From Anaerovoracaceae bacterium (GTDB lineage Bacteria; Bacillota; Clostridia; Peptostreptococcales; Anaerovoracaceae): 64,000 bases of DNA. Below are positions 1-64,000 of the stretch, in pieces. How positions within the stretch are numbered: position 1 is the first letter of the stretch; the number at the start of each line of letters is the position of its first letter. Both the position numbers and the translations under genes were made by a program. The notes beneath the pieces were generated by a model. That model was not told the origin of the DNA. It did no database searches and saw only the letters and a program-made list of their open reading frames with translations. The stretch lies in assembly GCA_050946575.1 (NCBI GenBank), contig JBMNVB010000005.1:39383-103382 (forward strand), in the 5' to 3' direction.

Positions 1-83
1 CGGCTTCCCATCGCTGCCTTACAAGACCCGAGGCGCTCCCCTCCGGCCCGCCCGCTTCCCGCGGGATAAGTGACAATAAACAA

Positions 84-203
84 AGAGGCCCCGTGCGGAG
101 CCTCCGTGATTTTCGATCTGACTTCCTACGTCGGCATTATCCGCATCAGGTGAAGGGTCGAATAAATTCCTCTCAGCCCGCGTGCGCGAGCTCCCCTGTG
201 TTT
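84..203 (-). promoter_or_regulatory. TPP (THI-box) riboswitch plus intrinsic terminator; the regulated gene appears to start at ~11 and run off the window
   Basis: Minus strand reads CACAGGGGAGC..GGGCTGAGAGG..ACCCTTCACCTGATGCGGATAATGCCGACGTAGGAAG, matching the conserved THI-element cores. It is followed (84-106) by a GAGGCTCC/GGGGCCTC hairpin plus TTTGTTTATT. Confidence 0.85.
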
Positions 204-490
204 TTTTTATCAACAATGCAATAATACTATTAACAAATATATATTTCAAGTGAAAAATAATCCTTCACATTTGGTCAAAAACAAGTTAAAATTGGATTTA
301 ATTTAATACAATTAAAATGTAAACTCGGGAATTGGAAAATGCACAAGAATATGCCGAGATAATTTAGCCGGACATGAAAAGCGGAATGATGCTTAAACAA
401 ACATCAAAAAAATACTTTACAATTTACAATACCGTATGGTAAAATATATCGGGTATTAGATAATGAGTGTATATTCAGGGAAAAGATAAC

Positions 491-1660
491 ATGACTGATG
501 CCTATTTTTATACGTATTTATTTTTACTGATAGCCGAGATGATAATGAGTATAGTCATGCTCGGTAATCTGGACAGGAGCATCGGACGTGATTTTGAAGT
601 CAGGACCTTCAAGAATCTCATCCGAGTTTTTATGTTGTTCATCATAACGGAGTTTTTCTGGGTGGGGACGAATTCGGATGTGCTGCCTCTGTCGGAGAAT
701 ATCACTATCTTCGTATCGCTGCTGAACGTCGGTTCGATATCGACTGTGACTTATATCTGGTTCAAATATGTGCAGGCGAAGGTGCACCCGGAATTCGCGA
801 ATAATAAACTTGCGAATATTATATGGGCGCTGCCGATCGCCGTTGTTTATCTGCTCCGGATCTTCTCGATCAGGACTCACTGGCTGTTTTACTGCGTGGG
901 GAGCCATACATATCAGGGCAGATTCTATCCGCTCCTCGGGTTCCTGCTCATCGTCTATCTCGCGTACGCGACATGGATAGCCGTCATGAAAGGGCGCAGC
1001 GCTAAACTTTCTTCAGAAAGAGAAGAATACTACGCATTGATAAGATTCATAATCCCGCCCATCATAGCGCTGTTCATAGACGAGCAGGTATACTACACGC
1101 CGGTCGTCGGGCTCGGCGTGCTGGTCGGCATATTCATGGTATATGACCATACGATGAAATCGAAGATATTCAACGACGCGCTGACAGGGCTGAACAACCG
1201 CAGAAAGGCGGAAGACTTCATCGAGACATCCATCCCGAACGCGTCGACGGAGCACCCGCTCGTCATCTGCATGATGGACGTGGACAACTTCAAGAAGATA
1301 AATGATACATACGGACATAACGAAGGCGACAAGGCACTGATCATCATCAGCGAATGCCTGAAGGAAACGGCGTCTTCAAAATCGACGTTCGCCGGCAGGT
1401 ACGGCGGCGACGAGTTCCTTCTGATAGGCAGAAAAGAGTATTTCGGCGCTCCGAAAAAGTTCCGGCAGGATCTGGACGCGCTGCTGGATTCCATGTGCAA
1501 GTCGAACGGTATGCCGTACAGGATCTCGCTCAGCATGGGATGCGCGTATGTCACGGATCCGAATGAGTCCCGCGAGGAAGTCATAAGGCGCGCGGACGAC
1601 CAGCTTTACATGGACAAGCGGCGCCGGCAGAAACTTTCGTCGGAGCAGAAAATCGGATAG
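491..1660 (+). CDS. Membrane-anchored diguanylate cyclase (GGDEF domain)
   Basis: N-terminal multi-TM region, then DVDNFKKINDTYGHNEGD and GRYGGDEFLL (GGDEF motif). An alternative GTG start lies at 467. Confidence 0.85.
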   Translation: MTDAYFYTYLFLLIAEMIMSIVMLGNLDRSIGRDFEVRTFKNLIRVFMLFIITEFFWVGTNSDVLPLSENITIFVSLLNVGSISTVTYIWFKYVQAKVHPEFANNKLANIIWALPIAVVYLLRIFSIRTHWLFYCVGSHTYQGRFYPLLGFLLIVYLAYATWIAVMKGRSAKLSSEREEYYALIRFIIPPIIALFIDEQVYYTPVVGLGVLVGIFMVYDHTMKSKIFNDALTGLNNRRKAEDFIETSIPNASTEHPLVICMMDVDNFKKINDTYGHNEGDKALIIISECLKETASSKSTFAGRYGGDEFLLIGRKEYFGAPKKFRQDLDALLDSMCKSNGMPYRISLSMGCAYVTDPNESREEVIRRADDQLYMDKRRRQKLSSEQKIG

Positions 1661-1667
1661 AAAATCT

Positions 1668-1696
1668 GCAATGCCGTGAACCGGCATTGCTTTTTT
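1668..1696 (+). terminator. Rho-independent terminator after the GGDEF gene
   Basis: GCAATGCCG-tgaa-CGGCATTGC stem followed by TTTTTT. Confidence 0.8.
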
Positions 1697-1715
1697 AGTG
1701 GAGAAAGAGGATGTC

Positions 1716-2174
1716 ATGATAAGAAGAAGCAATGCCGCGGACTGCGGCGATATTTATGAGATGATCTGTGACATGGAGAAAGAGACCTTGGACAGGAACG
1801 TGTTCGACCTGATATACTTGGAACAGTTGAATAACGAAAATATGCTGTGTCTCGTCAGCGAAGACGGCGGCGGAGTCCGTGCGTTCATAAATCTGAGATT
1901 CGAGATGCAGCTGCATCACTGCGAGCGCATCTGCGAGATAATGGAGTTCGTCGTGAAAGACGGATACAGGGACCGCGGCCTCGGAGCCGCCGTGCTCGAA
2001 GCGGCCTTCCGCGCCGCCCGGGAAAACGGATGCGCACAGATAGAGGTCGCGTGCAATCAGCTCAGAGAAGACGCACACAGATTTTATATCCGCGAAGGCA
2101 TGAACAACTTCCACTATAAATTTTCCAAACGTCTTTCGGGCCGGGACAGCGGCGAAAACAGACTTGGCAGGTAA
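1716..2174 (+). CDS. GNAT family N-acetyltransferase
   Basis: GGAGAAAGAGGA RBS before the ATG. Acetyl-CoA binding-like core RDRGLGAAVLEAAFRAARENG. Confidence 0.75.
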   Translation: MIRRSNAADCGDIYEMICDMEKETLDRNVFDLIYLEQLNNENMLCLVSEDGGGVRAFINLRFEMQLHHCERICEIMEFVVKDGYRDRGLGAAVLEAAFRAARENGCAQIEVACNQLREDAHRFYIREGMNNFHYKFSKRLSGRDSGENRLGR

Positions 2175-2188
2175 ACAGAAAGGACCGG

Positions 2189-4177
2189 ATGGGGAGCAGA
2201 AAAGAAGCGATAAAAAAAGATTTCACAGTATGGAAGGGTTCCGGGCTGATCCTGATAATTATCGGCGTGTGCCTTACATTTTATTCGGAGGCGTCTCCGG
2301 CCGGCAAGGCGTTCTGCGTCGCGGCATACAGCGCAGCGGCTGTATTCTCACTGACGCCGGTCTCCCGTGACAGAGGGAAAATCATACAGCGCGTCCTGTT
2401 CGCGGTCTCCCCGTTGGCGTCATATTTCATACTGGAGATCTTTACGGGCGTCGGGACCGGAAACGCCGCGGCGAAGCTTTTCTCCGTGACCGGGGCCGTG
2501 AACATATTTATTCTCGTGCTCGTACTCTGGATGTGGTATGTGATCCTGAACAAGATCAAATCGGCCGCCGTGTGTGAGATCGCGTTCGCGTTCACGCTCG
2601 GCGGGGTGGATTACATACTCATAATGTTCCGCGATTCCCCGCTGCTCGCGCACGACATCGCATCTGCCGTGACGGCGGCCGGCGTGGCCTCGAATTATTC
2701 TCTCGTCCTGTCCGCTTCGGCCGCTTACTGCATGACGTTCGCGATAATATACCTCGCGGTGCTTGCATCAATGCACGGATACAGGAGCATCGACCGGCGG
2801 CGCCGGCTCGCGTGCTGCGGCCTTTTCCTCTGCGGGGCATTGATGCTTGCAGGCGTGATGACGGGCACGAACGCGATAGGGAAAACGGAGATATCCGGCA
2901 TTGATATAACCGGAAGTTTCAAAAAGAACGGGACGGCGCTGTCCTTTGCGATGAGCGTAAGGGACGCGAAGGTCGAAAAACCGGAAGGGTACAGCGTCGC
3001 AGCCGCGAAAGAGGCGGCGGAAGGATACAGGTCGGACAGTGCCGGGACCGGACTGACCGTGTCGGAGGAGCATCCGAACGTGATCGTGGTGATGGACGAA
3101 TCGTATGCGGACCTCAGTTATCTCGGGCAGTTCGATACGGCGCAGGACTATGCGCCGTTCTACAGGAGCCTGAGTGAAAATACGATCAAGGGCACACTGC
3201 ACACGTCGGTGTTCGGCGGGAACACGGCAAACACTGAATACGAGTTCCTTACCGGGAACAGCCTCGCATTCATGCCGCTCCATATGGTGCCGTTCAACTA
3301 TAAGGCAAAGGACGGTACGCCGTCTGTGGCCCGTACGCTCGCGGCGCAGGGATACGGCGGCGACATAGCGTTCCACCCCGGCAGGGAAAGTTCATATAAC
3401 AGGAACGATATATATCCCGCATACGGATTCAAAAAGGCGATGTTCCTGGATGATGCCGCGAGCAGCGAAATGCTGCGCGCCTATCTTTCGGACAGATCGG
3501 ATTTCGAAACAATAATGAGCGAATACGAAAAATACAGAAGCGGCGGAGCGTCTGATCCGTTTTTCATGTATAACATCACCATCCAGAATCACAGCGATTA
3601 CAATGATGCGAACGGCAGGGTGAGCGGCGCCGATTATCTCAGCGGAGATCTCTCCGGCTGCGAATCGACGGAGCAGTACCTGAAGCTAGTAAGGAAGACC
3701 GACGACGCGCTGAAGGACCTTATCACGTATTACGAAAAAACGGATGAGCCGACGGTAATAATCTTCTTCGGCGACCATCAGCCGATGGTCGATGAAAAAT
3801 TCTATGACGAGGTCCTCGGAAATACAGACGGGAACATCGAAAAGGAGGAACTGAAATACCGCGTTCCGTTCATGATCTGGGCGAACTACGATATACAGGA
3901 GGAAAGCGGCGTGCAGATCTCCGCGAATTATCTCGGGTCGTATCTCCTCGATAAGATCGGAGCGCGCATGACCGGATATGATAAATACCTTCTGGATCTT
4001 TACCGGAAAGTCCCCGTGATAACATCCGTCTGCTATATGGGAGATGACGGGAAAATCAGGGAGCGCGGCGAAAAATCGAAGTACAGCCAGTACCTGCGTG
4101 AATATCAGATCCTGCAGTATAACAATACAGTGGATGCGGAAAACAGGATCGGCGGATTTTTCAGACTGCGCGAGTAA
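2189..4177 (+). CDS. LTA synthase family protein (LtaS-like sulfatase-fold membrane enzyme)
   Basis: Five or more N-terminal TM helices, then an extracellular sulfatase-type domain (VIVVMDESYADLS, GGNTANTEYEFLTGNS, FFGDHQP). Confidence 0.8.
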   Translation: MGSRKEAIKKDFTVWKGSGLILIIIGVCLTFYSEASPAGKAFCVAAYSAAAVFSLTPVSRDRGKIIQRVLFAVSPLASYFILEIFTGVGTGNAAAKLFSVTGAVNIFILVLVLWMWYVILNKIKSAAVCEIAFAFTLGGVDYILIMFRDSPLLAHDIASAVTAAGVASNYSLVLSASAAYCMTFAIIYLAVLASMHGYRSIDRRRRLACCGLFLCGALMLAGVMTGTNAIGKTEISGIDITGSFKKNGTALSFAMSVRDAKVEKPEGYSVAAAKEAAEGYRSDSAGTGLTVSEEHPNVIVVMDESYADLSYLGQFDTAQDYAPFYRSLSENTIKGTLHTSVFGGNTANTEYEFLTGNSLAFMPLHMVPFNYKAKDGTPSVARTLAAQGYGGDIAFHPGRESSYNRNDIYPAYGFKKAMFLDDAASSEMLRAYLSDRSDFETIMSEYEKYRSGGASDPFFMYNITIQNHSDYNDANGRVSGADYLSGDLSGCESTEQYLKLVRKTDDALKDLITYYEKTDEPTVIIFFGDHQPMVDEKFYDEVLGNTDGNIEKEELKYRVPFMIWANYDIQEESGVQISANYLGSYLLDKIGARMTGYDKYLLDLYRKVPVITSVCYMGDDGKIRERGEKSKYSQYLREYQILQYNNTVDAENRIGGFFRLRE

Positions 4178-4239
4178 TCACCCCGCGGCGGTCTTGACGG
4201 AAAATCGCAAAAGGGGTATGCTTATTATCGGTTGACGAG

Positions 4240-4445
4240 ATGAAATTCGCAGGAAAGTGGCATTGCGCCCGCCGAAGGAGTAAAACTCTCAGGTGTCCGC
4301 GGCCGGACTGAGCTTATCGTCCGGGGATGAAAACTGTGGATGGATCGTCGCTCTGGAGAAGTCCGGCATCTAAGCCGGATGCCGAAGGTGCAACGCGCGC
4401 TATTAAGCGCGGCGAATCTCTCAGGCAAAAGGACAGAGCAGAGAA
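4240..4445 (+). promoter_or_regulatory. Tandem glycine riboswitch (two aptamers)
   Basis: Aptamer 1 (~4248-4312): GGAAAG..CGCCGAAGGAGTAA..CTCTCAGGTG..GGAC. Aptamer 2 (~4351-4440): CTCTGGAGAA..TGCCGAAGGTGCAA..AATCTCTCAGGCAAAAGGACAGAG. Both match the conserved glycine-aptamer cores. Confidence 0.85.
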
Positions 4446-4737
4446 CATGTACCCGCGGGCCGCGGGATGCGGCCGCCTGAAAACAATTCTGCCTTTATGT
4501 CCAAGACTGATACGGATCGCCGCGGCGTTCCGTTTTTCATTTTGAGAAAGCGGACATCCTCCCACGCAGCGCGTGGATCAGAGGCGCTTCCCGTAAAGAT
4601 GCCGGCGACAAAATCACCCCGTCATTTATTGCATAATGACAATGCGCTCCGCGGTATTCGGGGCGCACAAAAAACACAGCCGCGGTCCATGCCGCGGCTT
4701 TCCGCATTTCAGAAAAATACCGGCCCTGCAAAAAAAT

Positions 4738-4799
4738 ATTGCTAAATACTTTAGACTCGTGATATAATTTTTACATTAGTTGACAATTATCAACTAAGT
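4738..4799 (+). promoter_or_regulatory. Putative sigma-A promoter (TTGCTA-18-TGATATAAT) followed by the 22-bp palindrome TTAGTTGA-CAATTA-TCAACTAA
   Basis: Extended -10 at 4761-4769. Perfect 8-bp inverted arms at 4778-4799, about 50 nt upstream of the GNAT gene. Confidence 0.5.
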
Positions 4800-4850
4800 G
4801 CGGGCTATTTGCCGCAGGTAAGTTATAACTCGGAAAAGGGACGGAGTAAG

Positions 4851-5414
4851 ATGAGAAAACTGCCATTTGATTATGAGGCCGTCAGAAAGGACGGGACGAA
4901 GTGCGTCATGGAAATCAGACGCGCTGTACCGGCGGACCTCGATGAGGTGATGGTCCTGCAGAACTATGTGTTCTCGGGAGTGCCGGCAGGGGACTTCGCA
5001 TTGACGACGGAAGATGAAATCCGCGAATCGCTGCGCGAGGATTTCTGCCTCGTCGCGACTTGCAGGAAATCTATAGTCGCATTCACGCTTCTCGTTCTCG
5101 GACGCGACTCGTACAGGAATTACGGTACGATGCTCGGATATACAAAGGAGCAGCTCGCAAAAAGCGTTTCGTTCGACACATCGTTTGTGTCGCCGGATTA
5201 CCGCGGATTCGGACTGCAGAAACTGTTCTATGCCCTCAGAGAGGAATATGCCGTCGACTGCGGTGCGGAAAAAGGATTCGCGACGGTGGCGCCTACGAAC
5301 AGCATCAGCCTTGAAAACACGAAGCAGCGCGGTTTCAGAGAACTGACAAGGAAAAAGATTTACGGCGGACTTGAAAGGATAATCCTGGAAAAGGATATCG
5401 GAAAACCGGATTGA
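4851..5414 (+). CDS. GNAT family N-acetyltransferase
   Basis: AAGGGACGGAG RBS region then ATG (MRKLPFDY). Motif FVSPDYRGFGLQKLFYALRE is typical of GNAT motif A. Confidence 0.7.
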   Translation: MRKLPFDYEAVRKDGTKCVMEIRRAVPADLDEVMVLQNYVFSGVPAGDFALTTEDEIRESLREDFCLVATCRKSIVAFTLLVLGRDSYRNYGTMLGYTKEQLAKSVSFDTSFVSPDYRGFGLQKLFYALREEYAVDCGAEKGFATVAPTNSISLENTKQRGFRELTRKKIYGGLERIILEKDIGKPD

Positions 5415-5576
5415 CCGCATGACCGCGGTGATGCAGGCTGACCGCCTGCATATTTTTTTTCGGATGTAAAATCCGGTCCGCCATGTACACAGCGTGCTTG
5501 ATATAAACGCGGCCGTGTGTGATAATATATCTGATTTAATGAAGCGGCATCCGGCCGCAGGGGGGATTATAGATTT

Positions 5577-7118
5577 ATGAGAACTGAAAGAAACCGTGAG
5601 ACGCCCGGAGTTTCGGGCGCCCCGCGCAGCCGCAGGAAAAGAAAGAGCGGAAAGCGGAAACTTTTCGTCGTTCTTATAGTACTCGCAGTACTCATTGCTG
5701 GCGCGGGGATATACGCATACTCTTATGCCGCGTCTGCCGTATCGGACGCCGGCGGCGCGATCCTTAACGGCGTGAGCATTTCAGGCATTGATGTCGGAGG
5801 GATGACAAAAGATGAAGCGAAGAGCAAACTGGACGGACGCATATCCGATTCAGAAGACGCCGTCATTTCGCTGAAGGCTGGAGAGCGCGTCAGGAAAGTC
5901 ACATACTCTTCCTTTGATCCGGAATATGACTCGTCGCAGGCCGTGAGCGCAGCATATGACGTCGGCCGGAAGGGAAATCCGTTCAGAAGATATATCGAGG
6001 TTAAGCGCGCCGAGAAAAACGGGGAGGACATCAGTCTTTCGGTCTCTGTAAAAAAATCGAAGATCAGGAGCGTTCTCAAAAAGAACGAATCGAAGCTCGT
6101 CAGCACGCCGGTAAACGCGTACATCGTCGAGAACGACGGTAAGGGCGAGATCGTAAAAGGCAGGAAGGGCCATAAGATAATCTACGCTTCGTCGATCGAA
6201 GCGGTGAACAAGGCCGTTACGGCCGACTGGACAGGGAAAGACAGGACGGTCACGCTCAGTACGAAGAAGTCCGATCCCGATATCACGGCGTCGGATCTTA
6301 AGGGCCTTACGGATATAATGGGGACGTATCAGACGAGTTACTCGGGCAGCACGTACGGAAGATGCAAAAACATTGAAAACGGAGCGTCCATACTGAACGG
6401 CACGATCGTTGAGCCGGGCGAGGAGTTCTCCATGTATAAGACGGTCACGCCGTTCTCGCCGGAGAACGGATACTATCTCGCGGGAACGATCGTTGGCGAA
6501 AAGCACATCGACGATTACGGCGGCGGGATATGCCAGGTGTCGACAACGCTGTATAACGCCGTCATACGTTCCGAGCTCAAAGTTACGGAGCGTCACAATC
6601 ATTCACTGATGATCGGATATGTGCCGGTGTCCGCCGACGCGTCTATCGCAAGCGAAAATTTCGATTTCAAATTCAAAAATAATAAGGACGATCCGATATA
6701 CATTTACGCTCAGGCGGGAGGCGGCTCGATAAAGATCACGATATTCGGGAATGACAAGCGTCCTTCGAACAGGACAGTTGAATTCGAGTCCGTCGTCGTG
6801 AACTATATACCTTACGGCACGAAAGTGATAAAGAAGGACAATACGCTTGAGGCGGGGAAGAAGAAGATCGACACGCCGGGACAGACCGGCTGCAATGCCC
6901 AGCTGTGGAAAATCGTCCTCGTAAACGGGAAGGTGAAATCGCGCACGAAGTTCAATACCAGTCACTACAACAAGGTCGACCAGAAGGTGATACTCGGGAC
7001 AAAGAAGAAGACCACGACCGATACGAAGACCGACAAGACTGACACGACGACAGACAGCAGCAGTGACAGCAGTGATGACACGACCGATGACAGCACGGAT
7101 GATTCGTCGGATTCCTGA
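5577..7118 (+). CDS. VanW family protein with C-terminal G5 domain and acidic Thr/Ser/Asp tail
   Basis: N-terminal TM anchor, VanW core (GGGICQVSTTLYNAV), a G5-like segment (TPGQTGCNAQLWKIVLVNGKV) and a low-complexity TTDTKTDKTDTTTDSSSDSSDD tail. Confidence 0.8.
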   Translation: MRTERNRETPGVSGAPRSRRKRKSGKRKLFVVLIVLAVLIAGAGIYAYSYAASAVSDAGGAILNGVSISGIDVGGMTKDEAKSKLDGRISDSEDAVISLKAGERVRKVTYSSFDPEYDSSQAVSAAYDVGRKGNPFRRYIEVKRAEKNGEDISLSVSVKKSKIRSVLKKNESKLVSTPVNAYIVENDGKGEIVKGRKGHKIIYASSIEAVNKAVTADWTGKDRTVTLSTKKSDPDITASDLKGLTDIMGTYQTSYSGSTYGRCKNIENGASILNGTIVEPGEEFSMYKTVTPFSPENGYYLAGTIVGEKHIDDYGGGICQVSTTLYNAVIRSELKVTERHNHSLMIGYVPVSADASIASENFDFKFKNNKDDPIYIYAQAGGGSIKITIFGNDKRPSNRTVEFESVVVNYIPYGTKVIKKDNTLEAGKKKIDTPGQTGCNAQLWKIVLVNGKVKSRTKFNTSHYNKVDQKVILGTKKKTTTDTKTDKTDTTTDSSSDSSDDTTDDSTDDSSDS

Positions 7119-7141
7119 AGCCGCAAGTGACCCGGAAGCAG

Positions 7142-7179
7142 AAAATAAAAGGCGGGGCCTGAGCCCCGTCTTTCAGTTT
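7142..7179. terminator. Bidirectional terminator between the convergent VanW and S8 protease genes
   Basis: GGCGGGGC-ctga-GCCCCGTC hairpin flanked by an A-run upstream and a T-run downstream. Confidence 0.7.
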
Positions 7180-7186
7180 ACGGATC

Positions 7187-9079
7187 TTATTTCAGTTTGA
7201 ATGCCACCGGATTTGAGATCGGAGCGTATATCGTCTTGCTTCCGGATTTTCTTATCGCCCGCACCCTGTAGTAGTACGTCACGTTACGCTTCATTTTCAT
7301 TCGCAGGGATGTAGCCGGCCGGTTCACGGTGACTTTTTTATACACATTCCCGGTGGATGATTTTGACTTGCATACGTAAATCTGATACTGTGTAGCGTTC
7401 GGGACGCTTGCCCAGTACACTTTCACATAATAAGTCGAGTATTTTTTCACGGACTTTACCTTGCCCTTGTTCATGGTATACATCCATGAGGAATATACCG
7501 GAGCGGAGTTGCCGTTCGCGTCTCTTGCAATTACCCTGAACTGATATTTCGTCCCGAGCGAGAGGTTCTTCGCCGTGCATGTTGTGGTCCCGCTCTCCAC
7601 ATTCGAATCGACAGAATGGAACGTTCCGCCGTACTTACGGTACTGCACGGAGTATGAAGTCGCGTCCGACGTGCCCGTCCAGGATATTTTGATCGTCCTG
7701 TATCCGGTCAGAGCGATGCTCACGTCGCTTACCGGTTCGACATAGGCTGATTTCACTGCCTTGTAAGCGTTGATGAGGCCGCTGCCGAAATAAATATCCC
7801 ATCCCGACGTTCCGAGATCTGTCGCTGTCGACTCCACGATGTCCATGACCTGGTAATTCTTGAGGTCCGGATTCGCGGACCGGACGAGGGCCGCGACTGC
7901 CGTAGCACACGGCGTGGCCATGGACGTTCCGCTCATGGATATATAACTGCTTGTCGAACCGCCGGTATAGTAAGTGGAAAGCACGTCTTCTCCCGGAGCG
8001 GCGACATCTATATATTTGTTGTATTTTGAGAAACTGGAATGTTTATTATTAATATTCGTGGATCCGACGGCTAATACATAACTCAGATATGCAGGACTGT
8101 CTACAATATATGCATCTTCATAATAGACTATATTTCCGTTGGCGGCGCAGAAAACGATATCATAATTCGAATAAGCCTGTTTTATTGCACTGGCAAGCAG
8201 GCCGTCATCTTCAGAAGCATCTCCTCCGAAGCTCATATTTATCACTTTCGCTCCGCTTTGCGCGGCGTAGTTCACCGCATTGATGATATCCGCGTCATAC
8301 ATATTCTCTCCGTCTTCGCTGACGCCGCAGACGAACAGGTCGATGACATCGTTATTCGTCCCGGCAGCGATCCCGGCGCCGCCCAGCTGGTTATTATATG
8401 TCATATTAATGATGCCGCAGACGTGTGTGCCGTGATCCGAACCAGCGGAAAGTTCCCCTTTAAATTCAGACGAGGTCCCGTTCACGAATGTCCTTGAAAG
8501 AGCGGTGTCTATAGTGAGATCCTCGTGATCCGTCTGGCATCCCGTGTCTATGACACAGACCTTCACGCCCTGCTCATAACCGTTCGTATCCATGTAGGAC
8601 CAGGCGCTTTCGGCGTTTACCTTGCCGAGCTGCCAGCATTTTTTTGCTTCCTGAGTGCAGTAGGGATCCTTAGTCGTATCATCCACTGTATATGTATAGT
8701 TAGGCTGCACGTAGACCGCTCCGTCGGCGTTCTGCATGTCCTTCAGCGCTTCTTTTACGTTATCGGTGCTGACCGTGGCCAGCTTCGATCCGTCGAGCTG
8801 CGTCGTTACCGTTTCCGCAGAATAACCCTCTTCTTTTGTTTCCTGTTTTACCTCGGATTTCGATGTCGAGTCATCGAACAGGACCAGCACCTCGTCATCC
8901 GAGTACTCCTTTCCCTTTGTCAGCTCGCTGACCGACGGCTGCTCGGAAATGACCGAAGTCTGACTTTCCGATGATGCGGCTGTTTCGGCGTGCGCATAAG
9001 GAAGCGCTGCCGGCGTGAATGCCACCAGCATTACCGCCGATGTCACGACAGCGAGTATCTTGCTCTTCAATTTGTTCAT
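7187..9079 (-). CDS. Secreted S8 (subtilisin-like) serine peptidase with two C-terminal FN3-like domains
   Basis: Signal peptide MNKLKSKILAVVTSAVMLVAF. Catalytic triad motifs VIDTG, HGTHVCG, SGTSMATP. C-terminal repeats resemble FN3 (ISWTGTSDATSYSVQYRK..; VYWASVPNATQYQIYV..). Confidence 0.9.
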   Translation of the reverse strand: MNKLKSKILAVVTSAVMLVAFTPAALPYAHAETAASSESQTSVISEQPSVSELTKGKEYSDDEVLVLFDDSTSKSEVKQETKEEGYSAETVTTQLDGSKLATVSTDNVKEALKDMQNADGAVYVQPNYTYTVDDTTKDPYCTQEAKKCWQLGKVNAESAWSYMDTNGYEQGVKVCVIDTGCQTDHEDLTIDTALSRTFVNGTSSEFKGELSAGSDHGTHVCGIINMTYNNQLGGAGIAAGTNNDVIDLFVCGVSEDGENMYDADIINAVNYAAQSGAKVINMSFGGDASEDDGLLASAIKQAYSNYDIVFCAANGNIVYYEDAYIVDSPAYLSYVLAVGSTNINNKHSSFSKYNKYIDVAAPGEDVLSTYYTGGSTSSYISMSGTSMATPCATAVAALVRSANPDLKNYQVMDIVESTATDLGTSGWDIYFGSGLINAYKAVKSAYVEPVSDVSIALTGYRTIKISWTGTSDATSYSVQYRKYGGTFHSVDSNVESGTTTCTAKNLSLGTKYQFRVIARDANGNSAPVYSSWMYTMNKGKVKSVKKYSTYYVKVYWASVPNATQYQIYVCKSKSSTGNVYKKVTVNRPATSLRMKMKRNVTYYYRVRAIRKSGSKTIYAPISNPVAFKLK

Positions 9080-9163
9080 ATTGGAAACTCCCCCTTGTAT
9101 CTGCAATTTTATAATACCGGTCCGCAAAGGTCAATATAAGGTAGGAAGTTTGTTGGTCGTGTG

Positions 9164-10372
9164 TCACCGCTCGCGCGGGAGGCTGATCAGGAAGAATATC
9201 AATGCGCCGAGTATTGCGGAGATGTACGCCGGATGCGGGAGCCCCACTGCTTCGAATACGTTCGACACGGCGCCTATGACGGACGGCGTCACGAACTGGG
9301 CGAGATACAGCGCGGCAGATATAAGCGGAATCACAGTCGCTGCCGCGGCGCGCCCCGCCTTCGAAGACGCCGTGGAGATGATGTATGGGATGCCGAGCCC
9401 GTTCGCGAAGCCGATAAGGAATGAACCGACAATGGTCCCGATCCAGCCGCCCATGAACGCCAGCAGTATGTAGCCGAACAGGAACATGAGCGGGGCGACG
9501 ACGCGTGTGGCGCTGCCTATGTGAGCCTTGATGCGGACGAACGACAGGCCGCCGAAAAATGCGACAAGGTCCATCGCAGCCATTATGACTGAAATGAGAG
9601 CCTGCGGGATGACGCCGTCGGCCGTGGTCTCAATGGCGAAGTTCGACGGGTAGACGAAGAAAGTGAGCATAAGGAAAAACATCGCGGCGATATAGCGGGC
9701 GTATTTTTTCGCCGCCGCGCCCGTGCCTTTCGAGCGCCCTTCGTTTTCGCCGTCTTTTGAGCCGGCCTCAGTCCCGATCATGTCGCTCGGCAGAAATGCC
9801 GCACACAGTACCACGCTGATGAGCCCCATGAGATATACGAGGAAGCTGAGCCTCCAGCTCAGTGTCGCGAGCGCGCCTGCGAGCAGTGTCGCGATCACTC
9901 CTCCGAGCTGGTTCATTGCCGATGACCAGCCCATCATCTCTTCCTGGCGGCCGCGCGAAAAGTAGAATGTGATCAGTCCCGTGGAAAGCGGCATGACAAT
10001 GCCGACGCCGATCCCGACCACTGCCCTCGCAGCGAGCACGGTATATATATTGCTGAACAGGCCGGCGGCGCATCCGCCGACGGTGTACAGCGCGAGTCCG
10101 ATCATCACGAGCGGCTTTGACTTCAGATGCCTGCACATGATCGGGAACAGCAGATTCGTAATGAAGATGAACAGAGCCGGTACGCTGATGATCATCTGTA
10201 CGAGGAGCTTGCTTTCATCCGCGAAATATTTTTCTATGACTCCGAGCGCCGGAGCGACCGCGGCTCCCGCCATTACTGTCAGAAGAGACAGCGACAGGAT
10301 CGATACGGTGAGAGACCTCGACGGTCCCCGCGCTTCGAGCGAACTGTTTTCTTCTTTAGTGTTTCCCTGCAT
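9164..10372 (-). CDS. MFS transporter
   Basis: About 12 predicted TM helices and the typical MFS loop (MCRHLKSKPLVMIG). Confidence 0.8.
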   Translation of the reverse strand: MQGNTKEENSSLEARGPSRSLTVSILSLSLLTVMAGAAVAPALGVIEKYFADESKLLVQMIISVPALFIFITNLLFPIMCRHLKSKPLVMIGLALYTVGGCAAGLFSNIYTVLAARAVVGIGVGIVMPLSTGLITFYFSRGRQEEMMGWSSAMNQLGGVIATLLAGALATLSWRLSFLVYLMGLISVVLCAAFLPSDMIGTEAGSKDGENEGRSKGTGAAAKKYARYIAAMFFLMLTFFVYPSNFAIETTADGVIPQALISVIMAAMDLVAFFGGLSFVRIKAHIGSATRVVAPLMFLFGYILLAFMGGWIGTIVGSFLIGFANGLGIPYIISTASSKAGRAAAATVIPLISAALYLAQFVTPSVIGAVSNVFEAVGLPHPAYISAILGALIFFLISLPRER

Positions 10373-10548
10373 TGATGTAAAATCTTTTCCTTCCTGATTT
10401 GATGTAAACTTTAAAAAAACGCAAGCCCGTTCGGACTTACGCTTTTGCTGCTCAACAATGTAAATATATCAGAAATCACGCTCAAAAATCAAATGTTTTT
10501 TGGCAGGCGATTTTATGGCATAATGTTAATCGGAAGGGAGGTATTTGC

Positions 10549-11163
10549 ATGATCGAATCCGAAATCAAGGCATCGCTCGAGGGGATAGACCGTGAAGATC
10601 TTATCGCCAGGATCGGGCGGCTTGGCTTCAGGGCGGAAGAGTCGAAGCATCAGACTGATGTCTATTACAACGGACGCGACCGCGATTTCAGGAAGACGGA
10701 TGAGGCGCTCAGGCTCCGGCGGACGGAATACGCCGGCGGGTCGGAGAAATCCGCGATAACGTACAAGGGCCCGAAGATGGATTCCGTCACGATGACCCGT
10801 GAAGAGATCCAGACGGATGTGCGTGACGGGCAGGAGGCGGACAGGCTGATCCGGGCGCTCGGGTTCGAGCCTGTGATGACCGTGGAGAAAACGCGGCAGC
10901 GCTATACGAACTACGAACTCCTGGCTGACCCGAAACTCGACCGGACGTGGACGCCGGTCACGAAACACGCAATGGCTGTCTGCATCGATGATGTCAGCGG
11001 CCTCGGCCCGTTTATCGAGATCGAGATCCTGCTGAAGGATGACAGCGGTCTCGGAGCGGCACGCGCGAATCTCCATCAGATGCTGGACGTGCTGATGGTG
11101 CCGCAGGAAAACGCGACCACGAAATCGTATCTTGATCAGCTGATGGAAAAGAATGAGGAGTGA
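10549..11163 (+). CDS. CYTH domain protein (class IV adenylate cyclase / CyaB-like)
   Basis: N-terminal ESEIK (ExExK) motif and C-terminal FIEIEIL strand, typical of the CYTH fold. GGAAGGGAGG RBS. Confidence 0.7.
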   Translation: MIESEIKASLEGIDREDLIARIGRLGFRAEESKHQTDVYYNGRDRDFRKTDEALRLRRTEYAGGSEKSAITYKGPKMDSVTMTREEIQTDVRDGQEADRLIRALGFEPVMTVEKTRQRYTNYELLADPKLDRTWTPVTKHAMAVCIDDVSGLGPFIEIEILLKDDSGLGAARANLHQMLDVLMVPQENATTKSYLDQLMEKNEE

Positions 11164-11440
11164 GACGCGGCGGCGGTCTTGTACGCATGCCGGCCGGCTG
11201 AGCGGCTGCGGCCGCGATCCGTGTCGGCGGAAGTCCGGTCAGCGGGCGGCAGCCGGGATACGATGAGCGGCGGCCGGGTTGCGATGCAGGACGCGCATCA
11301 ATGCGGAAGTCCTGTCCCGGGATGCTGCGAATGAGAAAGAGATCCGGGGCGGGCTGCGGATATGATGCGGCCCCGGGATGCGCTGAACGGGATCCGCGGC
11401 AGAAGTTTCGCGGATGCACCGGCCCTGACCAGCGGGGAAA

Positions 11441-11468
11441 CACCGAGCATATATGCCGGTGCTTTTTT
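11441..11468 (+). terminator. Intrinsic terminator-like hairpin
   Basis: CACCGAGCATATATGCCGGTG hairpin followed by CTTTTTT. Confidence 0.6.
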
Positions 11469-11475
11469 AATTGGA

Positions 11476-11505
11476 CAAAATGGATGGGGATCCCCATCCA
11501 TTTTG
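11476..11505. repeat. 30-nt perfect palindrome with GGATCC core, followed by a T-run
   Basis: CAAAATGGATGGGGATCCCCATCCATTTTG reads the same on both strands. Followed by GTCATTTTTTCTTTTT. Confidence 0.9.
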
Positions 11506-11597
11506 GTCATTTTTTCTTTTTGCAGCGGTCGGAGAACTGACGATCTGACCGGAGGCCGGATACTCGGGCCCGGGGCGGGTTCCTGTCCGGGGCCGCG

Positions 11598-11809
11598 GAA
11601 ACAGGAATCCGCATTTTTGGGTGGGGTATTTTGAAATAGAGAAATTTCTCCACCCAATTTCCAACGTTTATCGGGCATTGATCCGGCGAAAAACGCGATT
11701 TCCCGATAATCCGTCCGGATCGATGCCTGCAGCCCAGTAAAAAAGGTGGGGAGATTTGTATATACGAAATTACCCCACCATTTTTGCTCATTCTCCAGAA
11801 AATGGAAGG
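11598..11809 (+). repeat. MITE-like triple-hairpin repeat element, copy F1 (left end diverged)
   Basis: Shares GGTGGGGTATTTTGAAATAGAGAAATTTCYCCACC .. GGGCATTGATCCGG .. GGTGGGGAnATTT..ATTACCCCACC ATTTTTGCTCATTCTCCAGAAAATGGAAGG with the four other copies. Confidence 0.85.
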
Positions 11810-11901
11810 CTGCGAGGCCCCCAGCACCGTCCCGACCCCGGCCGAATCAATGCAAAATCCCGCGTCGCAGCCTTGTTCCGGCTCCGAAAATCCGGATCGG
11901 C

Positions 11902-11985
11902 CCGGCCGAAATCCAGGAATGAGCCTGGCGCGCCGCCCCGACCCCGGCCGAAATCCAAGAATGAGCCTGGCGCGCCGTCCCGACC
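11902..11985 (+). repeat. Two 42-nt tandem 'solo left-end' copies of the element terminus
   Basis: CCGGCCGAAATCCA(G/A)GAATGAGCCTGGCGCGCCG(C/T)CCCGAC x2. The third repeat continues into full copy F2. Confidence 0.8.
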
Positions 11986-12204
11986 CCGGGCGAAATCCGG
12001 GAATGAGCATTTTAGGTGGGGTATTTTGAAATAGAGAAATTTCCCCACCCAAATTCCAACGTTTATCGGGCATTGATCCGGCAAAAAACGCGATTCCGCG
12101 AAAATCCGACCGGATCAACGCCTGAAACCCACAAAAAAAGGTGGGGAAATTTTCATATATGAAATTACCCCACCATTTTTGCTCATTCTCCAGAAAATGG
12201 AAGG
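11986..12204 (+). repeat. MITE-like triple-hairpin repeat element, copy F2
   Basis: Near-identical to F3 and to the reverse complements of 32781-32996 and 33070-33286. Confidence 0.9.
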
Positions 12205-12233
12205 TCGCGAGGTCCGCGGCGCCGTCCTGATCC

Positions 12234-12433
12234 CGGCCGAAATCCAGGAATGAGCATTTTAGGTGGGGTATTTTGAAATAGAGAAATTTCCCCACCCAAT
12301 TTCCAACGTTTATCGGGCATTGATCCGGCGAAAAACGCGATTCCGCGAAAATCCGGACGGATCAATGCCTGAAACCCACCAAAAAAGGTGGGGAAATTTT
12401 CATATACAAAATTACCCCACCATTTTTGCTCAT
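12234..12433 (+). repeat. MITE-like triple-hairpin repeat element, copy F3 (right end truncated)
   Basis: Same architecture; homology ends after CCCCACCATTTTTGCTCATT. Confidence 0.9.
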
Positions 12434-12609
12434 TTGCCCTTTTTTCCGCCCCCCCGGGCCGGGCCGCTGACCCGCCCCATCGGACCATGGCTCTGCATTT
12501 TGCTTTTCCGTCCCCCCGGACCGTGGTCCCGCGACCTGCCCGACCTGACCCCGGCACCGCATACGCTCTCCAGAGTCGCCGCAGAGCCCTATCCGGAGCC
12601 CGAAAACAG

Positions 12610-12666
12610 TTGACGCAGGCGGCCTGCACAGGTATAATCGAAATTAGTTTGATAATCAAAGTAATT
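12610..12666 (+). promoter_or_regulatory. Consensus sigma-A promoter (TTGACG-17-TATAAT) with an overlapping 25-nt palindromic operator (FabT-box-like)
   Basis: TTGACG 12610-12615, TATAAT 12633-12638. AATTAGTTTGATAATCAAAGTAATT at 12642-12666 has 11 of 12 arm positions complementary around A12654. Confidence 0.65.
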
Positions 12667-12677
12667 ACTGTCACGAA

Positions 12678-12935
12678 CCGGCCTGCGCCCGTCACGAGCG
12701 GAGCACCGGACCGGAGAAAAAGGACCCGGCCCGAGCCCAACACGAGCGGAGCACCGGACCGGAGAAAAAAGACCCGGCCCGAGCCCCGAACGAGCGGAGC
12801 ACCGGATCGGAGAAAAGGACCCGGCCCGAGCCCAACACGAGCGGAGCACCGGGCCGGAGAAAAAGGACCGGCCTGCGCCCGTCACGAGCGGAGCACCGGA
12901 CCGGAGAAAAAGGACCGGCCCTCGCCCGAAAACGC
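12678..12935 (+). repeat. Five tandem 47-48-nt GC-rich repeats in the fab leader region
   Basis: ACGAGCGGAGCACCGGACCGGAGAAAAAGGACCCGGCCCGAGCCCAAC-like units start at 12694, 12742, 12790, 12837 and 12884. Confidence 0.85.
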
Positions 12936-13038
12936 TTAGGAGCCAAGAGCCGAAGAAGCTGAGGGGCTCGGAATCCGACAGGCGGAAGCGCGAAGGATCG
13001 CAGAGGCGGAGACCGGATCCGGAACAAAGGAGCGAATT

Positions 13039-13992
13039 ATGCTTGATATATGCGAAATCCTCGGAACGAGGTATCCGATAATACAGGGAGCGATGGCGAG
13101 GATCGCGGATGCGGAGCTCGCGGCGGCCGTGAGCAACGGCGGCGGTCTCGGGATCATTGCGTCCGGCGGGGCGCCGGCGGACTGGCTGCGCGGCGAGATC
13201 GCGAAGGCGAGGAGCCTGACGGACAGGCCGTTCGGCGTGAATCTGATGCTGCTGTCCGAGAACATCGATGAACTCGTTGATGTCGTATGCGACGAGAAAG
13301 TGAGCGTCGTTACGACGGGAGCGGGGAACCCCGGAAAGTACATGGAGAAGCTGAAGGGCGCCGGGATAAAGGTCATCCCGGTCGTGGCTTCGTGCGCGCT
13401 CGCGGTCAGGATGCAGCGCGCGGGAGCGGACGCGGTAGTCGCGGAAGGAACGGAAGCCGGCGGGCACATTGGCGAGATCGCGACAATGGCGCTCACGCCG
13501 CAGGTCGTTGATGCCGTGGATATCCCGGTCATCTGCGCGGGCGGCGTCGCCGACGGACGGGGCCTTGCGGCGGCGTTCATGCTCGGCGCGAAGGGCGTGC
13601 AGGTCGGGACGCGGTTCCTCTCCGCGGACGAATGCAACATCGCGCCGGAATATAAAGAGGCGATCCTCAAGGCGAAGGACACGTCGACGACTGCCACGGG
13701 CCGGCGGTTCGGCCACCCGGTCAGATGCCTGCGCAACAAACTGACGCGCCGGGTGCTCAAACTCGAGGCCGAGGGCGGAACGGAAGAAGAAATGAACGAG
13801 ATGTGCACGGGGAGCCTGTCGGCGGCCGTCGTGCGCGGCGACGTGGAGAACGGCTCGGTCATGAGCGGCCAGGTCGCGGGACTCGTTAAGAAAACGCAGC
13901 CGGCGGCGGAGATCATCCGCGAAATGTTCGAGGAAGCGGCGGAAATATATAAAAGCCGCGAAGCCATCTGCACGAAAGAGAGGAGCATATGA
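13039..13992 (+). CDS. fabK: Enoyl-[ACP] reductase II (FMN-dependent, FabK)
   Basis: YPIIQGAMARIAD, AEGTEAGGHIGE and GGVADGRG..GAKGVQVGTRF motifs. First gene of the fab cluster. Confidence 0.9.
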   Translation: MLDICEILGTRYPIIQGAMARIADAELAAAVSNGGGLGIIASGGAPADWLRGEIAKARSLTDRPFGVNLMLLSENIDELVDVVCDEKVSVVTTGAGNPGKYMEKLKGAGIKVIPVVASCALAVRMQRAGADAVVAEGTEAGGHIGEIATMALTPQVVDAVDIPVICAGGVADGRGLAAAFMLGAKGVQVGTRFLSADECNIAPEYKEAILKAKDTSTTATGRRFGHPVRCLRNKLTRRVLKLEAEGGTEEEMNEMCTGSLSAAVVRGDVENGSVMSGQVAGLVKKTQPAAEIIREMFEEAAEIYKSREAICTKERSI

Positions 13993-14999
13993 AAATAGGA
14001 CTTGTGTTTTCCGGACAGGGCGCGCAGTACCCGGGCATGGGCCGGGATCTCTGCGAGAACAGCCCCGAGGCGGCGGCCGTTTTCGACGCGGCCGGAGACG
14101 AGATCAGGAAGCTCTGCTTTGACGGCACGAAGGAGCAGCTCGCGCAGACGCGCGTGACGCAGCCGACGATATATACAGTGACGATGGCGGCGTACGAGGC
14201 GTTCATGGCATCAATGCGGAAAGCCGGTCTTTCGGAGATCACGGAGGTGACGGGCCGCGCGGGATTCAGTCTCGGCGAATATGCGTCGCTCACGTCGGCC
14301 GGGGTCATCGACGACATCCGCAAGGGACTGGAGATCGTCGAGAAGCGCGGCGTGTTCATGCAGGAAGCGGGGCAGGACGAGAACGGAGAAAACATCAGCG
14401 GCATGACGGCGGCGCTCGGGAGAAGAGCGGCGGTCCTTGACGCGGTGGAAAAGGCGGCGCTCGAGACGGGAATGGTGATAGAGGCCGTGAACTTCAACAC
14501 GGCGTCGCAGACGGTCGTCGCGGGCGAGAAACCGGCGCTCGAGGCGTTTGCCAGGATCGCGAAGGAAAACAGGATCAAGGCGATACCGCTCAGTGTCAGC
14601 ACAGCGTTCCACTGCGCATTGATGAAGCCGGCGGCGGAGAGGCTGCTCCCGGTGCTTCAGGCCGCGGAGCTGAAATACCCGGACGCTCAGGGCATTCTCT
14701 ATTCCGACTCGACGGCGCGCGACATCATGGACGGATACGAAGGAGATCCGGATGACGCTGAAGCGGCCGGCGGGTATCTTGCCGAAATGATGGCGGCGCA
14801 GGCGATGAGCCCGGTGCACTGGCAGGAGATAACTGAGGACATGGCGGCGCGCGGCGCGAAGGCGATCATTGAATTCGGGCCGGGGAAGACGCTGACGGGG
14901 TTCACGAAGAAGAATGCGAGAGGCGTGCTGGCGCTGCACGTTGAGGATACGGAAAGCCTGGACGAGACGATCCGGGCGCTCTCAGAAAATGCGGGATAA
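13989..14999 (+). CDS. fabD: Malonyl-CoA:ACP transacylase
   Basis: FSGQGAQYPGMG and GFSLGEYASL (active-site Ser) motifs. 4-nt overlap with fabK. Confidence 0.9.
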   Translation: MKIGLVFSGQGAQYPGMGRDLCENSPEAAAVFDAAGDEIRKLCFDGTKEQLAQTRVTQPTIYTVTMAAYEAFMASMRKAGLSEITEVTGRAGFSLGEYASLTSAGVIDDIRKGLEIVEKRGVFMQEAGQDENGENISGMTAALGRRAAVLDAVEKAALETGMVIEAVNFNTASQTVVAGEKPALEAFARIAKENRIKAIPLSVSTAFHCALMKPAAERLLPVLQAAELKYPDAQGILYSDSTARDIMDGYEGDPDDAEAAGGYLAEMMAAQAMSPVHWQEITEDMAARGAKAIIEFGPGKTLTGFTKKNARGVLALHVEDTESLDETIRALSENAG

Positions 15000-15028
15000 A
15001 CTGATTAACGGAGAAAGAAGGAAGTAAC

Positions 15029-15772
15029 ATGCTCAAAGGAAAGAACGCCGTCGTTACGGGCGGCGACAGAGGTATCGGACGCGCGTCCGCGGAGCTGTTC
15101 GCGAAAAACGGCGCGAACGTGCTGATCGTTTACAGAAGCAATGACGAGCTCGCGAAGGAAGTCGCGGAAGAAATATCAGAGAAATACGGAGTCCGCGCAC
15201 TGACGTACAAAGGGGACGTCGCGGATCCGAAGACCGCGGAAGGCGCGGTCGCGCTGGCGAAGGAGGAATTCGGCTCGGTCGACATCCTCATGAACAATGC
15301 GGGGATCACGGCGGACAAGCTGCTCGCGCGCATGACGCCGGAGGATTTCTCCCGCGTCGTCGACGTGAATCTGAACGGCAGCTTCAATTTCATGAAGGCC
15401 GCTTCGAAGGTCATGATGAAGCAGCGCTCAGGGCGGATCATAAACATGGCGTCTGTCGCGGGCGTGAAGGGCAATCCGGGCCAGGTGAATTACGCCGCGT
15501 CGAAGGCCGGGGTCATCGGCATGACGCTTTCGGCCGCGAAGGAACTCGGAAGACGCGGGATCACAGTGAACGCCATCGCGCCGGGGTTCATTGACACGGA
15601 CATGACGGCGGTCCTGACGGACGAACAGAAAAGCAATGCCGCGGCAAACATCGCGCTCGGGCGCGCCGGCAAACCGGATGACGTGGCCGGAGTGGCGCTG
15701 TTCCTTGCGAGCGACCTCGCGTCGTATGTCACGGGACAGGTAATAGCTGTTGACGGCGGACTGATAATGTAA
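15029..15772 (+). CDS. fabG: 3-oxoacyl-[ACP] reductase
   Basis: SDR motifs TGGDRGIG, NNAG and YAASKAG. Confidence 0.9.
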   Translation: MLKGKNAVVTGGDRGIGRASAELFAKNGANVLIVYRSNDELAKEVAEEISEKYGVRALTYKGDVADPKTAEGAVALAKEEFGSVDILMNNAGITADKLLARMTPEDFSRVVDVNLNGSFNFMKAASKVMMKQRSGRIINMASVAGVKGNPGQVNYAASKAGVIGMTLSAAKELGRRGITVNAIAPGFIDTDMTAVLTDEQKSNAAANIALGRAGKPDDVAGVALFLASDLASYVTGQVIAVDGGLIM

Positions 15773-15795
15773 CAATGAGGAGAAAGGATCGGGAA

Positions 15796-17025
15796 ATGAG
15801 AAGAGTAGTTGTGACGGGATTCGGCGATGTGACACCTGTCGGGAACGACGCGGAGACATCGTGGAAGAATATCAAGAACGGCGTGAACGGCATCGACAGG
15901 ATCACGCACTTCGACACGGAAGGACAGAAATGCGTGATGGGCGCCGAAGTGAAGGATTTCGAGTATCCGGACAGGCGCGCGGCGAGGCGGCTGGATCCGA
16001 CGTCGCAGTTCGCGCTGACCGCCGCAGAGGAAGCTCTTAAGATGAGCGGGATCGTGAGCGGGGAGAATGTGGACCCGCTCAGGTTCGGAGTATACGGCGG
16101 AGCCGGCATCGGCGGAGTGCAGACGCTCGAGGGCCAGATACGCAAGGCTGAGAGCCGCGGCGATGTGAGACACGTCTCGGCATTGATGATCCCGATGACG
16201 ATCGCGAACCTGATCGCCGGCAACATTGCCATCAAGTTCAAGGCGAAGGGCCCGTGCATCGGCGTCGTGACAGCGTGCGCCGCGGGCACGCAGGCGATCG
16301 GAGAGGCGTTCAGGAACATCAAGGACGGCTACACCGATGTCATATGCGCCGGAGGATCCGAAGCAGCATTCGCGCCGGCCTGCTTCGCCGGTTTCGGGAC
16401 GATGAAGGCGACGACGCGGAAGGAAGACAGGGACCGCTGCTGCATCCCGTTCGACGCGGAGCGCGACGGGTTCGTCATGGGCGAAGGCGCGGGATTCGTA
16501 GTGCTGGAGGAGCTCGAACACGCGAAGGCGCGCGGAGCGAAGATCTACGCGGAGATCGCAGGCTACGGCTCTACGTGCGACGCGTATCACGTGACGATGC
16601 CGGAACCGGAGGGCGAAGGCGCGGCCAGCTGCATGAGACTCGCACTCGAAGAAGCGGGCATTGATGCGAAGGAAATCGATTACATCAATGCGCACGGCAC
16701 GGGTACGCCGTATAACGACGAGTTCGAGACTAAGGCCATAAAGATGGTGTTCGGAGAAGACACGAAGGTACCGGTCAGTTCGACGAAGAGCATGACGGGA
16801 CATCTGCTTGGCGCGGCCGGGGCGATAGAGGCGATTTTCTGCATACAGGCGATCAGGGACGGGTTCATACCGGCGACTATAAACTACAAGGTGCCGGATC
16901 CGAAATGCGATCTCGACTATGTCCCGAACGAAGGCAGGAATGCCGAGCTTTCGTGCGTTCTTTCGAACTCCTTCGGGTTCGGCGGACACAACGGAAGTAT
17001 TGTCATCAAAGCGCCGTCGGTGTAA
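15796..17025 (+). CDS. fabF: 3-oxoacyl-[ACP] synthase II
   Basis: VVTGFG.., active-site region ACAAGTQAIGEA, INAHGTGT, SNSFGFGGHN. Confidence 0.9.
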   Translation: MRRVVVTGFGDVTPVGNDAETSWKNIKNGVNGIDRITHFDTEGQKCVMGAEVKDFEYPDRRAARRLDPTSQFALTAAEEALKMSGIVSGENVDPLRFGVYGGAGIGGVQTLEGQIRKAESRGDVRHVSALMIPMTIANLIAGNIAIKFKAKGPCIGVVTACAAGTQAIGEAFRNIKDGYTDVICAGGSEAAFAPACFAGFGTMKATTRKEDRDRCCIPFDAERDGFVMGEGAGFVVLEELEHAKARGAKIYAEIAGYGSTCDAYHVTMPEPEGEGAASCMRLALEEAGIDAKEIDYINAHGTGTPYNDEFETKAIKMVFGEDTKVPVSSTKSMTGHLLGAAGAIEAIFCIQAIRDGFIPATINYKVPDPKCDLDYVPNEGRNAELSCVLSNSFGFGGHNGSIVIKAPSV

Positions 17026-17050
17026 AATATACCTCACAGGAGGTGGCGGA

Positions 17051-17854
17051 ATGAGCAGATGGAATAAACGTGATGTCAGAGGCTGGGCGGACAGGGCTGC
17101 CGCTTCGGTCAATGACGATTTTGAAAGAAGACGGAGGCAGGCCATGAAGAGTTCTGCCGTTAAAAAAGCGAGAAAGCGCGCGGATAAGTTCATGGACGAA
17201 GCGGCTGACTTCAGAGACAGCGCGATAGATTTCGCGGGTGAGACGCTCCAGGACGCGGCTGATTTCGCGGAGGATAAATTCGCGGACGCGGCGAAGGCCG
17301 CGGAGCCGTATATGACCAGGGCGAGGAAGCGCGCCAGGAACGCGGGGGACATTGCCGCCGAGCGAGCGAAATTCGCAGCGCAGAGGGCCCAGGAGATCAG
17401 CGAGGCTGCGGCCGTGAGGGCGCAGAACGCAGCGGAACGTGCGCAGGAGCTGAGTGACGCGGCGGCCGTAAGGGCTCAGAACGCGGCGGACCGCGCGAGA
17501 GAACTCAGGAAACGCGCCGAAGAGGCCCGTGAAGAGGCGGAAGACGTCGAAGTCATCGCCGTCGTCGAAGAAGAGGGCGAAAAGATGTCGCGCCGTGCGA
17601 AGAAGGCAGAAAAAAAGGCCCGCAGGGCTGCGCAGAAGAAATACGATAAAATGATGGATCGCACGGAAAAGAAGGAAGCCCGCCGGAATGAGAAGAAGGC
17701 AGGCAGGACTGAGACCAGCGATTCATATACGGACGAAATGGAGCTGGTACCCGTGAAAAAGAAAAGGAAAACGCGCAAGGCGGGGTATGCGGTGCTTGCC
17801 GCGCTCATCGCGCCGATAGCGTTCATCCTGATGAAGGACAGAAAAGATTTTTAG
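17051..17854 (+). CDS. Hypothetical tail-anchored, highly charged alpha-helical repeat protein
   Basis: GGAGGTGG RBS 6 nt before the ATG. Ala/Arg/Glu/Lys-rich with internal repeats (AAVRAQNAAERAQELSDAAAVRAQNAADRARELRK). Single C-terminal TM helix (AGYAVLAALIAPIAFILM). No recognisable family. Confidence 0.6.
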   Translation: MSRWNKRDVRGWADRAAASVNDDFERRRRQAMKSSAVKKARKRADKFMDEAADFRDSAIDFAGETLQDAADFAEDKFADAAKAAEPYMTRARKRARNAGDIAAERAKFAAQRAQEISEAAAVRAQNAAERAQELSDAAAVRAQNAADRARELRKRAEEAREEAEDVEVIAVVEEEGEKMSRRAKKAEKKARRAAQKKYDKMMDRTEKKEARRNEKKAGRTETSDSYTDEMELVPVKKKRKTRKAGYAVLAALIAPIAFILMKDRKDF

Positions 17855-17916
17855 TAATCAGTTGTAACTGAATGAGAAGCAGGGCCTGCGAAACGGGCCC
17901 TGTTTTCGGAGTGATC

Positions 17917-18351
17917 ATGAACAGAATTTTGGATAAAGAAGAGATAAAAAAGATACTTCCGCACCGGGAGCCGTTCCTCCTTATTGACGAAGTGACGGAG
18001 CTCGTGCCTGGGGAAAAGGTGACGGCCGTTAAGCATGTGTCGGAAGACGAATATTATTTTAAGGGGCATTTCCCGGGACATCCCGTGATGCCGGGCGTGC
18101 TTATAGTCGAATCGCTCGCGCAGGCCGGGGCGGTCGCCGCATTGTCGATACCGGGGAACGAGGGACGCATCGCGTTCTTCTCGGGAATAAACAATGCGAA
18201 ATTCAGGCGGCAGGTAGTGCCGGGAGACGATCTCAGGCTCGAAGTTGAACTCACACATTTAAGGTCGCGCGCCGGGAAGGGCAGCGCGAAGGCGTACGTC
18301 GGGGATGACCTCGCGTGCCAGTGTGATATCTCATTCATGTTCGCCGACTGA
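17917..18351 (+). CDS. fabZ: 3-hydroxyacyl-[ACP] dehydratase
   Basis: LPHREPFLLIDEV..HFPGHPVMPGVLIVESLAQ signature. Confidence 0.9.
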   Translation: MNRILDKEEIKKILPHREPFLLIDEVTELVPGEKVTAVKHVSEDEYYFKGHFPGHPVMPGVLIVESLAQAGAVAALSIPGNEGRIAFFSGINNAKFRRQVVPGDDLRLEVELTHLRSRAGKGSAKAYVGDDLACQCDISFMFAD

Positions 18352-18361
18352 CGGAGGAGTT

Positions 18362-19840
18362 ATGGAAACATCCGAACGCATCGACAAACTGCTTGTGAAT
18401 ATCTTCAATGTCGTCCTCAAAATGGAGGAGAAGGCATTGATGAGTTCGAGCACGCACGATCTTTCGCTGAACGAGATGCACACTCTCGCGGCGATCGGGA
18501 GCGAGCCGCTCAGCGGGCGCGGGGCGCGTCCGAAGACGATGACCCAGGTGGCGGCCATGCTGAAGATCAAGGTGAGTACGCTGACCACTTCCGTAAACCG
18601 CCTTGTCCGCAAGGGCTATGTCAGCAGGTCGCGCGCGCAGAGGGACGGCAGGATAGTGCTGCTCCGGCTCACGAAGGCCGGCCGCGACGCGGTGGAGGAG
18701 CACCGCGCATATCATAAGAAGTTCATCGCGGAGACGCTCGCGCTGCTCGATCCGCAGGAGCAGGAACTGCTCGCACGTTCGCTTGAGAGAATAAACGAAT
18801 TCGTATCGATGCAGCAGACGCCGCCGATCCGTGACCCCGAAAGTTTCAGGGCGAAGCCGCTCAGGATAGGGAATGTTGTTGTGCCGGTGCCCGTGTTCCA
18901 GGGCGGGATGAGCATCGGAGTATCGCTCGGAGGCCTTGCCGGAGCGGTCGCGAAAGAAGGGGCCGCGGGATGCGTCGCGGCCGCCGAATGCGGATTCGCC
19001 GAAGAGGATTACGAAGAGAACAGGACCGAGGCGAATATCAGAGTGCTCGAGCGCGAGATAAAAAAGGCGAAGAAGATCTCGGCCACGGGGACGCCGGGGC
19101 CCGTGGCGGCGAATATTCCTTATACGACGGAAAAATACGCGGACTACGTGGACGCCGCCATCAATGCGGGCGCTGACATGATCGTTACCGGAGCCGGCGT
19201 ACCGACATCTCTGCCCGGGATAGCCGAAGGAAGGAACGTAGCTCTCGTGCCCGTGATCTCATCACCGCGCGGCGCCCGGGTCATCATGAAGAACTGGAAG
19301 AAAAAATACGGGCGCATACCGGACGCCTTCATTTTCGAGGGCCCGTTTTCCGGAGGAACGCTCGGATACAGCGAGGAGAAGATAGATATCGCGCGCGAGG
19401 AATTCTACGCGAACATCGCGGAGACGAAGCAGGAGCTCGATGCCGCCGGCGGATGTCCTCTCATCGTGGGCGGCGGTATCAGGACGCTGCAGGACGCGCA
19501 GAAAGCTTACGCGTACGGCGCGGACGGCGTGCAGATAGGGACCAGATTCGTAACGACGGAGGAATGCGACGCGCCGGAGGGCTTCAGGAAGGCGTATCTC
19601 GACGCCGGCGAAGACGATGTGGCGCTGGTCGAAGGCGACGGCGGAAAGCCGTGCTGGGCCGTGAGGAACGCGTATGTGAGGAAACTCGAATCGGGCGGCG
19701 AACCGCTGCCGCTGACTGAAGCGGCCCTAATAACCGCCGGAGGAGACCTCGAGAACGGGATCATCATGTGCGGACGCGACTGCTGGAAGAACGACCGCAT
19801 CGAAAAAGTCGCGGATATAATCGCGGAGTTCACAGTGTGA
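18362..19840 (+). CDS. Fusion protein: N-terminal MarR-family winged-helix regulator plus C-terminal FabK/nitronate-monooxygenase-like TIM barrel
   Basis: Residues ~1-150 are MarR-like (LSLNEMHTLAAIG..VSTLTTSVNRLVRKGYV..DGRIVLLRLTKAGR). The rest aligns to FabK (VFQGGMS.., GGGIRT..GADGVQIGTRF), but the GGH motif reads GGTLG. GGAGGAG RBS. Confidence 0.8.
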   Translation: METSERIDKLLVNIFNVVLKMEEKALMSSSTHDLSLNEMHTLAAIGSEPLSGRGARPKTMTQVAAMLKIKVSTLTTSVNRLVRKGYVSRSRAQRDGRIVLLRLTKAGRDAVEEHRAYHKKFIAETLALLDPQEQELLARSLERINEFVSMQQTPPIRDPESFRAKPLRIGNVVVPVPVFQGGMSIGVSLGGLAGAVAKEGAAGCVAAAECGFAEEDYEENRTEANIRVLEREIKKAKKISATGTPGPVAANIPYTTEKYADYVDAAINAGADMIVTGAGVPTSLPGIAEGRNVALVPVISSPRGARVIMKNWKKKYGRIPDAFIFEGPFSGGTLGYSEEKIDIAREEFYANIAETKQELDAAGGCPLIVGGGIRTLQDAQKAYAYGADGVQIGTRFVTTEECDAPEGFRKAYLDAGEDDVALVEGDGGKPCWAVRNAYVRKLESGGEPLPLTEAALITAGGDLENGIIMCGRDCWKNDRIEKVADIIAEFTV

Positions 19841-19898
19841 CCGCATTCATGTTCCATGGCCGGCGCACCCGGTGTATAATGTTCCTGAGGTGGAACGG

Positions 19899-22800
19899 AT
19901 GCTGAATATTTACTACGGTCGTGAAGACACCGACCGCGACAGATTCATATATGAAAACATCAGCGGCAGGACGCTCGTGCTCGTACCTGATCAGTTTACA
20001 CTGCAGGCGGAGCGGGACGCCCTGTTTTATCTTGAGGCGAACGGGCTCCTGGACATCGAGATCATGAGCATGAACCGCCTGTTCACCCGCGTGCTGACGG
20101 AATGCGGAGGCGCGCGGCGCAGGATGATAAGCCACGAAGGCCGTCAGATGCTGCTCGCCAAAATACTGGCGAAGGACAAAGGAGATCTCGAAGTCTTCAG
20201 CCAGCTCACTGAGAACGCCGACTTCATCGCGATGGCGAACGACTTCATTTTCGAAGTGAAGCAGTTCGGATTCACGCCCGAGGAGCTCGGCAGGGTGAAG
20301 GACGGGCTCCCGGACGGACGCCTGCTGCGGCGCAAGCTGAGTGACATCGCGCGCGTATATGCGGATTACGAAGAAGCGATCGAGGGGAAATACGTCGACA
20401 CCGAAGACCGCGTCAGCCTTGTCGCGGAAAAGATCCCGGAGTCGGAGCTCATAAAAGGCGCAGAGATCTGGATATACGGATTCGACTATCTGACCCCGAA
20501 AAATCTCGAGATCATCGGAGCGCTGCTCAGGTCGGCCGCCGGCGTGAATGTGGTGCTGACGTACAGCGAAGGCGGCGCGGACGACGACGTGTTCGGCATC
20601 GGGAAAATCATGACAGAAAAGCTGCATCAATGCTCGGAGGACGCGGGGCAGGCGTGCCCGGCGCCCGTGAGGATCGACCCGGCTGAGTATCCGATAATGC
20701 GGAGAGCGCCGCTCGCGTTCATCGAGAAGAACCTGTTCGCGGTCCCCCCGGAGAAGATGCCGGTAAGAGCGGAAGAGACCGGCGACACTGCGGATGCGAA
20801 GGAGATAGAAGAGTGCGTCACGCTCGTACAGGCAGCGAACATCCACGCGGAAATGGAGACTGCCGCGTGCGAGGTGACGGAGCTCATCCGCGACCGCGGT
20901 CTTAAACTGTCCGATATTGTCATAATATGCAATGACCTCGAGGTCCGCGGCAGGATCGCGAAGCGCGTGTTCTCGCAGTACGGCATACCGCTGTTCATGG
21001 ACGAAACGCGCGACATCATGTCCAGTCCCGCAGTGAACTACGTATCGATGCTCCTGCGCGTGATCAGCCGCGGCTACAGGACCGATGACGTGACCGGCAT
21101 GATGAAGAGCGGCCTCACCGAGCTGACGGATGACGAGGCGGACTCGCTCGAAAATTACGCCCGCCGGTTCTCCGTCCGCGGCAGGAAAAGATGGGCGGAG
21201 CCGTTCACGAAGGGAATGGACGAAGACCTTGAAACACTGAACGCTCTGCGCGCGAAACTCATTGACCCGGTCGCGGAGTTCGACAGGCAGTTCACGGAAT
21301 GCCGCACGGCGGCGGACCGCATAGACGTGCTTTATGACTATCTCGCCGACAATGCGAAGCTGCCTGAAAAACTGGAAAAGGTAATAAATGAACAGCGCGC
21401 TCTCGGCCGCATGGACGAGGCAAACGAGACGGAGCAGCTGTGGAACGAGATCGTCACGATACTGGATCAGATGCATGAGATCCTCGGTGACACGCGCATC
21501 TCGAAGGAGAATTTCACGGAACTGTTCCTGACCGGAGTGCAGTCCACTCAGATCGGCGTGCTGCCGCCGACGCGCGACGTGCTGATGACGGGCACGATGC
21601 AGAGGTCGAGGACCGGACGGAAAAAGGCGGTGCTCGTCCTCGGAGCGAACGAGGATCTGCTGCCGAAGGCCGTTTCGGCCGGCGGCATCCTGAGCGAGGA
21701 CGAAAAGATAGAACTCGCCGGCAGAGGCGTCGAGATATGCCGTCTCGACAGCCTTCGCGTGCGCGAGGAGGAGATCGCCATATACAGGCACATCTCCGGA
21801 GCGACGGAATACCTGTATGTCAGCTGCTCCGCGTCGGACGAGGACGGCCGCAAAGCCAGACCGTCCGCGATCTTCGACACGCTCAGGGAAATATTCCCGG
21901 GGATAACAGTGCGCGGCGACATAGTCAGCGGGGCATTGACGGATAAGGACACATCAATGCGTATCATCCAGTCGAGGGCCGGCACTCTCCCGCATCTCGC
22001 GGCGGCTGTCCGTGATGCTGCGGCGCGCGGCGGGGATCTGCCGGATGTCTGGAACGATACTCTGAACTGGTATCTTGAGAACGATCCCGAAAGCGCCGCG
22101 ATGCTGCGGTCGGGTCTGATGTACAGGAACGAGGTGTCCCGCGTTTCCAGGGAGCGCGCGGCGGAGCTGTATAAAAAGGCCGGGAAGGACGCCCTTTCGG
22201 TGAGCCCGTCACGGCTCGAAAAGTACGGCAAGTGCCCGTTCATGCATTTCGTGCAGTACGGGCTGAGGCCTGACAACCCCAGGAAGTACGAGTTCGGGAG
22301 CCCGGAAATGGGTGAAGTGTGCCACAGCGCATTGATGCGCCTCGCGAAAGAGCTCACGACGCCCGGCGTCGCGATCACGGATCCCGGGTCAGACTGGCTG
22401 AAAAAGTCCGATGATGAGATCGACAGCATGGTGGATGAGATCGTCGGCAGCGATGCGGCGGAGTACAGGGAAGGTCTGCTTAAGGGTTCGAAGGCGGACG
22501 AATACAGGACGGAGCGGATGCGCAGGATGCTCCGCGGGACGGCGCGCAATATGGTAAGACAGGTAAGGCGCGGGCGCATCGAGCAGATGCTGTTCGAGGC
22601 GGAGTTCGGTCCGGGGAAGGAGCTTTCCGAAGTGAAACTCCCGGGTACGGACGTTTCGCTCCGCGGAAAGATCGACCGGCTGGACATAATGCCGTGCGAC
22701 TATGCGAAGGTAATAGATTACAAGACCGGCGGCGACAGGTATGACCGGTCGATGATAGAGGCCGGAGTGCAGCTCCAGCTGATGATCTACATGCTCGCGG

Positions 22801-23369
22801 CCAGGGCTTCGGACCTCCGCCCGGCGGCTGCGTTCTATTTCCATGTCGCGGAACCGGATGCTGACGCGAAGGAAGTGAATGATCCGGTGACGGAAGACGG
22901 AGAGCCGTCACAGAAACTGCGCGAAAAAATTTCCGCGGATGTCACGAAGACGTATCAGATGGACGGCATTGTCATGAACGAGCCGGGGGTAGTTGATTCC
23001 ATCGACTTTGTCGATGACGATGAAAACGTTGTCGTGGGGACCGGCAGGGAAACGGCCGGAGGCGTGCAGGACGAGACTGATCCCGACGACACAGGGACGA
23101 AGGGAACGGACGCGCTTTCGGGCACCGTGTTCAAAGTTACCAGATGGAACGCGGATAAATATATGAGCGAGACGGAATTCAATGATTTCCTGGACCGGTT
23201 CGGGGAGATGATCGGGAAGATGTGCGCCGAGCTTGAAGACGGCGATATAAAGATAGAGCCGAAGGTAAAGGGCAGGGAAAGAGTGTCATGCATGTACTGC
23301 GAATTCCGGGGGATCTGCAAATACGATGAAGAGGTGCCCGGATTCTCCAGCAGGAGGATAAAAAAATAG
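19899..23369 (+). CDS. addB: Helicase-exonuclease AddAB subunit B (AddB/RexB type with Fe-S nuclease domain)
   Basis: LVPDQFTLQAERDAL N-terminus. C-terminal PD-(D/E)XK block GKIDRLD..VIDYKTG, with Cys ligands (GKCPFMHF .. CMYCEFRGIC). Confidence 0.85.
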   Translation: MLNIYYGREDTDRDRFIYENISGRTLVLVPDQFTLQAERDALFYLEANGLLDIEIMSMNRLFTRVLTECGGARRRMISHEGRQMLLAKILAKDKGDLEVFSQLTENADFIAMANDFIFEVKQFGFTPEELGRVKDGLPDGRLLRRKLSDIARVYADYEEAIEGKYVDTEDRVSLVAEKIPESELIKGAEIWIYGFDYLTPKNLEIIGALLRSAAGVNVVLTYSEGGADDDVFGIGKIMTEKLHQCSEDAGQACPAPVRIDPAEYPIMRRAPLAFIEKNLFAVPPEKMPVRAEETGDTADAKEIEECVTLVQAANIHAEMETAACEVTELIRDRGLKLSDIVIICNDLEVRGRIAKRVFSQYGIPLFMDETRDIMSSPAVNYVSMLLRVISRGYRTDDVTGMMKSGLTELTDDEADSLENYARRFSVRGRKRWAEPFTKGMDEDLETLNALRAKLIDPVAEFDRQFTECRTAADRIDVLYDYLADNAKLPEKLEKVINEQRALGRMDEANETEQLWNEIVTILDQMHEILGDTRISKENFTELFLTGVQSTQIGVLPPTRDVLMTGTMQRSRTGRKKAVLVLGANEDLLPKAVSAGGILSEDEKIELAGRGVEICRLDSLRVREEEIAIYRHISGATEYLYVSCSASDEDGRKARPSAIFDTLREIFPGITVRGDIVSGALTDKDTSMRIIQSRAGTLPHLAAAVRDAAARGGDLPDVWNDTLNWYLENDPESAAMLRSGLMYRNEVSRVSRERAAELYKKAGKDALSVSPSRLEKYGKCPFMHFVQYGLRPDNPRKYEFGSPEMGEVCHSALMRLAKELTTPGVAITDPGSDWLKKSDDEIDSMVDEIVGSDAAEYREGLLKGSKADEYRTERMRRMLRGTARNMVRQVRRGRIEQMLFEAEFGPGKELSEVKLPGTDVSLRGKIDRLDIMPCDYAKVIDYKTGGDRYDRSMIEAGVQLQLMIYMLAARASDLRPAAAFYFHVAEPDADAKEVNDPVTEDGEPSQKLREKISADVTKTYQMDGIVMNEPGVVDSIDFVDDDENVVVGTGRETAGGVQDETDPDDTGTKGTDALSGTVFKVTRWNADKYMSETEFNDFLDRFGEMIGKMCAELEDGDIKIEPKVKGRERVSCMYCEFRGICKYDEEVPGFSSRRIKK

Positions 23370-23376
23370 GTACGCA

Positions 23377-23411
23377 GGGCGGGAGCGGGATATTTCGCTT
23401 CCGCCTTTTCG
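23377..23411 (+). terminator. Intrinsic terminator after addB
   Basis: GGCGGGAGCG..loop..CGCTTCCGCC followed by TTTTC. Confidence 0.6.
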
Positions 23412-23414
23412 GAA

Positions 23415-23453
23415 TAAAAAAAGGACTGCTGCCTGAAAGATACGGCAGCAGCC
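23415..23453 (-). terminator. Intrinsic terminator after tRNA-Thr
   Basis: Minus strand: GGCTGCTGCC-loop-GGCAGCAGTCC followed by TTTTTTT. Confidence 0.7.
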
Positions 23454-23458
23454 CTTTC

Positions 23459-23534
23459 TGGAGCTACTGGCCAGAATCGAACTGGCTACCTGCACGTTAC
23501 GAATGTGCTGCTCTACCGATTGAGCTACAGTAGC
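23459..23534 (-). tRNA. tRNA-Thr (anticodon CGU), CCA encoded
   Basis: Minus strand GCTACTGTAGCTCAATCGGTAGAGCAGCACATTCGTAACGTGCAGGTAGCCAGTTCGATTCTGGCCAGTAGCTCCA. It has a 7-bp acceptor stem, D-arm GCTC/GAGC, T-arm GCCAG/CTGGC with TTCGATT loop, and anticodon loop TTCGTAA. One A-C mismatch closes the anticodon stem. Confidence 0.85.
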
Positions 23535-23548
23535 AAAGGTACTTTGTT

Positions 23549-23577
23549 ATTATACTTATTCGCTTGATTCAAGTCAA
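23549..23577 (-). promoter_or_regulatory. Consensus promoter for tRNA-Thr (TTGACT-17-TATAAT)
   Basis: Minus strand TTGACT (23572-23577), 17-nt spacer, TATAAT (23549-23554), 14 nt before the tRNA 5' end. Confidence 0.7.
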
Positions 23578-24401
23578 CCGGTTTTCGTTTTTTCATTCAT
23601 TTTCCCGGTGCAGTAGCCGTCGGGATCAAGACTGATCTCAGCGAATCCCGCTTCGGTGAGAAAATCAGTTATCTCTTTTTCGTGCCTGCGGTACAGATCG
23701 AATTCTTCCGGCAGGAGTTCGATGCTTGCGGCATATCTCCCGGCCCCGTCACCGCCCCTTTCGATGATCCTCACACGGTACTGGGTGAAACCGGTCCTGC
23801 GGAGCAGGTCTTCTCCCTTTTCGACCATCAGGAGCTTATCGTCCGTGATGCGTTCGCCGGTCGGGAACCTGCTCGCGAGACACGCGAACGACGCCTTGTC
23901 CCATGTCGGAAGACCGTGCAGGCGTGAATAGAATCTTATGTCATCCTTCGTGAATCCGCATTCTTTCAGCGGGCTGACCACGGACAGTTCGGCCAGCGCG
24001 CGCATCCCGGGACGGAAGTCGCCTTCGTCGGACAGGTTCGTGCCGTCGCACATTGCCCCGAAGCCCTCCTCCTTCGCGATGCCGATCATCGTTTCAAACA
24101 ATGCGTGCTTGCAGATGTAGCAGCGGTCCTCCGGATTTTCCGCGAATCCCGGTATGGAAAGCTGATCGAGCCGGCAGACTCTGAGCCGGACGCCGGAGTC
24201 ACGCGCGAGCTTTATGGCCTCCGCCGACTCATGGCGCGGCACGCACTGCGCCTCGGTCATTACCGCGAGGACATTCTCCTCCCCAAGAGCCGCGGCCGCC
24301 GAATACAGCAGGTACGTGGAATCGACGCCGCCCGAAAACGCGACCGCGACGCGGCCGAGCTTCTTCAGATATTCAAACAGTTCCTTTTCCTTATCTATCA
24401 T
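23574..24401 (-). CDS. larE: LarE-family ATP-dependent sulfur transferase (PP-loop ATP pyrophosphatase)
   Basis: PP-loop VAFSGGVDSTYLL. Conserved CLASRFP cysteine region and RVRI..ASIEL C-terminal block, as in LarE. Confidence 0.75.
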   Translation of the reverse strand: MIDKEKELFEYLKKLGRVAVAFSGGVDSTYLLYSAAAALGEENVLAVMTEAQCVPRHESAEAIKLARDSGVRLRVCRLDQLSIPGFAENPEDRCYICKHALFETMIGIAKEEGFGAMCDGTNLSDEGDFRPGMRALAELSVVSPLKECGFTKDDIRFYSRLHGLPTWDKASFACLASRFPTGERITDDKLLMVEKGEDLLRRTGFTQYRVRIIERGGDGAGRYAASIELLPEEFDLYRRHEKEITDFLTEAGFAEISLDPDGYCTGKMNEKTKTG

Positions 24402-24411
24402 GGTTCTCCCT

Positions 24412-25452
24412 TTACAATATCGTCCCGCCGCCGAGAAGCAGACCGCCGTCGTAGAACACTACGGCCTGCCCTGCAGTAACTGCGCGCTGCGGTACGTCGA
24501 ATTTTACATCAATGCTGTCAGGATCTGTGCCCGGAGTGACTGTGCACGGCTGTTCGGGCTTTCTGTAGCGTGTCGCCGCGCTGCAGCGGATCCCGCCGTC
24601 CGGCAGCCGGCCGAACGCGATCCAGTTCACGTCCCCGGCGCGGAGAGTATCGGTATAGAGATTTTCTTCGTATCCGAGAACGACTTCGTTGCGCGCCGCG
24701 TCCTTGCGCACGACGTACATCGGCTTCTTCAGCGCGAGCCCCAGGCCCCTCCGCTGCCCGATCGTGTATCTGACGATCCCGCGGTGGCGGCCGAGCACGC
24801 GGCCGCTTTCGTCGACGAAATCCCCCGGCTCCGGCTCACGTCCGGTGTACGCTCCGATAAAGTCCGCATAGCCGCCGTCCACGAAACAGATATCCTGGCT
24901 CTCGGGCTTCCGCGCATTGATGAAGCCCTCGCGCTCCGCGACGGCGCGGACATCTTCCTTTGCGAGCCCCGACAGAGGGAACGCGGCCATGGCGAGCTGC
25001 TCCTGCGTGAGGGAATAGAGCACATAGGTCTGATCCTTTGCCCGGTCGGAAGCGCGTCTCAGAAGGTACCGCCCGTCCTCCGGGCGCCGCTCGAGCAGTA
25101 CATAATGACCGGTAGCGACCTTTTCGGCGCCGAGCTGCCTCGCGGCTTCGAACAGTTTCCCGAATTTGATCTCTCTGTTGCAGTCGATGCACGGGTTCGG
25201 TGTCCTTCCGCCTTCGTACTCCCGTACGAATTTCCCGATGACGAGCTTTTCGAATTCGTCTCTGAGATCGAGCACGCGGTGCGGTATCCCGAGCCGCGCG
25301 CAGACGGCGGCCGCGTCTTCGATGTCCCGCTCCCCGCCGCCGTGCAGCCTGAGCGTGACCCCGACGCAGTCGAAGCCCTCCTGTTTCATCAGATATGCGG
25401 CGACGGACGAATCCACGCCGCCGCTCATTGCTATAACCGCTCTGCTCTTCAT
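24412..25452 (-). CDS. mnmA: tRNA 2-thiouridine(34) synthase
   Basis: AMSGGVDSSVAAYLM PP-loop, NPCIDCN and ATGHY motifs. Confidence 0.9.
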   Translation of the reverse strand: MKSRAVIAMSGGVDSSVAAYLMKQEGFDCVGVTLRLHGGGERDIEDAAAVCARLGIPHRVLDLRDEFEKLVIGKFVREYEGGRTPNPCIDCNREIKFGKLFEAARQLGAEKVATGHYVLLERRPEDGRYLLRRASDRAKDQTYVLYSLTQEQLAMAAFPLSGLAKEDVRAVAEREGFINARKPESQDICFVDGGYADFIGAYTGREPEPGDFVDESGRVLGRHRGIVRYTIGQRRGLGLALKKPMYVVRKDAARNEVVLGYEENLYTDTLRAGDVNWIAFGRLPDGGIRCSAATRYRKPEQPCTVTPGTDPDSIDVKFDVPQRAVTAGQAVVFYDGGLLLGGGTIL

Positions 25453-25619
25453 TCCGGATCCTTTCCTGCCCTGTGATTATATCTTCCGGCGGGCGGAGGT
25501 GTCAATCAGGGGTTTTATGCCGCGCCGCCGGCGTTCCGCAGCACTGTATTTCCGAGCATTGTTGTGCTATAATATTAAGACTGTAATTGAAAACAGAGCA
25601 TATTTTGGGAGCGCAATAT

Positions 25620-27403
25620 ATGAACAGTAAAAAATATCAGAATGTTGACTATGAAGTGAGGGACATACGCGACCTCCGCGAGCTGATAAATTCATGCGCG
25701 GAGCTGTACGGGGAAAGTCCCGCTTTTCTTGTTAAGGATGAGCCGGGCGGGAAGTACAGGCCGATCTCTCACAGGGAGTGGAATATCGACGTAACGCGCT
25801 CGGCACCTGTTTTGTTAACAGGGGGCTGAAGGGAAAGAAGATCGCTGTCGTCGGCGAGAACAGTTACGAGTGGGTCGTGACGTATTTCGCGACGGTAAAC
25901 GGCTGCGGCGTCATCGTTCCCATCGACAGGGAGCTCGAAGAGGCGGAGACGCAGAACCTGCTCGAGCGGGCGCGGGTCTCGGCTATAATACACAGCGGAA
26001 AGGTCGCGGACAAGATCAACAAGATCGTTCCGAGGCTGAAGAACATTGAATTCGTGGCTGACATATCGCTCGGGCCGGGCGAGAAGCCGAAGCATCTTGA
26101 AGAGGGAGACGATGTGCCGCGGTTCGCGTGGTACGATCTTCTGGAAGAGGGAAAGCGGCTCGTCAGCGAGGGCAACAGGGATTTCATAGAGGCGGACATC
26201 GACAGGGAAGCGATGTGCACGCTGCTGTTCACGTCCGGGACGACCGGCATGGCGAAGGGAGTCATGCTGTCCCACAAGAACCTCGCGGCGAACGTCGTCG
26301 CGACAAGCCACTATGTAAAGATCATTGACACGAAGGTCGGGCTGTCGGTGCTCCCGATGCACCACACATATGAGATGTCGTGTCACGTCATGACGGGACT
26401 GTATCAGGGCATCGCGATAGCGATATGCGAGGGGCTCAAATACATCACAAAAAACATGCAGGAGGCGCAGGCGACTGTAATGCTGTCGGTGCCGCTCATA
26501 TTCGAAGCCATACACAAGCGCATTTTCAAGCAGGCGCAGAACGCAGGAAAACTCGATAAGCTGCGCCGGGGCATTGCTTTATCCAAGAAATACAAACTCT
26601 ACAACAAGCCGTGGATCACGAAGCGCATGTTCAAGGACGTGCATAAGACGTTCGGGAACCACATGACGCTGTTCATAGCGGGCGGCGCGGCCATCGACCC
26701 GAAAGTCATAGAGGACTTCGAGGCGATGGGCATCCCGATGATCCAGGGATACGGCATGACGGAAAGCTCGCCGATCATCGCGCTGAACCGCGACAGGTGC
26801 AGCAAGGCCGCGGCCGGAGGGAACCCGCTTCCCGGGACCGAGGTGAAGATCGTCGACCCGGATGAAGAGGGCAACGGAGAGATCTGGTGCAGGAGCGATT
26901 CGGTAATGATCGGATATTTCGAGAATGAAGAAGCAACGCGCGAGGTGCTGGACGAGGACGGATGGCTCGACACCGGCGATATCGGATATATAGACGATGA
27001 AGGCTACGTCTACATAACAGGCCGCCAGAAGTCGGTCATCATCACGAAGAACGGGAAAAACGTGTTCCCGGAAGAGATAGAATACTATCTCGGACTGTCC
27101 GACTTCATCACGGAAGCTCTCGTCCATGCGGTGCCTGACAGAAGAGGAGACAGCGTGGTCAAGGCGGAGATACTGCCGAATTTCGATAACATAGTCGAGG
27201 AGACGGGGCGCCATCTCGACGAGGATGAACTTATCGCGTTCATAAAAAACGAAGTCGAGCGCGTGAACAGTCTTATGCCGCTCTACAAGCGCGTGCGCAG
27301 GTTCAGCATCAGGCATAAGGATTTTGACAAGACGACGACAAGAAAGATAAAACGCTATAACGAGGAAAATCTTACTTCGGAGGGAAAGGAAACATCATGC
27401 TGA
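25620..27403 (+). pseudogene. Long-chain acyl-CoA synthetase (AMP-binding family) interrupted by a 1-nt frameshift at ~25780
   Basis: The N-terminal 54 codons (25620-25781, MNSKKYQNVDYEV..ISHREW) and the remainder (frame of 25778-27403, EYRRNALGTCF..) align colinearly to the paralog at 27397. One extra G after GG 25780-25781 restores a single ORF. AMP motif LLFTSGTTGMAKGV. Confidence 0.75.
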
Positions 27404-29217
27404 GCGAACAGGAATACAGAGAGAGAAAAGCGCAGGAACGCGAATATGCAGAGCATTTCGTGCAGAAATACATCAACGAGAGCACGGACCCGCTCGTCTA
27501 CTACAAACTCAGCCGTCCGATAACAGACCTCAAGGACCTGATCGAAAGCTCCGCGAGCGACGAATGGTACGGGGACCACACCGCTTTCTGGGAGAAGAAA
27601 ACGCACGACGGCCCGTACGAACCGATAACGTATAAGGAGATGCTGAAGACCGTGAACGCGCTCGGGACCGGCCTCATAGATCTCGGCCTCAAGGACAGAC
27701 GCATTTCCATAATCGGGGAGAACTGCTCGAAATGGGCGATGTCGTATTTCGGCATCCTGTGCGGCACCGGCATCTGCGTGCCGCTCGACAAGGAACTCGA
27801 TAAGGAGAACCTCATCGAGCTCATGAACGACGCGAACGTTACGGCGGTCATCGCCACCGGAAGATACACGGAAAAGATGAAGGAGATCCTGAGAGAAGGA
27901 TCAACGGATCTCGAGTATGTGATAAACATGAACGCCGAAGAGGACGGCGAAGACGAATACTCATGGACGAAGCTCGTCGAAAGAGGGCAGAAGCTGATAG
28001 ACGAGGGAGACCGGAGATTCCTGGACGCGCAGATCATTAACGATGAGCTCGCGGTGCTCATCTACACCTCGGGCACGACCGGAGCGTCGAAGGGCGTAAT
28101 GATCTCCCACAAGAACCTCGCGGCCGACCTGATGGCCAGCCCCACCGTCCTGATGGTAAACGACTGGGACATATTCTTCTCGGTCCTGCCGCTGCATCAC
28201 ACATACGAGTGCACGAGCGGGTTCCTCATCCCGATGTACAAGGGCGCCGCTGTCGCTTACTGCGAAGGCCTGAAATACATCATGAAAAACATGAAGGAAG
28301 CGAACCCGACGATGCTTCTCGGAGTGCCGGCGATCTTCGAACTGATATACAAGCGCATCTGGAAGGAGGCGGAGAAATCAGGCAAGGCCGGGGCGCTCAG
28401 AAAGGGTATAAAACTCAACAAATTCCTGAAGAAATTCGGCATTGACCGCAGCAAAAAACTGTTCGCGGACATCCACGCTATATTCGGTACGCGCATGAGA
28501 CTCGTGATCTGCGGCGGCGCTGCTATAAACCCGGCGGTGCTCGACTTCTTCAGAGATATCGGCATCAATGCGCTGCAGGGCTACGGTCTCACGGAGTGCG
28601 CGCCGATGGGAGCGCTCAATCCGGACCAGAGGCCGAAGTCATCATCGTGCGGACGCTGCTTCCCGGGATTCGACATCAAGGTGCATGACCCGGACGAAGA
28701 CGGCATCGGCGAGCTCTGGCTCAAGGGCGACAATGTGATGATGGGCTATTACAAGGATCCGGAGGCGACGGCCGAGGTCATCACGGACGGATATTTCCAC
28801 TCCGGCGACTACGGATACATCGACGACGAGGGATACGTCTACATCACCGGCCGCAAGAAGAACGTCATAATCGCGAAGAACGGAAAGAACGTGTTCCCGG
28901 AGGAACTCGAATATTACATAAACAACATCCCGTACGTGAAGGAATCGATGGTATTCCAGGAATCCGGAACGAACAGGGAGGACGTGATCATCGTGGCCGC
29001 GGTGCTGCTGGACGAGGAGGAACTGAAGGAGATCTCGCCCGACAAAGAACTTACGAAAGATGAAAAGATGGAAATGCTCTGGAAGGATGTAGACGCGATA
29101 AACAGGCGTCTTCCGATGTTCAAGCGCATAGTCCACGTCTATATCCGTGACAGAGAATTCGACAAAAATACATCCGCAAAGATAAAACGTTTCTCGGAGG
29201 AAAACAGAAGACACTGA
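27397..29217 (+). CDS. Long-chain acyl-CoA synthetase (AMP-binding family)
   Basis: LIYTSGTTGASKGV, GYGLTE and TGDYGYIDDEGYVYITGRKK motifs. The start overlaps the upstream stop (ATGCTGA). Confidence 0.85.
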   Translation: MLSEQEYRERKAQEREYAEHFVQKYINESTDPLVYYKLSRPITDLKDLIESSASDEWYGDHTAFWEKKTHDGPYEPITYKEMLKTVNALGTGLIDLGLKDRRISIIGENCSKWAMSYFGILCGTGICVPLDKELDKENLIELMNDANVTAVIATGRYTEKMKEILREGSTDLEYVINMNAEEDGEDEYSWTKLVERGQKLIDEGDRRFLDAQIINDELAVLIYTSGTTGASKGVMISHKNLAADLMASPTVLMVNDWDIFFSVLPLHHTYECTSGFLIPMYKGAAVAYCEGLKYIMKNMKEANPTMLLGVPAIFELIYKRIWKEAEKSGKAGALRKGIKLNKFLKKFGIDRSKKLFADIHAIFGTRMRLVICGGAAINPAVLDFFRDIGINALQGYGLTECAPMGALNPDQRPKSSSCGRCFPGFDIKVHDPDEDGIGELWLKGDNVMMGYYKDPEATAEVITDGYFHSGDYGYIDDEGYVYITGRKKNVIIAKNGKNVFPEELEYYINNIPYVKESMVFQESGTNREDVIIVAAVLLDEEELKEISPDKELTKDEKMEMLWKDVDAINRRLPMFKRIVHVYIRDREFDKNTSAKIKRFSEENRRH

Positions 29218-29239
29218 TCCGGGAGAAAGGAGGGCCGTT

Positions 29240-30325
29240 ATGGGTAATCCTAAACTCATCATCGATATGGAGAAGATCCGCTCGAACATCAGGGAGGTGA
29301 CGGAGCGCTGCAATGAACGCGGCATTTCTGTCGCGGGCGTCATGAAGGGACTGTCGGGTCTGCCGGAGGTCTCGGTCGCCCTCGAACAGGAAGGATGCGA
29401 CATCGTCGCGAGTTCCCGCCTGCCGCATCTGCGTGCGGCGCGCGAGGCGGGAGTGAGCGTCCCGCTCATGCTCATCCGGATCCCGATGATGTCGGAAGCG
29501 GAGGAAGTTATTGAAACGGCGGACATAAGTCTCGACTCGGACATCGACGTGCTCAAGGCTTTGAATGAAGCAGCAATGCACAGAGGCAAGGCTCACGGAG
29601 TGATCCTTATGGCGGACATCGGCGATCTGCGCGAAGGCTTCTGGGGAAACGACGAACTCGCTGACGCCGCCGAGCAGGTGGAAAAAGAGATGCCGGGGCT
29701 CAGGCTGCTCGGAGTCGGCACGAACATCGGATGCTACGGTTCGGTGTTCGCGACTGCCGAAAAGCTCCAGGAGCTCGTGACCGCCGCAGAGGCGGTGGAA
29801 GAGCGCATCGGCCGCAGGCTCGAGATAATATCCGGCGGCGCGACGTCATCGTTCATGAGAGTCGAGGACGGGACGATCCCCGACCGGATAAACCAGCTCA
29901 GGATCGGGGAAGGCATACTTATGGCGCGCGACTGGAAGGAGCTTTACGGATTCGACTACCCGAATCTGCAGACCGGGACGGTCATGCTGGAAGCCGAGGT
30001 CATCGAGGTCCGCGACAAGCCGTCGTATCCTGTCGGAGAGCTGACATTCGACGCGTTCGGAAATAAACCCGAATACGAGGACAGAGGCATCAGGAAGAAG
30101 GCATTGCTGGCGGCGGGGAACGCCGATTACGGTTATTACGACAAGATATACCCGCTGGACAAGGGCATCGAAGTGCTCGGCGCGTCCAGCGACCACACGG
30201 TGCTCGACGTGACCGACGCGTCGCGCGATATAAAGACCGGCGACACTCTGCTGTTCGACCTCGAGTACGCAACGATGCTGATGCTCAGCCATTCGCCGGA
30301 CGTCGAGATCGAGGTCATGGACTAG
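29240..30325 (+). CDS. Alanine/ornithine racemase-family PLP-dependent enzyme
   Basis: Fold-type III N-terminus with the PLP-lysine context GVMKG and a C-terminal beta-domain. Resembles Clostridial ornithine racemase-like proteins; assigned from memory of the family. Confidence 0.6.
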   Translation: MGNPKLIIDMEKIRSNIREVTERCNERGISVAGVMKGLSGLPEVSVALEQEGCDIVASSRLPHLRAAREAGVSVPLMLIRIPMMSEAEEVIETADISLDSDIDVLKALNEAAMHRGKAHGVILMADIGDLREGFWGNDELADAAEQVEKEMPGLRLLGVGTNIGCYGSVFATAEKLQELVTAAEAVEERIGRRLEIISGGATSSFMRVEDGTIPDRINQLRIGEGILMARDWKELYGFDYPNLQTGTVMLEAEVIEVRDKPSYPVGELTFDAFGNKPEYEDRGIRKKALLAAGNADYGYYDKIYPLDKGIEVLGASSDHTVLDVTDASRDIKTGDTLLFDLEYATMLMLSHSPDVEIEVMD

Positions 30326-30367
30326 GCCGCGGCAGGGCGCTATATAGGTAGAAAACCCGGACTGCCG

Positions 30368-30396
30368 TTGACAAAGGCTCCGGCGGCTAATACAAT
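30368..30396 (+). promoter_or_regulatory. Promoter for greA-lysS (TTGACA-17-TACAAT)
   Basis: TTGACA 30368-30373, TACAAT 30391-30396. Confidence 0.6.
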
Positions 30397-30450
30397 ATAC
30401 AAATGATTTCCGCGGCCGGCGGAGACAGATATAGAGGAGGAAATGCAAGG

Positions 30451-30924
30451 ATGGCAGAAGAACTTACACTTACCAGGGAAGGTTACGAGAAGATCAAGGC
30501 CGAATACGAGGAACTCGTCTCGAAGACGCGCGCCGAGATCGCCGAGAAACTGAAAGAGGCGAGGGCGTTCGGCGACCTGTCCGAGAACGCGGAATACGAC
30601 GCGGCGAAGAATGAGCAGGCCGAAGTCGAAGCCAGGATCGTGAGACTCGAGACGATGATGCGCGAGGCCAAGATCATCGAAAAGAGCGCGGCCGGAAGGA
30701 CCATAGTCAATGTCGGCAACAAGGTGACGGTAAAGAACGCAGAGACCGGAGACGAAAGCGTGTACGAGATCGTGGGAGCGACGGAGTCCGATCCGTTCAA
30801 CGGAAGGATCTCGAACAAATCGCCGATCGGGAAGGGCCTCATAGGGCACAGAGTCGGCGACAATGTGAGCATCGACATCCCGGACGGGTACATCAGGCTG
30901 GAGATATTGAAGATAGAAAGATAG
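30451..30924 (+). CDS. greA: Transcription elongation factor GreA
   Basis: LTREGYEKIKAEYEEL..AREFGDLSENAEYDAAK signature. GAGGAGG RBS. Confidence 0.95.
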   Translation: MAEELTLTREGYEKIKAEYEELVSKTRAEIAEKLKEARAFGDLSENAEYDAAKNEQAEVEARIVRLETMMREAKIIEKSAAGRTIVNVGNKVTVKNAETGDESVYEIVGATESDPFNGRISNKSPIGKGLIGHRVGDNVSIDIPDGYIRLEILKIER

Positions 30925-30934
30925 GAAAGGTAGT

Positions 30935-32455
30935 ATGAGCAAGGACAACAGACCGGAAGGACCTCTGACTGAAGAGGAGCTGACCGAACAGAGAAAGATC
31001 AGAAGACAGAAGCTGCAGGAGCTCCGCGACGCGGGAAGGGATCCGTACGTTATCGAGACGTGGGATCAGGACGCGTACAGTCAGGACATCAAGGACAACT
31101 TTGATGAGATGGAGGGAAAGGAAGTCACGATCGCGGGCCGCATGATGGCAAGAAGGATCATGGGCAAGGCATCGTTCATCGATATCCAGGACCTCAAGGG
31201 CCGCATCCAGTGCTACATAAAGCGCGACGACATCGGCCAGGAAGAATACAAGTGGTTCAAGAAATATGATATCGGGGACATCCTCGGGATCGTCGGCACA
31301 GTTTTCAAAACGAAACAGGGCGAGATCACAGTCGAAGCGACGAAGCTCGTGCTGCTCAGCAAGTCGCTCCAGGTCCTCCCGAACAAGTGGACCGGCCTCA
31401 AGGACACGGACCTCAGATACAGACAGAGATATGTGGACCTGATCGTGAACCCGGAAGTAAAGGACGTGTTCATCAAGAAAGCCGCCATCCTGACTGAGAT
31501 CAGGAGGACGATGGAGGAAGACCTCGGGTTCCTCGAGGTGCAGACCCCGATACTGAACACGATCGCCGGCGGCGGAGCGGCAAGACCGTTCGTCACGCAT
31601 CACAACACACTCGATATCGACCTGACACTGCGCATTGCCACCGAACTGCATCTCAAGAGACTCATCGTCGGCGGCCTCGACCGCGTGTACGAGATCGGCA
31701 GCGTATTCCGCAATGAGGGCATGGACAACAGGCACAACCCGGAGTTCACGTCGATGGAATGCTACCAGGCGTACGGCAATCTCGACACGATGATGCGCGT
31801 GACAGAGAAGATTTTCTGCAATGTATCGAAGAAGATAAACGGAACGCTCGAACTCGAATATCAGGGGAAGAAATTCGACCTCACACCGCCGTGGCGGTGC
31901 ATTGATATGACCGACGGCGTGAAGGAAGTGACCGGCGTCGATTTCCATAAGATCGACACGGATGAAGAGGCGCAGAAGGCCTGCCTCGACTACGGCCTCG
32001 ACCCGGAAGTCGTGAAGGGCAAGTCCCGCGGCAAGCTCATCGGAGAAATGTTCGAAACTTACTGCGAGGAAGCGCCGGGATACCTCGACGGACCTGTCTT
32101 CGTGACAGGGCACCCTGTCGACATCTCGCCGCTCGCAAAGCGCGACCCGAAGGACCCGCGCATCACGCGCCGTTTCGAAGCGTACATCAACGGCTGGGAA
32201 CTTGGCAACGCGTTCTCCGAGCTGAACGACCCGATCGACCAGTACGAAAGATTCGTCGAGCAGCAGCACGAACTCGACACCGGCGAGGACGAGGAAGCCC
32301 ACCCGATGGACCTCGACTTCGTCAATGCGCTCGAAGTCGGACTCCCGCCTACCGGCGGCCTCGGCATCGGCGTCGACAGACTGATCATGCTCATCACGAA
32401 CCAGAGCACGATCAGGGACGTAATACTGTTCCCGACGATGAAACCGCTGGACTAG
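30935..32455 (+). CDS. lysS: Lysine--tRNA ligase (class II)
   Basis: OB-fold N-terminus, class II motifs (FRNEGMDNRHNPEFT, GLGIGVDRL). Confidence 0.95.
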   Translation: MSKDNRPEGPLTEEELTEQRKIRRQKLQELRDAGRDPYVIETWDQDAYSQDIKDNFDEMEGKEVTIAGRMMARRIMGKASFIDIQDLKGRIQCYIKRDDIGQEEYKWFKKYDIGDILGIVGTVFKTKQGEITVEATKLVLLSKSLQVLPNKWTGLKDTDLRYRQRYVDLIVNPEVKDVFIKKAAILTEIRRTMEEDLGFLEVQTPILNTIAGGGAARPFVTHHNTLDIDLTLRIATELHLKRLIVGGLDRVYEIGSVFRNEGMDNRHNPEFTSMECYQAYGNLDTMMRVTEKIFCNVSKKINGTLELEYQGKKFDLTPPWRCIDMTDGVKEVTGVDFHKIDTDEEAQKACLDYGLDPEVVKGKSRGKLIGEMFETYCEEAPGYLDGPVFVTGHPVDISPLAKRDPKDPRITRRFEAYINGWELGNAFSELNDPIDQYERFVEQQHELDTGEDEEAHPMDLDFVNALEVGLPPTGGLGIGVDRLIMLITNQSTIRDVILFPTMKPLD

Positions 32456-32568
32456 CGGTGACGGGGCGCGGGATCCCGCGCTATCCGAACGCAGGAGCAT
32501 GCGCCGGGACGCAGTCTTTAATAAGGAAATCGAAAAAAACTGCCGCTGCAGGGCGGAAAAAAATGAGG

Positions 32569-32600
32569 AAAAACTGCCGCTTTCACAGCGGCAGTTTTTA
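32569..32600 (+). terminator. Intrinsic terminator downstream of lysS
   Basis: AAAAACTGCCGC-tttcaca-GCGGCAGTTTTT. Confidence 0.8.
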
Positions 32601-32607
32601 TCATTTC

Positions 32608-32732
32608 ATAAAACGGGCGCCGGCGGCGGGCGGCGCGGGCACAGTCGGCCGTGATCGGGGCGGCGCTTTGCTCCGGTCGTAAAACGGGCGCCGGCGGGCG
32701 GCGCAGGCACAGGCGGCCGGGATCGGGGCGGC
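32608..32732 (+). repeat. GC-rich direct repeat (~55 nt x2, period ~71)
   Basis: TAAAACGGGCGCCGGCGG(CG)GGCGGCGC(G/A)GGCACAG(T/G)CGGCCG(T/G)GATCGGGGCGGC occurs at 32608 and 32679. Confidence 0.8.
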
Positions 32733-32780
32733 ACCCGCGGCTCTGCGGGAATAGTCGGCCGTGTTCTGGGCTCCGCGGTC

Positions 32781-32996
32781 TTCCATTTTCTGGAGAATGA
32801 GCAAAAATGGTGGGGTAATTCCGTATATGAAAATTTCCCCACCTTTTTTGGTGGGCTGCAGGCATTGATCCGGACGGGTTTTCGGAAAATCGCGTTTTTC
32901 GCCGGATCAATGCCTCGAAAACGTTGGAAATTAGGTGGGGAAATTTCGCTATTTCAAAATACCCCACCTAAAATGCTTATTCCTGGATTTCGGCCG
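32781..32996 (-). repeat. MITE-like triple-hairpin repeat element, copy R1 (inverted relative to F copies)
   Basis: The reverse complement aligns end to end with 11986-12204, with scattered substitutions. Confidence 0.9.
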
Positions 32997-33069
32997 GGAT
33001 CGGGGTGGTGGACAGCGACCGATAGCCGGCGAAACTCGGACAGCCGGCGGCGCTCAGGGCTCTGAGGGC

Positions 33070-33286
33070 TTCCATTTTCTGGAGAATGAGCAAAAATGGT
33101 GGGGTAATTCCGTATATGAAAATTTCCCCACCTTTTTTGGTGGGCTGCAGGCTTTGATCCGGACGGATTTTCGGAAAATCGCGTTTTTCGCCGGATCAAT
33201 GCCTCGAAAACGTTGGAAATTAGGTGGGGAGATTTCGCTATTTAAAAATACCCCACCTAAAATGCTCATTCCTGGATTTCGGCCGG
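33070..33286 (-). repeat. MITE-like triple-hairpin repeat element, copy R2
   Basis: Same as R1. One arm of the central stem is mutated (GGCTTTGATCC). Confidence 0.9.
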
Positions 33287-33344
33287 GCCGCTACGGACTG
33301 CCGCTCGCTGCTCCGCAGCCACCCGTCCACAGTCCCGGCACAAG

Positions 33345-33458
33345 CCCTTTACAATCAATTTACATCGACCGGTCCCGTCCCCCTGCGCCCGGCCCGGCCG
33401 GCCCCGCCGCCTCCCGTTCGCAGCCCCCCGCACATCCCTTTACAATCAATTTACATCG
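33345..33458 (+). repeat. 23-nt direct repeat CCCTTTACAATCAATTTACATCG x2 (period 91)
   Basis: Exact copies at 33345-33367 and 33436-33458, separated by a Pro-codon-like GC-rich tract. Confidence 0.85.
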
Positions 33459-33460
33459 CG

Positions 33461-33551
33461 TTGACAATGCCGGCAGGCGCTTGTGATACTATGAAAATAG
33501 AGTAAAGAGAGTCAGGCGCCTGTGATACTATGAACAAAAAGAGTAAAGAGA
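33461..33551 (+). promoter_or_regulatory. Putative promoter of the ABC operon (TTGACA-18-GATACT with TGn); its -10/leader segment is tandemly duplicated (39-nt period)
   Basis: CAGGCGC(T/C)TGTGATACTATGAA..AGAGTAAAGAGAG occurs at 33474 and 33513. Confidence 0.5.
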
Positions 33552-33563
33552 GCGGGGAGAATT

Positions 33564-34520
33564 GTGACTGAAACTGTGCAGACTGAAAATGTGATCGAGG
33601 TCAGGGACCTCACTAAGCGGTACAAGGAGCTTACCGCGGTCGATGACATTTCGTTCGATGTCAGGAAAGGGGAGATCCTCGGCCTTCTCGGACCGAACGG
33701 GAGCGGCAAGTCCACGACGATAAACTGCATACTGTCGCTCCTGAGTTTCCAGTCCGGGAGCATCAGGATCTTCGGCGAGGAGATGAAGCCGGACCGTTAC
33801 GATATCAAGAAGCAGATCGGCGTTATTTTCCAGGAGATCGCCGTGTTCCGGGAACTTACGGTGCGGGATAACATCGACTATTTCTGCGGCCTGTATATTC
33901 CTGAAAAATCAACGCGCGCCGGCCTTGTTGACGGGGCCGTTGAATTCACCGGGCTGCGCGGCTATGAGAAATTCTATCCGAAGCAGCTGTCGGGCGGACT
34001 GATGAGACGCCTCAACATAGCGTGCGGCATTGCCCATAAGCCGAAGCTGCTGTTCGCGGACGAACCGACCGCCGCGATAGACCCTCAGAGCAGGAACAGT
34101 ATCCTGCAGGGATTCGAGACGCTGAGACAGCAGGGCGCGACCGTCGTCTACACGACGCATTACATGGAAGAGGTCGAAATGATCTGCGACCGCGTCATCA
34201 TCCTGGACAAGGGGAAAATCATCGCGTCGGGGACCATTGACGAGCTCAAGGACCTCGCGAACGTGAGGGAGAAGATCAGTGTGGAGATAATGGATCTCGA
34301 AGACGGACTGATGGAAGAGATCCGGGTCCTTCCGCATGTAATTGACGTGAAGAGAAACGGGAACACGCTGCACATCGCGTACGGAGCCGGTCACAACAAT
34401 CTGGCCGAGTTCATGGATTTCCTGCACGGACACGAACTGAGATACGACAAGGTATATTCCGAGCGTCCGACGCTTAACGATGTATTCCTGGAACTTACGG
34501 GAAAGGAGCTGAGGGACTGA
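33564..34520 (+). CDS. ABC transporter ATP-binding protein
   Basis: GTG start. Walker A GPNGSGKST, signature LSGGLMRR, Walker B LLFADEPT. Confidence 0.9.
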   Translation: MTETVQTENVIEVRDLTKRYKELTAVDDISFDVRKGEILGLLGPNGSGKSTTINCILSLLSFQSGSIRIFGEEMKPDRYDIKKQIGVIFQEIAVFRELTVRDNIDYFCGLYIPEKSTRAGLVDGAVEFTGLRGYEKFYPKQLSGGLMRRLNIACGIAHKPKLLFADEPTAAIDPQSRNSILQGFETLRQQGATVVYTTHYMEEVEMICDRVIILDKGKIIASGTIDELKDLANVREKISVEIMDLEDGLMEEIRVLPHVIDVKRNGNTLHIAYGAGHNNLAEFMDFLHGHELRYDKVYSERPTLNDVFLELTGKELRD

Positions 34521-35737
34521 TGTTCAGGCATAATTTCTCGTATTCCCTGAAGATACTGCTGCGGACAAAGTCCCTCATATTCTGGGTGCTCCTGTTCCCG
34601 GTGATCCTTGCGATATTCTTCAATATGGCGTTCTCGGGCATTGAAAATGAGCAGGCGTTCAGCCCGGTCGACATCGCTGTCGTGAAATATGAGGCGCAGA
34701 ACGCGGACGGAAGTGAGAAGACGAAGCAGAACGCGAAGATCTTCGAGCAGGCGATCGCGTCGCTCGGCAAAAAGGGCGACAGTGACCGCACGTTCAACAT
34801 AAAATATACGACGAAGGACAGGGCTGCATCAATGCTGAAAGACGGCAAGATCGAGGGGTATGTCGTCTCGGGGGAAAAGCCGTCCGTCGTCATCCGCGAG
34901 AACGGGATAGAGCAGACGATAATAAAAAGCGTCGTTGACGATATCCTTGTGAATACGGATATCGTTACTGAAGTGGCGAACAGGAAGATCGGGACCGCCG
35001 CGAGGCAGGCCGCGATGTCCGGCTCGGGAACTGTCGACACGGAGAAGATATATAAGGACACGGTGGATGAGGTCATGTCCCAGACAGCGAATATACGCGA
35101 CACTTCGCCGAACAATCTGAGCCTCACCGTCATCGAGTTCTATACGCTGATAGCGATGGTCTGTCTGTACGGCGGCACCGTGGCGCTCTCCGCGATGAAC
35201 AAGCATCTTCCGAACATGGATCCGAGAGGGCAGCGGACGAGCGTGAGCCGCGCCGGCAAGCTTTCGCTGATACTGAGCAGCGCCGCGGCGGCGTGGATAG
35301 TCCAGCTCGCAGGCATTGCCGTGGCGTTCATGTTCATCAGGTTCGCGCTCGGCATCGACTTCGGAGACCGCGCGGGACTGATACTGCTGCTGTCGGTCGT
35401 CGGATCACTCGCCGGCCTGATGCTCGGCATTGCCGTATCATGCACGCTTAAGATGAGCGAGAACGCGAAGGACGGATTCATCATAATAGTCACGATGGCC
35501 GGCTCGTTCTTCTCCGGCATGATGGGCGTTGATATGAAATACTATTTCGATCAGGCGGTACCGTTACTGAACAAAATCAATCCGGTCGCCATGATAACCG
35601 ACGGCTTTTACGCGTTGTACTATTACGGAGGATCGGGGAGATTCACAGACGATCTGATCGGGCTGATCGTATTCACGGCGGTCATGCTCGTGATATCGCT
35701 TATTAGTCTGAGGAGGCAGAGATATGACACCATTTAG
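34520..35737 (+). CDS. ABC-2 type transporter permease
   Basis: N-terminal TM, large extracytoplasmic loop, then 5 C-terminal TM helices. Start overlaps the ATPase stop. Confidence 0.8.
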   Translation: MFRHNFSYSLKILLRTKSLIFWVLLFPVILAIFFNMAFSGIENEQAFSPVDIAVVKYEAQNADGSEKTKQNAKIFEQAIASLGKKGDSDRTFNIKYTTKDRAASMLKDGKIEGYVVSGEKPSVVIRENGIEQTIIKSVVDDILVNTDIVTEVANRKIGTAARQAAMSGSGTVDTEKIYKDTVDEVMSQTANIRDTSPNNLSLTVIEFYTLIAMVCLYGGTVALSAMNKHLPNMDPRGQRTSVSRAGKLSLILSSAAAAWIVQLAGIAVAFMFIRFALGIDFGDRAGLILLLSVVGSLAGLMLGIAVSCTLKMSENAKDGFIIIVTMAGSFFSGMMGVDMKYYFDQAVPLLNKINPVAMITDGFYALYYYGGSGRFTDDLIGLIVFTAVMLVISLISLRRQRYDTI

Positions 35738-36884
35738 CGCCTGCCTCAGGATAATAAACAAGAACAAAATACTGATCATTGCCATAACCGCGCTGCTCCT
35801 TTTGTTCGGGTATTTCAATGCCCAGAATAACAGCGGCGGAGACACCTCGTTCAGGAGCGAGAAGCCGTCTGTCACGATAATAAACAATGACGAAGGCGGG
35901 GAGATCGCCGCCGGTCTGACGGAATATCTCGGGAAGAACTGCGAAGTGAAGAAGTTCGCGACAAAGGAGGAACTCGACGACGCTCTGTTTTACCGCAAAG
36001 TGTCGTACGTCATCACCATCCCGGACGGATTCACCGATTCTCTGATGAACGGCGGAGATCCGGAGATAGAAACGCGCTCTACAGGGACGTCGTATTCGAG
36101 CCTTGCCGGGACGATGCTGCAGCAGTATGTGAGGACCGTGAAGGAGTATTCCGGGTCAGCTGATGATGCTGCGGAGGTCGTCGATCTTGTGAGCAAGTCG
36201 CTCGATAAATCCGCTTCGGTGAAAATCGACAGGGTGTCCGATGTCGACGCGGAAGAACTGTCTTCGGCCGCGGCATATTTCAATTTCGAGAATTACGCGT
36301 TCATCCTGGCGGTGATCTATGTGGTCGGGATAATCCTGATGAGTTTCAGGGAGGACAACACCCGCCGCAGGATAATAGCGGGCGGTATGCCGCTCAGGCG
36401 GCACGACCGGCAGCTGATACTCTGCTGCAGCCTGTTCGCGCTGGCAATGTGGGCGTTCTATACGGTCATGGGATTGCTGCTGTTCCGCAATGCGATGTGG
36501 TCGGCAAACGGAGCGCTGTTCGCGCTGAATTCGTTCGTGTTCATGCTGTGCGTGCTCCTGCTCGGGTTCATGATCGCGGAGCTCGTCAGGACGCGGAACG
36601 CGCTGAACGGCGTGATGAACGTCGTGGCGCTCGGCACGAGTTTCATCTGCGGCGCGTTCGTCCCGCTGTATCTGCTGCCGCGCTGGGTAGTGAAGTCGGC
36701 GCACGTCCTGCCGTCGTACTGGTTCGTCGTGAACAACGACGAGATAGCGGCGCTGGACACAGTGACGAAGGACGCGCTCGCGCCGATACTGGCAAACATG
36801 GGCGCGGTGATCGGGTTCGCGGTACTGTTCTTCGCGTTGTCGCAGTTCTTCTCGTCGAGAGCGGCGAAAACGGGCGCGGCATAA
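35724..36884 (+). CDS. ABC-2 type transporter permease (second subunit)
   Basis: Same topology as the preceding permease. 14-nt overlap. Confidence 0.8.
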   Translation: MTPFSACLRIINKNKILIIAITALLLLFGYFNAQNNSGGDTSFRSEKPSVTIINNDEGGEIAAGLTEYLGKNCEVKKFATKEELDDALFYRKVSYVITIPDGFTDSLMNGGDPEIETRSTGTSYSSLAGTMLQQYVRTVKEYSGSADDAAEVVDLVSKSLDKSASVKIDRVSDVDAEELSSAAAYFNFENYAFILAVIYVVGIILMSFREDNTRRRIIAGGMPLRRHDRQLILCCSLFALAMWAFYTVMGLLLFRNAMWSANGALFALNSFVFMLCVLLLGFMIAELVRTRNALNGVMNVVALGTSFICGAFVPLYLLPRWVVKSAHVLPSYWFVVNNDEIAALDTVTKDALAPILANMGAVIGFAVLFFALSQFFSSRAAKTGAA

Positions 36885-36896
36885 AAGACATCTCAT

Positions 36897-36942
36897 CCGC
36901 GCTCCGGCATGGATCAATGCCCGGGGGCGCGGTCTTTTTTTT
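36897..36942 (+). terminator. Intrinsic terminator after the ABC operon
   Basis: CCGCGCTCCGGCAT-ggatca-ATGCCCGGGGGCGCGG plus T8. The loop/stem contains ATCAATGC. Confidence 0.8.
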
Positions 36943-37100
36943 CCTGATTTTTCCGCATTGACAGCGGACGTTAATCATGACACTTCGCCGGGAGTGTTCA
37001 GTTTTTTGGCATTATTTCAAATCTGTGAATTTAAGTTCTCTAAATCAGGTATTACGATGTAATATAGGGAACAATAAGTGTTCCGGAAACGTTATGGCAG

Positions 37101-37679
37101 TCACGATTTATCGGGCTGCCTGTTATTGAAGCCGAAAACGATCCGCCGGACATTTGTGTCGATGAGCGAACTCATCTCGCGGATCTCATCAACGAACGAT
37201 TCCGGCATGCGTTCGTTGAACCAGACCGTGCACTGGCCGACGAGTTCGTAGAACAAATAGGACGTAATGAGTTCCTTGTCGTGGTCGCTCAGGGCGAGCT
37301 GCGGGATATTGAATACTTTCGTATTGAGGAAGCGGCGCGCTATGTAGTCGCAGAGCTTGCGCAGATATTCGTCGGACGCGTAGCGGCTCCCGGAAAAGTG
37401 GACATGCATGAGCAGCTTCTTTCTGCTGAGCGCCTGTTTGTAAAGCGTAGTGAGGCTCTCCTCGAGCCCGGCGCCCTCCGGTACTGACGCGATGATACGG
37501 TCCACGCCATCGCGTATGATGGTGTCAAGCAGCTCCGGGATATTCGCGTAATGATAATAGAACGCGTTGCGGCTGATGCCGCAGCGCTCCGCGATTTTCC
37601 TGACCGTGATATCGGACAGCTTCTCCTCGTTGAGCATCTGTATGAACGTTTCTCGGATCACTTTATCAGTTACAGACAT
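37101..37679 (-). CDS. TetR/AcrR family transcriptional regulator
   Basis: N-terminal HTH (ITVRKIAERCGISRNAFYYHY). Confidence 0.85.
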   Translation of the reverse strand: MSVTDKVIRETFIQMLNEEKLSDITVRKIAERCGISRNAFYYHYANIPELLDTIIRDGVDRIIASVPEGAGLEESLTTLYKQALSRKKLLMHVHFSGSRYASDEYLRKLCDYIARRFLNTKVFNIPQLALSDHDKELITSYLFYELVGQCTVWFNERMPESFVDEIREMSSLIDTNVRRIVFGFNNRQPDKS

Positions 37680-37752
37680 ACTTACACCTCTTCCGGTGAC
37701 TTTATTATACCATCACCGGACGGAAAATACATGGGAAGGACGGTGCGCAGCA

Positions 37753-39183
37753 ATGAAAATAGTATTTATCACACCGACTACAAGAATAAAAAGGCTCGGC
37801 ATCTACCGCGCGGCCGGGAAAATATACGGTCAGCCGAATTCGATCACCGGCCCCCTCATCCTCGGCGGGATACTGAAACGCGCCGGGCATGATGTCGAAG
37901 TATACGAGGAGCTGAACGGCCCCGTACCGATGAAGCGTCTGCTGAAGGACACGGATGTGTTCTGCTTTTGCATAATGTCTTCGAACGCCCCGCGGGCGTA
38001 CGAGCTTGCGGACGAGATACGAAAGAGCAGCAATGCGAGGATCCTGATGGGAGGATTCCACGCGTCGGCGCTTCCCGAGGAAGCACTGGAGCACGCGGAT
38101 CAGGTACTCTGCGGCGAAGGGGAGAAGGTGATCCTCGATGTGGTCGAAGGACGCGTGACGGACAGCATCGTGCGATGCGAACCGATCCCCGATCTCGATG
38201 AAGTGCCGTTCCCGGATTACAGCATATTAAAGACGCCTGTCGTCAGCGCGAACGTGCTCTCGACGAGAGGCTGTCCTTTCAGGTGCACATTCTGCACGAC
38301 ATCCAGGATGTTCGATCCGTACAGGCAGCGCAGCGTTGACAATGTAATAGAGGAGATCCGGATGTACAAGCAGATGGGTTTCCGCTACATGAATTTTGAA
38401 GATGATAATTTCACAGCGGACAAGGAGCGCGCGAAGGAGATCTGCCGCAGGATGATAGCGGAGGATCTTACGTTCAAGGAGACGTTCTTCTTCGGGCGTA
38501 CGGACATGGCCAATGACGAGGAACTGCTGCGGCTCCTGAGCGAGGCGCATCTCACCCGTGTGCTGATCGGGATCGAGTCCCTCAATCAGGACGCTCTCGA
38601 CGCGGTGAACAAGGGCCAGAGCATAAACGACATCAAGCGGGCGTGCAGGGCGTGCGCCGAGCACGGAATACGCGTCATCGCGAGCATCGTGCTCGGGCTC
38701 GACCAGGACAGGAAGGAAGATATCCGCCGTTCCGTCGAGTTCACTAAATCGATAAATGCGTACCAGCTCCAGCCCGCGATACTGACGCCGTATCCCGGGA
38801 CTCCGGTATATAAGGAGATGGAGGAAGACGGGCGTCTCATCGATCATGACTGGGAAAAATACGACATGATGAACGTGACGTTCCAGCCGAAGAACATGTC
38901 GCCGTGGGATCTCCAGGAGGAGTTCTACAGAGCGACGAAACATTTCTATGATTTCAAATCTGTGAAATATATACGCGCATTGTTCGGGAATGAGTACGCC
39001 GGCAGGCGTCTCGGGCTTGCGATGGTCACGCGGCTCGGCACTGTCGGGGCCCATGCCGCATCGCATGTGAAGAATTCGATATATTATCAGATCCGTAATA
39101 CTGACTGGATCTATGCGCCGGAAAAGCCGGAAGACAAAACAGCCGGCATCGGAACTGAGCCCGAAGCCGACTGTCCTGTCTAA
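37753..39183 (+). CDS. B12-binding domain-containing radical SAM protein
   Basis: N-terminal Rossmann-like B12-binding domain (MKIVFITP..ILGGILKRAGHDVEVYE), radical SAM CPFRCTFC (CxxxCxxC). Confidence 0.8.
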   Translation: MKIVFITPTTRIKRLGIYRAAGKIYGQPNSITGPLILGGILKRAGHDVEVYEELNGPVPMKRLLKDTDVFCFCIMSSNAPRAYELADEIRKSSNARILMGGFHASALPEEALEHADQVLCGEGEKVILDVVEGRVTDSIVRCEPIPDLDEVPFPDYSILKTPVVSANVLSTRGCPFRCTFCTTSRMFDPYRQRSVDNVIEEIRMYKQMGFRYMNFEDDNFTADKERAKEICRRMIAEDLTFKETFFFGRTDMANDEELLRLLSEAHLTRVLIGIESLNQDALDAVNKGQSINDIKRACRACAEHGIRVIASIVLGLDQDRKEDIRRSVEFTKSINAYQLQPAILTPYPGTPVYKEMEEDGRLIDHDWEKYDMMNVTFQPKNMSPWDLQEEFYRATKHFYDFKSVKYIRALFGNEYAGRRLGLAMVTRLGTVGAHAASHVKNSIYYQIRNTDWIYAPEKPEDKTAGIGTEPEADCPV

Positions 39184-39232
39184 TAAAGGCTTTGGTATAT
39201 CTCAGGGCTGATGCCCCGGATTTACTGAGTTT

Positions 39233-39649
39233 TTATTCGGACAGATTCTGAAATCTCCTGGTGACGCGGATCAGTGCATCCGCGTCTTCTTTTCCGAGGT
39301 AGGATTCTATCTTTTTCTGCGCGCCTTCCCAGAGTATCAGGGCCTTGTCAACTGTTTCGTTCCCCTTGTCCGACAGGGTGTATGTCTTTCCGCGCCCTTC
39401 AGTCTGTTCTATCAGGCCGCGCGCTTCGAGAGGCCTGACATTCCTGACCATCGTGCTGCGCTCTATCCCGACCGCTTCGGCCCAGCGCGTGATATTCGCC
39501 GATCCGAGCCGCCTCAGGTTTATGAGCATGCAGTACTGCGGAGTCGTCACGTCCGCCGGCTTGAGTTCCTTATCGTAGAACTCAGTCAGCGCGCCCGCGG
39601 CTCTCCTTGAATTCGTGCAGTAGCATTCACTTATATTCAATCCCGGCAT
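39233..39649 (-). CDS. MarR family transcriptional regulator
   Basis: Winged-helix core (TTPQYCMLINLRRLG..ITRWAEAVGIERSTMVRNVRPLEARGLI). Confidence 0.8.
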   Translation of the reverse strand: MPGLNISECYCTNSRRAAGALTEFYDKELKPADVTTPQYCMLINLRRLGSANITRWAEAVGIERSTMVRNVRPLEARGLIEQTEGRGKTYTLSDKGNETVDKALILWEGAQKKIESYLGKEDADALIRVTRRFQNLSE

Positions 39650-39668
39650 TGATACCGCCTTCCTTTCT

Positions 39669-40217
39669 TCAGTCGTGTGTTATCCCTCTGTCGCGGAAGA
39701 TGTCCTTTCCGGTGATTGAGATCGGGATGCCGAGGCATGCGCAGTCACTGAAATAGCCGTTTTCCTCCGCGGTCTTCCCGACAGAGTACATTATCCTGTT
39801 GTCCACATTTGCGATCCCGGCCGCGGCCACCGCCGCTCCCAGGGCAATGCCGAGATCCGCGAATGCGAATCCGCATGTCCCGCCGGCCTTTCTGCATCCG
39901 CCGCAGTCGCCGAACCCGCAGAAGCCGCAGTGCGGCACTCCGCGCGGTTTTCTGTCAGCCGCCACGAGGACGAGGGCGTTCGCATTTCTGACATTGTCCG
40001 CGTCGCGTCCGTACCATGTCCAGCTCTTGTCGCCCATCTCGCGCTCGCCGAGCGCTTCCATCTTATCGCAGAATTCGTCCTTTTCCTTACCGGTCAGCAC
40101 CATGGTGTGCAGTGTGTCCTTGCCGTGCCCCTTCGGTGCGGTCCTTGCCGCCGCGCACATCGCTGCCGCAGTCTGCAGCGCGGCCTGTTCTTCCAGCTGA
40201 TCGCTTTTATATAACAT
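39669..40217 (-). CDS. DUF2148-like ferredoxin-domain protein
   Basis: GGAGGAAGA RBS. Cys-rich centre PHCGFCGFGDCGGCRKAGGTCGF, typical of DUF2148; assigned from memory of the family. Confidence 0.6.
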   Translation of the reverse strand: MLYKSDQLEEQAALQTAAAMCAAARTAPKGHGKDTLHTMVLTGKEKDEFCDKMEALGEREMGDKSWTWYGRDADNVRNANALVLVAADRKPRGVPHCGFCGFGDCGGCRKAGGTCGFAFADLGIALGAAVAAAGIANVDNRIMYSVGKTAEENGYFSDCACLGIPISITGKDIFRDRGITHD

Positions 40218-40422
40218 GAGTCTTCCTCCTTCCGGATATCCGGGTTCCGCGTTAGACTTTCTTCGAATATGTTTTCTTACTGTGTATATACACTTTAGCA
40301 TTGTGAAAAAAGTATGTCAAGCGGGACGCGAAATTTTTTCGGCGAACAGCCGTCTGATTACCCCGCGCGGCTCCGCATTGATGATATAATGAGTGCATCA
40401 ATGAGACGGAAAGGGGAAATAT

Positions 40423-41346
40423 ATGAGTGAAGATAAACTGAAAGAGGCTGCGCCTGTCACGATCGGCGTTGAGGATAAGTTCCATTACGTGATATCGGAC
40501 GACTGCCTGAGCTGCGGGACGTGCGCTGAGGCGTGCCCGACCGGCGCGATAGAGACGGGGAAGGATCATTACGAGATCGATGCGGAGAAATGCATTGACT
40601 GCGGCACGTGTTCGATGGTATGTCCCGTCGGCGCCGCTGCGAGCCCCATGGAATACAGAAACAGCATCAGCATCGAAGACATCGACATGGACAGCTGTTA
40701 TTTCGATCCCGGATGCGCGCCGGCTGCCTACAGGCCGCGTCTTCCGGAGGAGATGCTCGGGATGCTCAGGGATAATTTCGGAGATGTGAAGCTTCTGTGC
40801 GAATGCTGCAGGCATCAGCCGCGCGCCGTTTCCGGAAGAGCGACGATAATAAACAACTGCGCCGGCTGCGACCGCAGGTTCCGCTCGCTTTATCCGGGAG
40901 TGGATACCATCTCGTTCTGGGAAGTGATCGACGGGATAGAGGGCCTGGAGCTTCCCGATTACGGCGGCGCGAAGATGTCGGTGCACGATTCGTGCGGCTA
41001 CAGACACAAGCCGCAGGTGCACGCGGCGATCAGGAGCCTGCTGAAAAAGATGAATATCGAAGTGGTCGAGGCAGAACACAGCGGCATGCAGTCGGAATGC
41101 TGCGGCGATAATCTTTACGGCCTTGTGCCGAATGAGGAGGTCGAAAAGCGGATAAAGGCGCGCGCGGACGAATTCCCGTGCCAGGATGTGGTGGTCACGT
41201 GCATCGGATGCGCACGCGCGATGCAGAGCGGCGGGAAGAAGCCGCGGTTCCTGCCCGACCTTATATTCGGGCACGAGACCCCGTCAATGCCGGATACGCT
41301 GGATGAGTATCACTCGAGACTCGGCGACTACATCGCGTCGCACTGA
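40423..41346 (+). CDS. Fe-S protein: 2x[4Fe-4S] ferredoxin domain fused to a CCG (heterodisulfide-reductase-like) cysteine-rich domain
   Basis: CLSCGTCAEACP and CIDCGTCSMVCP motifs, then CCG-like CAGCDRR.. and ECCGDN..TCIGCARA. Confidence 0.75.
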   Translation: MSEDKLKEAAPVTIGVEDKFHYVISDDCLSCGTCAEACPTGAIETGKDHYEIDAEKCIDCGTCSMVCPVGAAASPMEYRNSISIEDIDMDSCYFDPGCAPAAYRPRLPEEMLGMLRDNFGDVKLLCECCRHQPRAVSGRATIINNCAGCDRRFRSLYPGVDTISFWEVIDGIEGLELPDYGGAKMSVHDSCGYRHKPQVHAAIRSLLKKMNIEVVEAEHSGMQSECCGDNLYGLVPNEEVEKRIKARADEFPCQDVVVTCIGCARAMQSGGKKPRFLPDLIFGHETPSMPDTLDEYHSRLGDYIASH

Positions 41347-41373
41347 CGGAGAATTATCAAGGAGGAGACAGTA

Positions 41374-42183
41374 ATGAAAATAGCACTTGCTCAGATGAAA
41401 ATGACGGCCGACGCGCAGGAGAACCTGCAGCACAGCCTCGGCCTGCTCAGGCAGGCCGCGGAGCGCGGCGCCGATCTGATAATGTATCCCGAGGTCCAGC
41501 TGTCGCCGTTTTTCGCGCAGTTCGAGAAAAGCGACGAGCGGGCGATAAAGGATCCATATGTTGTTAAGGAGGGCGGACCGGAGCTCACGGCGTTCCTCGA
41601 CGCGTGCAGGGAGAATTCGATAATGGCCTCGCCGAATTTCTACTACGAGGAGCGCGGCAGGAAGTTCGATACGAGTTTTCTCATCGATAAGGAAGGCCGG
41701 CTGCTCGGGACGCAGAAGATGGTGCATATCGCCCAGGCGGAGCAGTTCTACGAACAGGATTACTACACCCCGTCCGACGACGGTTTCATTATTTTCGATA
41801 CGGAATTCGGTAAGATGGCGATAGTCGTCTGCTTCGACAGGCATTACCCGGAGAGCGTGAGGACGGAGGCCGTCCGCGGCGCGGAACTGATCCTGGTCCC
41901 GACCGCGAATACAATGGCGGAGCCGATGGAGCTTTTCGAGCAGGAGATACGCGTGCAGTCGTTCCAGAGTTCATGCTATATAGCGATGTGCAACCGTACC
42001 GGTCTTGAGTCCGATATGGATTTCGCGGGCGAGTCCATACTTACGGATCCGGACGGCGTGACGGTCGCGAAGGCCGGAGCGGGGGAAGAACTTCTGATCG
42101 CTGATGTTGACTTTGAGAAGGTCCGGGCCGTGCGCTCGAAGAGGCCGTATCTGTCCCTGCGGAGAACTGATCTTTACGAGTAA
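41374..42183 (+). CDS. Carbon-nitrogen hydrolase (nitrilase superfamily) protein
   Basis: MKIALAQM.., PE.., and catalytic Cys context MAIVVCFDRHYPE. Confidence 0.8.
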   Translation: MKIALAQMKMTADAQENLQHSLGLLRQAAERGADLIMYPEVQLSPFFAQFEKSDERAIKDPYVVKEGGPELTAFLDACRENSIMASPNFYYEERGRKFDTSFLIDKEGRLLGTQKMVHIAQAEQFYEQDYYTPSDDGFIIFDTEFGKMAIVVCFDRHYPESVRTEAVRGAELILVPTANTMAEPMELFEQEIRVQSFQSSCYIAMCNRTGLESDMDFAGESILTDPDGVTVAKAGAGEELLIADVDFEKVRAVRSKRPYLSLRRTDLYE

Positions 42184-42194
42184 CAGATGATCAG

Positions 42195-42229
42195 GCGGCG
42201 GGCATTATGCTCCGCCGCTTTATTTTTTT
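42195..42229 (+). terminator. Intrinsic terminator
   Basis: GCGGCGG-gcattatgct-CCGCCGC plus TTTATTTTTTT. Confidence 0.8.
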
Positions 42230-42236
42230 GCAAAAG

Positions 42237-42279
42237 TTATTGACATATGTCGGTAACCGGATTATTATTGACATATGTC
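42237..42279 (+). promoter_or_regulatory. Two exact 15-nt boxes TTATTGACATATGTC (period 28) overlapping a TTGACA-17-TATTAT promoter
   Basis: Boxes at 42237-42251 and 42265-42279. Each contains the 10-bp palindrome GACATATGTC. Confidence 0.6.
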
Positions 42280-42294
42280 AGAAAGGAGCGCGTT

Positions 42295-43020
42295 ATGCCG
42301 AGACCGAGAAAATGCAGGAGAGTGTGTGAATATCCGCGCTGCACGAGTTTCGCGCCGGAAGACGGCGCGGGAGGCGGCTATCTCGTACTGTCGCTCGATG
42401 AATACGAGACGATCCGTCTTTTAGACCTCGAGGGATGCACGCAGTCAGAGTGCGCGGAGAGAATGAACGTCGCGAGGACGACGGTGACGGACATCTACAG
42501 CCGTGCCAGGCGCAAGATCGCGGACTGCATCGTGAACGGAAGGAATCTCGTCATCGCGGGCGGCGATTACGATCTGGAGCGGAAAAATCTCGGCGGAAAA
42601 AACGCACCGGGAAGGAAAGGAGAAACAGCAATGCGTATAGCAGTAACTTATGACAACGGAAATATCTTTCAGCACTTCGGAAGGACGGAGCGCTTCAAGC
42701 TCTACGACATTGAGAACGGGAGAGTGAAGGAAGCAGGCATCCTGGAATCCGGCGAGGCCGGGCACGGGGCCCTGGCGGGACTGCTGAAAGAGTCGGACGT
42801 TGACGCGCTGATCTGCGGCGGGCTCGGAGGCGGAGCGAAGACGGCTCTCGGAGAGGAAGGCATAAAAGTCTATGCCGGAGTGAGCGGGAGCGCGGACGAA
42901 GCGGCGGAAAGGCTCGCGGCCGGGACTCTGGAATATGTCGAAGACGCGAACTGCGATCATCACGGACACGGAAGCGGCGAAGGCTGCGGACACGGTCACG
43001 GACACGGATGCGGGCACTGA
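42295..43020 (+). CDS. DUF134 (putative DNA-binding) fused to a NifX/NifB-like cofactor-binding domain, with a His/Gly/Cys-rich tail
   Basis: MPRPRKCRRV.. DUF134 signature with a sigma70-r4-like HTH (ECAERMNVARTTVTDIYSRARRKIA). MRIAVTYDNGNIFQHFGRTERFKLYDI.. NifX-like domain. Tail DHHGHGSGEGCGHGHGHGCGH. Confidence 0.75.
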   Translation: MPRPRKCRRVCEYPRCTSFAPEDGAGGGYLVLSLDEYETIRLLDLEGCTQSECAERMNVARTTVTDIYSRARRKIADCIVNGRNLVIAGGDYDLERKNLGGKNAPGRKGETAMRIAVTYDNGNIFQHFGRTERFKLYDIENGRVKEAGILESGEAGHGALAGLLKESDVDALICGGLGGGAKTALGEEGIKVYAGVSGSADEAAERLAAGTLEYVEDANCDHHGHGSGEGCGHGHGHGCGH

Positions 43021-43158
43021 CCGGCAGGTTGAAGAAATCGGCATCGGAGATTGAATATTTTTCAGCATAAATGTGGAATGTATCCGATGCGATTCTGAAA
43101 TTTCGGTATATAATAAAATCGGAAAATTATTTACCGATATGAATAACGGAGGTGGATT

Positions 43159-44367
43159 ATGTCCAATTTGAAGTATACTGACAGAGTCCGGTATATGCAT
43201 GATTCGGCAATGTATATGCGCGGGCTTTTTGACAACATGACCGACCCGACCATGAAATCGTTCGGCGGCGGCGCGCCGGCCAGGGAAGCTCTTCCCATGA
43301 AGTACATGGAAAAGATCGCGTCCGAAGTCCTGAGCGACAGCGGCCGCGGCATGGAGGCGTTCCAGTATTCCGCGCCGTTCGGCCTGTATGATCTCAGAGA
43401 AGCGGTATGCGATCATCTGCTGAAGCCTACAGGGATCGAGGCGAAGCCGGAAAATGTCCAGATCGTCAGCGGCGGACTCGAGACGATGTGCCTCGCGTGC
43501 GAGCTGTTCATTAAGCCGGGAGACGTCATCATCACAGAAGCGCCTACGTTCCTGCACGTTACGGATACATTCAATATGTTCCAGGCTAAGATCGTTCCGG
43601 CGGAGTGCGACGACGGCGGCATGATCATCGAGGACGTGGAAAAGAAAATCAAGGAATATGATGCCAAGATGGTCTATATCGTTCCTACATTCAACAATCC
43701 TACGGGCAGGACTCTCAGCGTGGAACGCAGAAAGGCTCTCGCGGAGCTCGGCAGCAAGTATAACATCGTCATACTCGAGGACGACCCGTACAGAGACGTT
43801 CGTTATTCGGGAGAAGTGATGCCGGCGATCAGGTCGTTCGACAAGACGGGCAACACGATCATGGCCTGCAGCTTCTCGAAGATATTCGCTCCGGGCGCCA
43901 GACTGGGATATGCTGTCGCGGACGAGGACGTGATCTACGCTCTCAGAGACGTGAAGATAGCGACCAACTCGCAGCCGCCGGGGGTCAGCGAGGTCCTGTG
44001 CGCGGAATTCTTCAAGCGCGGATTCTATGAGGAAAACCTGAAGAACATGTGCGAGATATACAAAGAACGCAGGGACGTCATGACCGAGACGATGGACAGA
44101 TGCTTCCCGAAGGGCGTGAAGCGCACGCAGCCTGACGGCGGATACTACGTCTGGGTGACGTTCCCAGAAGGCTTCGACTGCGCGGAGCTGCAGAAGAAGG
44201 CGGAAGAGAAGAAGTTCACGTTCCTCGCCGGCGGAGAGTGGTTCCCGCATGAAGGCGACAGGTACAAGAACACGGCGAGATTCAACTTCACGACGCTGCC
44301 GCCGGAAACGATAAAGGAAGGTATCGAAACGATCGGCGCGATAGCGTGCGAAATGCTCGGCGAATAG
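43159..44367 (+). CDS. Class I/II PLP-dependent aminotransferase
   Basis: Typical fold-type I blocks (NPTGRTL, SFSKIFAPGARLGY PLP-lysine context). Confidence 0.8.
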   Translation: MSNLKYTDRVRYMHDSAMYMRGLFDNMTDPTMKSFGGGAPAREALPMKYMEKIASEVLSDSGRGMEAFQYSAPFGLYDLREAVCDHLLKPTGIEAKPENVQIVSGGLETMCLACELFIKPGDVIITEAPTFLHVTDTFNMFQAKIVPAECDDGGMIIEDVEKKIKEYDAKMVYIVPTFNNPTGRTLSVERRKALAELGSKYNIVILEDDPYRDVRYSGEVMPAIRSFDKTGNTIMACSFSKIFAPGARLGYAVADEDVIYALRDVKIATNSQPPGVSEVLCAEFFKRGFYEENLKNMCEIYKERRDVMTETMDRCFPKGVKRTQPDGGYYVWVTFPEGFDCAELQKKAEEKKFTFLAGGEWFPHEGDRYKNTARFNFTTLPPETIKEGIETIGAIACEMLGE

Positions 44368-44400
44368 ACGCATTGATGCGGTCATGAGGAGGAAATAACA

Positions 44401-45231
44401 ATGTCACAGAAGAAACTTACAGTCCCGCAGTTCAGGGAACTAAAAGCCGCCGGAACTAAGTTCACTATGGTGACGGGCTATGACTACACGTTCGCGCAGA
44501 TGCTTAATGAGAGCGAAACGGAAGTGATCCTTGTCGGGGATTCTCTCGCGAACATCATCATGGGCGAGGAGTCGACGCTGCCGGCGACGATGGATATCAT
44601 GATCCACCATATCCGTTCCGTCGTCAAGGGCGCTCCGACGACGTTCGTTGTCGGAGACATGCCGTTCGGTTCCTATCAGACGAGCCCGGAGCAGGCGGTC
44701 GATTCGGCCGTGAGGATGATGAAGGAAGGCGGATGCGACTGCGTGAAGCTCGAGGGCGGCGTGAATATGATCGACCGCGTAAAGGCCATCATCAATGCGG
44801 GCATCCCCGTAATGGGCCACATCGGCATGACGCCTCAGTCCACCGCGGCTCTCGGCGGGCACGGCGTGCAGGGCAAGGATTCAGCCGTTGCCGACAGGCT
44901 GCTCGCGGACGCTAAGGCTCTCGACGAAGCCGGCGTGTTCTCGATGGTGCTCGAATGCATCCCGAAGGGCGTGGCGAAGCGGATCACTGAAGAGGTCAGA
45001 TGCAGCACGATCAGCTGCGGAGCCGGTCCTTACTGCGACGGGCAGAACATGAACATGTACGACCTCGAGGGGATGTTCAGCGACTTCGTGCCGAAGTTCG
45101 TCAAGCATTACGCGGAGCTCCGCTCCGAGATGATCGGCGGACTGAATGAGTACCATAAGGAGACTCAGGACGGGACATTCCCGGATGAAGCGCACAGCTA
45201 TAACGCTGTAGTTCCGGGATACGAGGTATAA
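44401..45231 (+). CDS. panB: 3-methyl-2-oxobutanoate hydroxymethyltransferase
   Basis: FTMVTGYDY..ILVGDSLANIIMG..VKLEGG..GHIGMTPQS signature. Confidence 0.9.
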   Translation: MSQKKLTVPQFRELKAAGTKFTMVTGYDYTFAQMLNESETEVILVGDSLANIIMGEESTLPATMDIMIHHIRSVVKGAPTTFVVGDMPFGSYQTSPEQAVDSAVRMMKEGGCDCVKLEGGVNMIDRVKAIINAGIPVMGHIGMTPQSTAALGGHGVQGKDSAVADRLLADAKALDEAGVFSMVLECIPKGVAKRITEEVRCSTISCGAGPYCDGQNMNMYDLEGMFSDFVPKFVKHYAELRSEMIGGLNEYHKETQDGTFPDEAHSYNAVVPGYEV

Positions 45232-45247
45232 GATCCGATAATCACAC

Positions 45248-45279
45248 AGACCGGCCGCCGGCGCGCGGCCGGTCTTTTA
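45248..45279 (+). terminator. Intrinsic terminator after panB
   Basis: AGACCGGCCG-loop-CGGCCGGTCT plus TTTT. Confidence 0.75.
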
Positions 45280-45424
45280 CTGCGCCTCTTTCCGGGGCTG
45301 CGGCGCATTGATACCCGTCAGCTGCGGAATTTTTCGTATGCGGCGGGTTTCCCCTTTATCAGTGAACGCATACAAGATATAATTGAAGAAAGAATATTCT
45401 GAAAGCACCAGACAGGAGGACAAT

Positions 45425-46879
45425 ATGGCATTGATGACAGGACAGGAGTATGTGCAGAGCATACGAGACATGGATATGAAGATATACATGTTCGGGAAGA
45501 AGATCGAAGATCCGTCCCGGGATCCGGTGCTGCGTCCGTCACTCAACTCAGTGAAGATGACGTATGACCTCGCGCAGGATCCGGAATACAGAGACCTGAT
45601 GACAGCTCATTCTCCGTTCATTGACGGGACCGTGAACAGGTTCATGCACATCCACGAGAGCACGGATGACCTGATCAGAAAGGTCAAGATGCAGAGGCTG
45701 TGCGGAGAAAAGACGGGAGCGTGCTTCCAGAGATGCGTCGGGATGGACGCATTCAATGCGGTGTACAGCACGACTTACGAGATCGACGAGAAGTACGGGA
45801 CGAAGTATCATGAGAACTTCCTTTCGTTTCTGAAGTATGCGCAGGAGAAGGACCTTACGGTCGACGGCGCGATGACCGACCCGAAGGGGGACAGGAGTCT
45901 CCCGCCGCATAAGCAGGAGGATCCGGATCTGTATCTCAGAGTCGTTGAAAGAAGAGACGACGGGATCGTCGTAAGAGGCGCGAAGGCGCATCAGACAGGC
46001 ATCTGCAACTCGCACGAGGTGCTCGTCATGCCGACGATAGCGATGGGACCGGAAGATAAGGATTACGCCGTTTCGTTCGCAGTCCCGCTCGATGCGGAAA
46101 ACCTTTTCATGATAATAGGGCGCCAGTCGTGCGATACGAGAAAGCTCGAGGGCGCCGCGATGGATACAGGCAACCCGACGTTCGGTGGCGTCGAGGCGCT
46201 CGTCGTTTTCGATAACGTGTTCGTCCCGAACGACCGGATATTCATGAACGGCGAAACGGAATTCGCCGGCATGCTCGTCGAGAGATTCGCGGGATATCAC
46301 CGCCAGAGCTACGGCGGCTGCAAGGTCGGCGTCGGCGATGTTCTGATCGGTGCGGCGGCGTGCGCTGCGGACTGCAACGGTGTCAGCAAGGCCTCGCACG
46401 TCAAGGATAAGCTCATCGAGATGATCCACCTGAACGAGACGCTTTATTCCGGCGGCATCGCGTGCTCCGCGGAAGGAACGAAGACGAAGGCCGGGAATTA
46501 CATGATAGACCTCCTGCTCGCGAATGTCTGCAAGCAGAATGTTACGAGGTTCCCGTACGAGATAGCAAGGCTCGCCCAGGATATCGCGGGCGGCTCCGTC
46601 GTGACGCAGCCGTCGGAAAAGGACCTGCGCGACCCGAAGCTCGGGCCCTACGTCGAGAAATACATGGCCGGCGCGGTCGGCGTCCCGGCCGAAGACAGGA
46701 TGAAGATCCTGAGGCTCATCGAGAACCTCACGCTCGGCACGGCCGCAGTCGGATATCTGACGGAATCGCTGCACGGCGCTGGATCGCCGCAGGCGCAGAG
46801 GATAATGATCATGAGGCAGGGCGGCCTCGAGGAAAAGAAAAAGCTGGCTAAGGATATTGCGAAAATAAAGGATAAATAA
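45425..46879 (+). CDS. abfD: 4-hydroxybutyryl-CoA dehydratase/vinylacetyl-CoA isomerase family protein (AbfD-like)
   Basis: N-terminus MALMTGQEYVQSIRD and the Fe-S ligand context TGACFQRCVGMDA, characteristic of the AbfD/4-HPA hydroxylase family. Confidence 0.75.
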   Translation: MALMTGQEYVQSIRDMDMKIYMFGKKIEDPSRDPVLRPSLNSVKMTYDLAQDPEYRDLMTAHSPFIDGTVNRFMHIHESTDDLIRKVKMQRLCGEKTGACFQRCVGMDAFNAVYSTTYEIDEKYGTKYHENFLSFLKYAQEKDLTVDGAMTDPKGDRSLPPHKQEDPDLYLRVVERRDDGIVVRGAKAHQTGICNSHEVLVMPTIAMGPEDKDYAVSFAVPLDAENLFMIIGRQSCDTRKLEGAAMDTGNPTFGGVEALVVFDNVFVPNDRIFMNGETEFAGMLVERFAGYHRQSYGGCKVGVGDVLIGAAACAADCNGVSKASHVKDKLIEMIHLNETLYSGGIACSAEGTKTKAGNYMIDLLLANVCKQNVTRFPYEIARLAQDIAGGSVVTQPSEKDLRDPKLGPYVEKYMAGAVGVPAEDRMKILRLIENLTLGTAAVGYLTESLHGAGSPQAQRIMIMRQGGLEEKKKLAKDIAKIKDK

Positions 46880-46880
46880 C

Positions 46881-49800
46881 ATGGATAAGACAAAAATGAC
46901 AGTTATGGACGGCAATACCGCGGCGGCGTACATTTCATACGCGTTCACGGAAGTCGCGGGGATATTCCCGATAACGCCGTCCTCTACGATGGCCGAACTC
47001 GTGGACGAGTGGGCCGCGAACGGGAAAAAGAATCTGTTCGGGCAGCCTGTGCGGGTAGTGGAAATGCAGTCTGAGGGAGGCGCGGCCGGAACGGTCCACG
47101 GATCGCTGCAGTCCGGCGCGCTCACGACCACATATACCGCGTCGCAGGGACTGCTGCTGATGATCCCGAATATGTACAAGATCGCGGGCGAGATGCTGCC
47201 GGGCGTGTTCCATGTCTCGGCAAGGACGGTCTCGTCGCACGCGCTCTCGATATTCGGAGACCATTCCGACGTTATGGGAACGCGCAGCACGGGCTTCTCG
47301 TTCCTCGCTTCGGCGTCTCCGCAGGAAGTCATGGACCTCGGAGCGGTAGCCCATCTCTCGGCGATCCACTGCAGGATGCCGTTCCTCCATTTCTTCGACG
47401 GGTTCCGCACATCGCATGAGATGCAGAAGATAGAGAAGATCGATTACGAGGATCTGAGACCTTTAGTCGATGAGGAGCAGCTGAAAGCGTTCAGGAAAAA
47501 TTCCCTGAACCCGGAGCATCCCGCCACGAGAGGCACGACGGTGAACCCGGACGTGTTCTTCCAGGTCCGCGAAGCGAGCAACAGCCATTTCGCAGTCATA
47601 CCGGACGCTGTCGAGCATTATATGGAAGAGATAAAGAAGATCACGGGCCGCGAATATCACCTGTTCGATTATTACGGCGCGGAGGACGCGGAGCGCGTCG
47701 TCGTCCTGATGGGCTCCGCCGCGGAGACGGCAAAGGAAACTGTTGACGCGCTGATCGCGGCGGGCGAGAAAGTCGGCGTAATAAACGTCCATCTGTACAG
47801 ACCGTTCTCGGCGGAGTATTTCATGAGAGCGCTCCCGAAGACGGTCCGCAGGATCGCGGCGCTCGACAGGATGAAAGAACCGGGCGGTACCGGCGAACCC
47901 CTTTACGTCGACATATGCACAGTGCTGAGGCAGCAATGCATTGATGACGTAGATGTCATCGGCGGCCGCTACGGCCTTTCGCAGAAGGATACGACGCCGG
48001 GCCAGATAAAGGCGGTCTTCGACGAACTGAAAAAAGACGAACCGAAGAACGATTTCACGATCGGCATAAACGACGACGTCACGTTCACGTCGCTTCCGTA
48101 TGAGGAGCTCGACACCGCTCCGGAAGGTCAGCTCGGCGCGGTGTTCTGGGGCATGGGCTCGGACGGCACTGTAGGCGCGAACAAAAACTCGATAAAGATC
48201 ATCGGGGACGAAACGGATCTTTACTGCCAGGCGTTCTTCGTCTACGATTCGAAGAAATCCGGCGGGCTCACGCAGTCGCATCTGCGGTTCGGCAGGCAGC
48301 CGATACGCTCGCCCTATCTAGTGAACGCCGCTGATTTCATCGCATGCCACACACCGGCGTATGTGCGGCTGTACGACATGGTCCGCGGGCTCAAGGACGG
48401 CGGTACATTCCTGCTGAACTGCCCGTGGGACGAGGCGGCGCTCGAAACGCATCTCCCGGCAAAAATGAAGAGACAGCTCGCGGAGAAGGGCGCGGACCTC
48501 TATACGATAGACGCGATCGGGATCGCGAGAAAGATAGGGCTCGGGAACAGGACAAACACCATCCTGCAGGCCGCGTTCTTCGCACTCTCCGGCGTCATCC
48601 CGACAGAACAGGCGGTCAGCGCGATGAAAGACGCGATCTACAGGACGTACTATAAGCGCAAGGGACAGGCCGTGGTCGACATGAACAATGAATCCATCGA
48701 GTACGGCATAAAAGAACTGAGGAAGATAGACATCCCCGCGTCGTGGAAGGACGCGGAGGACGAGCCGGATACGCGCGACGTCCCGCCGTTCATAAGGGAA
48801 GTTGTCGATCCGATGAACAGGCAGGAGGGGAACGATCTCCCGGTCTCCGTGTTCACGAAGTTCGGCCTCGAGGACGGGACATGGTATTCGGGCTCGACGA
48901 AATACGAGAAGCGCGGGACCGCAGTCACCGTTCCCGAATGGGACAGCGCGAAATGCATCCAGTGCAACCTCTGCTCGTTCATCTGTCCGCACGCGGCCAT
49001 CCGGCCGGCGCTGCTCGATGATGAGGAAGCAATGCGGAAACCTGAGAATTTCGATACCGTGCCCGCGAAGGGGAAGGGCCTCGAAAAGTATCAGTACCGG
49101 CTGCAGGTGTCGCCTTACGACTGCACCGGCTGCGGGAGCTGCGTGAACAACTGTCCGGCGAAGGAGAAGGCCATCTCAATGCAGCCGTTCGAAGAACAGC
49201 TGAAGGAGGCCGAAAACTGGACGTTCTTCATTGATCAGGTCGAAAAGAAAGAAGACGCCGCCGGCGACGGCTCTGTCAAGGCGTCGCAGTTCAACAAGCC
49301 GTACTTCGAATTCTCCGGCGCGTGTGCCGGATGCGGCGAGACGCCTTACGTCAAGATCGTCACGCAGCTGTTCGGAGACAGGATGTACATAACGAACGCG
49401 TCGGGATGCTCGTCCGCGTACGGCGGGTCGACGCCGTCGACTCCGTACTGCACGGATAAGAGAGGATTCGGGCCGTGCTGGGCTATGTCGCTGTTCGAAG
49501 ACAATGCGGAATACGCGTTCGGGTATCTGCTCGGTCAGGACAGCGTGAAGGCTCAGGTAAGAGAGCGGGTCGAAAAACTCGCGGATGCGGGCATTGCCGA
49601 GGACGAATGCCGGGCGTATCTCGAAAACTGCGAAGACAAGAAACTTTCGCGCGGAGTATCGGACGCGCTCGTCGCCGCTCTTGAAAAGGCCGGTGACAGT
49701 GAAGACGCGGCATTCGTGCTGCAGAACAGAGAATATCTGAGCAAGAAGAGCGTATGGGCGTTCGGCGGAGACGGCTGGGCGTACGACATCGGATACGGCG

Positions 49801-50393
49801 GGCTGGATCACGTCCTCGCCTCGGGGAAAGACATAAACATGCTCGTGCTTGATACTGAAGTTTACTCGAACACCGGCGGGCAGTCGTCAAAGGCGACGCA
49901 GACCGCGGCCATAGCTAAGTTCTCCGCGGGCGGAAAGGAAACGCGCAAGAAAGACCTCGGCCTCATGGCAATGAGCTACGGCTACGTCTATGTCGCTCAG
50001 GTCGCGATGGGCTCGGACCCGGCGCAGACGCTGAGGGCGATCAGGGAAGCCGAATCATATAACGGACCTTCGATCGTGATCTGCTACTGCGCATGCATCG
50101 AGCACGGTGTAAAGGCAGGCATGGGCCTGAGCCAGCAGGAAGAGAAAAAGGCCGTCGAGGCGGGGTACTGGCATCTGTACCGCTACGACCCGAGGCTGAA
50201 GGAACAGGGGAAGAACCCGTTCCGGCTCGACTCGAAGCCGCCGACGGGCGACCTCCGGGCGTTCCTCGAAGGAGAGAACCGTTACGCTTCGCTCGAGCTG
50301 TCGTTCCCGGAAAAAGCGGAAAGACTCTTCGCGAAAGCGGAGCGCGACGCGAGAGAAAGACTTGCGAAATACGAGGAACTGGCAGGAGAATAA
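46881..50393 (+). CDS. nifJ: Pyruvate:ferredoxin (flavodoxin) oxidoreductase
   Basis: 1170-aa single-chain PFOR. Ferredoxin motifs CIQCNLCSFICP and CTGCGSCVNNCP; TPP motif GGDGWAYDIGYGG. Confidence 0.95.
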   Translation: MDKTKMTVMDGNTAAAYISYAFTEVAGIFPITPSSTMAELVDEWAANGKKNLFGQPVRVVEMQSEGGAAGTVHGSLQSGALTTTYTASQGLLLMIPNMYKIAGEMLPGVFHVSARTVSSHALSIFGDHSDVMGTRSTGFSFLASASPQEVMDLGAVAHLSAIHCRMPFLHFFDGFRTSHEMQKIEKIDYEDLRPLVDEEQLKAFRKNSLNPEHPATRGTTVNPDVFFQVREASNSHFAVIPDAVEHYMEEIKKITGREYHLFDYYGAEDAERVVVLMGSAAETAKETVDALIAAGEKVGVINVHLYRPFSAEYFMRALPKTVRRIAALDRMKEPGGTGEPLYVDICTVLRQQCIDDVDVIGGRYGLSQKDTTPGQIKAVFDELKKDEPKNDFTIGINDDVTFTSLPYEELDTAPEGQLGAVFWGMGSDGTVGANKNSIKIIGDETDLYCQAFFVYDSKKSGGLTQSHLRFGRQPIRSPYLVNAADFIACHTPAYVRLYDMVRGLKDGGTFLLNCPWDEAALETHLPAKMKRQLAEKGADLYTIDAIGIARKIGLGNRTNTILQAAFFALSGVIPTEQAVSAMKDAIYRTYYKRKGQAVVDMNNESIEYGIKELRKIDIPASWKDAEDEPDTRDVPPFIREVVDPMNRQEGNDLPVSVFTKFGLEDGTWYSGSTKYEKRGTAVTVPEWDSAKCIQCNLCSFICPHAAIRPALLDDEEAMRKPENFDTVPAKGKGLEKYQYRLQVSPYDCTGCGSCVNNCPAKEKAISMQPFEEQLKEAENWTFFIDQVEKKEDAAGDGSVKASQFNKPYFEFSGACAGCGETPYVKIVTQLFGDRMYITNASGCSSAYGGSTPSTPYCTDKRGFGPCWAMSLFEDNAEYAFGYLLGQDSVKAQVRERVEKLADAGIAEDECRAYLENCEDKKLSRGVSDALVAALEKAGDSEDAAFVLQNREYLSKKSVWAFGGDGWAYDIGYGGLDHVLASGKDINMLVLDTEVYSNTGGQSSKATQTAAIAKFSAGGKETRKKDLGLMAMSYGYVYVAQVAMGSDPAQTLRAIREAESYNGPSIVICYCACIEHGVKAGMGLSQQEEKKAVEAGYWHLYRYDPRLKEQGKNPFRLDSKPPTGDLRAFLEGENRYASLELSFPEKAERLFAKAERDARERLAKYEELAGE

Positions 50394-50419
50394 CAGGTAC
50401 ATCAACGCATTGATGCAAA

Positions 50420-50450
50420 AGGCCGCCGTGTGGAAACGGCGGCTTTTTTA
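50420..50450 (+). terminator. Intrinsic terminator after nifJ
   Basis: GCCGCCG-tgtggaaa-CGGCGGC plus TTTTTT. Confidence 0.85.
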
Positions 50451-50507
50451 TTGCTATCAAGGCTGCGGCAGAAGCATAATGCGGAATGCGTGACAAGCAG
50501 AGGAAAA

Positions 50508-50548
50508 CTTGACATCACAAGTTAGATATATTAAACTATTGTTAGTTA
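50508..50548 (+). promoter_or_regulatory. Promoter-operator module A (TTGACA-17-TAAACT with embedded AGTTAGATATATTAAACT imperfect palindrome)
   Basis: 34 of 41 positions are identical to the module at 51361-51401. Confidence 0.6.
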
Positions 50549-50582
50549 TATATAATATCAATTCGCAAACTGGGGGGATATT

Positions 50583-50882
50583 ATGAGTGTAGTAATAGTA
50601 GGCGGCAATGAATGCATGGAGTGCAGGTATAAGGAACTGTGCAGATCATATCACTGCAAGCCGAAGATCTTTCTGAAGTACAGCCAGGCGATGCAGAAGC
50701 AGATCGGGTCCCCGGATCTGATGATACTTTTTACAGGCACTGTGTCACACAAGATGGTTAAATGTGCGCTCAGCAAAGTGAAGGGGATGGATACCATGAT
50801 CGTGCGGAGCCGGTCGAGTTCGATGTCGGCGCTTAAGAATATCATGGAAGAATACGGCGGCGGTAAGAAAGCCGCGGGATGA
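50583..50882 (+). CDS. DUF2325-like small protein
   Basis: MSVVIVGGNE..DLMILFTGTVSHKM pattern recalled for DUF2325. GGGGGA RBS. Confidence 0.6.
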   Translation: MSVVIVGGNECMECRYKELCRSYHCKPKIFLKYSQAMQKQIGSPDLMILFTGTVSHKMVKCALSKVKGMDTMIVRSRSSSMSALKNIMEEYGGGKKAAG

Positions 50883-50905
50883 AAAAACGGGCCCGGGCCC
50901 GTTTT

Positions 50906-51280
50906 TTATTCCTGACTGCTGTTTTTGATGTATTTCTTCAGTGCGCGGAACGTCCTGTCGCTGATATCGTGTTCGACTTTGCAGGCGTCGTCCAGCGCGG
51001 TCTCCGGATCCACTCCTATGTCTTCGAAGAACGATGAGAGCAGCTTGTGGCGGTCGTAGATGTTCTTCGCTATTTTCCGTCCTTCGGCGGTCAGGGTGAT
51101 GATGTTCGCCCTGTCCATTTCTATATATCCTTCCTCGCGGAGTTTCTTCGTAGCGTAAGAAACGCTCGGCTTCGTCACGCCGAGTTTTTCCGCTATATCC
51201 ACGGAACGGATATAGCCGTGCTCCTCCTGCAGCATAAGCATTGCTTCGAGATAGTCTTCGGTCGATTTACTTATACTCAT
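50906..51280 (-). CDS. DtxR/MntR-family metal-dependent transcriptional repressor
   Basis: TEDYLEAMLMLQEEHGYIRSVDIAEKLGVTKPSVSYATKKLREEGYI (HTH) plus a dimerisation/metal domain (HKLLSSFF..VEHDIS). Confidence 0.85.
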   Translation of the reverse strand: MSISKSTEDYLEAMLMLQEEHGYIRSVDIAEKLGVTKPSVSYATKKLREEGYIEMDRANIITLTAEGRKIAKNIYDRHKLLSSFFEDIGVDPETALDDACKVEHDISDRTFRALKKYIKNSSQE

Positions 51281-51360
51281 TCTCTGTTCTCCGTACTGAA
51301 AAAATGGTGGATTTCTACCTTTGAATCTTATCATAACGGTATCCATATTACAAGATTCCG

Positions 51361-51401
51361 CTTGACATCCTGAATTAGATATATTAAACTCACGTTAGTT
51401 A
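51361..51401 (+). promoter_or_regulatory. Promoter-operator module B upstream of feoA (same architecture as 50508-50548)
   Basis: CTTGACATC-N5-TTAGATATATTAAACT-N3-GTTAGTTA. Confidence 0.6.
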
Positions 51402-51444
51402 AAGAACACTAACAACACTTCAATATATATAACAGGAGGAACCA

Positions 51445-51657
51445 ATGATGCCACTGACATTCGCAAAACCTGAAGAAACTGTCGTTATCAGGAAGATATC
51501 CGGCCCGGAAGACGCGCGCCGGCACCTCGCGGAGCTCGGATTCGTGGTGGGGGAGCCCGTCACCGTCGTGAGCGAGATAGCCGGGAGCCTGATACTGCAG
51601 GTGAAGGGAAGCCGCATTGCCATCGGCAGGGGAATGGCGGCAAGGATCATGATATAG
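51445..51657 (+). CDS. feoA: FeoA family protein
   Basis: SH3-like FeoA pattern (LGFVVGEPVTVV..IAIGRGMAARI). Confidence 0.85.
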   Translation: MMPLTFAKPEETVVIRKISGPEDARRHLAELGFVVGEPVTVVSEIAGSLILQVKGSRIAIGRGMAARIMI

Positions 51658-51675
51658 AGGAGAAGGAGGAATGAA

Positions 51676-51897
51676 ATGAAGACATTGCGTGAAACAAGTG
51701 TGGGAGATACCGTGCGGATCACACGGATCAACGGGCAGGGCGCGATAAAGCGCCGCATCATGGACATGGGCCTTACAAAGGGAACGGAGGTATACGTCCG
51801 GAAACTTGCCCCGCTCGGGGATCCGATAGAGCTTACGGTCCGCGGATATGAGCTGTCGGTCCGGAAAGCCGACGCCGAACGCATCGAAGTAGAGTAG
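51676..51897 (+). CDS. feoA: FeoA family protein (second copy)
   Basis: RRIMDMGLTKGTEVYVRKLAPLGDPIEL pattern. Confidence 0.85.
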   Translation: MKTLRETSVGDTVRITRINGQGAIKRRIMDMGLTKGTEVYVRKLAPLGDPIELTVRGYELSVRKADAERIEVE

Positions 51898-51933
51898 AAG
51901 TGTGTTTTTAATAGAGAGAAAGGAGAAAGCAAC

Positions 51934-54099
51934 ATGGCGATAAAGATCGCTCTTGCCGGGAACCCTAATTCCGGCAAGACAACGCTGTTCAATGATCTTA
52001 CGGGCAGTAACCAGTATGTGGGGAACTGGCCCGGGGTCACAGTCGAAAAAAAGGACGGCCGTCTCAGGACGGACCGGAATGTGATCATCCAGGACCTTCC
52101 GGGCATTTATTCCCTGTCCCCGTACACGCTGGAGGAAGTGGTATCGAGGCAGTATCTGGTATCGGAACGTCCGGACGCAATTATCGATATCATCGACGCC
52201 ACCAATATCGAAAGGAATCTGTATCTCACGACGCAGCTTCTTGAACTCAACATTCCGGTGGTCATAGCGCTCAACATGATGGACATCGTCCGCAGAAACG
52301 GCGACCGCATCAATATCGAAAAACTGGAAAAAGAGCTCGGCTGCACGATAGTGCCGATAAGCGCACTCAAGGGCGAAGGCGGGGATGAGCTCGTAAAAGA
52401 GGCCGTAAGAGCCGCGAGCTGCAGAATGAGGCCGGAGCCGCCGCACGTCTTCACGGGCTCCGTCGAGCACTGCCTCGCTCATATAGAAGAGTCGATAGAA
52501 AGGCGCGTGAAGCCGGAGAACCTGCGCTGGTACGCCGTTAAACTGTTCGAGCGCGACGAAAAAGTCCGCGAAGAGCTCGGACTTGAACAGGGCCTGCTTA
52601 ATCATATCGACGCGCATATAGCGGACTGCGAAAAGGAAATGGACGACGATTCGGAAAGCATCATAACGAATCAACGCTATGCTTACATTAATGAGGTGGT
52701 CACACGTTCCGTATCGAAGGCCGGCGCGAAGGAAAAGATGTCCGCGTCGGACAGGATCGACCGGATCGTTACGAACCGCGTGCTCGCGCTGCCGATATTC
52801 GCGGTGATAATGTTCCTCGTCTATTATATCTCTGTGACGACTCTCGGTACGGTCGTGACCGACTGGACGAATGATACGCTGTTCGGCGCCTGGATCCAGC
52901 CCGGCGTTCAGGGATTCCTTGAGGGAGCCGGAGCGTCCGAATGGGTGGTATCTCTCGTGGTCGACGGCATCATCGGCGGCATAGCGGCGCCCATTGGATT
53001 CGCGCCGCAGATGGCTCTGGTGTTCCTGTTCCTGTCGATACTCGAGGACTGCGGATACATGGCGCGCGTGGCGTTCATCATGGACCGCATTTTCAGGAGA
53101 TTCGGGCTCTCGGGCAAGAGCTTCATACCGTTCCTCATTTCATCCGGGTGCGGAGTACCGGGGATAATGGCGACGAGAACCATAGAAAACGAAAAAGACA
53201 GACGGATGACGATGATGACGACGACGTTCATACCGTGCGGAGCGAAGCTCCCGGTCATCGCCGCGATCGGCGGGTTCATCATGGGCGGAGCCTGGTGGGT
53301 GGCGCCTCTCATGTATTTCGTCGGCATAATCGTAGTTATCTGCTCATGCATAATACTGAAAAAGACAAAATTGTTCGCAGGCGAACCCGCCCCGTTCGTA
53401 ATGGAACTGCCGCAGTATCATGTGCCTTCAGTTCGCGGCGTGCTGCTTCACGTATGGGAGCGAGTATGGGCGTTCCTGAGGAAAGCCGGAACGATCCTGT
53501 TCCTCTGCTGCGTCGTCATGTGGTTCCTCGCGACATTCGGCGTGCAGAACGGGACACTCGGCATCGTTGCGGCGGAAGACAGTTTCCTGGCCGGCATCGG
53601 CGGCGCGATCAGCGTGATCTTCAGGCCGCTCGGCTTCGGAACATGGCAGGCCGTGGCGTCTTCATTGTCAGGCTTTGTGGCGAAGGAAGGCATCGTCTCC
53701 ACAATGGGTGTCCTTTCGGGGCTCGGAGAGATCGAGAGCTACACCGCTTCCATGCACAGTCAGTTCGCGGCGTTCTTCCCGACGAGCCTCGCCGCCGTTT
53801 CGTTCCTGTTCTTCAACCTGTTCGATTCACCGTGCCTCGCGGCTATATCGACGATGGCGAAAGAAATGGGATCGAGGAAATTCTTCTGGTTCGCTCTGCT
53901 GTTCCAGAACGTGCTTTCTTACTGCCTGGCATTGATGGTATACCAGTTCGGCGGACTGGCGATGGGAATCGTATCGTTCGGCCCCGCGACCGTTGCGGCT
54001 ATAGCGGTGCTCGCGCTGTTCCTGTATCTCCTGTTCAGGCCTGACAGAAACAGCGAGGTCAGATTAGAGGATGCGGAGCCCGGCAGGCAGGCGGCCTGA
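51934..54099 (+). CDS. feoB: Ferrous iron transporter FeoB
   Basis: G-domain GNPNSGKTTLFN, DLPGIYSL, NMMD. Large polytopic membrane domain. Confidence 0.95.
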   Translation: MAIKIALAGNPNSGKTTLFNDLTGSNQYVGNWPGVTVEKKDGRLRTDRNVIIQDLPGIYSLSPYTLEEVVSRQYLVSERPDAIIDIIDATNIERNLYLTTQLLELNIPVVIALNMMDIVRRNGDRINIEKLEKELGCTIVPISALKGEGGDELVKEAVRAASCRMRPEPPHVFTGSVEHCLAHIEESIERRVKPENLRWYAVKLFERDEKVREELGLEQGLLNHIDAHIADCEKEMDDDSESIITNQRYAYINEVVTRSVSKAGAKEKMSASDRIDRIVTNRVLALPIFAVIMFLVYYISVTTLGTVVTDWTNDTLFGAWIQPGVQGFLEGAGASEWVVSLVVDGIIGGIAAPIGFAPQMALVFLFLSILEDCGYMARVAFIMDRIFRRFGLSGKSFIPFLISSGCGVPGIMATRTIENEKDRRMTMMTTTFIPCGAKLPVIAAIGGFIMGGAWWVAPLMYFVGIIVVICSCIILKKTKLFAGEPAPFVMELPQYHVPSVRGVLLHVWERVWAFLRKAGTILFLCCVVMWFLATFGVQNGTLGIVAAEDSFLAGIGGAISVIFRPLGFGTWQAVASSLSGFVAKEGIVSTMGVLSGLGEIESYTASMHSQFAAFFPTSLAAVSFLFFNLFDSPCLAAISTMAKEMGSRKFFWFALLFQNVLSYCLALMVYQFGGLAMGIVSFGPATVAAIAVLALFLYLLFRPDRNSEVRLEDAEPGRQAA

Positions 54100-54141
54100 G
54101 CGGAGCCCGCACAGGCGTAATGACGAAAAGGGGTGATAACT

Positions 54142-54285
54142 GTGAGACTGGGATTTGTACTGACTCCGGCCGATAAAGCTGTTCTGGCGGTACTGCTGGC
54201 AGTTTTCCTCGTCGTCCTGCGTATTGTGATCGGATTCTTCCGCACGAAGCCGCGGAGGAAAGGCGACGAAAGGAGGTCATCATGA
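54142..54285 (+). CDS. Possible 47-aa single-TM protein (GTG start)
   Basis: AAAGGGGTGA RBS-like sequence, hydrophobic core AVLAVLLAVFLVVLRIVIGFF, basic tail. Its stop overlaps the next start (ATGATGA). No homology support. Confidence 0.3.
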   Translation: MRLGFVLTPADKAVLAVLLAVFLVVLRIVIGFFRTKPRRKGDERRSS

Positions 54286-54449
54286 TGAACATTGCGGATC
54301 TGATCATTCTGCTCGTGGTCGCGGCGCTGGTCATCCTGGCGGTCGTCCGCATGGCGCGCCGCAGGAAATCGTCCGGCACATTCTGCGAGCACTGCTGCGG
54401 AGGATGCGCGATGAGCGGTGAATGCCATAAATCAATGCAGAATAAGTGA
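54282..54449 (+). CDS. FeoB-associated Cys-rich small membrane protein (55 aa)
   Basis: AGGAGG RBS. MMNIADLIILLVVAALVILAVV TM helix followed by CEHCCGGCAMSGEC, the typical pattern of the small protein found after feoB in Firmicutes. Confidence 0.7.
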   Translation: MMNIADLIILLVVAALVILAVVRMARRRKSSGTFCEHCCGGCAMSGECHKSMQNK

Positions 54450-54456
54450 TCCTTTC

Positions 54457-54484
54457 AAGAGGAGCCCGGTGCTCCTCTTTTTTA
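54457..54484 (+). terminator. Intrinsic terminator of the feo operon
   Basis: AAGAGGAGC-ccggt-GCTCCTCTT plus TTTT. Confidence 0.85.
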
Positions 54485-54557
54485 TGCGCCGCGCTTTATT
54501 TAACCGCGGGAAAAAGTTATAATAACTGTCATCAGGTACACTGAAAGGGAGGCGGAA

Positions 54558-56024
54558 TTGACGAGAAAAAGGAATTATATCGGCGGCGAGTGGACGGAGC
54601 CGCTGTCCGGCGAATATCAGGAAGTTATTGACCCGGCGACGGAGGAGCCTTTCGCGGAAGCGCCGCGAAGCAGTGCGGAGGACGCGGAAGCAGCCGTTGC
54701 GGCCGCGCGGAGGTCGTTTTATGAGACCCGCGAATGGAGAGACCGTTCGGCGGAAGATCGTGCGGAGATGCTCCGGAAGATCAGGGATCTTATCCATCGG
54801 GACGCGGATGAGATCGCGGAGATCGAAACGCGCAACCAGGGCAAGCCGCTGCGTGAGGCGAAGGACGATGTCAGGGCGTCCGCGGACTGCTTCCGGTATT
54901 ATGCTGATCTGATAGAAGAAGAATCGCGCCGCGGCGCGGAGAAAATCCCGCAGGAGGGGGAGACGACCGCCTTTGTGGCTAAGGAGCCTGTCGGCGTGTG
55001 CGCCCTTATAACCCCGTGGAATTATCCGCTGCTGATGGCGGCGCAGAAAATCGCGCCGGCGCTGGCCGCGGGGAACAGCATTGTCGTGAAACCTGCATCA
55101 TATACGCCGCTCTCAACGATCAGGCTCTTTGAGCTCTTGGAAGAAGCGGGACTGCCGGCGGGAACGGCGAATCTCGTGACAGGTCCCGGAGGGACCGTCG
55201 GGGGCGCTCTTTCGCGCAGCCGCGATGTGGATATGATAACGTTCACCGGCAGCACCGAAGTCGGGCGCGGCATCATGGAGGCCGCGGCAGTGAATATAAA
55301 GAAAGTGGCCCTGGAGCTCGGCGGCAAGTCGCCCGTCATCATTTTCGATGACGCGGAGCTCAGACCGGCGGCGGAATGGGCCATGCAGGGCATATTCATG
55401 AATCAGGGCGAGATATGCTCGGCGGGCTCGAGGATACTCGTGAGCGAAAGCGTGCACGACGAATTCCTCGCATTGATGGTCGAAATGACAGAGAAGATGA
55501 CGGCCGGGGATCCCATGGAGGATCCCGACATCGGGCCGCTCGTCTCGAGATCGCATATGGAGAAGGTCCTCGCGTATATCGAAAGCGGCCTGCGGGAAGG
55601 CGCGAGGTGCGTGTGCGGAGGCCGCAGGATAGACCGGAAGGGATACTTTGTGGAGCCGACGATATTCGACGGCTGCCGTCCGGATATGAAGATCGTGCGC
55701 GAGGAGATATTCGGACCGGTCGCGGCAGTGCAGACATTCCGCGATGAAGACGAGGCCGTCGCGATGGCGAACGATACGGATTACGGGCTCGGAGGAGCCG
55801 TATTCACGAAGGACATGGACCGCGCGGCGCGTGTGATACGCGAAGTGAGGGCCGGCATGATGTGGGCGAACTGCTATAATGTCTCCGGGGCCGACATGCT
55901 CTGGGGCGGATACGGGATGTCGGGCATCGGCCGGGAAAACGGGCCGGAAGGGCTTGACGAATACCGCGAACTGAAGCAGGTGGTCATCAGCCGGGACTAT
56001 TCGATGCCGGGCTGGTATGTTTAG
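54558..56024 (+). CDS. NAD(P)-dependent aldehyde dehydrogenase (betaine-aldehyde DH-like family)
   Basis: TTG start after GGGAGG RBS. ELGGKSP, catalytic Cys context GEICSAGSR, FTGST motif. Confidence 0.85.
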   Translation: MTRKRNYIGGEWTEPLSGEYQEVIDPATEEPFAEAPRSSAEDAEAAVAAARRSFYETREWRDRSAEDRAEMLRKIRDLIHRDADEIAEIETRNQGKPLREAKDDVRASADCFRYYADLIEEESRRGAEKIPQEGETTAFVAKEPVGVCALITPWNYPLLMAAQKIAPALAAGNSIVVKPASYTPLSTIRLFELLEEAGLPAGTANLVTGPGGTVGGALSRSRDVDMITFTGSTEVGRGIMEAAAVNIKKVALELGGKSPVIIFDDAELRPAAEWAMQGIFMNQGEICSAGSRILVSESVHDEFLALMVEMTEKMTAGDPMEDPDIGPLVSRSHMEKVLAYIESGLREGARCVCGGRRIDRKGYFVEPTIFDGCRPDMKIVREEIFGPVAAVQTFRDEDEAVAMANDTDYGLGGAVFTKDMDRAARVIREVRAGMMWANCYNVSGADMLWGGYGMSGIGRENGPEGLDEYRELKQVVISRDYSMPGWYV

Positions 56025-56033
56025 GAGGAAAAG

Positions 56034-57002
56034 ATGGCATTCAATGAAGCTGAACAGAAAATACTGGACATAATAAGTACGGGACGCGGCGGGCTGCAGC
56101 ATATAGAGCGGCAGTTCGAAAACGGGGCGGATGCGAACTCGCTTGAGTCAGAGCCGGAAAAAGTGGAATCGGTCGGCGGCCAGCCGTATTACAGCACACT
56201 TGCGGGAGAAGCGCTGTACGAGAACAACGAAAGCGGATATTTCCGCCATTCGGATCTCCTGCGAATATTTCTCGACCGCGGATGGGACGCGAAAAAATAC
56301 GGAGCTTCCGTCATGAGCGACCTCGCGTATCAGGTGATGAACCGAAGGCGCTCGGATTTCTACTCGCTGTTTAAGACGATACTTGACGCGGCGGGCCCGG
56401 GCATGGAGCTCGCTCAGGCGTACTCCGGCATTAGTGCGGAGCGTGAATATTACGAAATGGGCACTCCCGTCGGGAACGACGGAGGAGAGAACGACGAGCT
56501 CGACAATTATCTGTTCGGTCTGGAACAGATGCTGAAAAAATATGAGGCGGGGGAAGACTATAACTCTGTTTTCCAGTATGATCTCGCTTACGGCCAGAAG
56601 GTGAAGAGCGTCCGCATCTCGGGAGAGCCGGTCACGGTCGACAGCGCCGAGGAATTCAGCGTTGCCGCGGGAGGCCGCGACGCGGGATTCTTCGCGGAGA
56701 TCGAACTTGAAGACGATACGCTCGTGATAGACAACGCGTATTTCGCGTATATCGATAACTCATCAATGCGCGGGGCCGAAGGAGAGTTCGCCGGCAGCGC
56801 GTCCGGATTCCTGAAAGACATGTCGTTCGAGGTGCTGAGATTCACGGTCAGCCCGTTCGGCAGGACGCCGGGCGGCATGAACACCGCGAGATTCAGGACC
56901 ATCGAGCTCGTATTCGACGAACTGAAATGCCTTACGTTCTACAACAATGAAGCGGAGCGGGAAGCGGGCGTAAGAAAAAGGACGCTTCCGGAGCGCCCGT
57001 GA
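56034..57002 (+). CDS. Hypothetical cytoplasmic protein (322 aa)
   Basis: Strong AGGAGG RBS and coding-like composition. No family recognised. Confidence 0.6.
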   Translation: MAFNEAEQKILDIISTGRGGLQHIERQFENGADANSLESEPEKVESVGGQPYYSTLAGEALYENNESGYFRHSDLLRIFLDRGWDAKKYGASVMSDLAYQVMNRRRSDFYSLFKTILDAAGPGMELAQAYSGISAEREYYEMGTPVGNDGGENDELDNYLFGLEQMLKKYEAGEDYNSVFQYDLAYGQKVKSVRISGEPVTVDSAEEFSVAAGGRDAGFFAEIELEDDTLVIDNAYFAYIDNSSMRGAEGEFAGSASGFLKDMSFEVLRFTVSPFGRTPGGMNTARFRTIELVFDELKCLTFYNNEAEREAGVRKRTLPERP

Positions 57003-57009
57003 TTTCGTT

Positions 57010-57588
57010 TTATCCTATCTGATCCGGATACTTGATGACCATGCACAGCCTGGTCATCTTTTTTCCTTTGTTCGCGTAGACATGCGGCTTGTCCGCCGTG
57101 TATCTGATCGAGTGGTCCGCCGGAACGACGAAATATTCTTCTCCGACCGTCAGCGCGAGCTCGCCGTCGTATACCATGACGAATTCCTCCGTGCCCTGAT
57201 CGTGCGGATCCGATTCCGAGATGCCGTTCGGGTCGAGCTCGATATACAGTATCTCGAAACTCCGCCCGGAATCCGACGGGAACACGGGGTAGATGCGGAA
57301 TCCCTCGAAATCGCCCTCGAGAGGATCGACGGACTTGTTGTCCACGATCTCGACATTGTTTTCGCCGGCGCTCATGAGGGACGTGAACGAGATCTTCAGC
57401 CCGGTGCATATCTTCCAGAGCGTCGCCACGGACAGCCCGCAGTTTCCGCGCTCTATCTGGCCGAGCATGCTCTTGCTGACGCCGGTCAGTTCCGCCGCCT
57501 CGTCAAGCGTCATGTTCCTCGTCTTTCTCAGTTCCTTCAAATTGTCCGCAATAATGCCGTTGAGTTCTTTCGGGTCCGATACCGCCAT
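57010..57588 (-). CDS. XRE-family HTH regulator with C-terminal cupin domain
   Basis: LRKTRNMTLDEAAELTGVSKSMLGQIERG HTH, and a cupin beta-barrel C-terminus. Confidence 0.85.
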   Translation of the reverse strand: MAVSDPKELNGIIADNLKELRKTRNMTLDEAAELTGVSKSMLGQIERGNCGLSVATLWKICTGLKISFTSLMSAGENNVEIVDNKSVDPLEGDFEGFRIYPVFPSDSGRSFEILYIELDPNGISESDPHDQGTEEFVMVYDGELALTVGEEYFVVPADHSIRYTADKPHVYANKGKKMTRLCMVIKYPDQIG

Positions 57589-57602
57589 TTATTCCTCCGT
57601 TG

Positions 57603-58343
57603 TCATTTGAATGATACCACATCAATGCCGTATGAGCCGGCGATGCTTTCATATCTTTCCATGGTCTCGTCTGAAGGTCTCGCGAACGATCTGTCCGGGA
57701 GATCCATGCCGAGCTGTTCGTATTTTACGTCTCCGAAACTGTGATAGGGAAGAAGCTCCAGAGACGCGCCGGGCGCATTGTCCCTTATTATCTCAAACGA
57801 GCGGCGCATCGTGTCCTCGTCCGCGTTCACGCCCTCTATCGTCGGAATGCGCACCACAAGCTCGTTATCGAGCATTGATGCCTTCCCGATATTTTCTATG
57901 ATGAGACTGTTCCCGACGCCCGTGAACTGCCTGTGCTTTTCCGGATCGGGGTGCTTGAGATCCATGAAAATGAGGTCCATTTTTTCCAGGACCGGCCGCA
58001 GCCCTTCGAAATCGAAGAAGCCGCACGTCTCTATCGCGAGACTGTAGCCCCTGTCGTACAGCGCGTCCGTCAGCTCAGCGAGAAATTCCGGCTGCGAGGT
58101 CGGTTCGCCGCCGGAAAATGTCACGCCGCCTCCCGAGAATCTGTAGAAGACATACTGCCTGTCTATCTCCTTCACGATCTCGCCGGTCTCAGCGTATCTC
58201 GTCATCGGGTTTTTCCGCGTCTGCCCCTCGGGATTCGCGCACCACGCGCACCTGAGAGGGCAGCCCGCCAGGAAAATATTCGTTCTTATGCCTTCGCCGT
58301 CATTGACGGAGAAGTTCTGTAGCTGCATTATGTAGCCGCCCAT
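57603..58343 (-). CDS. Glycyl-radical enzyme activating protein (radical SAM)
   Basis: GCPLRCAWCANPE (CxxxCxxC) cluster motif. Alternative start at 58328. Confidence 0.9.
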   Translation of the reverse strand: MGGYIMQLQNFSVNDGEGIRTNIFLAGCPLRCAWCANPEGQTRKNPMTRYAETGEIVKEIDRQYVFYRFSGGGVTFSGGEPTSQPEFLAELTDALYDRGYSLAIETCGFFDFEGLRPVLEKMDLIFMDLKHPDPEKHRQFTGVGNSLIIENIGKASMLDNELVVRIPTIEGVNADEDTMRRSFEIIRDNAPGASLELLPYHSFGDVKYEQLGMDLPDRSFARPSDETMERYESIAGSYGIDVVSFK

Positions 58344-58359
58344 TCGTCCTCCCGTCCTT

Positions 58360-60726
58360 TTAGAATACGTGCTCCGTGCGCGCTATGATCGCGTCCTGCA
58401 TCGATTTCGAAAGGTTCACGAACTGCGCGGAATATCCGGCTACTCTGACAAGCAGATCCTTGTAGTTCTCCGGATGTGCCTGGGCGTCTCTCAGAGTGTC
58501 GGACGATATGCAGTTGAACTGCACGTGGAACGCTCCGAGGGAGAACAGTGTCTGGATCATCGATCCGAGGTTCGCCTGTCCGCGCTTCGTCGCGACTACG
58601 TCCGGATTCAGCCTGAGGTTGAGCAGCGTGCCGCCGGAGTGGATCTCCTGATTTACCTTCGCTGTCGACTTCATCGCCGCGAGCGGTGTGGACTTGTCCG
58701 TTCCGACATACGGGCTCACGCCTTCGCTCGAAGGATCGCCGTTTTTCCTGCCGTCCGGCGTCGCGCCGAGGACGCGTCCCATCGGGATGTAGTTCGAGAT
58801 GCCCATGAATGCCGTCGTGAACGGCGAGCCGAATATATCCTTATATCCGTGGATCTCGTGATAGAAGTGGTTGGAGATCTCTGTCGCGATCTCGTCCACG
58901 TAATCGTCGTCATTGCCGTATTTCGGGCAGTTCTGAGCCTTCTCGCGCAGATCTTCGTATCCTTCCCAGTTCGCCTGCAGCGCTTTCGCGAGTATATCGA
59001 TGTCGCACACTCTGTCTTCGAATACGAGTTTCTTTATCGCCGCGAGTGAATTCGCCGCGACCGCGAGGCCGATGCCCGTGATGACGGGGCCGATGTTGTA
59101 TTTCGCTCCGCCGCGCGACAGATCCTTTCCGGATTCCATGCAGTTCTCTATGCAGGATGACAGGAACGGGCGCGGCACCTGATCTCTGTGGATGCGCTGC
59201 GCTTCCACTGTCAGTATCACGGAGTGCCTGCACAGATTGTCGAACTGGCGCAGGAATGCGTCCTTGACTTCCTCATATGTTTTGAACTGGGCCGCCGGCT
59301 TCTCGTCAAGGCCCATTTTTTCTCCGGTCATGAGGCTGCGCCCTTCGTTCAGCGCGTATTCTATCGCGGAGCCGAAGTTCATATTTACCGCCGCCGTCCA
59401 TTCGCCGGTCTTTCTGTTGTGAGGCACTACGCATCCGCAGTTGTTCCAGTCTCTCGCGTCTTCGGGTTCGTATCCCGCGTTCAGGAGCATCTGATATCCC
59501 ACGCTGTCCGAGTGGATCGCCGGGAAGCCCGTGCCCTTGCTCACGAGACTCGTGACCGCGTCAAGGAATTCCTTCGGGCAGTCCGCCTGCACTCTGACCG
59601 AGAGGCCCGGCTGATGCGTCTTTACCTCTTCCGTCGCCTTCATCGCCATATATGTCACCGGGTTCGTCCCGTCGCTCCCGTCGCGCTTCTTCCCGCCGAC
59701 CGTGAGGTTCTGGAACTGGTTATATCCCGCGAAGTAATCCGCCGTGTTCGAGGAGATCGTCCATACCCATTCCGAGTATTTGAGCCACAGCGCGTCTACG
59801 AGCTCCTGAGCGAATTCGGGGGTGATATTGCCTGAAGCAATGTCTGATTCGTAATATGGGTCCATATACTGGTCGAAGCGTCCGGGATTCAGCGAGAGTG
59901 GATTCTCGGACAGTATCCCGCCGATCTGGACGAACCAGATGAACTGCAGGGCTTCATAGAAATTCTCCGGAGGATTTTCCGGCACCCTGCGGCAGTTCTG
60001 CGCTATGACCCTCAGCTCTTCCGCGCGCTTCGGATCCTTTTCCTCCTTCGACATTTCCTCTGCCTTGTCGGCGTAGCGGTTCGCGTATCTGATAATGCCC
60101 TTCGAGGTCAGTATGATCGATTCGTAGAAATCCTTCTTTTCTTCGTCTTCGGGATCGGCGATATCGAGCTTGGATATATGATTCTCGGCTTCGGTCACGA
60201 TGCCGCCGAATCCTTTCTTGAACAGGACGCCCTGATAGTCCGGCGTCACTTCTCCGACGGCCTGGCGCCATTTCGAGTCACTGTCGATCACGCCCGTGTC
60301 CACGCCGATATGTTTCGTTTCTTCCGGAAGTCTCGCGAGGAACGCCTCCTCCAGCGATTTTCCCTTCCAGTACGGGAAAATGTTCTCACGGATGAATTTC
60401 CTCTGCTCTTCGGTGATCTGATACGGATCCTGCGGACGCTTGTCGAATGTATCCATTTCCTTATCGACCCACATCCACGAGAATTCGGGGGTCAGGATGC
60501 CGCACTTGCGGAATTCGCCCGTGGCTCCCACTATGAGCTCCCCTTCGAAAATGTGCACGCCGATCTGCGAGCAGCAGTCATAGAACGCCTGCGCCGAGCG
60601 GATGGCGGGGGACTTTCCTTCAGTCCTCTTATATGACTCCGTCCACAGCCATGCGCGTTCATATGAGATCTGCGGCTTCGAATTTACGTAATTCTGTCTG
60701 ATTTTCTCAATGCGATCAGTGACCAT
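58360..60726 (-). CDS. Glycyl radical enzyme, PFL/glycerol-dehydratase-like family, substrate unknown
   Basis: C-terminal RVAGYSAQF glycyl-radical motif (Gly codon 58435-58437). Cys loop NNCGCVVPH (59425-59439). N-terminus typical of the dehydratase-like subgroup (ERAWLWTESYK..ELIVG). Confidence 0.9.
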   Translation of the reverse strand: MVTDRIEKIRQNYVNSKPQISYERAWLWTESYKRTEGKSPAIRSAQAFYDCCSQIGVHIFEGELIVGATGEFRKCGILTPEFSWMWVDKEMDTFDKRPQDPYQITEEQRKFIRENIFPYWKGKSLEEAFLARLPEETKHIGVDTGVIDSDSKWRQAVGEVTPDYQGVLFKKGFGGIVTEAENHISKLDIADPEDEEKKDFYESIILTSKGIIRYANRYADKAEEMSKEEKDPKRAEELRVIAQNCRRVPENPPENFYEALQFIWFVQIGGILSENPLSLNPGRFDQYMDPYYESDIASGNITPEFAQELVDALWLKYSEWVWTISSNTADYFAGYNQFQNLTVGGKKRDGSDGTNPVTYMAMKATEEVKTHQPGLSVRVQADCPKEFLDAVTSLVSKGTGFPAIHSDSVGYQMLLNAGYEPEDARDWNNCGCVVPHNRKTGEWTAAVNMNFGSAIEYALNEGRSLMTGEKMGLDEKPAAQFKTYEEVKDAFLRQFDNLCRHSVILTVEAQRIHRDQVPRPFLSSCIENCMESGKDLSRGGAKYNIGPVITGIGLAVAANSLAAIKKLVFEDRVCDIDILAKALQANWEGYEDLREKAQNCPKYGNDDDYVDEIATEISNHFYHEIHGYKDIFGSPFTTAFMGISNYIPMGRVLGATPDGRKNGDPSSEGVSPYVGTDKSTPLAAMKSTAKVNQEIHSGGTLLNLRLNPDVVATKRGQANLGSMIQTLFSLGAFHVQFNCISSDTLRDAQAHPENYKDLLVRVAGYSAQFVNLSKSMQDAIIARTEHVF

Positions 60727-60755
60727 TGTTCCACCTCCGGATAATATCCCAAACA

Positions 60756-60824
60756 ATATTCTGTTTTTGTGTCTGATATTCTGTTTTTAAAGTACCATAT
60801 TATGCACGCGAGGTCAATATTCTG
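60756..60824 (-). promoter_or_regulatory. Three direct CAGAATAT repeats in the GRE promoter/leader, with a candidate TTGACC-17-TACTTT promoter
   Basis: Plus-strand ATATTCTG at 60756, 60776 and 60817. The first two extend to ATATTCTGTTTTT, 20 nt apart. Confidence 0.45.
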
Positions 60825-60953
60825 CACAAAGAATCGGGGAGAAATCAGGCACTTTTTTTTGCTTCTGCCCGGCGTCATCAATTCTCTTGCGCCGCGTCCG
60901 GTTTCAGTATAAACTGACTAAGGACCGTATATATTAGATGGAGGTATTTATTT

Positions 60954-61556
60954 ATGTATATTACTTTTCTTGACATGGAAGGCGTCATTACTCCGGAAAT
61001 CTGGATAGCGTTCTCCGAAGAGAGCGGGATCCCCGAACTGAAGAGGACGACGCGGGATGAGCCGGATTACGATAAACTCATGAAATGGAGACTGGGCATC
61101 CTTAAAGAGCACGGAATGGGCCTGAAGGAGATCCAGGCCGTCATCGCGAAGATCGACCCGCTGCCGGGAGCGAAAGAGTTCCTCGACAGGCTGCGCGAGC
61201 AGACCCAGGTCATCATCCTGAGCGATACGTTCGAACAGTTCGCCAGCCCGCTGATGAAGAAACTCGGCTATCCGACGATCCTGTGCAACACGCTCGAAGT
61301 GGCGGATGACGGCGAGATCACCGGATTCGAGATGCGCTGCAAGGACACGAAGCTCACGACAGTGAAGGGATTCCAGGCTTTCGGATACGATGCGATCTCG
61401 GCCGGGGACAGCTTCAATGACCTCGGCATGCTGCAGGCCAGCCAGGCCGGCTTCCTGTTCAGGACTACAGATCAGATAAAGAAAGATTATCCGGATCTCC
61501 CGGCGATAGAAACGTACGATGAACTGTACGATAAAATAATCGGGGTGATGGAATAA
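60954..61556 (+). CDS. thrH: ThrH-like HAD phosphatase (phosphoserine phosphatase/homoserine phosphotransferase)
   Basis: Colinear similarity to Pseudomonas ThrH as I recall it (LDMEGVITPEIWIAFSEE..TTRDEPDYDKLM..ILSDTFEQF..AGDSFND). Confidence 0.75.
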   Translation: MYITFLDMEGVITPEIWIAFSEESGIPELKRTTRDEPDYDKLMKWRLGILKEHGMGLKEIQAVIAKIDPLPGAKEFLDRLREQTQVIILSDTFEQFASPLMKKLGYPTILCNTLEVADDGEITGFEMRCKDTKLTTVKGFQAFGYDAISAGDSFNDLGMLQASQAGFLFRTTDQIKKDYPDLPAIETYDELYDKIIGVME

Positions 61557-61604
61557 CGGGATACACAACAGTGCGTCATCGTGATATAATCAGGATGTGA
61601 ATAT

Positions 61605-61800
61605 CATATGGCGCCGAGTTCTCCCGCATCGCGGGAGCTGAGAGGGAAGCGGGTCGGAATCCCGCGCGGTCCCGCCACTGTATTCGGAAGCGAGCCCAGA
61701 TAAAGGCCACTGGCGCGAGCCGGGAAGGCCGGGCGGAAGCAATGCCGTAAGCCAGGAGACCTGCTCGATGCCTGCCATGCGGGTGACGGAGGATCGCCCT
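61605..61800 (+). promoter_or_regulatory. Cobalamin (B12) riboswitch
   Basis: AGGGAAGCGGGTCGGAATCCCGCGCGGTCCCGCCACTGT core and B12-box-like GCCAGGAGACCTGC. Confidence 0.85.
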
Positions 61801-61830
61801 GCGGCGAATACACGCGACAGAAAAAACGGA

Positions 61831-61856
61831 ACTGCCCGAAAGGGCAGTTTTTATTT
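61831..61856 (+). terminator. Riboswitch expression-platform terminator
   Basis: ACTGCCC-gaaa-GGGCAGT plus TTTTATTTT, 27 nt before the downstream start codon region. Confidence 0.8.
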
Positions 61857-61882
61857 TCAGTCATTATCAGGAGGAGTGGAAC

Positions 61883-63670
61883 ATGGATACGGGGAAACGC
61901 ATACGCACAGCGGTACTTGCCGCGATCGTCGCGGTCTCGATGCTTGTGCCGCAGGTATCTTTCGCGGCCGCTGCGGACGACGGCGATGAACTTCCGGATC
62001 AGGCCGGATACACGCAGTCTCTGTGGAAATGGACATTCAGCGGGACGTCGGGAGGAACGTGGCAGAACGCCGTGACTCCGCCGGCTCTCATAAACGGCAG
62101 CATTTACGTTGCGGCCGGGGACAGGGTATATAAACTGGACGCGGAGACAGGAGAACAGGAAGCGAAGTCTCCTGATTTAGGAACGGCGCCGGCGTTCGGA
62201 TACGCGACGCAGCCGGTCACGTCCGACAGCGACGGAAATATCTATACGACGACGCAGCAGACCGAGAACGGCGTCACGACAACACATGTCGTGAAACTGA
62301 CGTCGGATCTTTCTTCGATATCCTGGACGAGCAGTGAAGGCATCACGGGGCAGAACATCTCGCCGGTCACATACATAAACGGCAGGATATACACCGGCAC
62401 ATTCACGAACACGAGCGGCGGAACGTATCAATGCATTGATGCGGAAAGCGGAGATACTGTGTGGACTGTGAAGAACGACGGCGGGTTCTACTGGTGCGGA
62501 GCCGCGGAGGTGAACGACAGTCAGGTCGTGTTCGGAAGTGAGGACGGCACGGTATATTCTGTTTCCGAGACAGCGGACAGCGCGGACGACATAGAGACGC
62601 TCACGCTTGAGGGCAGCATTGTCCGCAGCACGCCGGCTGTTTCGGGCAGCAATGTTTACATAACAACTAAATCGGAGACGGCGACCGCGAACATATACAG
62701 ACTTTCCGTCGGCGATGACGGATCTCTTACACAGGATGCGGCGGCGTCCTTCGGGGATTCCGTGAACACGCCGGTGATCTGCGACGGATATGTTTTCGCC
62801 GGGAATTCCGACGGAGAGGTCGCGGTATTCGACAGCGACCTGAACAAAAAGGCTTCCGCGAGCGCACCGGCATCCGTGCAGGGAGAGATGCTGGTGAGCG
62901 GCGGCAGCGGGAGCGGCTATTCGGCATACGTCACATATAATGCCAAGCCGGGAGGGATCGGTCTGGTTAAATTCAGCGCGGATCTTTCGGACGCGGAGTA
63001 CAGTTCGCTGTATAATCCGCTGGAATCGCAGTACTGCATATCGCCGGTCATAAGCGGGAACGGAGTCCTGTATTACAAGAACGATTCGAACACGATATTC
63101 GCCGTAAAGACAGGAGATCCGGACCGGTCACTGCTGAAGAATCTGAAGGCCGCGTCGCTCTCCTACAAATCGATCAGGATTTACTGGACGAAGCGCGATA
63201 ATGTGTCAAGATACGATATTTACAGATCGACATCGAAAACAGGCAAATATACAAAAGTGAAATCGCTGTCGGGAACGTCCGGGTTATTCACCGACACGAA
63301 TGTCACGTGCGGCCGCGCATATTATTACAAAGTGCGCGCGCAGCTTATCAGCGGGAAATACACCTCGATGACGGGCCCCGTTTCCGCGGTGCCGGTAGTG
63401 GCCGCGCCGAAGCTGTACGCGTACGCGGGGACAGCGAGCGTCACTCTTAAATGGTCGAAAGCGTACGGGGCTTCCGGATACAGAGTGTTCCGGTCGACGA
63501 GCAGGAGCGGCAAATACTCCTGCGTATGCACGACGAAATCGAACACGTGGAAGAATTCGAAGCTTTCCCGCAGGAAGATCTACTATTACAAGGTAAGACC
63601 GTACAGAATGGTCGGGAAAAAGCGCATATACGGCAAGTGGTCGAACGTTGCATATAAAAAGACAAAATAA
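61883..63670 (+). CDS. Secreted PQQ-like beta-propeller repeat protein with two C-terminal FN3-like domains
   Basis: Signal peptide (AVLAAIVAVSMLVPQVSFAAA). Repeated beta-propeller blade motifs (GDRVYKLDAETGE, GTVYSVSE, GEVAVFDSD, NTIFAVK). C-terminal FN3-like pair resembling the tail of the S8 protease. Confidence 0.8.
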   Translation: MDTGKRIRTAVLAAIVAVSMLVPQVSFAAAADDGDELPDQAGYTQSLWKWTFSGTSGGTWQNAVTPPALINGSIYVAAGDRVYKLDAETGEQEAKSPDLGTAPAFGYATQPVTSDSDGNIYTTTQQTENGVTTTHVVKLTSDLSSISWTSSEGITGQNISPVTYINGRIYTGTFTNTSGGTYQCIDAESGDTVWTVKNDGGFYWCGAAEVNDSQVVFGSEDGTVYSVSETADSADDIETLTLEGSIVRSTPAVSGSNVYITTKSETATANIYRLSVGDDGSLTQDAAASFGDSVNTPVICDGYVFAGNSDGEVAVFDSDLNKKASASAPASVQGEMLVSGGSGSGYSAYVTYNAKPGGIGLVKFSADLSDAEYSSLYNPLESQYCISPVISGNGVLYYKNDSNTIFAVKTGDPDRSLLKNLKAASLSYKSIRIYWTKRDNVSRYDIYRSTSKTGKYTKVKSLSGTSGLFTDTNVTCGRAYYYKVRAQLISGKYTSMTGPVSAVPVVAAPKLYAYAGTASVTLKWSKAYGASGYRVFRSTSRSGKYSCVCTTKSNTWKNSKLSRRKIYYYKVRPYRMVGKKRIYGKWSNVAYKKTK

Positions 63671-63691
63671 CAGAAACTGAGGAGGGTAAAG

Positions 63692-64000
63692 ATGAAACAT
63701 ATTGCAGGAACATTAGTGTGTGCGCTCGCGCTGGTCATCGCGGCCGCATTCATGCCGCAGCCGGCCGAAGCCGCGGGCAGCAGCGCCACCGTGACATTCA
63801 CGTCATCCACGGAATGGGGATTCAATCTCCTGAACCGGAAGGTGACCGCGACCAGCGGACTCGTGGAGAAATACTATCCCGATATCGAGGAAAGCTCGGG
63901 AGTAACGGCCGGAGACGTTCTCGTTGCCGCCCATATCCAGAAATACGGGAAGGCGTTCACGAATGATCCGACGGAATTCATGGAAATCGTGGACAGCGAT
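63692..64000 (+). CDS. Secreted protein, 5' partial (runs off the window)
   Basis: GAGGAGGG RBS and signal peptide MKHIAGTLVCALALVIAAAFMPQPAEA. The frame stays open to the window end; not listed in the ORF track because no stop is reached. Confidence 0.65.
   Translation, partial: MKHIAGTLVCALALVIAAAFMPQPAEAAGSSATVTFTSSTEWGFNLLNRKVTATSGLVEKYYPDIEESSGVTAGDVLVAAHIQKYGKAFTNDPTEFMEIVDSD

Follow-up and report, generated by a model that had tools for sequence, protein, structure and literature searches.

A cobalamin riboswitch-led gene pair of Clostridia as a likely operon for extracellular corrinoid capture

In the gut and the rumen, communities are shaped by competition for B12-type cofactors, and the extracellular capture of B12 by Bacteroidota is now known in detail. 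BtuG is an extracytoplasmic beta-propeller, encoded in loci under cobalamin riboswitches, that captures corrinoids ahead of a membrane transporter (PMC13616437), and BtuK1 binds cyanocobalamin with the ligand left largely solvent exposed, suggesting hand-off (PMC13616437). The B12 importer ECF-CbrT, as described, functions without extracellular accessory proteins (PMC5997447). In eukaryotic B12 carriers, DUF4430 is the C-terminal domain (PMC4350170). Isd/NEAT systems consist of Gram-positive wall-associated binders that pass haem to a membrane importer, and their expression is controlled by the nutrient. The locus described here is a concrete, conserved, riboswitch-marked candidate without detectable homology to BtuG or BtuK. 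We consider it likely (probability roughly 0.68) that the two genes of this locus form an operon that is repressed by B12 and serves to capture corrinoids outside a Gram-positive cell; corrinoid binding is inferred, and there are no binding data for either protein.

The DNA studied comes from an Anaerovoracaceae bacterium (GCA_050946575.1, JBMNVB010000005.1:39,383-103,382, plus strand). The window is the entire 64,000-nt stretch that was analyzed, and all coordinates are counted from its first letter. The source organism is a gut-type Clostridia bacterium, an Anaerovoracaceae-like, Gram-positive anaerobe. A promoter-like site is followed by a cobalamin riboswitch, a terminator hairpin, gene 1, and gene 2, in a two-gene operon (Table 1). 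An identical public contig (JGI 3300060803; 207 kb) completes the truncated gene 2, and the same arrangement is found on four independent public contigs. Downstream of gene 2 on the public contig, a terminator-like hairpin, identified by eye, precedes genes for an NhaC-type antiporter and an Asn/Asp-tRNA synthetase. The operon ends after gene 2. In the source genome, no transporter, DUF4430, or B12 gene adjoins the operon. The 10 kb on either side contain no ECF T, A, A', or S genes, and btuB was not found within 10 kb. Among ten other open reading frames in the window, a Pfam scan identified no genes for B12 transport or biosynthesis. At approximately positions 37753 to 39183 lies the gene for a radical SAM enzyme that carries a B12-binding domain, indicating that the source genome uses B12.

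Table 1. Features of the riboswitch-led operon, in window coordinates.
Feature	Position	Strand	Detail	Basis
Promoter-like site, sigma-70-like	61562..61590	+	TACACA-17 nt-TATAAT, extended -10 TG	Consensus scan, 10/12 matches
Cobalamin riboswitch aptamer, RF00174	61599..61782	+		Rfam covariance model
Intrinsic-terminator-like hairpin	61828-61851, T-run to ~61856	+	10 bp, loop GAAA	Pattern scan
Gene 1	61883..63670	+	595 aa, secreted	ORF
Gene 1 signal peptide	61883-61966	+	Residues 1-28	Read from sequence
Gene 1 acidic PQQ/BamB-type propeller	61967-63127	+	Residues 29-415	Pfam, AF2, Foldseek
Gene 1 basic FN3-like domain a	63128-63397	+		
Gene 1 basic FN3-like domain b	63398-63667	+		
Gene 2, 5' part only	63692..64000	+	Cut by window end	
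Gene 2 DUF4430-like N-domain			Residues 28-155	
Gene 2 transthyretin/DUF4198-like beta-sandwich			Residues 156-252	
Gene 2 basic FN3 domain			Residues 253-336	

RF00174 matched with 110.6 bits (gathering score, 31.5; E value, 7.8e-27) over model positions 1 to 189 of 189; two public contigs (L001 and L002) gave the same match. The terminator-like hairpin sits between the aptamer and the ribosome-binding site of gene 1 and is present in both the MFE and the centroid folds. This ribosome-binding site, AGGAGGAG, lies just after the hairpin and before the gene 1 ATG at 61883. The order of promoter, aptamer, and terminator was also found in related loci L021 and L010. The hairpin and T-run at 61828 to 61856 are presumed to be the expression platform, an inference from anatomy; ligand binding and repression are likewise inferred. 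Folding of truncated transcripts and a duplex search revealed no convincing alternative pairing that would form an antiterminator.

The signal sequence of the gene 1 product ends in VPQVSFA, before AAADD, and contains no lipobox cysteine. Pfam PQQ_2 (PF13360) matched the protein with 44.3 bits (cutoff, 27.6; E value, 2.3e-11). The AlphaFold2 model (pLDDT, 87; pTM, 0.78) consists of a propeller and two C-terminal beta-sandwiches, with about 31 to 32 predicted strands between residues 44 and 410. The top Foldseek matches were BamB, tetrathionate hydrolase, Cake8, and YxaL, with target-normalized TM-scores of 0.77 to 0.82 against BamB and Cake8. BamB and Cake8 are 8-bladed propellers. On the strand count and the best structural matches, the gene 1 propeller is predicted to be 8-bladed. 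When the family profile was searched against all PDB sequences at E values up to 10, solely BamB, PQQ, and Cake proteins were recovered. The propeller is acidic (pI 4.05; charge, -31), and the FN3-like domains are basic (pI 10.1 and 10.5; charges, +12 and +23). A conserved propeller face comprises W148, Q157, W194, and G201-F-Y-W204.

Gene 2 follows gene 1 after 21 nt, starting at 63692, and has the ribosome-binding site GAGGAGGG. The full protein is 336 aa long (L001:11810-12820), and its gene would end at about window-equivalent position 64702. Its signal sequence, as read from the translation, comprises residues 1 to 27 and ends in PQPAEA, before AGSS; its FN3 tail has a pI of 11.1 and a charge of +22. 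Pfam and NCBIfam gave only weak fn3 and beta-sandwich matches to the full protein and none to the 103 aa inside the window, and neither gene 2 nor the family profile retrieved anything but FN3 matches from the PDB sequences. The N-terminal domains of the AlphaFold2 model, built from an 8-sequence alignment, had pLDDT values below 50 and are unreliable. The Foldseek search, which retrieved FN3 tandems only, was therefore uninformative on the N-domain. The partner family alignment (A4) revealed an invariant motif, DVLVAAHIxKYG.

The relationship of the gene 2 N-domain to DUF4430 was detected by profile-profile comparison. Using 86 N-domain and 24 DUF4430 sequences, in sets without overlap, hhalign returned a probability of 94.2% (E value, 1.1e-7; 112 columns), while reversed, shuffled, and other-domain controls reached at most 2.1%. 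An earlier hhalign run with shallow alignments, comparing the partner family with three DUF4430 proteins, gave a probability of 0.9%, and significance was reached only after both alignments were deepened. Gene 2 had no match to PF14478 even at E values up to 10, and only one of the 12 partner family members did, at an E value of 0.017. The DUF4430 signature SGW-x-Y-x-VNG is not kept: the corresponding sequence is KCYINNK in gene 2 and y-x-v-N in the family consensus, and the Trp is absent. The comparison supports the N-domain as a remote homologue of DUF4430, the transcobalamin beta-domain, although the Pfam threshold is not met. As a candidate corrinoid binder, the gene 2 protein ranks no lower than the propeller, without binding data for this role.

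Both proteins end in basic FN3 tails. An unrelated secreted S8 peptidase encoded in the window has the same type of tail, and the FN3 matches include wall-active enzymes with this tail type. That the tails anchor proteins to the cell wall is an inference only, drawn from their charge and from the shared tail on the unrelated secreted protease. The basic FN3 tail is flagged here as a possible new wall-retention domain.

These results bear on a first-pass annotation of the window, which had called a B12 riboswitch with a terminator at 61605 to 61856. This call held, with the aptamer start at 61599, a few bases off, and the Rfam check that the annotation had proposed was positive over the full model. 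Also upheld were its descriptions of two signal-peptide genes, the first encoding a PQQ-like propeller with two basic C-terminal FN3-like domains, and of a second gene truncated by the window; to the latter, the full-length sequence adds the DUF4430-like domain. No transporter or cobalamin biosynthesis gene had been seen, and none follows gene 2 on the public contig. The annotation had proposed extending the contig in search of btuFCD, cbrT, or DUF4430 genes, and none of these was found next to the operon. It had also named continuation of the operon into an unrelated B12-dependent pathway as a refutation; this was not met, since the operon ends after gene 2.

The propeller and partner genes are adjacent or close to each other in 16 related loci, all from Bacillota, and the pair is conserved across Clostridia. 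Of the 15 lineages with upstream DNA available, 12 carry RF00174 ahead of the pair in the same orientation; the riboswitch-led loci are those of the window, L005, L008/L021, L010, L012, L015, L025, L027, L028, L030, and L032. Since even a sensitive Rfam search found no riboswitch in L017, L023, L024, and L026, the linkage in the loci examined is common without being universal. In L012, L015, and L024, the pair shares a gene string with ECF T, A, A', and S genes, and in the first two of these loci a cobalamin riboswitch lies near the ECF genes and the pair. Loci L012, L015, L022, L023, L024, L028, L031, and L034 also encode canonical DUF4430 proteins in one string with the pair, and L015 contains an AP_endonuc_2 gene that matches CbiR weakly. 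The S components of the linked ECF systems match only generic, vitamin-type S-component families (ECF-ribofla_trS and ECF_trnsprt). They matched no metal-type S-component family and no PDB sequence, CbrT included. Without a specific match for the S component, the B12 specificity of the linked ECF transporter is inferred from context only.

Fusions also connect the two proteins. The partner module is present in 1407 protein clusters (about 1400 at 50% identity). Among 146 newly retrieved representative proteins, taken from the top 150 partner-module matches, 10 also contain the propeller family (E values down to 6e-84), and 6 of these 10 carry canonical DUF4430 as well. The fusions are giant single surface proteins from distant lineages. 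One of them, in L035, neighbors genes for RACo and a corrinoid protein as well as an alpha-toroid/DUF4430/ECF operon led by a riboswitch. The two-gene arrangement recurs in the genome of a cultured isolate, Aminicella lysinilytica DSM 28287 (NZ_SNXO01000004.1), where the genes occupy L021 positions 7060-8835 and 8860-9948. Because this organism is culturable, the question of capture is directly testable.

In the capture reading, the riboswitch would permit read-through of the terminator when intracellular cobalamin is low, and both genes would be expressed; with cobalamin bound, transcription would halt at 61828 to 61856. These two steps are inferred from anatomy. Sec would export both proteins by the signal peptides read from their sequences, and the strongly basic FN3 tails may then retain them at the anionic cell wall. 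Extracellular corrinoids would be bound by the DUF4430-like domain of protein 2, by the acidic propeller of protein 1, or by both and would be handed to a vitamin importer of the ECF type, whose genes would lie elsewhere in the source genome. The proposal of binding and hand-off is based on gene neighborhood, domain fusions, and remote homology. Against it stands the isolation of the operon in the source genome, where no transporter, DUF4430, or B12 gene adjoins it. Other points against it are the remoteness of the DUF4430 link, the four loci without a riboswitch, the failure to find an antiterminator, and the lack of a BtuG or BtuK match.

The first-pass annotation had already proposed a corrinoid-related role, which the comparative evidence supports, with binding inferred. 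Its more specific hypothesis, a surface corrinoid trap feeding an ECF or BtuFCD importer, is supported by the ECF linkage and the fusions in relatives, while the source operon itself is without a transporter. Its parallel with BtuG is kept in the functional part only; homology failed, with no match in sequence or among the listed Foldseek results. It knew of no Firmicutes equivalent, and the literature that was searched contained no relevant paper on a PQQ-type propeller or a DUF4430 protein under a Firmicutes cobalamin riboswitch. The locus thus likely represents an apparently undescribed Gram-positive variant of extracellular corrinoid capture, binding again being an inference.

The rival explanation that survives best, although we regard it as unlikely, is that the pair works on corrinoids or their carriers instead of binding corrinoids for hand-off. 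It could, for instance, strip B12 from binding proteins of the host, the diet, or competitors, or it could remodel or process corrinoids outside the cell before uptake. The context evidence favors this explanation and the capture reading equally. The closest structural matches of the propeller include an enzyme, tetrathionate hydrolase, and the L015 operon contains the weakly CbiR-like remodeling gene. However, neither protein has an identified catalytic motif, most members of the PQQ_2/BamB class are nonenzymatic scaffolds, such as BamB and YxaL, and DUF4430 is a binding domain in eukaryotic B12 carriers.

A second explanation, for which we see very little room, is capture of cobalt or nickel for an ECF metal transporter, since B12 riboswitches also govern cobalt uptake for B12 synthesis. 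The NikK/CbiK-type extracytoplasmic components of Ni/Co ECF systems form the DUF4198 family. Weak matches to it were found for the partner's middle domain in 7 of 12 family members and in 23 of 54 distant relatives (best E value, 6.5e-14). However, the detailed matches cover only the C-terminal part of the model (positions 184 to 208 of 209 for gene 2 and 159 to 208 for P0178), a generic beta-sandwich region where CarboxypepD_reg matches as well. In addition, the linked S components match vitamin-type families, with none matching a metal-type family, and the linked DUF4430 and weakly CbiR-like genes suggest whole corrinoids.

It is also most improbable that the pair is a B12-independent substitute or has an unrelated surface function, such as adhesion or wall remodeling, and is merely shut down in the presence of ample B12, like metE and nrd genes. 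The operon is isolated in the source genome, with no nearby transport genes, and the FN3 tail type is common to many wall-active enzymes. However, this explanation accounts neither for the repeated association with ECF, DUF4430, and weakly CbiR-like genes nor for the DUF4430 fusions or the DUF4430-like domain. Known B12-independent substitutes are cytoplasmic enzymes, which also counts against it. Finally, a chance match or assembly artefact behind the riboswitch or the gene pairing has no supporting evidence and is practically ruled out by the riboswitch E value and by the recurrence of the arrangement on four independent public contigs and in the isolate genome.

Beyond the capture reading, a bolder one is possible, though less likely, for which no binding data exist either. 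The propeller and its DUF4430-like partner may form a two-protein clamp on the corrinoid, a split bacterial counterpart of transcobalamin with a propeller in place of the alpha-toroid domain, in which the invariant His81 of the partner motif could contact the ligand. The basic FN3 tails would be a previously unrecognized electrostatic wall anchor. Canonical DUF4430 proteins and an ECF importer would join the pair in a corrinoid relay that spans the wall. Such a relay would be widespread in Clostridia and, by analogy, would correspond in Gram-positive bacteria to the BtuJ/H/G relay of Bacteroides and to the Isd haem relay. The more modest capture reading already proposes a likely function for a large, so far unannotated module family.

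Like BtuG, the gene 1 product is an extracytoplasmic propeller from a cobalamin riboswitch-controlled locus. BtuG, however, is 7-bladed and lipid anchored and docks on the TonB-dependent outer-membrane transporter BtuB, whereas the gene 1 product is of the PQQ/BamB class, seemingly 8-bladed, carries a Sec signal without a lipobox as well as basic FN3 tails, and belongs to an organism without an outer membrane. BtuG was absent from the PDB profile search (E values up to 10) and from the 50 listed Foldseek matches. BtuK1 and BtuK2, Bacteroides lipoproteins encoded in a B12 uptake operon, combine a PKD domain with a 7-bladed propeller, and this pairing of an Ig-like domain with a propeller is shared with gene 1. 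The domain order is opposite, with PKD N-terminal in BtuK and FN3 C-terminal in gene 1, and the blade numbers differ (7 versus seemingly 8). The BtuK entries 9S6C and 4R5O were likewise absent from the profile search and the listed Foldseek matches. BtuK2 was deposited as "quinoprotein alcohol dehydrogenase-like." Because the propeller has no detectable BtuG or BtuK match, the resemblance to the Bacteroides systems is functional and not one of homology.

On the import side, the closest comparison is ECF-CbrT of Lactobacillus delbrueckii: relatives L012, L015, and L024 have ECF T, A, and A' genes with a vitamin-type S component beside the pair. Unlike that system, the operon in the window contains no ECF genes, and the linked S components do not match CbrT. 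On the binding side, the gene 2 N-domain aligns over nearly the whole length of DUF4430, the C-terminal (beta) domain of transcobalamin, intrinsic factor, and haptocorrin, and canonical DUF4430 proteins adjoin or are fused to the pair in relatives. In contrast to transcobalamin, the source operon has no alpha-toroid partner domain and gene 2 has no Pfam-level match, and the partner family differs from DUF4430 in having its own invariant motif and a reduced signature. The Isd system differs in its NEAT folds, sortase anchoring, regulation by Fur instead of a riboswitch, and ligand, but by analogy the concept would be the same: wall-associated capture of a tetrapyrrole that is passed to a membrane importer.

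Upstream of gene 1, the gene for the secreted propeller and FN3 protein, Rfam matched a cobalamin aptamer to RF00174 from end to end, with a score of 110.6 bits (gathering score 31.5; E = 7.8e-27). The hairpin after the aptamer was present in the MFE and centroid folds alike. A convincing antiterminator was searched for in the window riboswitch and none was found, so the OFF-switch logic is an inference from layout; the riboswitch itself is shown.

Coordinates of features in the window and in loci fetched for comparison
Feature	Location	Strand	Detail
Sigma-70-like promoter	61562-61590	+	TACACA-17-TATAAT with TG
Cobalamin aptamer	61599-61782	+	RF00174
GC-rich 10-bp hairpin and T-run	61828-61856		immediately 5' of ribosome-binding site and gene 1 ATG
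Gene 1	61883-63670	+	595 aa; ATG at 61883
Gene 2 (partner), start	63692		21 nt past gene 1; truncated at window end
Secreted S8 peptidase	7190-9127	-	unrelated to pair
Sulfatase-family protein	2189-4177	+	662 aa
B12-binding radical SAM enzyme	about 37753-39183	+	PF02310 + PF04055
Tandem glycine riboswitch	4240-4320, 4343-4446	+	RF00504; 37.4 and 60.9 bits
TPP riboswitch	106-207	-	RF00059; 55.8 bits, barely over gathering score 54.3
Glycyl-radical enzyme and its radical SAM activase	57603-60756	-	PFL-like, 798-aa ORF
Riboswitch-led operon beside fusion P0178	L035 1-5240	-	cobalamin riboswitch, 86.9 bits
AP_endonuc_2 gene	L015 3632-4432; L016 1084-1884; L027 59-823		

The gene 1 product begins with a Sec-type signal sequence without a lipobox cysteine and has an over-threshold match to PQQ_2 (Pfam). 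Its AlphaFold2 model was confident (pLDDT 87, pTM 0.78), with about 31 to 32 strands between residues 44 and 410, and the top Foldseek matches were BamB, the designed Cake8, tetrathionate hydrolase, and Bacillus YxaL. From the strand count and these matches, we read the predicted structure as an 8-bladed propeller of the PQQ/BamB class. The propeller is strongly acidic (pI 4.05, charge -31), and the two FN3-like sandwiches C-terminal to it are strongly basic (pI 10.1 and 10.5; charge +12 and +23). The full gene 2, recovered from an identical public contig (JGI 3300060803, 207 kb), encodes 336 aa: a signal peptide, two acidic domains for which Pfam gave no significant match, and a single FN3 domain, which is basic (pI 11.1, charge +22). 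Secretion signals and domain make-up are shown. The same arrangement was repeated in three further assemblies. On the public contig, gene 2 is followed by a terminator-like hairpin, judged by eye, and then by genes for an NhaC-type antiporter and an Asn/Asp-tRNA synthetase; no transporter or B12 enzyme was found after gene 2. This makes the operon bicistronic. The first-pass annotation had described a B12 riboswitch with a terminator and a PQQ-like propeller with two basic FN3-like domains. Both descriptions held, the former by the full-length RF00174 match and the hairpin with its T-run and the latter by Pfam, AlphaFold2, and the charges. Its proposed Rfam check was positive, and the contig extension it suggested showed an operon that stops at gene 2, without a transporter.

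Related loci were collected by exact-protein look-ups and by scanning one genome per GTDB species with a profile built from the partner without its FN3 domain. Close relatives of gene 1 and gene 2 are few, yet the two families travel together: at 16 loci, all from Bacillota/Clostridia and including cultured Aminicella lysinilytica DSM 28287 (Anaerovoracaceae), a gene 1-family propeller adjoins a partner-family gene or sits a few genes away. A same-strand RF00174 match precedes the genes in 12 lineages (listed here as 11 entries, the window and comparison loci L005-7, L008/L009/L021, L010, L012-14, L015, L025, L027, L028, L030, and L032; L008/L009 and L021, from the same or very close species, were counted once), across which partner identity to the query is 25 to 76%. 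This conserved linkage is shown, and the promoter-aptamer-terminator layout recurs in L021 and L010. In four other lineages the upstream DNA is cut off by contig ends, and in four further lineages (L017, L023, L024, and L026) no riboswitch was found, even by sensitive search. The more distant L027, L028, and L030 have the reversed order, with the riboswitch preceding the partner and the propeller some genes on. L028 and L030 each have two tandem full-length partner-module matches, and L027 has a single full match and a short second one. No terminator-like hairpin follows the aptamer in L028, so control there may be translational.

Neighboring genes in relatives were also inspected. In L012-14, an ECF T gene and a fused A-A'-S gene lie directly upstream of a riboswitch, a canonical DUF4430 protein, the propeller, and the partner, in that order. 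L015/L016 carry a single gene string of riboswitch, EcfT, EcfA-A', S component, AP_endonuc_2, DUF4430, propeller, and partner. The AP_endonuc_2 gene of the L015 string weakly matches CbiR, a cobamide-remodelling enzyme described as a phosphodiesterase (NCBIfam; E = 4e-7, 29.7 bits, under the cutoff of 105). DUF4430 neighbors also occur in L022, L023, L024, L028, L031, and L034, and ECF genes in L024 too; the families matched by the linked S components are of vitamin type.

Transcobalamin-type carriers have DUF4430 as their C-terminal domain (PMC4350170). With shallow alignments, no link between DUF4430 and the partner N-domain, the first of the two non-FN3 domains, was detectable. With non-overlapping sets of 86 N-domain and 24 DUF4430 sequences, hhalign aligned 112 columns, nearly the entire domain (Prob 94.2%, E = 1.1e-7); reversed, column-shuffled, and other-domain controls gave ≤2.1%. 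The Trp signature of DUF4430 is missing from the partner family, in which a motif of its own, DVLVAAHIxKYG, is invariant. The middle domain resembles a transthyretin/DUF4198 sandwich. Because the AlphaFold2 model is poor over the first two domains, no fold evidence is claimed for them.

A profile built on those two domains, the partner module, matched 1,407 clusters at E ≤ 1e-3 among 1.84 billion representatives (613 at 1e-10), and despite this number Pfam has no dedicated family for the module. Many matches are giant multidomain proteins with tandem copies of the module. Among 146 proteins newly retrieved from the best 150 matches, 10 also contain a gene 1-family propeller (E down to 6e-84), and 6 of these 10 fusions carry canonical DUF4430 as well. 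These fusions are shown. The giant surface proteins (926 to 2,541 aa; P0178, P0179, P0190, P0241, P0250, P0253, P0258, P0265, and others) combine tandem partner modules, the gene 1-type propeller, canonical DUF4430, cadherin-like, and SLH domains. Fusion P0178 is SLH anchored and adjoins genes for RACo, a corrinoid protein, and a methyltransferase, as well as the riboswitch-led operon of locus L035, which encodes an alpha-toroid (SQHop_cyclase_C/Prenyltrans) and SLH protein, a DUF4430 protein, EcfT, and fused EcfA-A'-S. By analogy, the L035 alpha-toroid and DUF4430 proteins may resemble a split, S-layer-anchored bacterial transcobalamin.

In the secreted S8 peptidase of the window, the catalytic domain is acidic (pI 4.2, charge -36) and the C-terminal FN3 domain is basic (pI 10.45, charge +21). 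This FN3 domain shares homology with the tails of both proteins under riboswitch control (35% identity, E = 8e-7). Matches to the FN3 tail also occur on amidases, L,D-transpeptidases, NlpC/P60 proteins, GH25 lysozymes, and S8 peptidases. Because of this shared acidic/basic design and the enzymes on which the matches occur, we infer, and have not shown, that basic FN3 tails serve this organism generally as a module for retention at the wall. The sulfatase-family protein could represent a lipoteichoic acid synthase of the LtaS type; if so, it would supply an anionic wall polymer that the tails might bind.

Elsewhere, the window contains the glycine and TPP riboswitches and the glycyl-radical enzyme with its activase, which a Cupin/HTH regulator gene adjoins on the side away from the riboswitch operon. 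The radical SAM enzyme, which carries a B12-binding domain at its N-terminus, is cobalamin dependent and belongs to the same genome as the pair.

We consider it likely (probability, roughly 0.68) that the operon encodes a B12-repressed, wall-associated protein pair that catches corrinoids extracellularly for an ECF-type importer. Both proteins would be made when B12 is low and repressed when it is present; at the wall, one or both would catch corrinoid outside the cell and hand it to an importer encoded elsewhere. Ligand binding, the identity of the binding protein, wall anchoring, and importer hand-off are all inferred. Carrier stripping or remodelling, metal capture, and an unrelated surface function are each less well supported than corrinoid capture.

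The first-pass annotation had proposed such a surface corrinoid trap, which remains favored with binding and hand-off inferred only, and had likened it to BtuG. Bacteroides has the surface lipoproteins BtuG, BtuH, BtuJ, and BtuK, of which BtuG and BtuK are 7-bladed propellers (PMC13616437). In Gram-positive bacteria, according to a 2026 review (PMC13616437), what such proteins do "remains entirely uncharacterized". Searching the PDB with the gene 1 family profile returned neither BtuG nor BtuK chains at E values up to 10, and neither protein was among the 50 listed Foldseek matches. The literature searched contained no report of the gene 1 propeller or the partner module. Given the absence of BtuG and BtuK matches, gene 1 lies outside the BtuG family and is BtuG-like in function at most.
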